Positions 1 through 32,126 of a stretch of 32,126 nucleotides of DNA are shown piece by piece. The stretch's first letter is position 1. The number at the start of each line of letters is the position of its first letter. This DNA is from Candidatus Moraniibacteriota bacterium. Its GTDB lineage: Bacteria; Patescibacteriota; Minisyncoccia; Moranbacterales; UBA2206. Both the position numbers and the translations under genes were made by a program. The stretch covers positions 1 through 32,126 of the forward strand of contig JAHFOP010000001.1 of the NCBI GenBank assembly GCA_023261605.1. Direction: 5' to 3'. The notes below the pieces were generated by a model that did no database searches, was not told the origin of the DNA, and worked only from the letters and a program-made list of their open reading frames with translations.

Positions 1-1
1 T

Positions 2-451
2 AACGTTGATGAAGTGGGCGAGGCGGGTGTGCGGCGCGTGGTGCGAAAAGTCGGCTTGGAAAATGTTAATGATCTTATTGACGTGCGCATTGCGGACCGT
101 TTGGGGAGCGGTGTGCCGAAAGCTGTGCCGTATAAACTGCGCCATTTCAAATTTATGGTGGAAAAAGTTTCACACGACGCGGTGTCGGTGAAGCAACTCA
201 AAATCAATGGCCATGACTTGATGCAAGAACTCAAAATGAAACCTGGACCAAAAATCGGAACGATTCTGGATGTGCTTCTGGCGGAAGTGATTGAAGACGC
301 CGAGCTCAATGACAAAGAAAAATTACTTATGCGTGCTAAAGAATTAGACAAGGAAGACATCGGGTCGTTGCGCGCTCAGGCTAAACAAAAAATCAAAGAG
401 GAGCAGAGAGAGGAGGAGAAGCTGATTAAAAATAAATATCACGTGGGGTAA
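2..451 (+). CDS. cca: CCA-adding enzyme / tRNA nucleotidyltransferase family, C-terminal fragment (5' end lies outside the window)
   Basis: The reading frame is open from the window edge. The tail LKINGHDLMQELKMKPGPKIGTILDVLLAEVIED resembles the C-terminal region of bacterial CCA-adding/poly(A) polymerase family proteins. It ends in a Lys/Glu-rich tail. Confidence 0.6.
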   Translation, partial: NVDEVGEAGVRRVVRKVGLENVNDLIDVRIADRLGSGVPKAVPYKLRHFKFMVEKVSHDAVSVKQLKINGHDLMQELKMKPGPKIGTILDVLLAEVIEDAELNDKEKLLMRAKELDKEDIGSLRAQAKQKIKEEQREEEKLIKNKYHVG

Positions 452-530
452 AACCGCTTTAAATAAGGGTGATTTTATTTTTCTCTTGAATGTTTTATAC
501 TATCAATAGGTTGCGTAAAATTCATTTTTT

Positions 531-1163
531 ATGGCTTCACAGATTTCACATATTGTTTATGCCAAAAGATATTTTGATCAGTTGGAAGCTGGGAAGATTG
601 AAAGTGTGATCAAAATCAATCGGGATGAGTTTATGTTGGGCTGTGTTTTTCCGGATATTAGGCGGATTGATCCGAAGATTAAAAGACGAGACACACATTT
701 GTGTTTTGATTCACTTGATTTGAACTTTTCCGGAATGACCTCATTTCGCGCCGGATGGAAATTTCATGTGTATTGTGATATGCGCCGGGAGGAAATTCTC
801 AATAAATATAAATTCTACGAAACCCCGCATACAACAGATATATACAATCAACCCGCCAAAGATTTGGAAGATGAAATGATATATGAGGAATATGATAATT
901 GGGAAAAGCTGGTCAATTATTTCAATAATCCGCCGTTCATTGACAGCGAATTGGATTTTGATCCAGCTGGGTACTATCTGTGGTACGCAATGATTGCCAG
1001 ATATATTGAAAAAAAACCGGATGACAAAAGTATGCGGACATTTCTTTTGAAACAGCCCGGTCTTCTGAAAAATCTGGACGAGATTATGGCCAGTATTATT
1101 GAATTGCGGAAAAATGAAAAAGTGAAAACAATTTTGGGGAAAATTTGGCGGGAGATGGTGTGA
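531..1163 (+). CDS. hypothetical protein, possibly a metal-dependent hydrolase (His/Asp motifs reminiscent of the zinc phospholipase C-like fold)
   Basis: 210-aa ORF with an ATG start and TGA stop. Motifs SHIVYA...GCVFPDIRR...RDTHL...FHVYCD. No confident family assignment by eye. Confidence 0.55.
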   Translation: MASQISHIVYAKRYFDQLEAGKIESVIKINRDEFMLGCVFPDIRRIDPKIKRRDTHLCFDSLDLNFSGMTSFRAGWKFHVYCDMRREEILNKYKFYETPHTTDIYNQPAKDLEDEMIYEEYDNWEKLVNYFNNPPFIDSELDFDPAGYYLWYAMIARYIEKKPDDKSMRTFLLKQPGLLKNLDEIMASIIELRKNEKVKTILGKIWREMV

Positions 1164-1251
1164 GGGGGTCGTGTTTTATAAAAAAAATATCCTTATAAAA
1201 CACTTAAAGAAAATAAAAGAGGAGAGAATATAATTTTTTTACAATAACTTT

Positions 1252-2922
1252 ATGAAAAGTGATATTGAAATTGCACAGGCGGCGGAAATGAAGAATATTA
1301 AAGAAATTGCTGGAGTAGCGGGTATTGTGGAAAGCGAATTGGAATTGTATGGAGATTATAAGGCCAAGCTGAAACCGGAGCTGTGGGAGAGGATCAAAAA
1401 AAATAAGGATGGGAAATTGATTTTGGTGACAGCCATCAATCCGACGCCGGCCGGAGAAGGCAAGACTACCACCTCCATTGGTCTTGCCATGGCGATGCGG
1501 CGATTGGGGAAAAATGCCATGTTAGCCATTCGTGAGCCATCACTTGGGCCATGCATGGGCATGAAAGGCGGTGCGGCTGGAGGCGGGTATGCACAGGTTA
1601 TGCCAATGGAGGATATCAATTTGCATTTCACGGGGGACTTGCACGCCATCACAACGGCCAATAATTTACTCTCGGCGGTGATTGATAATCATATTTTTCA
1701 TGGCAATGCACTGCGAATTGATCCGCAAAGAATCGCTTGGAAAAGAGCGATAGACTTGAATGATCGAGCACTGCGGGAAATTGTTGTAGGTTTGGGTGGT
1801 AAATCGCAAGGTGTGCCACGAGAAGATGGTTTTAATATTTCTGTTGCTTCGGAGATTATGGCGATACTGTGTCTAGCGGAAAATATGAATGATTTGAAAA
1901 ATCGTTTAGAGAAAATAATTATTGGGTATAATTTTGATAACAAACCAATATTTGCGCGCGAATTGAAAGTGACGGGGGCGATGGTGACACTTTTGAAAGA
2001 CGCGATGAAACCAAATTTAGTGCAGACGTTGGAACACACACCAGCATTGGTGCATGGCGGACCGTTTGCCAATATTGCGCATGGTTGCAACTCGGTTCTC
2101 GCGACGCGCTATGGACTTAAATTGGGGGATTATCTCATCACAGAGGCTGGCTTTGGTGCAGATCTTGGTGCGGAAAAGTTTTTCAACATTAAATGTCGAG
2201 CCGCTAAACTTCGACCGGACGCGGTGGTTTTAGTAGCTACGGTGCGTGCTTTGAAATATAATGGCGGGATGGACAAAGAAGCACTGCCTTTGCCGAGTAC
2301 GGTATTTTTGAAGAGAGGCATACCAAATTTAGAAAAGCATATTGAAAATTTGAAACGTTTTGGTGTGCCAGTGGTGGTGGCCATAAATGTTTTCCCAACT
2401 GACACGCAAAAAGAAATAAAGCTTTTGGAAATGAGCATTCGAAAATTAGGCGCGATTTGTGCGGTTTCAGAAGTTTGGGCGCACGGAGGAGAAGGTGGTG
2501 AGAAACTGGCGCAGGCAGTTTTGGAAACTTTGGCAAAAAAGAAAGCTAATTTCAAAGTACTCTACAGTGAAACGCAGCATTTGAAGACCAAGATTGAAAC
2601 GGTAGCCAAAAAAATTTATGGTGCAGCTGGTGTGGAGTTTAGTGTGAGAGCGAAAAAGCAAATGGAGAAATTGGAAGAAGATAGAATGGACAAGCTCCCA
2701 ATTTGCATCGCCAAGACGCAGTATTCTTTGTCGGACAATCCAAAACTTCTTGGACGTCCACGAGGTTTTGTCATCAACATTTCAGACCTGCGTATTTCCA
2801 ACGGAGCTGGATTTATTGTAGTCTTGGCGGGTGACATAATGACCATGCCTGGACTGCCGAAAGTTCCGGCGGCGGAGAAAATTGATGTGGATGAGGAAGG
2901 AAAAATTTCCGGGTTGTTTTAG
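1252..2922 (+). CDS. fhs: formate--tetrahydrofolate ligase
   Basis: 556 aa. N-terminus SDIEIAQ, P-loop-like [10 protein letters not shown], and [18 protein letters not shown] are typical of FTHFS. The length is canonical. Confidence 0.95.
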
Positions 2923-2971
2923 GGAAGGATGTTTTTGATAGTTTGGGAGATTATTTTTTAAAATAAAAAAT

Positions 2972-3817
2972 ATGGTGAAAATTTTAGATGGAAAGAAGCT
3001 TGCGGAGGAAATACGTGTGGCACTGAAACTTGAGATATTAGAATTGGGAGAAAAAAAAGGAATCGCGCCTGGTCTAGCGGTGATTTTAGTGGGGGATAGT
3101 GTGGCTTCTCAGATTTACGTACGCAATAAAGAACGGGCCTGCGAGAGTCTAGGAATTTTTTCTGAGGTGCATCGGTTAGCGGAGAATATTGAGGAGGAGA
3201 AAATTTTAGCTTTAATTGCAGAGCTTAATGAAAAAAATGAAATCCATGGAATTTTAATACAGTTGCCATTGCCATCACATATTGATTCACAAAAAATAAT
3301 TTCTGCCATTGATCCAAAAAAAGATGTGGATTGTTTCCACCCGGAAAATGTGGGGAGGATGTTTTTAGGCGATCCAAGATTTTTTCCTTGCACCCCGCTG
3401 GGTATAGTAGAAATTTTGAAAAGATATGAAATTAAGATTTCGGGAAAAAAGGTGGTTATCGTCGGAAGAAGCAATATTGTAGGGAAACCTCTGGCAATGA
3501 TGATGCTCCGCGAAAATGCGACCGTGACGATGGCTCACTCTAAAACTGAGAACCTAAAAGAAGAAACGTTGCGGGCGAATATTTTGATAGTGGCTGCTGG
3601 GCGAGCTGGACTAATTACGGCAGATATGATAAAACAAGGAGCAGTTGTCATTGATGTCGGAATCAATCGTGGCGAGAACGGAGAATTGGCGGGTGATGTT
3701 GATTTTGAAAAAGTTTGTAAGATTGCGAGCGCAATTACGCCGGTGCCAGGCGGAGTGGGGCCAATGACAATTGCGATGTTAATGAAAAATACTACTGCAG
3801 CAGCTAAAAATATCTAA
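2972..3817 (+). CDS. folD: bifunctional 5,10-methylene-THF dehydrogenase / methenyl-THF cyclohydrolase
   Basis: 281 aa. Contains ILDGK, PGLAVILVG, YVRNKERAC, GILIQLPLP, VVIVGRSNIVGKPLAMMM and PVPGGVGPMTIAML, the characteristic FolD motifs. Confidence 0.95.
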   Translation: MVKILDGKKLAEEIRVALKLEILELGEKKGIAPGLAVILVGDSVASQIYVRNKERACESLGIFSEVHRLAENIEEEKILALIAELNEKNEIHGILIQLPLPSHIDSQKIISAIDPKKDVDCFHPENVGRMFLGDPRFFPCTPLGIVEILKRYEIKISGKKVVIVGRSNIVGKPLAMMMLRENATVTMAHSKTENLKEETLRANILIVAAGRAGLITADMIKQGAVVIDVGINRGENGELAGDVDFEKVCKIASAITPVPGGVGPMTIAMLMKNTTAAAKNI

Positions 3818-3837
3818 GTAAGATCTGAGATAATATT

Positions 3838-4131
3838 ATGCAGATTGAAGTCAAAAACATAAAAGAAAATCCGGTCAATATGTTGCGCAGACTCGGGTAC
3901 TCTTTCCAGCGTAATGAAGGGGAAGAAAAAAGTTTTGTGCGGCCACTGGCGGCGGCTGGTTATCCGCGCTTTCATATGTATGTTAGAATGACGGGAGCGG
4001 ATATGACGATTAACATTCATTTAGATCAGAAAAAAGAAACTTATGGAGATGAAACGCGCCATCATGGCGAATATGAGAATGAAGGCGCGCTGGCGGAAGA
4101 GGTGAGGAGATTGAAAATGATTTTGGAATAA
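3838..4131 (+). CDS. small conserved-looking hypothetical protein (97 aa)
   Basis: ATG-initiated ORF filling the gap between folD and the tRNA-Leu pair. No signal peptide or TM segment. No motif recognised. Confidence 0.5.
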   Translation: MQIEVKNIKENPVNMLRRLGYSFQRNEGEEKSFVRPLAAAGYPRFHMYVRMTGADMTINIHLDQKKETYGDETRHHGEYENEGALAEEVRRLKMILE

Positions 4132-4147
4132 AATAAGAATAGCTTAT

Positions 4148-4231
4148 GCCCAGATGGCGGAATTGGTATACGCGCCAGTCTTAGGAACTGGTTCTCGCAA
4201 GGGATTGGAGGTTCGAGTCCTCTTCTGGGCA
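4148..4231 (+). tRNA. tRNA-Leu(UAG), class II with long variable arm, no encoded CCA
   Basis: Manual fold: acceptor GCCCAGA/TCTGGGC, anticodon stem CCAGT/ACTGG, loop CTTAGGA, T arm GGAGG-TTCGAGT-CCTCT, discriminator A. Confidence 0.9.
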
Positions 4232-4245
4232 CAAAAATAAAAAAT

Positions 4246-4329
4246 GCCTTGGTGGCGGAATTGGTATACGCGCATGCTTCAGGAGCATGTTCCCGCAAGG
4301 GATTGGGAGTTCGAGTCTCCCCCAAGGCA
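4246..4329 (+). tRNA. tRNA-Leu(CAG), class II, no encoded CCA
   Basis: Acceptor GCCTTGG/CCAAGGC, anticodon stem CATGC/GCATG, loop TTCAGGA, T arm GGGAG-TTCGAGT-CTCCC. Confidence 0.9.
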
Positions 4330-4331
4330 CA

Positions 4332-5285
4332 ATGGAAAAAACAATTATCTTCAAAAAATTTGCGAAAATTAGAATGGATAAATTTCTCATGGAGGAATTT
4401 TTTTTGGATAAGAAACTGACGCGTGGGGAAATTGTGCGTCAAATAAAGGAGGGAAATATCTTAGTGAATGGAAAAAATGTGAAACCAAGTTATTTACTGA
4501 AAACAAATGACAAAATTGAAATAAATATTTCTGAAAAAGAAAATGGATTGGCGTTGAATGGGAAAGTTAAATTTGAAATTATCAGTCAGGATGAAAATAT
4601 AATTGTTGTGAATAAGCCGGCGGGGCTGCAGGTTCATCCCAGCACCAGGCAGGAGACAGATACTTTGGTCAACGGCTTACTGTTTAAATTTCAGGAGATC
4701 GGGCAAGTTGGAGATGCGCCAGATGTGCGCCCTGGGATAGTGCACAGGTTGGATCGGGGTACAAGTGGAATCTTGATTGTGGCGAGAAATCAGGAGGTAT
4801 ATTTATTGCTCAAGAATAAATTTAAAAAGCGCGAGATGAAAAAAACATATTGGGCGGTAGTACACGGCGCGCCGGAAAAAAGCGGATTGATTGACGCGCC
4901 GATGGCGCGCGCGGCGGATTATAAAAAACAAATCATTGCCACTGGGAAAACTAGAACAAAAGTCCGCGAAGCAGTGACAGCATATGAAACGTTAGCTAAA
5001 AATGACCAATATGCGCTTTTGGAAGTTTCTCCGCGCACCGGACGCACGCATCAGATTCGCGTGCATCTGGCTTCCATCGGACACTCAATTGTGGGAGACG
5101 AAAAGTATACGCTTAAAAAATTTGCGGATGACGATGTCATGGACAGGCTATTTTTACATGCCAAAAGCTTGGAATTTGAAATGAATGGCAAGGAATATAA
5201 GTTTGAAGCCCCTTTATCGGTCGAGTTTGAAAGTTTTTTGAAAAATGAGGGGATTTACCCTCGGGGGTTGACGAAAAGGGGATAA
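4332..5285 (+). CDS. rluD: RluA-family 23S rRNA pseudouridine synthase with N-terminal S4 domain (RluD-like)
   Basis: Catalytic motif HRLDRGTSGILIVARN plus RTGRTHQIRVHL. The ORF-track start at 4287 lies inside tRNA-Leu(CAG), so the in-frame ATG at 4332 (MEKTII...) is used instead. Confidence 0.85.
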   Translation: MEKTIIFKKFAKIRMDKFLMEEFFLDKKLTRGEIVRQIKEGNILVNGKNVKPSYLLKTNDKIEINISEKENGLALNGKVKFEIISQDENIIVVNKPAGLQVHPSTRQETDTLVNGLLFKFQEIGQVGDAPDVRPGIVHRLDRGTSGILIVARNQEVYLLLKNKFKKREMKKTYWAVVHGAPEKSGLIDAPMARAADYKKQIIATGKTRTKVREAVTAYETLAKNDQYALLEVSPRTGRTHQIRVHLASIGHSIVGDEKYTLKKFADDDVMDRLFLHAKSLEFEMNGKEYKFEAPLSVEFESFLKNEGIYPRGLTKRG

Positions 5286-5334
5286 AAGGATAGTATAGAA
5301 AAGCTAAAAAAAAGGGCGGAAACTCAGGAAAATG

Positions 5335-5364
5335 CTCAAGCTAGGCTTCGAGACTTTTTTATTT
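5335..5364 (+). terminator. putative intrinsic terminator after the rluD-like gene
   Basis: Stem CTCAAGC / GCTT(C)GAG with loop TAG, followed by TTTTTT. Confidence 0.45.
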
Positions 5365-5374
5365 AAGTAATTAT

Positions 5375-5383
5375 TGTTATAAT
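5375..5383 (+). promoter_or_regulatory. extended -10 promoter element (TGtTATAAT) for rplS
   Basis: TGTTATAAT ends 7 nt before the rplS ATG at 5391, and no SD sequence lies between them. This implies a leaderless or near-leaderless mRNA. Confidence 0.4.
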
Positions 5384-5390
5384 AAAAACT

Positions 5391-5882
5391 ATGAAACAGG
5401 AAATCATTGAATTCAATAAGGTGTTGCGAGGGAAAGATCCGGTCAATTATATGGCGGGAGATATTGTCAAAGTTCATCTCAAAATCAAAGAAGGTGCCAA
5501 AGAAAGAGTGCAGATTTTTGAGGGGCTCATCATCGCCGTCAAAGGCCGCCAAAGCTCTTCTCCAACAATCACCGTGCGAAAAGTTTCTCACACTGTCGGA
5601 GTGGAAATGATTGTGCCGATTTTGTCCAAGAATGTGCAAAAGATTGAACTGATAAAGAAAGCTAAGGTACGAAGATCAAAGTTGTATTATGTTAGAGAAC
5701 TGACTCCAAAGCAAAGTCGCATGAAATACAAGGATATAAAAGAGTTTGTTGGTGCTAAAAAAGCAGAAGAATTGGCAGATGAAAAATTGAGCGCGGAGGA
5801 AATTGAAGCTGCCGAGAAAGATATGGCCAAAGAATCCAAAGGCGACAAGAAAGAAACGAAGGAAGTTAAAAAAGCTGAGTAG
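5391..5882 (+). CDS. rplS: 50S ribosomal protein L19 with a Lys/Glu-rich C-terminal extension of about 45 aa
   Basis: GDIVKVHLKIKEGAKERVQIFEGLIIAVKG...ITVRKVSHTVGVEMIVPILS is the L19 core. At 163 aa it is longer than the usual roughly 115 aa. Confidence 0.92.
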   Translation: MKQEIIEFNKVLRGKDPVNYMAGDIVKVHLKIKEGAKERVQIFEGLIIAVKGRQSSSPTITVRKVSHTVGVEMIVPILSKNVQKIELIKKAKVRRSKLYYVRELTPKQSRMKYKDIKEFVGAKKAEELADEKLSAEEIEAAEKDMAKESKGDKKETKEVKKAE

Positions 5883-5951
5883 CTAGCAGTCTTTGTGATG
5901 GAGTTGAAACATTAACTTTGCACCGGATTAATTTTTTTCAGGTATATTTCG

Positions 5952-6035
5952 GCGGACGTGGCGGAATTGGTATACGCGCAAGCTTGAGGTGCTTGTGGGA
6001 GCAATCCTGTGGAGGTTCAAGTCCTCTCGTTCGCA
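5952..6035 (+). tRNA. tRNA-Leu(GAG), class II, no encoded CCA
   Basis: Acceptor GCGGACG/CGTTCGC (one G.U pair), anticodon stem CAAGC/GCTTG, loop TTGAGGT, T arm GGAGG-TTCAAGT-CCTCT. Confidence 0.88.
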
Positions 6036-6044
6036 CTCTAGTAG

Positions 6045-6118
6045 GGATCCTTAGCTCAGTTGGCTAGAGCGCCTCGTTTACACCGAGGATGTCATAGGTT
6101 CGAGTCCTATAGGGTCCA
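6045..6118 (+). tRNA. tRNA-Val(UAC), no encoded CCA
   Basis: Acceptor GGATCCT/AGGGTCC, D arm GCTC-AGTTGGCTA-GAGC, anticodon stem CCTCG/CGAGG, loop TTTACAC, T arm ATAGG-TTCGAGT-CCTAT. Confidence 0.9.
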
Positions 6119-6148
6119 CACGAAATACGTTACAGAGAATTTGAACAA

Positions 6149-6457
6149 GCCGGGTTAGCTCAGTGGTAGAGCAGAGGACTGGTTTTCGGTCCGTTCCAGA
6201 GTAATTTGGAAATGAAAATTGGGTGAATTCGAGGAAGCCTAAGTTGTCGAAAGATAATAGGGTAATCTCGAGCTAAGCCTCAAAGGGTCTAAGTTTTGAG
6301 GAAAGTGTAGAGACTAGCAGGTGAGTCCCAACAATAATCTTGCAAAAGCGCCCAACTCCCGCCTGGCGGGATGATGAAATAGTCCGATCCTTGAGGAAAC
6401 TCAAGAAAAATGATAAGGAAAATCCTTGTGTCCCCAGTTCAATCCTGGGACCCGGCA
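6149..6457 (+). tRNA. tRNA-Phe(GAA), split gene: 5' exon 6149-6180, group I intron 6181-6417, 3' exon 6418-6457
   Basis: The joined exons give GCCGGGTTAGCTCAGTGGTAGAGCAGAGGACT|GAAAATCCTTGTGTCCCCAGTTCAATCCTGGGACCCGGCA. This folds as a canonical 73-nt cloverleaf with anticodon loop CUGAAAA, and it closely resembles my recollection of bacterial tRNA-Phe. Confidence 0.9.
6181..6417 (+). ncRNA. group I self-splicing intron (IC3-like, ORF-less, 237 nt) in the anticodon loop of tRNA-Phe
   Basis: P1: exon GGACU (6176-6180) pairs with GGUCC (6188-6192), with a U.G wobble at the splice site. P10: UUUUC (6183-6187) pairs with 3' exon GAAAA (6418-6422). Omega-G is at 6417. P2 6194-6211. P3 TTGGG (6219-6223) / CCCAA (6327-6331). 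P4 6228-6233 / 6267-6272. P5/P5a carries a GAAA loop (6238-6261) and a CCTAAG receptor-like motif. P6 6278-6284 / 6295-6301. Conserved core GTGTAGAGACTAG is at 6305-6317. P7 GACTA (6312-6316) / TAGTC (6380-6384). P9 is CTTGAG-GAAA-CTCAAG (6390-6405). Confidence 0.88.
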
Positions 6458-6465
6458 CAGATAAA

Positions 6466-6493
6466 GAATTTTGAATTTTGAATTTTGAATTTC
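6466..6493 (+). repeat. tandem heptamer (GAATTTT x3 + GAATTTC) in the tRNA-Phe/tRNA-Gly spacer
   Basis: Direct reading. Inverted copies (TTCAAAATT) lie at 6546-6554 and 6567-6576. A central AATGTTT/AAACATT hairpin spans 6514-6536. Confidence 0.8.
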
Positions 6494-6581
6494 GAAATAA
6501 TGATTTAATTTTTAATGTTTAAATAATTAAAACATTTAAAATTTTTTCAAAATTAGAAACGCAACATTCAAAATTCAATAA

Positions 6582-6653
6582 GCGGGTATCGTATAGTGGC
6601 TATTACACTAGGTTGCCAATCTAGTGACACGGGTTCGATTCCCGTTACCCGCT
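6582..6653 (+). tRNA. tRNA-Gly(GCC), no encoded CCA
   Basis: Acceptor GCGGGTA/TACCCGC, anticodon stem CTAGG/TCTAG, loop TTGCCAA, T arm ACGGG-TTCGATT-CCCGT, discriminator U. Confidence 0.9.
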
Positions 6654-6666
6654 CAGAACACCAAAA

Positions 6667-6695
6667 ACGGCCTTAGAGGGGGCTGTTTTTGTTTT
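6667..6695 (+). terminator. intrinsic terminator after the tRNA cluster
   Basis: Stem ACGGCC/GGCTGT (one G.U pair), 8-nt loop, then TTTTTGTTTT. Confidence 0.6.
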
Positions 6696-6773
6696 ATCTA
6701 GAGTAAAATAAGTCGGTTCTAACCTAGCGCTGTGGTTCAAGCTGAAGACTATTTTTGTTTATAGTCTAATAAA

Positions 6774-6808
6774 AACCGCTTCACATTTCGTGAGGCGGTT
6801 TTTTGTTT
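6774..6808 (+). terminator. second strong plus-strand intrinsic terminator
   Basis: 11-bp stem AACCGCTTCAC/GTGAGGCGGTT, loop ATTTC, then TTTTTTGTTT. Confidence 0.65.
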
Positions 6809-6828
6809 GGTGAAAATATTTTCATAAA

Positions 6829-6864
6829 ATAAAAAGCCCAGAAGATATCAGTATCTTCTGGGCT
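6829..6864 (-). terminator. intrinsic terminator of the minus-strand gene 6905-7423
   Basis: 13-bp stem AGCCCAGAAGATA/TATCTTCTGGGCT, followed on the minus strand by a U-run (plus-strand AAAAA at 6831-6835). Confidence 0.7.
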
Positions 6865-6904
6865 TGGGCGATGATGCCGACTTTCTTTTTTCAAGTCTGC
6901 ATTT

Positions 6905-7423
6905 TTAGGCGACAAAATCTCGGTAAAAAATAACGCTGTCGCCGGCTGTCAAGCTGCCCATGACATGTTGGTAACTGATTATTGGTTCTTTTTCTTGATC
7001 ATCATCTTCCCTTGGACGGTCTAGTTTCAATACATCATAGTCATAGGGCGCAAGACACCAGATTTTATCACGGATCATTTGCCAAAATTTCTCATTTTCC
7101 TGAACGGCAAATGCCATGGCTCCAATAATCCCAAGGAGTTTTCTTTCCCTGTATTTTGCAATCATTTCATAGACCCATGGACTCGTCCAGCCACTAGCAA
7201 CTACTTCGTATATTTCTGCGACAAATTTTTTCCCGCGGTTTAGAGTCCAAACCTTCTCGTAATTCCCAGCATATTGAGGGTAGGGGCAGTTTGCAAAAAT
7301 ACTGCCGAGATGGAGAGCAAAGTATTCTCCCACTGTAACGGACGGGATTTCGATCACAACCTCTCCAATCGGCTTTAAAGTGTCCTCTGTTCTCGGCCAA
7401 ATCGCATTTTTAATTATTTCCAT
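6905..7423 (-). CDS. hypothetical cytoplasmic protein (172 aa), no recognisable domain
   Basis: The start is moved to the internal ATG at 7423 (MEIIKNAIWP...), which is preceded by AAGGAGG 8 nt upstream. The 33-codon N-terminal extension in the ORF track has no RBS. Confidence 0.6.
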   Translation of the reverse strand: MEIIKNAIWPRTEDTLKPIGEVVIEIPSVTVGEYFALHLGSIFANCPYPQYAGNYEKVWTLNRGKKFVAEIYEVVASGWTSPWVYEMIAKYRERKLLGIIGAMAFAVQENEKFWQMIRDKIWCLAPYDYDVLKLDRPREDDDQEKEPIISYQHVMGSLTAGDSVIFYRDFVA

Positions 7424-7517
7424 AGTGCAGCCTCCTTTGTTTAGATATGGGCGAATTGTTAATGTTCTCTGTCCTTCTTTTAGACATCCAGATAGCTTAG
7501 CAAAATATTGGATAATT

Positions 7518-7545
7518 GTCAATATATTTAAAAGTATATATTGAC
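7518..7545. promoter_or_regulatory. perfect 10-bp inverted repeat (GTCAATATAT-N8-ATATATTGAC), candidate operator
   Basis: Read directly. The right arm overlaps the -35 hexamer of the regulator promoter. It lies in the divergent intergenic region. Confidence 0.55.
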
Positions 7546-7569
7546 TAATTTATAAAAATAAGCTACAAT
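7541..7569 (+). promoter_or_regulatory. sigma70-type promoter of the tandem Lrp/AsnC-like regulator
   Basis: TTGACT-N17-TACAAT. The -10 hexamer ends 27 nt before the ATG at 7597. Confidence 0.6.
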
Positions 7570-7596
7570 CAGACTATAAAGCACTAAAATTATAAA

Positions 7597-8592
7597 ATGT
7601 TGCAGGAATTAGATAAAAAAATCCTCTATAGTCTGGATGAGGATTCATCGAAATCTTTGACTAAGATAGGCCAAGAATTGGGAATTACGCCCCAGCTCGT
7701 GAAATATCATCTGGAAAAACTAGAAAAAGAAGGGGTTATTTTGGCTTATTGGCCAATGATTGAATTTAGAAAATTGGGGTATTTTAACGTGTCCTACTTC
7801 CTAAAATTAAAAAATCTTTCTGGCGAAGCTGAGAAAAGCATGTATCAATATTTGAAAAACAAAAATGATTTTAATATTGTGATGCGCGGAGACGGCTATT
7901 GGGATTTGCACGTTACAATTTCGACTAAAAGCATTTTTCGTTCAGTCGAAATTTTCAATGGGTTCTATGATAAATTTCATCACTACATTTCTACCTATGA
8001 CACAGCTATTTCTGTCGGATTCTATCAATTCAGAAGGGAATATTTGAATGAAAAAAAGACTGTTAAAAAGGTGTCTAAAAATGCCATGGCATATACGGGG
8101 GCAGACGTTCCGGAAATTGCACTAAAAAAGAAGGATCTGGAAATCATTGAAGAAATCAATAGGAATTCTAGACAAGGTTTTTCCGATATTGCGAGTAAGC
8201 TGAAGATATCAAGAGACAGTGTGATATATGGCATGGAAAAAATTCAAAAAGATGGAATCGTGCAAAGCCATGCCTTGCTACTGGATCATGAAAAAATCGG
8301 CTTTCCACGCTTTCGTATTTTGATTCAAATGACCAATCTAACTAGTGAAAAGTTTCAGGAGTTTTTTGATTTTTGCCAAGATCATCCTAACATCATTCAT
8401 CTGCTACGACTGTTTGGAAACTGGCAAGCGTTGATTGATGTGGAAATCGAAAATCGAGAAAAACTAAGGAAAATTCTAGGTCAAATCACTAATAAATTTG
8501 ATGGGCTGATTTTACGCTTAGAAAATACTCAGGTGTATAAGATTGATAAGTTTAGAGATATTCCGCTTAAAATAATAAAGACTGATAATTGA
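7597..8592 (+). CDS. transcriptional regulator made of two tandem Lrp/AsnC-like modules (wHTH + effector-like domain, duplicated)
   Basis: Module 1: LDKKILYSLDEDSSKSLTKIGQELGITPQLVKYHLEKLEKEGVI. Module 2: LKKKDLEIIEEINRNSRQGFSDIASKLKISRDSVIYGMEKIQKDGIV. Each is followed by a beta-alpha-rich segment of about 80 aa. Confidence 0.75.
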   Translation: MLQELDKKILYSLDEDSSKSLTKIGQELGITPQLVKYHLEKLEKEGVILAYWPMIEFRKLGYFNVSYFLKLKNLSGEAEKSMYQYLKNKNDFNIVMRGDGYWDLHVTISTKSIFRSVEIFNGFYDKFHHYISTYDTAISVGFYQFRREYLNEKKTVKKVSKNAMAYTGADVPEIALKKKDLEIIEEINRNSRQGFSDIASKLKISRDSVIYGMEKIQKDGIVQSHALLLDHEKIGFPRFRILIQMTNLTSEKFQEFFDFCQDHPNIIHLLRLFGNWQALIDVEIENREKLRKILGQITNKFDGLILRLENTQVYKIDKFRDIPLKIIKTDN

Positions 8593-8723
8593 GTTCTCTA
8601 AGCCTAGCTAGAGTCACATGCGCCAATGAACTCAGAACAGCAGAAGCGGCCTTATACCATTAGTCTTGTTTTTTGTTATTTTTGAAGACCAGTAATAGCA
8701 AATCAAACCGGAGTGATTTTTGC

Positions 8724-8752
8724 TTTACAAGCAGATGTATTTTTGATATATT
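8724..8752 (+). promoter_or_regulatory. sigma70-type promoter of the 140-codon orphan unit
   Basis: TTTACA-N17-TATATT. Confidence 0.5.
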
Positions 8753-8806
8753 GTCATCAGTTTCGAGGCCAAGCAGTACAATAACCCTATAAAAGGAGGA
8801 TGTTCA

Positions 8807-9229
8807 GTGGATAAATCAATTGTATCACTGAGGAAAAAGTGGACAAAGAAGGCTCAAATATTGTTACCAGGTCACGATCTGCAATGGAGATATGGCCAGC
8901 TGCGTGATTTTGGACAAGCAGGGGGAGGCCATTCGGTAAAAGATGTGCCGGGTGTCCCTGTGATAATGAGGAATGGCGGGAAAACGCGGACTGCTGACAC
9001 GCTTTTCCCAAAGCCAGTCTATAACAAACCATCATTGAGGCAAAGCGTGGCGACTTTCATTCCCATAACTCAGGTTAAGGAATTGTCTCCTGCAGAACTG
9101 AAATTTCTTCAGAGCTGCGAAATAACCATGGGTTATTTCGACTCCCATGTGGGAAACTTTGTTGTTAAAAAGAAAGACCAACAATTTCGTGGGCAGGGTA
9201 CCAGTGCTTGTGAATGGGAGATGATATAA
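8807..9229 (+). CDS. orphan basic soluble protein (140 aa, GTG start); coding status not fully certain
   Basis: AGGAGG (8794-8799) lies 7 nt upstream of the GTG. The unit has its own promoter and a strong terminator. No motif recognised. The composition (Gly/Arg/Gln/Pro-rich, higher GC) is atypical for the window. Confidence 0.55.
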   Translation: MDKSIVSLRKKWTKKAQILLPGHDLQWRYGQLRDFGQAGGGHSVKDVPGVPVIMRNGGKTRTADTLFPKPVYNKPSLRQSVATFIPITQVKELSPAELKFLQSCEITMGYFDSHVGNFVVKKKDQQFRGQGTSACEWEMI

Positions 9230-9256
9230 ACAAAGGCTTGAATCGTAGTTGTAAAG

Positions 9257-9298
9257 AGCGGCTCGTGTCCAATTGGACATGGCCGCTTTATTTTTTTT
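9257..9298 (+). terminator. strong intrinsic terminator
   Basis: Outer stem AGCGGC/GCCGCT encloses the palindrome TGTCCAATTGGACA, followed by TTTATTTTTTTT. Confidence 0.8.
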
Positions 9299-9370
9299 CA
9301 AGGGAATATTGTGATACAATAGTAATTACAATAAATATTGTTAGAGTAAATCAATTTAGGATAATAATTT

Positions 9371-9835
9371 ATGGCAGTAGAATTTAAATCAAGGTTCAAA
9401 AGAACTTTTGATCTTAAAAAACAAAACAAACAAAGAATGTTTATCGTTCTGATTTTTTTTCTGGTTTCTTTTTTTGCCGTTCATTTTTATTCACTGCATT
9501 TCAGCCGATATGTTTATGTCAAAGGTTATCACATCCATCATTTCTATTTTGGCACGGCCGCGCTGTTTTTGGGTGGGATCTTGGCCATTTTGGACAACAG
9601 CCAACGCCGGATGAAGATTGCGGCCGCGCTCATTGGGATTGGGGCGGGACTTTTTGTGGATGAAATTGGATTGCTTTTGACTTGTACGTCTTTTGATAAG
9701 ACTTGCGCTTATATTTTTCCAGACACACCTGACATTGTTATGATAGTGGCCATCATCATAATCTTTTTTATTGCTCTGGCTGATTCTGATCTTATTGCTT
9801 TGAAAAACAGAATATTCTTCAAAAAAAAGAGGTAG
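9371..9835 (+). CDS. small integral membrane protein (about 4 TM segments, His-rich loop YHIHHFYFG)
   Basis: Hydrophobic segments FIVLIFFLVSFFAVHF, ALFLGGILAIL, IAAALIGIGAGLFV and IVMIVAIIIIFFIAL. An extended -10 (TGaTACAAT) lies at 9312-9320. Confidence 0.65.
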   Translation: MAVEFKSRFKRTFDLKKQNKQRMFIVLIFFLVSFFAVHFYSLHFSRYVYVKGYHIHHFYFGTAALFLGGILAILDNSQRRMKIAAALIGIGAGLFVDEIGLLLTCTSFDKTCAYIFPDTPDIVMIVAIIIIFFIALADSDLIALKNRIFFKKKR

Positions 9836-9920
9836 CTTTTTGTAGAAGAATTTTTATGTGCTTCGATTGTGTTATATAAAGAGACATTTGAGTGCTCTGT
9901 TTATTTTTTTGTAGGAAAAG

Positions 9921-11093
9921 ATGTTTTTTGTTGCCAAAAATAGAATTATTTTTTTTATACTGATACTTCTTTGTTTGGGAGGATTTATTTTTCTAGTGTA
10001 TCGAGCATATCATGCGCATCAAAAGCCGGTGATCAAAGAAGCTGTGCCTAGTGGTCCGAGCCGAGTGGACAATGAGGATGTTTTTTTCGCCCCGCCCTAT
10101 CATTACAATCCGCCACCACTTTCGATGAAAACGATGAAGTTGAAAGGGTGCGTGGCAGATGGACTTTTGAGTGGTTATGGAGAGGATACGGATGCGGAAG
10201 TGGCTATGATTAATCGGAGTGAATGCCTGTATCTTCATCGTGCTTTGGAAACCTGGGCCTCGCCGCCGGATTTCGCCCAAGCCTTGGATGTGATGCAAAA
10301 AATCACTAAGCCAAATGTCATGTACGGGATGTTTTTGGCGGAGGATATTCGGCGAGATGTTAAATATTTTTATCCGGATGAAAACCGTTATTTTGATTTT
10401 TCAGATATGTGCAGAGACGGATCGCAAAATGCTTGGGGGGAGCATACTTGCAAGCCGAATATTGGCAGTAAAGAATATCGCAAGTATTTGAGCTTTGTAA
10501 CTCATAAGGCCATGGACATTGGCATTCAGAGTTTTCTTTTTGGACAAATCTATTTTCAAGATAATCCTGACCTGGGACAATCGAAGGTGCAAGAAGTGTT
10601 GGATGATATGCGCAGTTATGCCAAGAGAAAAGGCATCCAAATTGCGATTGGAGCGCAAACTGGAAACAATACCAATGAAAACTATCTGAGGAAATTTGAT
10701 TATATCGAGGGCGGAGTGGGAATTGGGGACAATGGCGTCATTGAGAATGGAGCCTGCTGGAGTCAACTTTCAAGCTGTTGGGCGCTTCTTTGGAATGATC
10801 AATATGCTTTGCGCGCTAACAATGTGATTGTGGCACTGGATTGGAGCGGCCTCAAATTTGATGATATGAGTTCTTTCGCTCGGATGGACGCGGCCAAACG
10901 GAAAGCTACTTTGAACCAGTTGTACAACTACTTTACGGCTAAGCGCGTGGGTTTTCTTATGCCACTTATGGCTACGCTTAATGTTGACAATGGCGGGTGC
11001 CATGGGCCTAAAAAACGCTTTTACAGCGCTAGTAATGATTATAACTGTCGGGACGAGAATGTCATAAATAATCTTTTGAAAAACGGCAAGTAA
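9921..11093 (+). CDS. N-terminally membrane-anchored, Cys-rich extracytoplasmic protein (390 aa), possibly a TIM-barrel glycan-hydrolase-like fold
   Basis: A single N-terminal TM segment (IIFFILILLCLGGFIFLVY) is followed by a hydrophilic domain containing about 10 Cys. An alternating beta/alpha-like pattern (e.g. MDIGIQSFLFGQIYFQD, IQIAIGAQ, VIVALDWSG) is the only basis for the fold guess. Confidence 0.6.
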   Translation: MFFVAKNRIIFFILILLCLGGFIFLVYRAYHAHQKPVIKEAVPSGPSRVDNEDVFFAPPYHYNPPPLSMKTMKLKGCVADGLLSGYGEDTDAEVAMINRSECLYLHRALETWASPPDFAQALDVMQKITKPNVMYGMFLAEDIRRDVKYFYPDENRYFDFSDMCRDGSQNAWGEHTCKPNIGSKEYRKYLSFVTHKAMDIGIQSFLFGQIYFQDNPDLGQSKVQEVLDDMRSYAKRKGIQIAIGAQTGNNTNENYLRKFDYIEGGVGIGDNGVIENGACWSQLSSCWALLWNDQYALRANNVIVALDWSGLKFDDMSSFARMDAAKRKATLNQLYNYFTAKRVGFLMPLMATLNVDNGGCHGPKKRFYSASNDYNCRDENVINNLLKNGK

Positions 11094-11118
11094 AAAGATG
11101 GGAAAATTAGAGTAAAAA

Positions 11119-11155
11119 GGAAAAAGCCAATTTTATGGCTTTTTCCTTTTATTTT
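11119..11155 (+). terminator. intrinsic terminator
   Basis: 11-bp stem GGAAAAAGCCA/TGGCTTTTTCC, then TTTTATTTT. Confidence 0.7.
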
Positions 11156-11218
11156 GGCTAATAAGATGAGGGGCGTGGTATTATAATGGCTTAAGTAAGG
11201 TAATTTACTGAAAAACGT

Positions 11219-11247
11219 TTGACTTTCTGGATGTAATTTGCTATAAT
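11219..11247 (+). promoter_or_regulatory. near-consensus sigma70 promoter (TTGACT-N17-TATAAT)
   Basis: Read directly. It lies 98 nt upstream of the 3D-domain gene start. Confidence 0.7.
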
Positions 11248-11251
11248 CATG

Positions 11252-11290
11252 GGTCAATTAAATAAGAGTGAGGAAGAGATTTAATTGACC
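11252..11290 (+). promoter_or_regulatory. 5' leader hairpin (perfect 12-bp stem, purine-rich 15-nt loop)
   Basis: GGTCAATTAAAT (11252-11263) pairs with ATTTAATTGACC (11279-11290). The loop is AAGAGTGAGGAAGAG. Downstream, GTCTT/AAGAC and GTCT/AGAC are alternative pairings. Confidence 0.5.
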
Positions 11291-11345
11291 GTCTTACTTG
11301 GAAACCTAGACAAGACAAGATGTTTAACAATTAAAAGAATGTTTA

Positions 11346-11921
11346 ATGCGTATCATTAGCGCTTCTCTGGCTATCGTATTTGTAACGCTTTTAGCTCTAC
11401 CGAGCTTGGCGTCAGCGGATGAGTCGAGCGGGTCTAATGAAACAAAAATAAATTTTAAAATTCAAGAAAGCGGGTTTAAAAACAGTAAAGTAGCCTTAGT
11501 AGTTAGTGAAAATGCGCTACTGACTTATGACCCGAATAACTTTAAAAGCACAATAGCGGTGTCAGAGGAAGATGTGAAAAGAGATGCGATATTGTCACGT
11601 TTCAAATCAGACGAACGGGCAAAAAATCTTCCAAACGGAAAATTCACAATCAATGCTTCGGCCTATACGGCGGCGGCGGATGAATGTGGAAAATCCGATG
11701 GCGTGACTGCTTCCGGTGTTAGAGTTAGAGAAAATGAAACCTTGGCATGTCCCGCTCAATTCCCGTTTGGAACAAAAATCCAGATTGAAGGAATGGGCAC
11801 TTATGTCTGTGAAGATCGTGGGGGAGCGATCAAGGTGAATCATATAGATATCTATATGAAAACTAAAACCCAAGCTTTCAGCTTCGGCCGACAAAATTTA
11901 GTAGCTGAAGTGGTGAGTTAA
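11346..11921 (+). CDS. secreted 3D-domain protein (MltA/RlpA-like double-psi beta-barrel; putative peptidoglycan lytic enzyme)
   Basis: Signal peptide MRIISASLAIVFVTLLALPSLASA. The C-terminus reads ASAYTAAADECGKSDGVTASGVRV...ACPAQFPFGTKIQIEGMGTYVCEDRGGAIKVNHIDIYM, which is typical of 3D domains. Confidence 0.8.
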   Translation: MRIISASLAIVFVTLLALPSLASADESSGSNETKINFKIQESGFKNSKVALVVSENALLTYDPNNFKSTIAVSEEDVKRDAILSRFKSDERAKNLPNGKFTINASAYTAAADECGKSDGVTASGVRVRENETLACPAQFPFGTKIQIEGMGTYVCEDRGGAIKVNHIDIYMKTKTQAFSFGRQNLVAEVVS

Positions 11922-11938
11922 AATAGAAATAACAAAAA

Positions 11939-11970
11939 ATCCTTCCCGAAAACGGGAAGGATTTTTGTTT
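11939..11970 (+). terminator. intrinsic terminator
   Basis: Stem ATCCTTCCCG-AAAA-CGGGAAGGAT followed by TTTTGTTT. Confidence 0.8.
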
Positions 11971-12022
11971 GACCGGATAATTGACTATAGCGAGTGGTTT
12001 TGGTAAGATTAGTTATAGTTTT

Positions 12023-12093
12023 GGTCCGATGGCCGAGTGGTTAGGCAAGGGTCTGCAAAACCCTGTACGGCAGTTCAAATCTGCCTCGGACCT
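12023..12093 (+). tRNA. tRNA-Cys(GCA), no encoded CCA
   Basis: Acceptor GGTCCGA/TCGGACC, anticodon stem AGGGT/ACCCT, loop CTGCAAA, T arm GGCAG-TTCAAAT-CTGCC, discriminator U. Confidence 0.9.
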
Positions 12094-12105
12094 CAAGATG
12101 ATTTT

Positions 12106-12188
12106 GCCCGGGTGGTGGAATGGTAGACACAAAGGACTTAAAATCCTTCGACCGCAAGGTCATGCGAGTTCGAGTCTCGCCCCGGGTA
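12106..12188 (+). tRNA. tRNA-Leu(UAA), class II, intronless, no encoded CCA
   Basis: Acceptor GCCCGGG/CCCGGGT (G1.U72), anticodon stem AAGGA/TCCTT, loop CTTAAAA, T arm GCGAG-TTCGAGT-CTCGC. Confidence 0.88.
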
Positions 12189-12260
12189 CAACTTAGTAGC
12201 GAGTATTCCGTGTTTTACATAAAATATAAGACTAAAAATAAAATCGCCGTGATGGAGATT

Positions 12261-12845
12261 TTATTTTTCCTCTTTTATTTTCTCTAAAATTTTGGGTATA
12301 CGCTTGAAATCTTTAAGAAGTGTTTCGCGCATGCCGCCATTGTAGAGAGCGGCGGCGGGGTGATACAAAGTATAAAAAACTTGCAGTCCAAGGCCTTCGA
12401 TTTCATGGCGCATGGCGTGGCCGTGCATCTCTGAAATTTTTTGACCTGGCAAGAATCTTTCCATAGAATGGCGGCCGAGTGTGACAATTAATTTTGGCTC
12501 AATGATTTGAATTTGTTGCAGAAGCCATGGCCAACAAAGTTTCACTTCTTCGGGACTCGGATCACGGTTGCTTGGTGGGCGGCATTTACACACATTGGCG
12601 ATGTAGATATCTTCGCGTTTAAGTTTAATGGCGCCGAGCATTTCGTCCAGGAATTTTCCGGCCGCGCCGACAAAAGGCAGGCCTGTTTCATCTTCTTTTT
12701 TGCCTGGGGCTTCGCCGATGAACATGATTTTCGCGTTCGTGTCTCCTGCCCCCGGCACGACGCGCGTGCACCCGGGGCGCAGAGCGCATAGAGAGCAGGC
12801 GGACATTTTGGTGTTCAGTTGATTGAGCTGGGATTGTTTGGACAT
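12261..12845 (-). CDS. uracil-DNA glycosylase, family 4 (Fe-S type)
   Basis: CSLCALRPGCTRVVPGAGDTNAKIMFIGEAPGKKEDETGLPFVGAAGKFLDEML and HPAAALYN are family-4 UDG signatures. Confidence 0.88.
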   Translation of the reverse strand: MSKQSQLNQLNTKMSACSLCALRPGCTRVVPGAGDTNAKIMFIGEAPGKKEDETGLPFVGAAGKFLDEMLGAIKLKREDIYIANVCKCRPPSNRDPSPEEVKLCWPWLLQQIQIIEPKLIVTLGRHSMERFLPGQKISEMHGHAMRHEIEGLGLQVFYTLYHPAAALYNGGMRETLLKDFKRIPKILEKIKEEK

Positions 12846-12848
12846 AGT

Positions 12849-13370
12849 TTATTTAAGTTCATGGATTCTTATCAAATCAAATTTCCCTGTTTCTGTTTCC
12901 CAGATCGCAAAAGTCGGCGGATAAATTTCGCCGGCGGTGGTGCCTGGGTTGAGGAGGGTATATTTTTTTGAATTTTCATCTGACAGGCCTTCGGCAATCC
13001 AGGGTTTGTGGGTGTGGCCGTAGAAGACGAAATCATATTTGCCGGTGCGTGCGAGACTCTTGGCTTTGTCCGGATAGTGCACGAAAGCCACATTATTTTT
13101 TTCAATGATCGCTTCGCCAAAATTTTTGAACAAGTATGTATTGCGATATTTTTTTTCTTCAGCCAAATCTCGCAGATCGTCATATTCGGCGTTGCCAAAA
13201 GTAAAAAGTATGTTGCCGGCAAAATTGTCATTCATGAAGTCCAAAGTTTCCAATGATGCCAAATCGCCACAACAAATCATCGTCTGAATTTCTTTTTCTT
13301 TGCAATAATTCAAAACTTTTTGTAGGTTGACTTCATTATTGTGGATGTCGGAGGTGATGGCGACGAGCAT
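12849..13370 (-). CDS. metallophosphoesterase, YfcE/MJ0936-like
   Basis: Motifs ITSDIHNN, CCGDL, GNAEYD, FVHYPD and FYGHTHKP. There is a 3-nt gap to udg4 and a 4-nt gap to nfo. Confidence 0.8.
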   Translation of the reverse strand: MLVAITSDIHNNEVNLQKVLNYCKEKEIQTMICCGDLASLETLDFMNDNFAGNILFTFGNAEYDDLRDLAEEKKYRNTYLFKNFGEAIIEKNNVAFVHYPDKAKSLARTGKYDFVFYGHTHKPWIAEGLSDENSKKYTLLNPGTTAGEIYPPTFAIWETETGKFDLIRIHELK

Positions 13371-13374
13371 AGGA

Positions 13375-14196
13375 TTATTTTCTAAATTTTTTCAAAAGTT
13401 TAATATCTTCTACGACCTTGTCATGTTCAGTTTCCAAAATCATGTCGATATTATTTTTTTCCGCGAAGGCGACGATGTTTTGAAAAGCTGTGGTGCCGAT
13501 CAATCCTTCTCCGATGTGGGCGTGGCGGTCTTTTTTGGAACCGCATTCGGTCAGAGAGTCGTTGGCGTGGATGAGTTTAATCTTATCCAGTCCTATTTCA
13601 GAGTCAATTTTTTCCAATGTTGTTGCAAAGTCGCGCCAATCGTATCCTGAAGCGAAAGAATGTTGGGTGTCCATGCAAATACCATTGAGTTTTGGGTGAT
13701 TGACTAATTTTATAATCTCGGAGATTTGTGTGAATGTTGAGCCGATAATATGTCCAGATCCAGCGGCATTTTCGATGAGGAGTTCGGTCGTGCCATTATA
13801 ACCGTCTAAAGTTTTTTTGAGCATCGCGGCAGTTTTTTCTGTGGCTTCTTTTTCGTTCAACTCGCCGGCACTGCCCAGATGAGTCATGACGAATTTGGCG
13901 CACAAAAGGCTGGCGCGCTCAAGCTCGTCGCGCACCACGGAAACTGAGCCATAGCGGATACGATTATTGGCGGACGCAAAGTTTATATAATACGGCGTGT
14001 GAACGACAAAATTTTCCAGTTTGCTTTTTTTCATCTCAGCCGAAAATTTTTCCAAAACTTCCGGCGTTAGTTCCGGGGATGCCCCACCTTGTGGGGAGCG
14101 GGTAAAGATTTGAAAACATTCCGCGCCTAAGTTGGCTGCACGTTGTGGAGCGTTAAAGATGCCTTGGGCGATGGAGACGTGAGCGCCGATTTTCAT
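13375..14196 (-). CDS. nfo: deoxyribonuclease IV (endonuclease IV, AP endonuclease family 2)
   Basis: MKIGAHVSIAQG...CFQIFTRSPQGG...VVHTPYYINFAS...LIENAAGSG...CMDTQHSFASGYD...IHANDS...DRHAHIGEG. Confidence 0.92.
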   Translation of the reverse strand: MKIGAHVSIAQGIFNAPQRAANLGAECFQIFTRSPQGGASPELTPEVLEKFSAEMKKSKLENFVVHTPYYINFASANNRIRYGSVSVVRDELERASLLCAKFVMTHLGSAGELNEKEATEKTAAMLKKTLDGYNGTTELLIENAAGSGHIIGSTFTQISEIIKLVNHPKLNGICMDTQHSFASGYDWRDFATTLEKIDSEIGLDKIKLIHANDSLTECGSKKDRHAHIGEGLIGTTAFQNIVAFAEKNNIDMILETEHDKVVEDIKLLKKFRK

Positions 14197-14260
14197 AAAA
14201 AATGTATGAAATATTATGTGTGAAGTATATCAGATACTTAATACATTATACATCATACTT

Positions 14261-15220
14261 TTATACTATTTCCCATCCATCTGCCGTTTCTTGAATCTTG
14301 CCCTTAATTTCAAAGCCGGAGGCCAAGCGGTGGCCGCCACCACCGAACGTGGCAGCGATAGCTGAGACGTCGACACCTTTGTAGTCTTCTGAGCGGAGAC
14401 TGCCTTTTACGATGCCGTCGCCACGCTCAGAGAGTATCAAAGAAAATTTTGTGTCTGGTACAGTGTTCAGAATGTTGGCGATTTGAGCGATGTCCTCGTT
14501 GCCAGCGCCACATTCTTCTAAATCTTTCTGTGTTAGAATAGAAACGATCATGCCCGAAGCTGGATTGATACGAGCTTTTTCAAGAGCTTTGCCCCAAAGT
14601 TTTAGAGTAGCGATGCTTTTATTGGTGAAAGTGGTTTCAATTATCTTGGACAGGCGAGCACCTTTTTTTAGTAACTTGGAAGCTATTTCCATGACACGTG
14701 AAGTAGTGCTTGAATGCTGCAATGATCCAGTGTCGCCCAAAATACCCAAGAGAAGATATGTTGCCATTTCAGGAGAGAGGTCAACTTGGTTTGCTTCAAA
14801 AAAGTTGTAAACTATTTCACAAACAGAAGAATAGCTTGCGTCAATAACGTTAATGTCGCCACGCAGCGTGATGTCGGGATGATGATCCAAAATGGCGAGG
14901 ACTTGATTTTCAAGAAAGTTGTTTTTTATTTTTTCAAAGCCGCGCTCAACGCTGTCCGCGGCGATGATCAGATTATATTTTTTCAGATCCAATTGTTCAG
15001 GATTGGAAAAATCAACGCGGATGATGCTGCTCAGATAATCCGGAAATGGATCAAAACAGGCCACGTCGACATTCTTTCCAAGACTCTGAGTATATTCGCG
15101 GAATGCTAAAACCGACCCAACAGTATCGCCGTCTGGGTGAGAATGCGCGAAAAGAAGAATGTTTTCGGATTCTTTGATGGCAAAATTGAGAGTGTGAAAC
15201 TCTTGGGCAAAGGTTGACAT
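14261..15220 (-). CDS. nrnA: DHH/DHHA1 phosphoesterase (NrnA-like oligoribonuclease / pAp phosphatase)
   Basis: HSHPDGDTVGS, DHHPD, and the C-terminal GGGGHRLASGF. Confidence 0.8.
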   Translation of the reverse strand: MSTFAQEFHTLNFAIKESENILLFAHSHPDGDTVGSVLAFREYTQSLGKNVDVACFDPFPDYLSSIIRVDFSNPEQLDLKKYNLIIAADSVERGFEKIKNNFLENQVLAILDHHPDITLRGDINVIDASYSSVCEIVYNFFEANQVDLSPEMATYLLLGILGDTGSLQHSSTTSRVMEIASKLLKKGARLSKIIETTFTNKSIATLKLWGKALEKARINPASGMIVSILTQKDLEECGAGNEDIAQIANILNTVPDTKFSLILSERGDGIVKGSLRSEDYKGVDVSAIAATFGGGGHRLASGFEIKGKIQETADGWEIV

Positions 15221-15386
15221 AGTGGAAGTGTATTGAGGAGTTAGTTTCTTTACTAAGCGCTAATCATGTACGAACATACTAATTCGTATAAATCAGTTTA
15301 TGTTTTGAATTTAAATCGAGCCAATTTTTAAGAGATTGGTATATTAGTATTTGTTTAGTCTTTTGTAAAGATTATTTTATCAAAGA

Positions 15387-15719
15387 TTATCTAATCTCTT
15401 TAAGAATCCTCTCAATTTCGTCAGCTTTGGATTCAGTGAAATCGACGCGAAATTCAACTTTGGGCAGTGGCTTCATGTGCAGTTTTTTATTGAGGCTGCC
15501 TTGGATGCGGCGCACTTCCTTTTGCAAAGTTTTGATGGCGTAGTTCATCTCACTCTCCGGAAAAATACTGACGAATATACGAGTATAGCGGAGATCGAGG
15601 GAAGTGTCAACTTTAGCGATGGTTATGAAAACACCCTCCTTAAGAGAGAGCTCTTTCAAAATAATTTCGTCGACATTTTGTCGGACGAGATCGTTGATTT
15701 TGATGATTCGATTGCTCAT
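15387..15719 (-). CDS. rbfA: ribosome-binding factor A
   Basis: RIIKINDLVRQNVDEIILKEL...ITIAKVDTSLDLRYTRIFVSIF is RbfA-like. The ATG at 15719 is preferred over the TTG at 15749, which lies inside the AT-rich repeat array. Confidence 0.85.
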   Translation of the reverse strand: MSNRIIKINDLVRQNVDEIILKELSLKEGVFITIAKVDTSLDLRYTRIFVSIFPESEMNYAIKTLQKEVRRIQGSLNKKLHMKPLPKVEFRVDFTESKADEIERILKEIR

Positions 15720-15740
15720 AATTATCAATTTTAAATTCTC

Positions 15741-15849
15741 AATTTTCAATCAATTTACAATTGTCAATTATTTAATTTTCAATTTAAGTTATGTATAATA
15801 AATTGAAAATTTTAATATTGATAATTCATTGAAAATTGATCATTGAAAC
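15741..15849. repeat. AT-rich inverted-repeat array (AATTTTCAAT x2, ATTGAAAATT x2, plus partial ATTGAAAC) filling the infB-rbfA spacer
   Basis: Forward copies lie at 15741-15750 and 15774-15783. Reverse-complement copies lie at 15802-15811 and 15828-15837, with a partial copy at 15842-15849. The inner arms form a perfect 13-bp hairpin (15774-15786 / 15799-15811). Confidence 0.8.
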
Positions 15850-15852
15850 TTT

Positions 15853-17637
15853 CTACAGTGTTCTTTTTTTGATTTCTTCTCGATAGCACAAAAGCGTGTC
15901 ATCGACTTTGATTTTGGTTTCGCCGAGGAAAGTGATGCCACATTCTTTCTGGCCAACCACTTCGTCTACGTCAACTTTGTTTTCTTGCAAGTTTTTTAGA
16001 GATCCTTGGCCGATAGAATTTTCGCCGCGCATAACCTCAATGAGTGTTCCGTTGACCATCTTACCGGTCGAAATTTTCCCGCCGACAATCATGTCACCAC
16101 GCCCGGTTTTGAAAATGGCCAAGACTTTCATTTTGCCAAAATCAGTTCGCTCCACAATCGGTGGCAACATGGCTACTAATTTACTTTTAATATCGTCGAC
16201 TAATTCATAGATGACGCGAAAGTTTTTGATTTCCACTTTGGCGTTGTCTGCCATACGTTTGGCGACCGTCGTAGCTTCGACATTGAAGCCATACACGATT
16301 GCTCCGGTGTTGCCAGCCAAGCGAACATCGGATTCAGTGATGTTGCTGACGCCTATGTCAATGTAGTCAATGGCGACTTCAGTTGATTTAATTTCGCCTA
16401 AGATTTGTTGGATAGCTTCGAGTGAGCCCTGTACGTCAGATTTTAGAATTATATTCAAGCGTTTAACTTTTTCGTCCACGATCGTTTTCATGACAGTGCG
16501 CGTGTTGGACATTTCTTGCGTAGCATTTTGATTAAATTTTCCAATCATGGCTTTGTTTCGAGCATTGGCTTTGTCAGTTGCAACTTGCAAAATATCATTA
16601 GAGTTGGGGGCGCTGTTGAGGCCAATGAGGCTGATTGGGGAAGATGGTCCAGCTTCGGTGATGCGTTGACCTTTGAAATTTTCCATGCGGCGCACGCGGC
16701 CATAAGTTGTGCCAGCTACAATATCTTGGCCTTCTTTCAAAATGCCGGTTTTAACTAGAATAGTGGCCACAGGGCCTTTTTGTGGATCAAGATGTGATTC
16801 CAGAACGACACCTAATGGATCGCGGGTATAGTCAGCTTGAAAATCTTCCACTTCCGCCACGAGCAAAATATTATCCAATAAGTCATCAATGCCAATGTTT
16901 TTCTTGGCGCTGATTTTGGAAGCGAGGACTGTTCCGCCCCATTCTTCGAGTACAATGCCATGGTCGGCCAATTCTTGTTTCACGCGTTGAATGTTGGCTT
17001 CGGGTTTGTCAATCTTGTTGATGGCCACAACGGTTGGAATTTTTTTAGCCAAGAGATACTCGATGACTTCTTTGGTTTGTGGGCGCACGCCATCGTCCGC
17101 AGCAACCACGAGCACGGCAATGTCAGCCAAGCTCACGCCACGCTCACGCATGGCACTGAAAGCTTCATGTCCTGGGGTGTCGACAAAGGTGATCATCTGG
17201 CCTTTCTTTTTGACTTGATAAGCGGTGATGTGCTGCGTTATGCCACCGGATTCGCCTGCGGCCACACTTGATTTTCTGATGGTATCAAGCAGTGTGGTCT
17301 TGCCATGATCGACGTGGCCCAAAATGGTGACAATCGGGGGACGACCCTTCAGGTTTTCTCCGGATAATTTTTCTTTACGGAGCAGTTCATTTAACTTTTC
17401 CAAAGTCATCTCTTCCGAGGCTTCCGCCACCTCTTCCGAAACCGCAAATCCCAAGTCTTGGGCAATGATTGAAGCAGTTTCGAAGTCTATTTTTTCATTT
17501 ATGGTGGCCAAGATGCCGTTTTTCATGAGCTCAGTTATGATGACACTGATGGACAAATTTAAAGCTTCGCCGAATTTTTTTACGGTGATGACTTTTGGTA
17601 GAGATATTTTTTTTGGCGTAGGCGTAATTTCAGTCAT
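15853..17637 (-). CDS. infB: translation initiation factor IF-2 (short-N-terminus form)
   Basis: G-domain motifs GHVDHGKTTLLD, DTPGHEAF and NKID. 594 aa. Confidence 0.95.
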   Translation of the reverse strand: MTEITPTPKKISLPKVITVKKFGEALNLSISVIITELMKNGILATINEKIDFETASIIAQDLGFAVSEEVAEASEEMTLEKLNELLRKEKLSGENLKGRPPIVTILGHVDHGKTTLLDTIRKSSVAAGESGGITQHITAYQVKKKGQMITFVDTPGHEAFSAMRERGVSLADIAVLVVAADDGVRPQTKEVIEYLLAKKIPTVVAINKIDKPEANIQRVKQELADHGIVLEEWGGTVLASKISAKKNIGIDDLLDNILLVAEVEDFQADYTRDPLGVVLESHLDPQKGPVATILVKTGILKEGQDIVAGTTYGRVRRMENFKGQRITEAGPSSPISLIGLNSAPNSNDILQVATDKANARNKAMIGKFNQNATQEMSNTRTVMKTIVDEKVKRLNIILKSDVQGSLEAIQQILGEIKSTEVAIDYIDIGVSNITESDVRLAGNTGAIVYGFNVEATTVAKRMADNAKVEIKNFRVIYELVDDIKSKLVAMLPPIVERTDFGKMKVLAIFKTGRGDMIVGGKISTGKMVNGTLIEVMRGENSIGQGSLKNLQENKVDVDEVVGQKECGITFLGETKIKVDDTLLCYREEIKKRTL

Positions 17638-17639
17638 GA

Positions 17640-18155
17640 TTATTTATTTTTTTCAATTAAAGGCTTAGAACTCAAAGCTAATTTTATGGCTTCCTTCTCT
17701 TCTTCGGTGAGGGGATGTTTTTCAGTCAGGCCGGCGGTAATGGTTTTAGTATAGACTCGTGAGCCTTCTCGGGTGAAAAGTGAAGAGATGGTCAGACCGT
17801 CATTTTTACCATTGAGAATCGCGACGGAAAAACTTTGATCGCCGCCGACATCCTTGAAGGGGTTGAAGCGGACAACGCCGAGCTTATGAAAACCGCGGAA
17901 GGCCAATGCGTTGATTTGATTGGAAATCGTGTAGAGCTCCTGGATGTCTTTGTCGAGTAGTTTTATCGATTTGGCCTGAGAAAGCAATAAATCTTCTAAA
18001 TTGTCGACTTTTCCGCCAGCAAAAAATTCACGACTCTTTTTTTTCAAATTACTGACTTGGATTTGGAGTGTGATGTTCCAAGTCAGTAAAATCAGGCTAA
18101 CAAGCGAAAAAACAAGCAGGGAATAGGGAAAATAGTTTTGGATGACATTAGCCAT
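17640..18155 (-). CDS. DUF4446-like membrane-anchored protein
   Basis: An N-terminal TM segment is followed by a coiled region. VVRFNPFKDVGGDQSFSVAILN matches my recollection of the DUF4446 family. Its stop is 2 nt from the infB start. Confidence 0.65.
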   Translation of the reverse strand: MANVIQNYFPYSLLVFSLVSLILLTWNITLQIQVSNLKKKSREFFAGGKVDNLEDLLLSQAKSIKLLDKDIQELYTISNQINALAFRGFHKLGVVRFNPFKDVGGDQSFSVAILNGKNDGLTISSLFTREGSRVYTKTITAGLTEKHPLTEEEKEAIKLALSSKPLIEKNK

Positions 18156-18310
18156 TTCCGAGATAATTTTTGCTGATTACTTGTTTCAGACTAGCATTAA
18201 AACGAGGGAATGTAAAGGTTGGGACGCAAATTACAAATAAAATAAAAAATAAAAAAAATAAAAAAGGTTTAGACTATATGGCTGAACCTGTGGAAATAAA
18301 TAAAATAATG

Positions 18311-18341
18311 CAAAAGAACTGCTGTACAGCAGTTCTTTTTT
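18311..18341 (-). terminator. palindromic terminator downstream of groEL
   Basis: GAACTGCTG-TA-CAGCAGTTC, flanked by AAAA on one side and TTTTTT on the other. Confidence 0.65.
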
Positions 18342-18365
18342 AAAGGTGAAAAGTAAGGATATTTC

Positions 18366-20078
<1,713 letters not shown>

Positions 20079-20090
20079 TTAAAAAGCTTA

Positions 20091-20366
20091 TTATTCTATC
20101 ACTGCCAAGATGTCTTCATTTTTTATGAGGATGTACTTTTTGCCGTTGACTTTGATGTCTGTTCCAGAGTATTGACGGAAGATGACAGTTTGGCCTTTTT
20201 TGACTTTGATATCCTTAGATTCTCCGATGGCCATCACTTTCCCTTCTTTGGGAGTTTCTTTTTCGTTAGACTCTGGCAGATAGATGCCTTGGGCGGTTTT
20301 GTTTTTTACTTCTTGAGTCTCGATTAGAACATTTTCTCCAAGCGGTTTCACGTTAGTTTTTTCCAT
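20091..20366 (-). CDS. groS: co-chaperonin GroES
   Basis: VKPLGENVLIE...GIYLPE...EGKVMAIG. The ATG at 20366 is preferred because the GTG at 20390 would put the CIRCE element inside the CDS. Confidence 0.9.
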   Translation of the reverse strand: MEKTNVKPLGENVLIETQEVKNKTAQGIYLPESNEKETPKEGKVMAIGESKDIKVKKGQTVIFRQYSGTDIKVNGKKYILIKNEDILAVIE

Positions 20367-20383
20367 GATATTTTCATTAATAA

Positions 20384-20410
20384 TTAGCACTCGCAGTCGG
20401 AGACTGCTAA
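20384..20410. promoter_or_regulatory. CIRCE operator (HrcA binding site)
   Basis: TTAGCACTC-N9-GACTGCTAA compared with the consensus TTAGCACTC-N9-GAGTGCTAA (one mismatch). It ends 18 nt upstream of the groES ATG. Confidence 0.85.
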
Positions 20411-20415
20411 GATGT

Positions 20416-20443
20416 ATTTTATAGGAAAACTATAGTCTGTCAA
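20416..20443 (-). promoter_or_regulatory. groESL promoter
   Basis: The minus strand reads TTGACA-N16-TAAAAT immediately upstream of CIRCE. Confidence 0.55.
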
Positions 20444-20456
20444 GAGAAATAATTAG

Positions 20457-20543
20457 CGGAGGCGGAGGGATTTGAACCCCCGATGCCCTTTCGAGCATAC
20501 CGCATTTCGAGTGCGACCCATTCAACCACTCTGGCACGCCTCC
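20457..20543 (-). tRNA. tRNA-Ser(CGA), class II, no encoded CCA
   Basis: The reverse complement reads GGAGGCGTGCCAGAGTGGTTGAATGGG...: anticodon loop CTCGAAA, long variable arm, T arm GGGGG-TTCAAAT-CCCTC, acceptor GGAGGCG/CGCCTCC, discriminator G. Confidence 0.88.
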
Positions 20544-20680
20544 GTTATCGTACTATAATAATCTATAAGAATATCGCAAACTTATCAAGCGGGGTTATTT
20601 GGGTGATGGGTTGTGGAAAAAAGCGGTTGTTCGTTTTGGAAAATTATTGTAGAATATAAACAGCAAAAGGAAATAAAAAA

Positions 20681-21265
20681 ATGATCGAAGAAAATAAAAT
20701 ACAATTAGAACAAATTGTAGCGCCATCAACCTTTGGCACTCAATTCTTGAATCCGCAGAAAATTGTTGCACAATTGGAAATGCGTCCTGGGATGAAGGTG
20801 GCGCACTTCGGTTGTGGCACTGGATATTTCACTTTTCCAATTGCTGGTAAAATTGGAGAAAAGGGTACAATCTGGGCTTTGGACATTTTGGAACATAAAA
20901 TCGAACTCATTCGCAGCAACACTAAAGTTCTCGGATTGGGGAATGTGATTGTGAAAAGAGTCAATTTGGAAAAACCAAATGGATCCGGCTTGGAAGATGG
21001 TAGTGCGGACTGGGTGGTTATGGTAAATATGCTTTATCAAAACAGTAGGCAGAATCAAATCCTTGGAGAAGCGAAGCGAATATTGAATAGTACTGGGCGT
21101 ATTCTTTTGATTGATTGGAAAACAGCCAGCGGATCGTTTGGACCCGAGATGCATACTCGAATAGCAAAAGAAGACTTGCTCAAGATGATTCGAAAAAATG
21201 GATTGGGAATCGCTCAAGAATTGGAAATCGGTCAATTGTATTTTGGAATGATTCTGACTAAATAA
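20681..21265 (+). CDS. class I SAM-dependent methyltransferase
   Basis: Motif I VAHFGCGTGYFT, acidic residue ALDIL, and motif-post-I DWVVMVNMLY. Confidence 0.75.
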   Translation: MIEENKIQLEQIVAPSTFGTQFLNPQKIVAQLEMRPGMKVAHFGCGTGYFTFPIAGKIGEKGTIWALDILEHKIELIRSNTKVLGLGNVIVKRVNLEKPNGSGLEDGSADWVVMVNMLYQNSRQNQILGEAKRILNSTGRILLIDWKTASGSFGPEMHTRIAKEDLLKMIRKNGLGIAQELEIGQLYFGMILTK

Positions 21266-21293
21266 ATTCCTTAAGTTTATAAAAAATTTGGAA

Positions 21294-22703
21294 ATGAAGT
21301 ACTATATAAAAATAATTATCCTGGTTATTTTCCTTGGCGGACTTTTGACGATTTCGGGTTGTGGCTGCAAACAAGCAAATCCTCATCAATATGATTTGAG
21401 TCTGGAGATTTGGGGGACATTGGATGAGGGAGATGCTTTAAATGGAATTTTTGAAAATTATAGGAAAATCGACGCAAATATTTCCAAGATAACTTATAAA
21501 AAAATCGCTACGGATACTTATAAAAAAGAATTGATAGATGCTTTAGCCTCGGGGCAAGGGCCGGATATTTTTTTATTGAATAATACTTGGTTACCATCGT
21601 TTAAAGATAAAATTGTGGCGGCACCGACGACACAAGGAGTGCTTAACGAACAAAAATTTCGCAGTAACTTCGTGGATGTGGCAGCGAATGATTTTATAAA
21701 TGACGGAAAAATATATGCGGTTCCTTTGTCAGTCAATAGTCTAGGTTTGTATTATAATAAAGATCTTTTCAATCAAGCCGGCATCACGACTCCTCCAGTA
21801 GATTGGAACCAATTCATAGATGATGTGAGAAAACTTACTAAAATTGATGCGACTGGTGAAATCAGGCAATCCGGAGCAGCCATTGGCACGACGTACAATA
21901 TTAATCGTTCAACGGATGTTTTGAATCTTATTATGCTACAACGTGAAACGAATATGGTGAATGATCAAGGTCGAGCCAATTTCAACAGTTCTATAATACT
22001 AGGCAATCAGACAGCTTTTCCGGGGGAGGATGCGCTTAATTTTTACACTCAATTCGCTTCTTCCAGCTCGCCGAATTATACTTGGAATCCGAATCAACAT
22101 TATTCCATTGACGCTTTTGCGGAAGGGCATGTGGCTATGATGTTCAATTATTCTTGGCACATAGCGACAGTGACTAATAAGGCACCGAAATTAAATTTTG
22201 CCGTGGCTCCTGTGCCACAGTTTGCGGATACTCCTAAGGTTAATTTTGCAAACTACTGGGCATTTGGAGTAGCTAAAAATAAGATTGCAGAGAAGGGTAG
22301 TACTCAGAGTACTAAACCTCCGGCGAGCAATGATGAACGGGTGGCAGAAGCGTGGAAGTTTCTCACCTATCTGACTACCAAGCCGGATGGGACTTTTGTA
22401 GCGACTTCTTCTGGAATAGGACTGGGAAAAACTCTCAGTGCGGATTTTGATCCAGCTAAGAGTTATTTGGAGAAAACCGGTGAGCCGGCGGCCAGAAGGG
22501 ATATTATTGAAATTCAGAAAAATGATCCGACTATAGGGGTGTTCGCTACAGATAATCTGATTGATAAGAGCTGGAGCGAATCTGATCCATCTTCAATTGA
22601 AGCGATTTTTGCTGAAATGATTGATCAGGTTAATAAAGGACAGTCAACTGTTTCAGATGCGCTTAAAACCGCGTCAACTCGAGTGCAATCATTAAGCAAC
22701 TAA
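21294..22703 (+). CDS. extracellular solute-binding lipoprotein (ABC transporter SBP, family 1 / sugar type), orphan
   Basis: Lipobox LLTISGC, plus general SBP-family-1 features (GQGPDIFLLNNTWLPSF, YAVPLSVNSLGLYYNKDLF). The ATG at 21294 is preferred over the TTG at 21288. No permease or ATPase genes are adjacent. Confidence 0.8.
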   Translation: MKYYIKIIILVIFLGGLLTISGCGCKQANPHQYDLSLEIWGTLDEGDALNGIFENYRKIDANISKITYKKIATDTYKKELIDALASGQGPDIFLLNNTWLPSFKDKIVAAPTTQGVLNEQKFRSNFVDVAANDFINDGKIYAVPLSVNSLGLYYNKDLFNQAGITTPPVDWNQFIDDVRKLTKIDATGEIRQSGAAIGTTYNINRSTDVLNLIMLQRETNMVNDQGRANFNSSIILGNQTAFPGEDALNFYTQFASSSSPNYTWNPNQHYSIDAFAEGHVAMMFNYSWHIATVTNKAPKLNFAVAPVPQFADTPKVNFANYWAFGVAKNKIAEKGSTQSTKPPASNDERVAEAWKFLTYLTTKPDGTFVATSSGIGLGKTLSADFDPAKSYLEKTGEPAARRDIIEIQKNDPTIGVFATDNLIDKSWSESDPSSIEAIFAEMIDQVNKGQSTVSDALKTASTRVQSLSN

Positions 22704-22716
22704 TTTTTTAAATAAA

Positions 22717-23352
22717 ATGAAAAAGCGATTATTTATTTTTTTTACTTTGGCGGGATGGATGTCTTTTTGTCCAGCAACTTTTGCTGACACTAGCACTGGC
22801 ACTGGCAGCGCAACCTTTGTTAACCCGTTGGGATCAGTAACGACTGTTTCTGCTCTTTTGAGTTCTATCCTAACTAACTTGATGGGTGTGATCGCGATGA
22901 TATCTTTGATTTTTATTATTTTGGGCGGGTTGATGTATATGTTGAGCGCGGGTGATGAAACAATGGTGACGAGAGCCAAGAAGACTTGGACGGGAGCGGT
23001 GATTGGATTAGCTATTGCTATGGCAGCTCCAACATTTTTGAAAACAATCCAAACGATTTTGGGCGGAAATAGCAACACAGGCGCCAGCGCGGATAGTTGG
23101 GTGAGCAGTTCGCTCACTCTTCAGCAAATCGCAATGAATGTTTTGAATTTGTTGTTGTCAGTTATCGGAATTATTGCTATGATTGCAATGGTTGTAGGTG
23201 GCATAATGTATCTAACGGCGGCGGGGAATGAGAAGATGGTTGACAAGGGCAAAGATATTTTCAAGTATTCCATTATTGGAATAGTGGTGGCTCTCTCTGC
23301 TTTGGTAGTCATCAATCAAGTCAGTGTGCTTTTGACAGGCTCTGCAGGATAA
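22717..23352 (+). CDS. secreted double-module TrbC/VirB2-like (T4SS-pilin-like) membrane protein
   Basis: A signal peptide (...CPATFA|DTS) is followed by two copies of a TM-Y[ML][LT][SA]AG[DN]E-loop-TM module (aa about 55-105 and 145-200). Confidence 0.75.
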   Translation: MKKRLFIFFTLAGWMSFCPATFADTSTGTGSATFVNPLGSVTTVSALLSSILTNLMGVIAMISLIFIILGGLMYMLSAGDETMVTRAKKTWTGAVIGLAIAMAAPTFLKTIQTILGGNSNTGASADSWVSSSLTLQQIAMNVLNLLLSVIGIIAMIAMVVGGIMYLTAAGNEKMVDKGKDIFKYSIIGIVVALSALVVINQVSVLLTGSAG

Positions 23353-23408
23353 AAACAAAAATCAGGTGATTTCTAAAGATAAAAAATAAAATAGATTGGA
23401 GGTGCAAT

Positions 23409-23771
23409 ATGAAAAATAAAATTAAATCAATCGGATATGGCGCAATTTCAGCTATGATATTGGCGGCCCCGGCTCTGGCCAACGCTCAATTAGACGTCAC
23501 GGCCGGTGGAGGAACTGGTCTTCCGAGTAACAGCATATTTGCGATTGTTACCAATATTATGAAATGGATGTTAGCCATCGTGGGCATTGCGGGAGTGATC
23601 GGATTTGCTTTGGCAGGATTGCTTTATCTAACGGCGGCCGGAGATGAAACCAGAATTGGAACTGCAAAGAGCGCAATGCTGGCTTCCATTATTGGAGTGA
23701 TTGTAGCCTTAGCTGGTCTCGTGGCGCTGCAATTTGCTAAGACAATGTTGGGAGGTTCAGCACAATTCTAA
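23409..23771 (+). CDS. secreted TrbC/VirB2-like (T4SS-pilin-like) protein, single module
   Basis: GGAGG RBS, signal peptide ...APALANA|Q, then IAGVIGFALAGLLYLTAAGDETRIGTAKSAMLASIIGVIVALAGLV. Confidence 0.78.
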   Translation: MKNKIKSIGYGAISAMILAAPALANAQLDVTAGGGTGLPSNSIFAIVTNIMKWMLAIVGIAGVIGFALAGLLYLTAAGDETRIGTAKSAMLASIIGVIVALAGLVALQFAKTMLGGSAQF

Positions 23772-23811
23772 TTATAAGGAAAAGCCTTTTGAAATTTCAA
23801 AAACAAAAAGT

Positions 23812-23842
23812 GGCTGTGGATAATCCCAGCCTTTTTTGTTTT
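23812..23842 (+). terminator. intrinsic terminator between pilin-like genes 2 and 3
   Basis: Stem GGCTG(T)GG/CCCAGCC, then TTTTTTGTTTT. Confidence 0.6.
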
Positions 23843-23868
23843 CAAAATAAACAAAGAAGTGTTATAAT
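23841..23868 (+). promoter_or_regulatory. promoter of the third pilin-like gene
   Basis: TTCAAA-N16-TATAAT with an extended TG (TGtTATAAT). Confidence 0.45.
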
Positions 23869-23906
23869 ATGTTTGTAAATAAAATAAAATAGAATATAAA
23901 AATAAA

Positions 23907-24275
23907 ATGAAAAACACGAAAAAAGTATTATTTTTAAGTCTGGTTATTCTAGGGGGAATGTTTTTTGTTGGGCAAGCGCAAGCAGCTTCTACAGGCTGGA
24001 ACATTGACAGTCTAACTTCCTATGGCCTCTCAAGCGCATCTATTAAGGATATCCTGGTGAATATTTTAAATTGGATCCTAGGCATCTTAGGAATTGCGGG
24101 TGTGATTGGTTTTGCTATTTCAGGGTTTATGTATCTTTTGGCCGCGGGCAATGAAACAATGACAGGAAATGCCAAAAAAGCCATGACAGCTTCAATCCTG
24201 GGTGTGGTGGTCGGCCTTTCTGGTTTAGTTATTATCCAAGCGGTGGATATGGCTCTTAACGCAACTACTTTCTAG
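23907..24275 (+). CDS. secreted TrbC/VirB2-like (T4SS-pilin-like) protein, single module
   Basis: Signal peptide ...VGQAQA|AS, then IAGVIGFAISGFMYLLAAGNETMTGNAKKAMTASILGVVVGLSGLV. Confidence 0.78.
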   Translation: MKNTKKVLFLSLVILGGMFFVGQAQAASTGWNIDSLTSYGLSSASIKDILVNILNWILGILGIAGVIGFAISGFMYLLAAGNETMTGNAKKAMTASILGVVVGLSGLVIIQAVDMALNATTF

Positions 24276-24341
24276 CTAGAACAATGCTTGCAAACTCCAA
24301 TTGGAGATGAGAAGAAAACAGTAGCTGTAAAAAAAAAGCGG

Positions 24342-24370
24342 TTGACAAAAAAATCATTTTTTGCTAGAAT
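24342..24370 (+). promoter_or_regulatory. nusA promoter (TTGACA-N17-TAGAAT)
   Basis: Read directly. Confidence 0.65.
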
Positions 24371-24393
24371 CATATTGCAATGAGGGGAGTAAT

Positions 24394-24420
24394 GGAGTTC
24401 GCGTGAGCGGACTTTTCTTT
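24394..24420 (+). promoter_or_regulatory. terminator-like hairpin in the nusA leader (candidate attenuator)
   Basis: A 7-9 bp stem (AGTTCGC/GCGGACT, one G.U pair) with a GTGA tetraloop, followed by TTTTCTTT. It lies 24 nt upstream of the nusA ATG. Confidence 0.5.
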
Positions 24421-24443
24421 ATAATAAACTAACATACAAAAGT

Positions 24444-25784
24444 ATGGCGAGAAAAAAAGTGAAAACGGAAGAAGAGATACAAAGCGAAAGCATCGGAGAT
24501 TTTGGTCGAGCTATCACGGCTCTGTGTGAAGAGAAAGGGATTTCCAAAGAACGCGTGATTGAAACAATTGAGGCGGCGCTTTCCGCAGCCTATAAAAAAG
24601 ATTATGGAAAACGCGGTCAAAATATTCGAGCTGATTTCGATGAAGTGAGTGGTGCGACCAAGTTTTTTTTGGTTAAGGAAGTGGTAGATGAAACAACCAG
24701 AGAATTTGTAGCGGATATGGAAGAGGCAGATGAGGCACTGGTTGACGCGGAAAAAGGCAAATCACAAAAAAGAGTGGAAAAGGAAAAGAAAGAAACCAAA
24801 GAGGAAGAATCTACTAAAAATGAAGATTCGACAGACGAGGAGGATAAATTGTCGCGTTTCAATCCGGAACGGGATCTGACCATACTTGAAGCAAAGGAGA
24901 TCAAAAAGAACGCTAAAATTGGCGATGTAATTGAAATTGAATTGCCACAGCACAGTGACTATGGTCGAGTTGCGGCGCAAACCGCCAAGCAAGTGATCAT
25001 TCAAAGAATTCGTGAGGCCGAGAGAGATGCGATGTATGATGAATATAAAAACAAGGAAGGTGAACTTCTAAGCGGAGTGATTCAAAGAGTGGAGGGGCGG
25101 AATGTTTTTGTGGACATTGGTAAATCAGTGGGTGTGCTTTTCCCGAGCGAGCAAATGGAAAGAGAAAATTATCGAGTAGGACAACGCTTAAAAGTTTATG
25201 TTTCCAATGTGGACGCGGGAACGCGTGGCCCTGGCATAACCTTGAGCCGAACTGCTCCGGAAATGGTGCAGAAGATGTTTGAGTTGGAAGTGCCAGAAAT
25301 TTTTGCCGGAACAGTCCAAATAAAATCAATTGCCCGCGAAGCCGGTGAACGCTCTAAGTTGGCGGTGGCATCTTCGGAGGAAGGTGTGGATCCGATTGGC
25401 TCATGCGTCGGGCAGAAAGGTACGCGGGTGCAAGCGGTTATTGATGAATTAGGTGGAGAAAAAATTGATATCATTCTTTGGAATGACAATATCGCTAAAT
25501 TTATCTCAGCGGCTCTTTCGCCGGCTAAAGTTTTGAAAGTGGAAATCAATGAAGATCAAAAAGCAGCTGTGGCCGTGGTACCAGAAGATCAATTGTCGTT
25601 GGCCATTGGCAAACGCGGGCAAAATGTGCGTTTGGCTGCCAAATTGACTGGTTGGAAAATTGACATCAATGGAGCCAAGGTAGAAGCAGAGACGGAAGCT
25701 ATTGCAAAGGATGAAGATATTGAAAAAATTGAAGATACTGAAGAAGCCGAAGTTGTTGCGGATGACAAGCCAGAAAATAAATAA
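24444..25784 (+). CDS. nusA: transcription termination/antitermination factor NusA (with a charged insertion of about 60 aa in the N-terminal region)
   Basis: S1 domain (GVIQRVEGRNVFVDIG) and two KH domains (GVDPIGSCVGQKGTRVQ, AIGKRGQNVRLAAKLTGWKIDI). Confidence 0.93.
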   Translation: MARKKVKTEEEIQSESIGDFGRAITALCEEKGISKERVIETIEAALSAAYKKDYGKRGQNIRADFDEVSGATKFFLVKEVVDETTREFVADMEEADEALVDAEKGKSQKRVEKEKKETKEEESTKNEDSTDEEDKLSRFNPERDLTILEAKEIKKNAKIGDVIEIELPQHSDYGRVAAQTAKQVIIQRIREAERDAMYDEYKNKEGELLSGVIQRVEGRNVFVDIGKSVGVLFPSEQMERENYRVGQRLKVYVSNVDAGTRGPGITLSRTAPEMVQKMFELEVPEIFAGTVQIKSIAREAGERSKLAVASSEEGVDPIGSCVGQKGTRVQAVIDELGGEKIDIILWNDNIAKFISAALSPAKVLKVEINEDQKAAVAVVPEDQLSLAIGKRGQNVRLAAKLTGWKIDINGAKVEAETEAIAKDEDIEKIEDTEEAEVVADDKPENK

Positions 25785-25801
25785 TAATATTTTCAAAAAA
25801 T

Positions 25802-26728
25802 ATGGGAAAAGTTATTGTCGTTGGACACAAAAATCCGGATACTGATTCAATTATTTCCAGTATTATTGGAGCGAAATATTGCAAAAATATTTTGAAGCAA
25901 GACGCGGTCGCGATGCGCGCCGGTAATCTGAACAATGAAACAAAATTTATTTTGGATAAATTAGGAGTCAAATCGCCGACCATGTTCAAAAGAAATTCTA
26001 CCGTCAAGGTAGTATTGGTTGACCATAATGAATCCAGCCAATTGGCTGAGGGATTGGATTTTTCCCAAGTGGAAAGAATTATTGATCATCATAAAGTGCA
26101 AATAATCACTGAAACTCCGATTGCAATTCGAACGGAACCGATTGGCAGTACTTCTGCTCTCCTAGCTAAATTATATCGCGAGGCTGGCAAAAAAATTTCT
26201 AGTCTAGAAGCTAAACTTCTTATCGCGGGAATTATATCAGATACATGGAACTTGACCGGACCCACCGCAACAGAAGAAGACAGGAAAATGTTGCGCGAAT
26301 TAAATGGGATTGCCAAACTAAAGATAAATGAATTTGCCAAAGAAATATTCGCGGCCAAATCCAGTCTCAAGGGCATCTCAATCAAAACCATAGTCGACGG
26401 AGATTGTAAGGATTTTAAAGTCGGAAAAAATAAATTAGGTGTAGCTCTTTGGGAAACTACCGATCCAAATAGTGTTTCTCCGCAAAAAGCTGAGATTATA
26501 CAGGCTTTAAAAGAAAAGAAGGCGCGCGAAAAACTAGATTACCTATTTTTCTTTGTAGTTGATGTGATAAAACAAAACAGTTTATTGTATATTTTTGATG
26601 ATGAAGAAAAAAATGTGGCGGAAAAAGTTTTTAAGACTAAAGTTAAGGACAAAGAAATGTTTCTGCCAGGCATTGTTTCTCGCAAAAAACAAATCATTCC
26701 ACCGCTGACCATCGAATTGTCCAAATAA
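25802..26728 (+). CDS. ppaC: manganese-dependent inorganic pyrophosphatase (family II, DHH/DHHA2)
   Basis: VVGHKNPDTDSIISS, LVDHNE and IIDHHK. The 308-aa length is typical. Confidence 0.85.
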   Translation: MGKVIVVGHKNPDTDSIISSIIGAKYCKNILKQDAVAMRAGNLNNETKFILDKLGVKSPTMFKRNSTVKVVLVDHNESSQLAEGLDFSQVERIIDHHKVQIITETPIAIRTEPIGSTSALLAKLYREAGKKISSLEAKLLIAGIISDTWNLTGPTATEEDRKMLRELNGIAKLKINEFAKEIFAAKSSLKGISIKTIVDGDCKDFKVGKNKLGVALWETTDPNSVSPQKAEIIQALKEKKAREKLDYLFFFVVDVIKQNSLLYIFDDEEKNVAEKVFKTKVKDKEMFLPGIVSRKKQIIPPLTIELSK

Positions 26729-26757
26729 TAATTTAAGCAATAACTAAAGAAGAAATT

Positions 26758-28044
26758 ATGGATATCAAAAAATTACCTAAATCACAAGTTGAATTCGAAG
26801 CAACTATCGCGTGCGCCGATTGGGAAAAGCATCTGGAGAGTGCGGCGGCTGAAGCGTCGCGGGAATTCAAGATTGCCGGTTTTCGTCCTGGGAAAGCGCC
26901 GCGTAATTTAGTGGAACAAAAAGTGGGTAAGGGCCCAATTTTCAATGTGGCGGCGGAAAAAGCCGTGAAAGACAGTTATATCAATATTATTACCAAGGAA
27001 AAATTGGATGTTATCGGCAGTCCGAAGATTGAAGTTTTGGAAGGCGAAGAAGGCAAAGATTTGAAATATAAAGTGACAGTGGCGGTGATGCCGGAAATCA
27101 AAATTAAGGAAAAGTATGTTAAAGAAATCAAAAAAATAAACGCAGAATATAAAGATAAATCACCAAAAGTGTCTGAAGCTGATCTTGAGTTGGAACTGGA
27201 AAAATTGGCCAACAGCCGCGTGCAGTTGGTTACTGTGATGCGGGAAGCGCGAAAAAATGATAGCGTGGAAGTTGATTTTGAAGTGCTGGTTGGCGGAGTG
27301 CCGATTGAGAACGGCACCAGTAAAAAACACAATTTAGTCATCGGGCGCGGAGTTTTCATTCCTGGGTTCGAGGAGCAGGTTATTGGTATGCGGGAAGGCG
27401 ATACCAAAGAATTCGAACTGTCTTTTCCGGCGGAGTATCACAAAAAAGATTTGGCTGGAAAATTGGCAACTTTTAAGGTTAAGATGAATTTGGTGCAAGA
27501 GCGAAAAACTCCTGAACTGACGAATGAGTTCGCGGCTGGCCTCGGTAAATTCAAAGACTTGGAAGATCTCAAAAAAAATATGCGCGAAGGCATGGAACAT
27601 GAGAATGAACATAAGATCAAGGATGAAAAACGCGCGGCGTATTTGGATGAAATCATTAAACAAGCCGAAAGTGACTTGCCGGAAATTTTGATTACAGAAG
27701 AAGTGCGCAAAATGGAAGATGAATTGGAACATCAATTGTCGGGCATGGGCATGAACCTAGATCAATATCTAGCACAACTCAAAAAAACCCGCCAAGACTT
27801 GGAAAAAGATTGGGAGCCACAAGCGGTCAAACGAGTGATGAGCGCTCTCATTCTCACGGAAATTGCCAGAATGCAGGAGATTGTGGCCGAAAGCACCGAG
27901 GTGGAAGCGGAAATGAACAAGACCTTGCAATATTACAAGGGTGTCAAAGATATGGAAAAGAATATTGATATGGAAAGATTGTATAATTTTAGCAAGGGAG
28001 TTTTGGAGAATGAGAAAGTATTTGAGTATTTGGAAAAATTATAA
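26758..28044 (+). CDS. tig: trigger factor
   Basis: The N-terminus has GFRPGKAPRNLVEQ. The central FKBP-type region has VDFEVLVGGVPIENGTSKKHNLVIG...FIPGFEEQVIGM. 428 aa. Confidence 0.92.
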   Translation: MDIKKLPKSQVEFEATIACADWEKHLESAAAEASREFKIAGFRPGKAPRNLVEQKVGKGPIFNVAAEKAVKDSYINIITKEKLDVIGSPKIEVLEGEEGKDLKYKVTVAVMPEIKIKEKYVKEIKKINAEYKDKSPKVSEADLELELEKLANSRVQLVTVMREARKNDSVEVDFEVLVGGVPIENGTSKKHNLVIGRGVFIPGFEEQVIGMREGDTKEFELSFPAEYHKKDLAGKLATFKVKMNLVQERKTPELTNEFAAGLGKFKDLEDLKKNMREGMEHENEHKIKDEKRAAYLDEIIKQAESDLPEILITEEVRKMEDELEHQLSGMGMNLDQYLAQLKKTRQDLEKDWEPQAVKRVMSALILTEIARMQEIVAESTEVEAEMNKTLQYYKGVKDMEKNIDMERLYNFSKGVLENEKVFEYLEKL

Positions 28045-28083
28045 TCTTTACGAATTCGTGAAAATTAGTAATTAGTAAAGACA

Positions 28084-28683
28084 ATGTCTATGAATAACAT
28101 CACCAATCAATATCTCATCCCTACTGTCATTGAAAAGACTAGTTATGGTGAGCGAGCTTATGATATCTATTCGCGTCTTTTGAAAGATCGGATAATTTTT
28201 TTGGGTGGGCCGATTGATGACGTTGTGGCCAATTCGATCATTGCGCAATTGCTGTTTTTGTCTTCACAGAATGCCAAGGAAGATATCAAGATTTACATAA
28301 ATTCGCCTGGCGGACAGGTGACTTCGGCTTTGGCCATTTATGATACAATGCAGCATGTGGCGCCTGATGTGTCCACCATTTGCATCGGAACCGCAGCCAG
28401 CGCCGCCGCTTTGCTTTTGGCAGCGGGAGAAAAAGGCAAACGCTTGATTTTGCCGAATGGCGAAGTTATGATCCATCAAGTCATGGGCGGCACCCAAGGC
28501 CAAGCCACTGACATCGACATCCACGCCCGTCACATTCTTAGCATCAAAAAGAAACTTAATGAAATTCTTTCCAAGCATACTGGGAACGCTCTCGCCAAAG
28601 TAGAGCGCGACGCTGAGCGCGACTATTTCATGACTGCCGACGAAGCCAAGAAATATGGCGTGGTGGATAAGATCATAAAGTAA
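28084..28683 (+). CDS. clpP: ATP-dependent Clp protease proteolytic subunit
   Basis: [56 protein letters not shown] and MIHQ. Confidence 0.96.
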
Positions 28684-28719
28684 AACCTTTCCTAAAAATT
28701 AGATGTAACAAATCAAAAA

Positions 28720-28754
28720 ACAGCCCAACTTTTAGTCGGGGCTGTCTTTATTTG
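28720..28754. terminator. bidirectional terminator between the convergent clpP and gpmI genes
   Basis: Stem ACAGCCC/GGGCTGT, flanked by an A-run upstream and CTTTATTT downstream. Confidence 0.6.
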
Positions 28755-28768
28755 CGCGAAAGATAAAG

Positions 28769-30358
28769 TTATTTCAATACATTTAGCAAACTTTCGCCGG
28801 TGATTTCGTCCGGCTTGGGCAGACCCATGATGTCCAAGATGGTTGGGGCGACATCACCCAGGAGGCCGGCCACTTCTACAGGCGTGTCAATGTCACGCGG
28901 CTTAGCCCTGTGATTCTTGGCGGTGACGTACCAAAGTGGCACGGGGTTGGCGCTGTGCTCGGTGTCATTTTCGCCAGTGTGGAAATCGATCATTTCTTCG
29001 GCATTACCGTGATCAGCGGTGATGAGCAGTTGTCCATTTTTTTTGATCACGGCGGTGATCACTTTTGTGAGACAGCTATCGATAAACTCAACTGCTTCAA
29101 TGGTGGCCTCTTCAATGCCAGTGTGACCGACCATATCGGCATTGGCAAAGTTAATCAGTATGAAATCATATTTTTCTTCTTCCACGAAGCCGAGAACCTT
29201 TTCTGTTATTTCCGCTGCGCTCATTTGCGGAAAGAGATTATAATTGGAAACGTCCTTGGATGGAATGATGACACGGTCTTCACCGGCGAAAGATTCTTCG
29301 TTGCCACCATTGAAAAAGTAGGTGACGTGAGCAAATTTTTCCGTTTCAGCGATACGGAGTTGTTTTAGATTGTTTTCACTGAGAACTTTTCCCAAGCACA
29401 TATTAACTTTGATTGGCGCGAAAGCGACTTGAACGGGGAGGCTGTCTTCATATTGAGTCATGGTGACGAAAAAAAGATCATTGAATTTAGTAACTGGGAA
29501 ATTGGAAAAGCTTGGGACGCAGAAAGCTTGAGTAATTTGCCGAGCGCGATCTTCGCGATAGTTGAAAAAAATGACAGAATCTCCATCGGTTATTTTCCCG
29601 ATGGGTGAGCCATTTTGACAAACTACTGCCGGCTCAAGGAACTCATCAAAAACTTCTTTTTTGTAGGAAGCTTTCAGATATTCTTCCGGATTCTCGGTTG
29701 TCGGTCCGCTACCTTCGGCGATAGTCGCGTAAGCTTTTTGAACGCGATCCCAATTATTATTTCTGTCCATAGCAAAATATCGTCCGCCAATCGATGCAAT
29801 GCGTCCGACGCCGTACCTTTCCATGCGGCTGTTAAGATCTCTTATGGATTCCAGTCCGGAAGTTGGAGAACTGTCTCGCCCGTCTGTAAAAACATGAAGG
29901 AAGACATTTTTCATTCCTTGATCTTTCATCATTTCCAAGAGAGCATACAGATGTTCAATATTAGAATGAACAGAGCCCTTTCCAACCAACCCCATAAGGT
30001 GCATCGCCTGTTTATTTTTTTTGGCGTGTGCGATAGCTTCCAAAAAAACTGAGTTTTGATAAAATTCTCCATTTTGGATAGACATTGTGATGCGGGGCAT
30101 ATTTTGGTAAATGATTTTACCGCTGCCGAGAGTCATGTGCCCAACTTCTGAGTTTCCCGCTTCGCCCCAAGGCAATCCAACGGAAATTCCGGAAGCTTGC
30201 AGGGCAATGTAAGGATAGTAAGCGTCTAATTTTTTGAAAGTGGGCAGTTTGGCGGCGGCGATGGCGTTGCCTCTGTCTTTCTCTCCAATACCCCAGCCAT
30301 CCAGCACAACGAGAACGACGGGTCGTGGTCGAGGGGTAGGTTGTTGTTTTTTAGACAT
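28769..30358 (-). CDS. gpmI: 2,3-bisphosphoglycerate-independent phosphoglycerate mutase
   Basis: VVLVVLDGWGIG, NSEVGHMTLGSG, DGRDSSP, ADHGNAEEM and others. The ATG at 30358 is preferred over the TTG at 30361. Confidence 0.94.
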   Translation of the reverse strand: MSKKQQPTPRPRPVVLVVLDGWGIGEKDRGNAIAAAKLPTFKKLDAYYPYIALQASGISVGLPWGEAGNSEVGHMTLGSGKIIYQNMPRITMSIQNGEFYQNSVFLEAIAHAKKNKQAMHLMGLVGKGSVHSNIEHLYALLEMMKDQGMKNVFLHVFTDGRDSSPTSGLESIRDLNSRMERYGVGRIASIGGRYFAMDRNNNWDRVQKAYATIAEGSGPTTENPEEYLKASYKKEVFDEFLEPAVVCQNGSPIGKITDGDSVIFFNYREDRARQITQAFCVPSFSNFPVTKFNDLFFVTMTQYEDSLPVQVAFAPIKVNMCLGKVLSENNLKQLRIAETEKFAHVTYFFNGGNEESFAGEDRVIIPSKDVSNYNLFPQMSAAEITEKVLGFVEEEKYDFILINFANADMVGHTGIEEATIEAVEFIDSCLTKVITAVIKKNGQLLITADHGNAEEMIDFHTGENDTEHSANPVPLWYVTAKNHRAKPRDIDTPVEVAGLLGDVAPTILDIMGLPKPDEITGESLLNVLK

Positions 30359-30413
30359 CAAATTTATTTATTATTTATAAATTATAAACTAATAATAGCA
30401 TTATCGTACGCCT

Positions 30414-30442
30414 TTGACAAAAACTTGCTCTTCCAGTAATAT
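30414..30442 (+). promoter_or_regulatory. rny promoter (TTGACA-N17-TAATAT)
   Basis: Read directly. The leader to the ATG at 30577 is about 130 nt. Confidence 0.6.
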
Positions 30443-30576
30443 TTAGTTTGAGGGATATGTAATTAATTTGTTTAAATTAGTCTAGCTTCTCTTGATAAAG
30501 TAGGTAAAGTGAAGAAAATATTCGATAAAAATTACGAAAAACCACATGATTTATCAACGGAATAGAAAAAAACGTT

Positions 30577-32109
30577 ATGGAAACGAGCATAGCTATGGTT
30601 ATTGTAGGTGTTTTGGGTTTGGCCATTGGGTCAATAGCGGGTTATTTTACGCGCCAAACAATTGCTAAAAAACAACTTCATACGGCCGAGGGTAAGGTGA
30701 CAAGCCTGCTTGATGATGCAGACAAGCAAGTGAAAGAGCTTCTGATTGAAGCAAAAAACAAGGCCGTAACTATTTTGGAAGAGGCCAAGAAAAAAGAACA
30801 GGAAAGAGAAAATCAAATCATGCGCATGGAAGAGCGTATGGAAAAAAGAGAGGTTATCTTGGACGAAAAAACGGCCGAGATTGAGCGTGGCCGCGTAGCC
30901 TTGGAAAATAAGGCGGAAGAAATCAGACGCATCAGAAAAGAAGTGGAGGAAGTGCGCAAGCAAGAGCTCAAGCGTCTGGAAAAAATTGCAGGCTTGGGCA
31001 AAGAACAGGCAAAGAAGATTCTTTTGCAATTGACTGAAGAAGAAAATCGAGATTATGTTGCCAAAAAAATGAAAGAACTGGAAGCTTCCGGTCACGAAGA
31101 ATTGGAAAGAAAAGCGCGCGACATTATGACGGGAGCGATTCAGAAATATGCCGGATCACATTCAGCGGACGTGACGACAAGTACTGTGAGCATTCCATCT
31201 GACGAAGTGAAGGGGCGTATCATTGGAAGAGAAGGTCGAAACATCAAAGCGCTGGAACGCTTGACTGGCATTGAAATTATTGTCGATGACACGCCGGAAG
31301 CTATTGTCATTTCCGGATTTGATCCGGTCAGGCGCGAAATTGCCAAGATCGCCTTAGACAAATTGATTGGCGACGGTCGGATCCATCCGACTAAGATTGA
31401 AGAGGCGGTGGAATTTGCCAAAGTGGAAATCAACAAGAAAATCAAAGAAGCCGGCGAAACGGCCGTGTATGACGTGGGTGTGGTTGGTCTTGACCCTAAG
31501 CTAGTTCATATTATCGGTCGCTTGCGCTATCGCACCAGCTTTGGACAAAATGCTCTTTTGCATTCTATTGAAGTGGCACATCTGTCAGGTGCGCTGGCCG
31601 CAGAGCTTGGAGCGGACGTGACGTTGGCGAAAAAAGCCGGACTCTTGCATGATATCGGCAAAGCGGTGGATCATGAGGTGCAGGGTACGCATGTGGAAAT
31701 CGGCATTAAGATTTTGGAAAAATTCAATATCGGGAAAGATGTTATCACCGCGATGAAATCACATCACGAGGATTATCCTTTTGAAAATCCTGAATCAATG
31801 ATCATTTCTGCCGCGGATGCAATTTCTGCTTCACGTCCCGGCGCGCGCAAAGATTCTTTGGAGAATTATCTTAAGCGGCTGGAGGAGTTGGAAGGCGTGG
31901 CGAATTCTTTCCCGGAAGTGGAGAAGACTTATGCAATTCAAGCTGGCCGAGAAATTCGGGTGTTTGTGCGACCGGACAAAATCGATGATCTGGGCGCCAT
32001 GAAGCTCACGCGGGCTATTGCAGATAAGATCGAGAAAGAATTGAAATATCCCGGTGAAATTAAGGTGAATGTTATTCGAGAAGTGCGCGTGACTGAATAC
32101 GCAAGGTAA
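30577..32109 (+). CDS. rny: ribonuclease Y
   Basis: N-terminal TM segment, coiled coil, KH domain (GRIIGREGRNIKALERLTGIEIIVDD) and HD domain (HSIEVAHLSGALAAELG...LLHDIGK). Confidence 0.95.
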   Translation: METSIAMVIVGVLGLAIGSIAGYFTRQTIAKKQLHTAEGKVTSLLDDADKQVKELLIEAKNKAVTILEEAKKKEQERENQIMRMEERMEKREVILDEKTAEIERGRVALENKAEEIRRIRKEVEEVRKQELKRLEKIAGLGKEQAKKILLQLTEEENRDYVAKKMKELEASGHEELERKARDIMTGAIQKYAGSHSADVTTSTVSIPSDEVKGRIIGREGRNIKALERLTGIEIIVDDTPEAIVISGFDPVRREIAKIALDKLIGDGRIHPTKIEEAVEFAKVEINKKIKEAGETAVYDVGVVGLDPKLVHIIGRLRYRTSFGQNALLHSIEVAHLSGALAAELGADVTLAKKAGLLHDIGKAVDHEVQGTHVEIGIKILEKFNIGKDVITAMKSHHEDYPFENPESMIISAADAISASRPGARKDSLENYLKRLEELEGVANSFPEVEKTYAIQAGREIRVFVRPDKIDDLGAMKLTRAIADKIEKELKYPGEIKVNVIREVRVTEYAR

Positions 32110-32126
32110 TTTTTAAGTATCATTAG

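Follow-up and report, generated by a model that had tools for sequence, protein, structure and literature searches.

A group I intron with an extra P7.1 hairpin in a tRNA-Phe(GAA) gene of a probable Patescibacteria genome

Which gene occupies positions 6149-6457 of the window, by which we mean the whole 32,126-nt stretch of DNA analysed here, and what kind of element interrupts it? Default ARAGORN called eight tRNAs on the window, no tRNA-Phe among them, and the Rfam tRNA model produced no match at 6149-6457. We conclude with high confidence that the region encodes tRNA-Phe(GAA), with an ORF-less group I intron of 237 nt lying between U33 and G34. On this reading the intron combines an IC3-like core with a P7.1 hairpin, belongs to the Phe.2Ug class, resides in a host that is most likely a Moranbacteria-like member of the Patescibacteria, and would splice by the mechanism proposed below. 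Because default tRNA finders miss the split gene, tRNA-Phe would wrongly appear absent from such genomes, so that inferences on completeness and codon usage in Patescibacteria are distorted.

The preprint by Williams (2020, doi 10.1101/2020.01.27.920355) reports a screen of 80,413 bacterial genomes that raised the number of split-tRNA intron classes from four, namely Leu.3Ug, Arg.5Ug, fMet.2Ug and Ile2.5Ug, to 21. In its numbering, "2" denotes insertion after the second base of the anticodon loop, U33, and among the seeds of its alignment is a tRNA-Phe intron inserted at that point, Mba55.Phe.2Ug. Both the host tRNA and the 33/34 site were therefore known already. An earlier reading of the window, made from its letters alone (the sequence-only reading), had considered the tRNA-Phe host as perhaps new and had placed the known insertion sites only at 34/35 or 3' of the anticodon. 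The catalogue overturns the first suggestion, and the classical cyanobacterial fMet intron, a 2Ug intron at 33/34, the second. Besides this preprint, a literature search on introns in tRNA-Phe or in CPR tRNAs returned just a passing remark. With tRNA-Phe as host, insertion after U33, U at position -1 and G at omega, the window intron is a further member of the catalogued Phe.2Ug class, a class without experimental characterisation, and the general picture is left unchanged by our results.

Exons, boundaries and identity of the intron

Once introns were allowed, ARAGORN reported a tRNA-Phe(gaa) gene spanning 6149-6458; its intron covers 6181-6417 (237 nt), and the junction is given as ggact-Intron-gaaaa. 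Deletion of 6181-6417 leaves a canonical 73-nt tRNA-Phe(GAA) cloverleaf with the anticodon loop CUGAAAA, as had been predicted for the joined halves; no CCA is encoded beyond C6458. JGI metagenomes scanned with the 49-nt ligated junction yielded eight contigs on which tRNA-Phe is uninterrupted and holds the same place in the order Leu(GAG)-Val(TAC)-Phe-Gly(GCC); all eight are devoid of group I matches. On two of them (L095 and L099) the tRNA-Phe equals the joined exons of the window over 73/73 nt, which corroborates the exon junction as predicted. Intron-aware gene finding and identical intron-less orthologues thus agree on the split put forward in the sequence-only reading.

Since 6181 and 6418 are both G, the ligated product is the same for insertion at 33/34 and at 34/35 (intron 6182-6418), and the two boundary choices are indistinguishable from the product sequence. 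The 34/35 site is nevertheless extremely improbable: it would place G instead of U at position -1 and abolish the U.G wobble that closes P1, a pair invariant in all 53 sequences of the alignment described below, and a U-1/omega-G pair is reported for 98.5% of 5292 tRNA introns in the preprint (Williams, doi 10.1101/2020.01.27.920355). The intron is therefore placed at 33/34 on the basis of the U-1 rule and of the P1 wobble pair. Its last nucleotide, G6417, is the omega-G named by the earlier reading; that all 53 family members have G at this position is built into the search pattern.

The covariance-model search suggested with the sequence-only reading assigned 6171-6406 (+) to Rfam family Intron_gpI (RF00028) over the full model (1-253), with 76.6 bits (E = 5.5e-18) against a gathering score of 50 bits. 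The longest open stretch in any frame of the intron is 47 codons, in keeping with the ORF-less insert described earlier, and the covariance-model match combined with covariation across the 53 homologues supports a compact group I intron. The coordinates of its elements are collected in Table 1.

Table 1. Elements of the split tRNA-Phe gene, in window positions
Feature	Positions	Strand	Basis
tRNA-Phe 5' exon, positions 1-33 (acceptor, D arm, 5' anticodon stem, C32, U33)	6149-6180	+	ARAGORN with introns; same sequence as this part of the unsplit tRNA-Phe in L095 and L099
P1: exon GGACU 6176-6180 / internal guide GGUCC 6188-6192, U6180.G6188 wobble at the 5' splice site	6176-6192	+	100% paired in 53 sequences
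Group I intron, 237 nt, no ORF	6181-6417	+	Rfam RF00028; 52 homologues at the same site
P10 guide UUUUC, complementary to 3' exon GAAAA 6418-6422	6183-6187	+	93.5% of cells paired
P2 hairpin, 7 bp, GUAA (GNRA) loop 6201-6204	6194-6211	+	Compensatory changes in 7/7 pairs; also in MFE fold
P3 5' strand UUGGGUG, partner 6349-6355	6219-6225	+	100% paired; double changes in 4/7 pairs
P4 6229-6234/6266-6271, J4/5 AA 6235-6236, P5 6237-6239/6261-6263, P5a 6244-6248/6253-6257	6229-6271	+	Compensatory changes in P4 and P5a; MFE fold
P6 6272-6274/6304-6306, P6a 6278-6284/6295-6301, L6a starting with GGG 6285-6287	6272-6306	+	P6a: 7/7 pairs covary
P7 5' strand G(A)GACUA, bulged A6311, partner UAGUCC 6380-6385	6310-6316	+	Invariant in all 53 sequences; string as in the Azoarcus-type intron
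P7.1, additional hairpin separating P7 from P3', stem of 5 bp and conserved 17-nt loop UGAGUCCCAACAAUAAU	6317-6343	+	5/5 stem pairs covary
P3 3' strand CGCCCAA	6349-6355	+	P3 pairing in the alignment
P8, 6 bp, 3-nt loop, unusually short for the family	6357-6371	+	MFE fold; covarying family P8 in RNAalifold
P7 3' strand UAGUCC, preceded by J8/7 GAUGAAA 6373-6379	6380-6385	+	Rfam match and alignment
P9 hairpin, 6 bp, GAAA loop	6390-6405	+	Covariation in 6/6 pairs
omega-G, last intron nucleotide	6417	+	Joined exons identical to the intron-less orthologue
tRNA-Phe 3' exon, G34 to discriminator A73	6418-6457	+	ARAGORN with introns; comparison with L095 and L099

Homologous introns and covariation of the helices

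We scanned 185,579 species, each represented by one genome, for a G directly before the tRNA-Phe 3' half. Of the 91 matching loci, 52 contain the 5' half of tRNA-Phe at 213-283 nt upstream, share the site between U33 and G34, and carry inserts that start G(A/G)(A)UUUUCGGUCC. The pattern demanded the T-loop GTTCRAWTC and hence misses T-loops such as that of the window (GTTCAATCC, no match), so that the 52 homologues represent a lower bound. About 30 of the 91 matches were excluded as not being introns. Seven of these (L007, L014, L029, L033, L063, L069 and L089), mostly in Acidobacteriota-type MAGs, proved to be an intact tRNA-Phe followed by a repeated 3' half; among the remainder, the majority had no 5' half within 2.5 kb.

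The deposited labels of the 52 loci are mostly Patescibacteria/CPR, namely Moranbacteria, Falkowbacteria, Parcubacteria, Berkelbacteria, Saccharibacteria and Magasanikbacteria, and some intron-bearing bins are labelled Gammaproteobacteria, Bdellovibrionales or Nitrospirota. As most of the Gammaproteobacteria-labelled loci share exon sequence and tRNA neighbours with Falkowbacteria loci, we suspect those labels to be generic or mistaken. The Bdellovibrionales-labelled loci lie in the other tRNA context; L049 has no neighbouring tRNA. When the loci of ten relatives were scanned with Rfam, the tRNA-Phe intron scored above the gathering score in 9/10 (67.8-93.8 bits), and L037 and L003, of these relatives the one nearest to the window, gave no match at threshold.

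A P1-P10 model was drawn on the window and evaluated on a MAFFT alignment of the 52 homologues plus the window (53 sequences). Pairing reaches 92.5% of cells versus 81% in shuffles, 42 of the 71 model pairs have changed on both sides, and none of 500 shuffles attained any of five pairing measures; sliding the partners by one column lowers pairing to 49% or less. Every pair covaries in P2, P6a, P7.1 and P9, and several do so in P3, P4, P5a and P6. RNAalifold, run blind, returned the same helices with double changes in 46/63 pairs, and the single-sequence MFE fold recovered P1, P2, P3, P4, P5, P5a, P6a, P7.1, P8 and P9 (z = -3.3). The P2 to P9 helices, which the sequence-only reading had held to be drawable, can thus be drawn, with compensatory changes in P2, P3, P4, P5a, P6/P6a and P9. 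Pairing in P8 is only 56% in the hand-drawn register because MAFFT misaligns this variable-length helix; the register from RNAalifold is preferable. A U-A pair in P6 sets the window and L003 apart from the other sequences, which have C-G there.

Covariation extends into the host exon: in 7 sequences, which belong to two or more synteny groups, C32:G is replaced by U32:A and GGACU/GGUCC becomes GGAUU/GAUCC. This compensatory change bears out the P1 pairing and its U.G at the 5' splice site, for which the earlier coordinates were right. Because it cannot draw pseudoknots, RNAalifold put exon GGACU opposite the P7 3' strand in place of the guide; we rejected that pairing, since its change is one-sided (CG to UG, 7 sequences) and that of P1 two-sided. 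The P10 guide is complementary to the 3' exon at the positions given in the sequence-only reading, with the outermost pair missing in 13 sequences; no covariation is seen, since the exon never varies, and P10 is recognised by conservation. P7 never varies either, so that both helices are assigned by homology. On the same ground, the region of the P7 5' strand would hold the guanosine-binding site. The P3-P7 pseudoknot with P4-P6 and P3-P8 domains that characterises group I introns is present, P7 being invariant and P8 covarying in the RNAalifold register.

Several motifs had been singled out before. The GAAA tetraloops announced for P5a and P9 are found at 6249-6252 and 6396-6399, respectively. 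The claim of CCUAAG receptor-like motifs stands in part: CCUAAG (6238-6243) does lie in P5, but its partner strand is UAGGG instead of the canonical UAUGG, which occurs in many relatives, and the second copy, CUAAG at 6289-6293, belongs to the loop of P6a and forms no receptor. The likeness of the core string to the Azoarcus J6/7-P7 region holds, 6305-6317 reading GUGUAGAGACUAG and Aol6.Ile2.5Ug in Williams' alignment GGUGUAGAGACUAGAC.

The P7.1 hairpin and relations to known introns

The window intron is 70% identical to Mba55.Phe.2Ug over 216 aligned columns, with P7, the P7.1 loop and P3' nearly identical. Both share isoacceptor, site, U at -1 and omega-G, as well as P3 (C/U)UGGGUG/CGCCCA(G/A), P7 GUAGAGACUA, an identical P7.1 loop and GGG in L6a; the Mba55 core GGUGUAGAGACUA-acggg-ugagucccaacaauaau-cccgu-auaAGCGCCCAG nearly matches window positions 6303-6356. 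Mba55.Phe.2Ug differs by its exon/guide pair GCCCU/GGGGC, other P2 and P5 helices, a long P8 and a minimal P9, whereas the window represents a GGACU/GGUCC sub-lineage, of which we found 52 further members. Introns of the Lys.2Ug, Asn.4Ug and Leu.1Ug classes (Dba165, Pam37 and Mga42, respectively; Williams, doi 10.1101/2020.01.27.920355) likewise have P3 GGGUG/AGCGCCC and a hairpin between P7 and P3', but differ from the window in host tRNA, insertion position and P7.1 loop sequence; Dba165.Lys.2Ug is 69% identical to the window.

The classical IC3 introns, namely those of Azoarcus tRNA-Ile(CAU), cyanobacterial tRNA-Leu(UAA) and tRNA-fMet, are also compact, ORF-less and located in the anticodon loop, have GNRA loops on P2 and P9 and a CCUAAG-type receptor in P5, and are identical to the window in the J6/7-P7 string; the tRNA-fMet intron is likewise inserted at 33/34. 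Identity to the window is 62-64% for the Azoarcus-type and tRNA-Leu introns, the former inserted after position 36 and the latter after 34, versus after 33 in the window. Unlike the window intron, classical IC3 introns have other host tRNAs and lack P7.1, hence any contact between L6a and L7.1. Strict IC3 architecture has no extra helices between P7 and P3', where the window has a covarying P7.1. We therefore call the intron IC3-like, its other core strings being so, and refrain from assigning it to IC3.

Subgroup IA introns (phage T4 td, Twort) carry helical elements termed P7.1/P7.2 between P7 and P3'; the window has one hairpin alone. A helical insertion at the same place also occurs in the Clostridium botulinum tmRNA intron of Williams' alignment. 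String comparison suggests where the window belongs: its P3, P4, P6 and P7 core strings resemble IC3 and not the tmRNA seeds.

The 17-nt loop of P7.1 is almost invariant, and its CCC (6327-6329) matches the GGG of L6a. In a fixed-offset test, the L6a/L7.1 triplets were complementary in 51/51 scorable sequences, a value reached by 0/5000 permutations: GGG/CCC occurs in 43 sequences, GAG/CUC in 4, AGG/CCU in 3 and GGG/UCC in 1. Two members have no GGG in L6a, and their P7.1 loop is also unrelated. The consensus structure in the preprint bears no mark of this contact (Williams, doi 10.1101/2020.01.27.920355), and our literature search found no published description of a P6a-P7.1 contact. The P7-P7.1 motif also occurs in ten phage-like IMG/VR contigs, 8/10 of which have Rfam group I matches; these eight introns lie in no tRNA gene (0/8), and all (8/8) have the GGG/CCC combination.

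Proposed splicing, host genome and distribution of the intron

In the mechanism that we propose, the internal guide GGUCC (6188-6192) would pair with exon nucleotides 29-33 (GGACU) to form P1 in competition with the anticodon stem, U33.G marking the 5' splice site. Exogenous guanosine bound in P7 (G6312-C6384, beside the bulged A6311) would attack after U6180 (U33). The omega-G would then occupy the guanosine site while P10 aligns the 3' exon GAAAA, and the 3'-OH of U33 would attack after the omega-G, restoring a normal anticodon loop CUGAAAA; the predicted ligated junction has ...GAGGACU joined to GAAAAUCC.... The GAAA of L9 probably docks on the CCUAAG region of P5, as in Azoarcus, and the GUAA of L2 on P8; the 3-bp pairing of L6a (GGG) with L7.1 (CCC) probably braces the fold as well. 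Catalysis and in vivo splicing of the window intron are what we infer from its homology with characterised group I introns.

Small IC3 tRNA introns such as that of Azoarcus self-splice efficiently, and the identity of core strings with the Azoarcus intron argues against the idea that the window intron splices in vivo with the help of a host protein, such as a chaperone or a synthetase-like cofactor, because so compact a ribozyme with a short P8 would be too unstable alone. The short P8 and the degenerate L9 receptor in P5 speak for such a cofactor, and P9 is missing altogether in four members (L005, L053, L056 and L067), which suggests that the periphery is dispensable or replaced. The family nevertheless has extra RNA-RNA bracing in P7.1 and its loop-loop pairing, no maturase-like ORF lies inside the intron and the four ORFs nearest to it have no significant Pfam match. 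We hence regard dependence on a host protein as unlikely and prefer splicing by the RNA as set out above.

Even less probable, to the point of being hardly credible, is a genuine intron that has lost the ability to splice, leaving a tRNA-Phe pseudogene alongside an intact second copy elsewhere. Our search for a second tRNA-Phe, which spanned 42.9 kb of the 70,959-bp contig ERZ27279563:k141_3835511, found none; this partial coverage leaves room for the pseudogene reading, which would also fit the intron-less genes of close relatives, the very short P8 and the P5 receptor off consensus. Against it, the family-invariant core is intact (P7, J4/5 AA, the J8/7 pattern, the U.G pair and the omega-G), the exons equal functional-looking orthologues over their full length, and the gene occupies the conserved single-copy slot Val-Phe-Gly, and none of the 52 loci with the intron has an intact tRNA-Phe. 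Lui et al. 2021 (PMC8172020) moreover report tRNAs for all amino acids in circularised genomes, nearly all of them CPR, in which some tRNAs are hard to detect on account of group I introns inside them. This fits split tRNA genes as the only copies in CPR genomes. Functional splicing thus remains the preferred reading, and the intron may lie in the only tRNA-Phe gene of its genome. If so, splicing would be essential, and translation in these minimal cells would rely on a ribozyme.

The genes flanking the split tRNA are housekeeping genes (formate-THF ligase, FolD, an RluA-family synthase, L19, IF-2, GroEL, NusA and RNase Y), and the contig carries three T4SS_pilin genes. The gene order Leu-Val-Phe*-Gly...Cys-Leu(UAA), in which the asterisk marks the split gene, is shared with the Moranbacteria MAGs L003, L011 and L057. 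By synteny and flanking proteins these are the nearest intron-bearing relatives, at 50-73% amino acid identity to the window, and a reduced host genome is plausible; the host assignment is based on synteny and on 50-70% protein identity to labelled MAGs within a biased locus set. The closest relative found is the intron-less L095 (formate-THF ligase 85%, FolD 79%, RluA 73% and L19 82% amino acid identity), from which it follows that the intron is dispensable for the lineage; the copy in the window could be recent. When genomes are ordered by their distance from the window, those with and those without the intron are intermingled, and this patchy distribution implies more than one gain or loss.

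A Pfam search of six ORFs on either side, including the four nearest, identified no endonuclease, so that neither an intron-encoded nor an adjacent endonuclease marks this intron as a homing group I intron. The presence/absence polymorphism is compatible with past mobility or with loss. More speculatively, P7.1 and the L6a-L7.1 pairing may define an undescribed IC3-like sub-type common to Patescibacteria tRNA genes and to non-tRNA sites in phage-like contigs; the intron would perhaps sit in the only tRNA-Phe gene, with Phe decoding reliant on self-splicing, and its patchiness would stem from endonuclease-independent movement, e.g. phage transfer or reverse splicing. We put this wider scenario forward tentatively, as doubtful in its entirety. 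With 53 tRNA sequences and 8 from phage-like contigs, the family constitutes a small, well-sampled ribozyme in which P7.1 and the loop-loop contact are directly testable.

Separately, locus L070 contains a second intron, whose host was not called by intron-allowed ARAGORN and was read by eye as a tRNA-CAU gene.

A candidate contact between L6a and L7.1

The loop of P6a (L6a) and the conserved loop of P7.1 (L7.1), the extra hairpin between P7 and P3', carry triplets which, judged from their sequence, are candidates for a tertiary loop-loop pairing. The family alignment A1 comprises the window intron and 52 homologues inserted at the same U33|G34 site of tRNA-Phe; in it the two triplets are complementary in 51 of the 51 scorable sequences, a result equalled by none of 5000 permutations, and they covary, with GAG/CUC in four sequences and AGG/CCU in three. 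The contact is absent from the annotation of the published consensus structure (Williams, bioRxiv 2020, doi 10.1101/2020.01.27.920355), and our literature search found no description of an L6a × L7.1 contact.

The 5' exon GGACU (6176-6180) is complementary not only to its guide in P1 but also to the 3' strand of P7, (U)AGUCC (6380-6385), a consequence of its likeness to the P7 5' strand GACUA, and it was this second pairing that RNAalifold picked. As a replacement for P1 it is disfavoured, since covariation supports P1; it could nevertheless compete with P1 or P7 while the RNA folds.

Features in the window and at locus L070
Feature	Location	Strand	Remark
L6a GGG	window 6285-6287		candidate partner of L7.1 CCC
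CCC in conserved P7.1 loop	window 6327-6329		candidate partner of L6a GGG
Four tandem GAATTT(T/C) units	window 6467-6494		in tRNA-Phe/tRNA-Gly spacer
Long A/T palindrome	window ca. 6504-6543		in tRNA-Phe/tRNA-Gly spacer
Three small genes in succession	window 22717-24275		T4SS_pilin (PF18895) matches
Second group I intron	L070:2233-2851	-	Rfam match 2250-2465

Intron variants and related cores

P9 is wholly missing in four family members labelled Berkelbacteria or Saccharibacteria (L005, L053, L056 and L067), whose introns end 8 nt past the P7 3' strand (...UAGUCCAAUCAACG|GAAAA) and are as short as 213 nt. One split tRNA-Phe, at L070, has a second group I intron two genes away, inserted again after U33 but in a tRNA with anticodon CAU (a host gene missed by ARAGORN and read by eye); it spans about 620 nt, including about 390 nt of additional 5' sequence, and has no P7.1 hairpin. 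Group I introns sharing the P3/P6a/P7/P7.1 core of the window intron were also seen in putatively viral contigs of IMG/VR (L103-L112; for example L107:257-483), where they lie outside tRNA genes, carry the L6a GGG and the loop GUGAG(N)CCCAACAAUAA, and have a long 3' extension.

Uninterrupted tRNA-Phe genes and genomic surroundings

Close relatives of the window among the JGI metagenome contigs (L094-L101) hold an uninterrupted tRNA-Phe in the same Leu(GAG)-Val(TAC)-Phe-Gly(GCC) slot, which in two of them (L095:12932-13004 and L099:11085-11157) is identical to the joined exons of the window over 73/73 nt; among close relatives, then, some have the intron and others lack it. At seven further loci (L007, L014, L029, L033, L063, L069 and L089), mostly in Acidobacteriota-type MAGs, with L029 labelled Omnitrophota, an intron reading was rejected because the tRNA-Phe is intact and followed by one or two repeats of its own 3' half. 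These copies, each preceded by a G, sit 180-470 nt downstream of the intact gene and resemble the attachment-site repeats of elements that have inserted themselves into tRNA-Phe.

The tRNA-Phe/tRNA-Gly spacer of the window (6459-6581) is extremely AT-rich. In relatives its place is taken by a GC-rich hairpin (GCGGGCTTTGCCCGC). Elsewhere on the contig, the T4SS_pilin trio hints at a host among the Patescibacteria, as this family is known mainly from that group.

Follow-up and report, generated by a model that had tools for sequence, protein, structure and literature searches.

The three consecutive plus-strand genes described here come from a groundwater metagenome (Moranbacteria, CPR/Patescibacteria) and, to judge from their sequences, form a VirB2-like pilin array of a documented kind, its relatives' type IV secretion system (T4SS) being usually encoded elsewhere in the genome. 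We consider it likely that their products are Sec-exported pilins that the monoderm-type T4SS of this lineage polymerizes jointly, into a mixed structure. The window, by which we mean the whole stretch of DNA analyzed (32,126 nucleotides of a 71 kb parent contig), contains the following features in and around the array:

20681-21265, + strand: class I SAM methyltransferase, conserved first gene of a methyltransferase-SBP-pilin block (Methyltransf_31, 3.5e-17; synteny)
21288-22703, + strand: orphan SBP_bac_1 lipoprotein (SBP) of 471 aa, with a lipobox-like ...ISGC (Pfam, 4.7e-29)
22717-23352, + strand: gene 1, two-module VirB2/TrbC-like pilin of 211 aa (ORF, PF18895, motifs, AlphaFold)
22717-22785, + strand: predicted signal peptide of gene 1, about aa 1-23 (TFA/D, AXA-type, by eye)
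22846-23058, + strand: hairpin 1 of gene 1, aa 44-114
23059-23118, + strand: Gly/Ser/Asn-rich linker of gene 1, aa 115-134
23119-23337, + strand: hairpin 2 of gene 1, aa 135-207
23409-23771, + strand: gene 2, single-module VirB2/TrbC-like pilin of 120 aa (ORF, PF18895, motif)
23800-23842, + strand: intrinsic-terminator-like hairpin and T-run after gene 2 (RNA fold)
23839-23868, + strand: candidate sigma-70-like promoter ahead of gene 3, TTTTCA-18-TATAAT with an extended-10 TG (consensus scan, 10/12 matches)
23907-24275, + strand: gene 3, single-module VirB2/TrbC-like pilin of 122 aa (ORF, PF18895, motif, AlphaFold)

The earlier note on this DNA had read the three genes as TrbC/VirB2-like pilins and had proposed profile searches as a check, and these largely vindicate it. 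All three score above the curated gathering score of 26.6 bits for the Pfam family T4SS_pilin, PF18895 (gene 1 with 82.1 bits in two stretches, gene 2 with 30.4 and gene 3 with 37.0), and by this measure their membership is far beyond chance. The TrbC/VirB2 family PF04956 was not detected in gene 1 itself at E≤1 in the Pfam search, but it is present in 38 of the 52 proteins aligned for the gene 1 family (best E 5.7e-14), every one of which, gene 1 included, carries PF18895. The assignment of genes 1-3 to the TrbC/VirB2 superfamily of pilins is thus supported at the profile level. With hhalign, the gene 1 family and a narrow profile of four Agrobacterium-type VirB2 proteins are aligned in register, but the match is weak and not significant, at a probability of 2% and an E of 0.022. 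The NCBIfam model NF045849 is matched over nearly its full 80 positions by genes 1, 2 and 3 (38.9, 20.8 and 29.4 bits, respectively), none of which reaches its equivalog cut-off of 40 bits. Gene 1 has 271 homologs, most of them covering both modules, and in clusters at 50% identity 248 attain E≤1e-30; gene 3 has 32 homologs, nearly all with PF18895. That such pilins are common in CPR genomes, as the earlier note had stated, is confirmed by the literature (PMC12102498).

The predicted structures agree with the helical hairpin that had been anticipated for these proteins. The AlphaFold model of gene 1 (pLDDT 76.9) consists of two such hairpins (helices 44-76/81-114 and 135-167/172-207), and that of gene 3 has helices at 46-78/83-118. 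When the two models were compared with the PDB by Foldseek, nothing was found at E≤0.001, because helical hairpins resemble many unrelated folds. For the gene 1 model, the entry with the highest probability (0.84) is 8dfu, the conjugation-type pilus of CedA1, which one of the hairpins matches at a target TM of 0.56 and an E of 1.1; the model of gene 3 resembles generic hairpins. Sequence searches of the PDB with the gene-family profiles gave nothing relevant, and a tblastn search with gene 3 against 72,556 plasmids gave no match. Type IV pilins of the PilA kind, which have a class III signal peptide with a prepilin-peptidase site (G|F/M-x-x-x-E) and one long N-terminal helix, were rejected as an identity for these proteins: there is no N_methyl/pilin match in Pfam at E≤1, the signal peptides are of the AXA type and the mature protein is a two-helix hairpin.

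All three proteins begin with a hydrophobic N-terminal signal sequence, with AXA-type cleavage sites predicted by eye (TFA/D in gene 1, ANA/Q in gene 2 and AQA/A in gene 3), and continue with hydrophobic helix pairs joined by a short charged loop. The motif Y[ML][LT][SA]AG[DN]E occurs twice in gene 1, at exactly the positions reported previously (22936-22959 and 23209-23232), and once in each of the others, as YLTAAGDE in gene 2 (23625-23648) and as YLLAAGNE in gene 3 (24132-24155). The resulting four modules can be aligned from end to end, nine columns being invariant. The ORFs, hydropathy, motifs and module alignment therefore all bear out the initial picture of three signal-peptide genes in a row built from one module. 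Genes 2 and 3 have an identity of 61% in their mature part; with this exception the module pairs are only 28-41% identical. Within gene 1, modules 1 and 2 share 30% identity, as against 41% between module 2 and gene 3, which rules out a recent internal tandem duplication. The previous description of gene 1 as such a duplication consequently holds for the presence of two modules in one polypeptide but not for their recency. Moreover, the two-module architecture is kept across 214 species-level genomes, which marks it as an old fusion or duplication.

To place the array in its genomic context, we have employed 80 species-level loci with their flanks from related Moranbacteria or Parcubacteria MAGs. 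In most of these the array occupies one conserved position in the chromosomal backbone, and synteny extends across the related loci from IF2 to ClpP. The arrays vary in size from 1 to 7 genes, with a mode of 5, and exactly one two-module gene is found in 58 of 62 arrays. By this comparison, the array belongs to the core of the lineage and is inherited vertically; it is not a mobile element. Between the end of the SBP gene and gene 1 there are 13 nt, the window encodes neither a permease nor an ATPase to go with the SBP, and in about 70 related loci an SBP precedes the array, all of which would suit a single nutrient-capture device in which the SBP acted as a pilus-associated binding module. 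However, in deeper relatives BipA, GH28 hydrolase and PMT glycosyltransferase genes, some on the opposite strand, intervene between the SBP and the array, and the conservation of the IF2-ClpP backbone explains the adjacency. We have accordingly rejected the SBP as a main functional partner; it is probably backbone rather than part of the pilin system, and a shared device seems to us very improbable.

The absence of secretion machinery nearby, on which the earlier note had remarked, is real: Pfam annotation of the sizeable ORFs revealed no T4SS genes either within the 32 kb of the window or in the 10 kb past its 3' end, which run to rpoB/rpoC, and the sizeable ORFs of the window are housekeeping genes or have no Pfam match. 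The note had gone on to suggest a surface filament or membrane structure independent of a T4SS; an attachment fiber made via Sec/YidC alone or with other partners would be an example. Most related loci likewise have no T4SS genes within 10 kb of the array, and this too would fit such a structure. The comparison with relatives nevertheless speaks for a T4SS. In 6 of the 80 related loci the ortholog of the two-module pilin is followed directly, on the same strand, by PrgI(VirB3), an ORF resembling TrsD and the ATPase VirB4. In L049, L056, L057, L060 and L081 the same chromosomal methyltransferase-SBP-pilin site runs straight into the PrgI-family gene, the TrsD-like ORF and the VirB4-like ATPase, and L073 has the same run from pilin to VirB4 in a locus that starts at the pilin. 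The PrgI-family gene in these loci scores 40 bits with PF12666 (cut-off 27). The ATPase matches PF19044 at 2.7e-28, is named VirB4 or TraC in the sources and is 75-81% identical among the 120 matches listed, with at least 8,000 candidates at E≤1e-50. It was Pfam annotation of the large ORFs that uncovered this cluster; phmmer searches of all ORFs of the related loci with Agrobacterium VirB1-VirB11 returned noise only, the probe being too distant.

There is a second line of evidence for the same connection. Three proteins (KKQ13158, KKQ16701 and KKR20456), detected by the CONJScan T_virB2 profile and catalogued for three Moranbacteria genomes as VirB2 "not near virB4" (PMC12102498, Table S3), are orthologs of gene 1 with 53-64% identity. 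The earlier note had remarked that a complete T4SS encoded elsewhere and using these pilins would make them ordinary, and something close to this is found in relatives: each of these three genomes has a VirB4/TrsD/VirB3 cluster with its own pilin at another location, VirB6 being listed in two of the three (PMC12102498). Dispersed T4SS genes are in fact common in Patescibacteria; among the 1948 assemblies with both genes, only 1135 have the pilin close to virB4, and in about 40% it lies away from it (PMC12102498). A separate, virB4-linked pilin exists in those relatives whose array is remote; this could be the dedicated T4SS pilin, and the remote array could then serve another purpose. Furthermore, recurrent genes of an unassigned kind lie 3' of the array in some relatives and would be in keeping with an independent structure. 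Yet we know of no case in which VirB2-family pilins polymerize without a VirB4 machine. On balance, the proposal of a T4SS-independent structure fares badly, and we regard it as quite unlikely. By analogy with these relatives, the T4SS core of the present genome, including VirB4, would lie at another locus, and assembly of the pilins would depend on it.

The mechanism that we favor, assembly of all three products by the T4SS of the lineage, would proceed as follows. The proteins would be exported by Sec and processed by signal peptidase, each mature module becoming a helix-loop-helix hairpin in the cytoplasmic membrane with both of its ends outside and its AG[DN]E...K loop inside. As both ends of a module are on the same side, a head-to-tail connection of modules leaves the topology intact, and gene 1 would then encode a covalent double pilin. 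From the resulting membrane pool, PrgI/VirB3, TrsD, VirB4 and VirB6 would extract and polymerize the subunits into a pilus or a conduit, which may serve in contact with a host cell.

Whether the product is indeed an extracellular pilus can be debated. Classical Gram-positive T4SSs, to whose lineage the patescibacterial system belongs, have no pilus, the literature consulted so far describes none as observed in any member of the Patescibacteria, and gene 1 itself does not have the long exposed N-terminal extension that most of its homologs possess. These pilins could therefore serve the T4SS as part of its translocon, in the form of a channel or stalk that crosses the membrane or wall of a monoderm envelope. 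On the other hand, they are homologous to the pilus-forming TrbC/VirB2 proteins (the fold link to CedA1 is weak), and the N-terminal extensions of many homologs are large, variable and extracellular, as would be expected of surface-exposed subunits. A purely channel-like role is, in our view, rather unlikely.

A related question is whether the paralogs are used together or one at a time. They could be alternative major pilins, expressed singly or according to conditions and providing antigenic or host-range variation without co-assembling, an idea that has been raised for patescibacterial arrays (PMC12102498). The variable copy number among relatives is compatible with this, as is the arrangement of the signals between genes 2 and 3. 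The hairpin after gene 2 (-19.9 kcal/mol) is far more stable than expected (z = -5.47, with none of 200 shuffles folding as well); a bulge hid it from a consensus scan for terminators. The promoter ahead of gene 3 is a candidate from its consensus match; promoter-like sites are common in such AT-rich DNA (12 found in the region against 5 expected), so that this one is plausible but unproven. The separation of genes 2 and 3 by a terminator and a promoter, as first described, is thus convincing in its first element and plausible in its second. One transcription unit would comprise genes 1 and 2 and, probably, the methyltransferase and SBP genes that precede them, and gene 3 would have its own promoter. 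Divergence is also faster among the orthologs of gene 3 than for genes 1 and 2 or for the genes that flank the array.

Against a one-at-a-time use of the pilins, genes 1 and 2 change about as quickly as the neighboring SBP and DHH genes and are not hypervariable, and the restriction to one two-module gene in nearly all arrays suggests fixed and distinct roles. The earlier proposals of antigenic variation or of major and minor subunits are possible, but these rates lend them no specific support. No strain-level variation was seen either, although the data are thin: the groundwater runs give a coverage of about 6x at the locus and the metatranscriptome of the same sample gives no RNA contigs there, which is too little for an assessment of expression or strain variation. 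Covalent fusions of two modules (the 248 clusters mentioned above) and, rarely, of six modules in polypilins imply that the modules are neighbors in one assembly. Such fusions suggest co-assembly rather than alternative use, and we find it unlikely that the paralogs replace one another.

If co-assembly of the paralogs by the T4SS is accepted, the combination of one two-module pilin per array and six-module polypilins could mean that the structure is a heteropolymer of distinct VirB2 paralogs in fixed stoichiometry, perhaps with the double pilin nucleating or capping the filament or setting its register. To our knowledge no conjugative pilus is of this type, and we put the idea forward tentatively, as a long shot. 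A heteromeric VirB2 filament is, however, a concrete prediction for structural biologists, and if it were true, the remote array in its core housekeeping neighborhood would be the source of the bulk structural subunits from which an essential organelle of host contact is built. The locus itself contains nothing categorically new and its orthologs have already been catalogued (PMC12102498), the presence of VirB2-like pilins in a monoderm-type T4SS being a notable recent finding for the Patescibacteria. What the present analysis contributes is, first, that the contiguous loci tie the "orphan" Moranbacteria arrays to a T4SS, second, that the array belongs to the vertically transmitted core of the lineage and, third, that the conserved two-module pilin and the six-module polypilins, which appear to be undescribed before, constitute natural Rosetta-stone evidence for co-assembly of the paralogs.

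Among known systems, the closest are the VirB2-like pilin arrays of other Patescibacteria (Quinonero-Coronel et al. 2025, PMC12102498; Wang et al. 2023, PMC10633639), which share with this locus PF18895 and tandem, divergent paralogs with signal peptides and which include the "Sec-secreted array" of TM7x. Genes 1-3 constitute an array as defined in PMC12102498 (at least two PF18895/VirB2 genes in tandem or one gene apart), the 61% identity of genes 2 and 3 being slightly above the published range (mean 25%, maximum 54%); two-module pilins and their conservation as one per array are absent from that description. In S. epibionticum ML1, the sole species tested, the T4SS and the pilin array are essential (PMC10633639), but there the array lies within the T4SS cluster, whereas ours is remote from any T4SS genes.

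The classical TrbC/VirB2 pilins (PF04956; the Agrobacterium T-pilin and RP4 TrbC) have the same signal peptide, two hydrophobic helices and short charged loop, but they belong to diderm systems and the present host is monoderm-like. The T-pilin, TrbC and F-pilin are moreover modified by cyclization or acetylation. CedA1 of Aeropyrum pernix (8dfu) is a VirB2-like hairpin pilin whose partner is a VirB4-type machine, in a cell that has no outer membrane; its likeness to gene 1 is one of fold (not significant by its E value), with no match at the sequence level, and the Ced system imports DNA. The Mbov_0395/MMCAP2_0565 proteins of Mycoplasma ICEs (NF045849) are pilin-like two-helix proteins of monoderm conjugation, to which genes 1-3 are related without being members. 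Finally, Bartonella and Anaplasma also have tandem, divergent VirB2 paralogs (PMC12102498), but these belong to effector-translocating T4SSs of intracellular animal pathogens and are thought to provide antigenic variation, whereas the fusions found here point to co-assembly.

The cluster consists of three consecutive open reading frames on the forward strand, as the earlier note had described. The two positions it gave for the Y[ML][LT][SA]AG[DN]E motif in gene 1 agree exactly with ours, and a terminator-like hairpin and a promoter-like site lie where it had placed a terminator and a promoter, between genes 2 and 3:

22717-23352, +, gene 1, open reading frame of 211 aa
22936-22959 and 23209-23232, +, motif in gene 1 (modules 1 and 2)
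23409-23771, +, gene 2, open reading frame of 120 aa
23625-23648, +, motif in gene 2
23800-23842, hairpin and T-run between genes 2 and 3, folding at -19.9 kcal/mol (z = -5.5)
23839-23868, promoter-like site after the hairpin and before gene 3, TTTTCA-18-TATAAT with an extended-10 TG
23907-24275, +, gene 3, open reading frame of 122 aa
24132-24155, +, motif in gene 3

One contig of the source groundwater run lacks 3 nt at position 23890, within the A-rich leader upstream of gene 3, at low coverage. Past gene 3, a strong promoter-like TTGACA-17-TAGAAT with TG precedes a hairpin and T-run (24394-24415), and nusA starts just 3' of it at 24444; this 24342-24415 site resembles a leader or attenuator of the nusA operon.

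All three products carry an N-terminal hydrophobic signal sequence that closes with an AXA-type site, judged by eye; downstream are pairs of hydrophobic helices with a short charged loop between them, and an end-to-end alignment of the four modules has nine invariant columns. The proposal that these are TrbC/VirB2-like pilins held up in the HMM searches: at a cut-off of 26.6 bits, PF18895 (T4SS_pilin) is passed by gene 1 (82.1 bits, in two stretches), gene 2 (30.4) and gene 3 (37.0). In the alignment of the two-module family, made up of gene 1 and 51 homologs, the same profile matches all 52 proteins, 38 of which also match PF04956 (TrbC/VirB2; best E 5.7e-14), and there are near-threshold matches to NF045849, the NCBIfam model for a Mycoplasma ICE pilin-like protein. 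The AlphaFold model of gene 1 contains two hairpins (pLDDT 76.9), that of gene 3 a single one (71.9). PDB fold and sequence searches with the pilins were not discriminating, the CedA1 pilus (8dfu) being the sole suggestive match, and hhalign against four real Agrobacterium-type VirB2 sequences gave alignments in register, without significance. It is the profiles and the gene context in relatives, rather than structure comparison, that support membership of the T4SS_pilin/VirB2 superfamily.

According to its Pfam annotation, the window is chromosomal housekeeping DNA, among whose genes are formate-THF ligase, FolD, an RluD-like pseudouridine synthase, L19, UDG, a DHH phosphoesterase, RbfA, IF-2, DUF4446, GroEL, a methyltransferase, an orphan SBP_bac_1 lipoprotein, the three pilin genes, NusA, DHH-DHHA2, trigger factor, ClpP, iPGM and RNase Y. 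It lies within a 70,959 bp ENA contig from a groundwater metagenome, and the 10 kb past its 3' end encode HU, an M23 peptidase, MsrA/B, an amidase, rpoB and rpoC. Across these ~42 kb there are no T4SS genes, and the observation that no secretion machinery lies nearby is thus correct. The window as a whole encodes no ABC permease or ABC ATPase to go with the SBP_bac_1 gene (21288-22703), which is conserved as a neighbour of the array in some 70 related loci. Four window ORFs have no Pfam match: 6905-7522 (-), and 8807-9229, 9371-9835 (an apparent small multi-pass membrane protein) and 9921-11093 (with an N-terminal membrane anchor), all +. Rfam places a group I intron within a tRNA cluster (6149-6460; intron 6171-6406, +; Rfam RF00028, 76.6 bits); its flanks read as two tRNA halves (D-arm TAGCTCAGTGGTAGAGC, T-arm CCCAGTTCAATCCTGGG) with no ARAGORN call, and joining them in silico gives a tRNA, Phe or Ser depending on the exact splice sites.

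The 271 homologs of gene 1 belong to MAGs of Moranbacteria, Moraniibacteriota or Parcubacteria; among the 120 listed, almost every one measures 175-360 aa and aligns over most of the two modules, and some already bear the NCBI names "pilin" or "TrbC/VirB2 family protein". In a library of 50%-identity representatives, 17,131 proteins match gene 1 at E<=1e-3, of which 248 reach E<=1e-30; almost all of the best 150 span both modules in one stretch, and most have a variable N-terminal extension that gene 1 lacks. Scanning one genome per species revealed relatives in 214 genomes, and we have mapped the pilin modules and backbone genes in the best 80 loci. A recurrent layout emerges, DHHA1-RbfA-IF2-DUF4446 on the minus strand, then the methyltransferase, SBP and pilin array, with NusA, trigger factor and ClpP following in many loci. 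The 62 complete arrays have 1-7 genes (mode 5), with exactly one two-module gene in 58 and two in the other 4, at either end of the array or within it. With three genes, the array in the window is a small example of this vertically inherited, lineage-wide feature. That pilins and SBP form a coupled uptake device is highly improbable: in deeper relatives BipA, a GH28 hydrolase and PMT glycosyltransferases lie between SBP and array, which weakens the idea.

A recurrent unknown gene pair (about 411 aa and 241 aa), absent from the window, lies between array and NusA in several relatives: L007 (13625-15598, -; no Pfam match), L020, L023, L064 and L077. Some 20 records titled 'uncultured Bdellovibrionales' or 'Pseudobdellovibrionaceae' (L022, L028, L031, L043, L049, L051-L053, L056, L057, L059, L061, L066, L067, L076, L079, L081, L084-L086) encode a two-module pilin, most with the Moranbacteria backbone, and their taxonomy labels look wrong. 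Some genomes have extra two-module pilins with a long N-terminal extension (321-838 aa), off the usual backbone site and not adjacent to VirB4 (starting at L051 7997, L059 9566, L084 8621 and L076 9191); L079 and L084 are both such loci of one genome, CAZRXW01.

From the missing neighbours the earlier note had argued that the pilins may form a structure independent of a classical T4SS, a step that the literature and the relatives do not support. A survey of 3,035 Patescibacteria genomes with PF18895, PF04956 and CONJScan profiles (Quinonero-Coronel et al. 2025, PMC12102498) reported 2,474 virB4 genes, 441 pilin arrays of 2-11 genes each, and VirB2-like pilins in 1,948 VirB4-positive assemblies, near virB4 in only 1,135 of these. 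Its Table S3 lists the gene 1 orthologs KKQ13158 and KKQ16701 (both our P0036; 64% identity to gene 1) and KKR20456 (P0074; 53%) as VirB2 "not associated with VirB4"; their Moranbacteria genomes have VirB4, TrsD, VirB3 and another pilin elsewhere, and for two of the three VirB6 is listed too (PMC12102498). Moreover, in six of the 80 loci (L049, L056, L057, L060, L073, L081) three genes come directly after the two-module pilin on its strand; in five the upstream sequence shows the methyltransferase-SBP-pilin site, and L073 starts at the pilin. Next to the pilin is a PrgI-family gene, the VirB3 equivalent (PF12666, 40 bits against a cut-off of 27). The ~230 aa ORF that follows has a faint TraC/VirB4 N-terminal match (PF11130, E 0.016, below cut-off) and weakly suggests what might be expected of TrsD. 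The third gene encodes a 603-608 aa ATPase with TraG P-loop, AAA_10 and DUF87 domains, named VirB4 or TraC in the sources (75-81% identity among the 120 matches listed; E<=1e-50 in all 8,000 scored candidates). Beyond it, L049 has ComM, an RpfB-like lytic transglycosylase and KsgA. The orthologous pilin is thus contiguous with the T4SS core in some members of the clade and apart from it in the others. This is most simply read as one T4SS-pilin system with genes split by rearrangement, and a filament independent of a T4SS is quite improbable.

The earlier note had also described gene 1 as an internal tandem duplication; its two modules are real, but the event was not recent. Module 2 resembles gene 3 (41% identity) and gene 2 (38%) more than it does module 1, the closest pair being genes 2 and 3 (61%). 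Judged from such identities, and from homologs at 45-75% identity whose alignments span both modules, the two-module state is ancient, either a fusion or an old duplication. A recent tandem duplication within gene 1 is ruled out by the 30% identity of its modules and by these alignments.

In the mechanism proposed here, the pilins would be exported by Sec, cleaved by signal peptidase and kept in the membrane as hairpins, the two termini on its outer side and the AG[DN]E...K loop on its inner side; a VirB4/PrgI/TrsD/VirB6 machine, presumably encoded at another locus of this genome, would then extract and polymerise them. That they form a channel or stalk element instead of a pilus is conceivable though doubtful. 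With both termini of a module on the same side, nothing in the topology would forbid tandem fusion, and in gene 1 the 20-residue Gly/Ser/Asn linker might reach from one subunit to the next. Two-module fusions are common, and six-module chains occur in two proteins, P0140 (555 aa) and P0176 (552 aa), each with six consecutive T4SS_pilin modules, effectively a whole array in one gene. By Rosetta-stone logic, the two- and six-module fusions suggest that the paralogs may be neighbours in one assembly, which would favour co-assembly over antigenic variation with one pilin at a time. That the paralogs are alternative pilins serving variation, as the earlier note had considered, is unlikely: gene 3 does diverge faster than genes 1 and 2, but divergence rates reveal no hypervariability in the latter two, and the fusions point the other way.

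The published accounts consulted make no mention of a conserved one-per-array two-module pilin, of six-module polypilins or of loci joining the remote Moranbacteria array to the T4SS core; the cluster itself is an ordinary member of the documented VirB2-like pilin arrays of Patescibacteria, its orthologs already catalogued.
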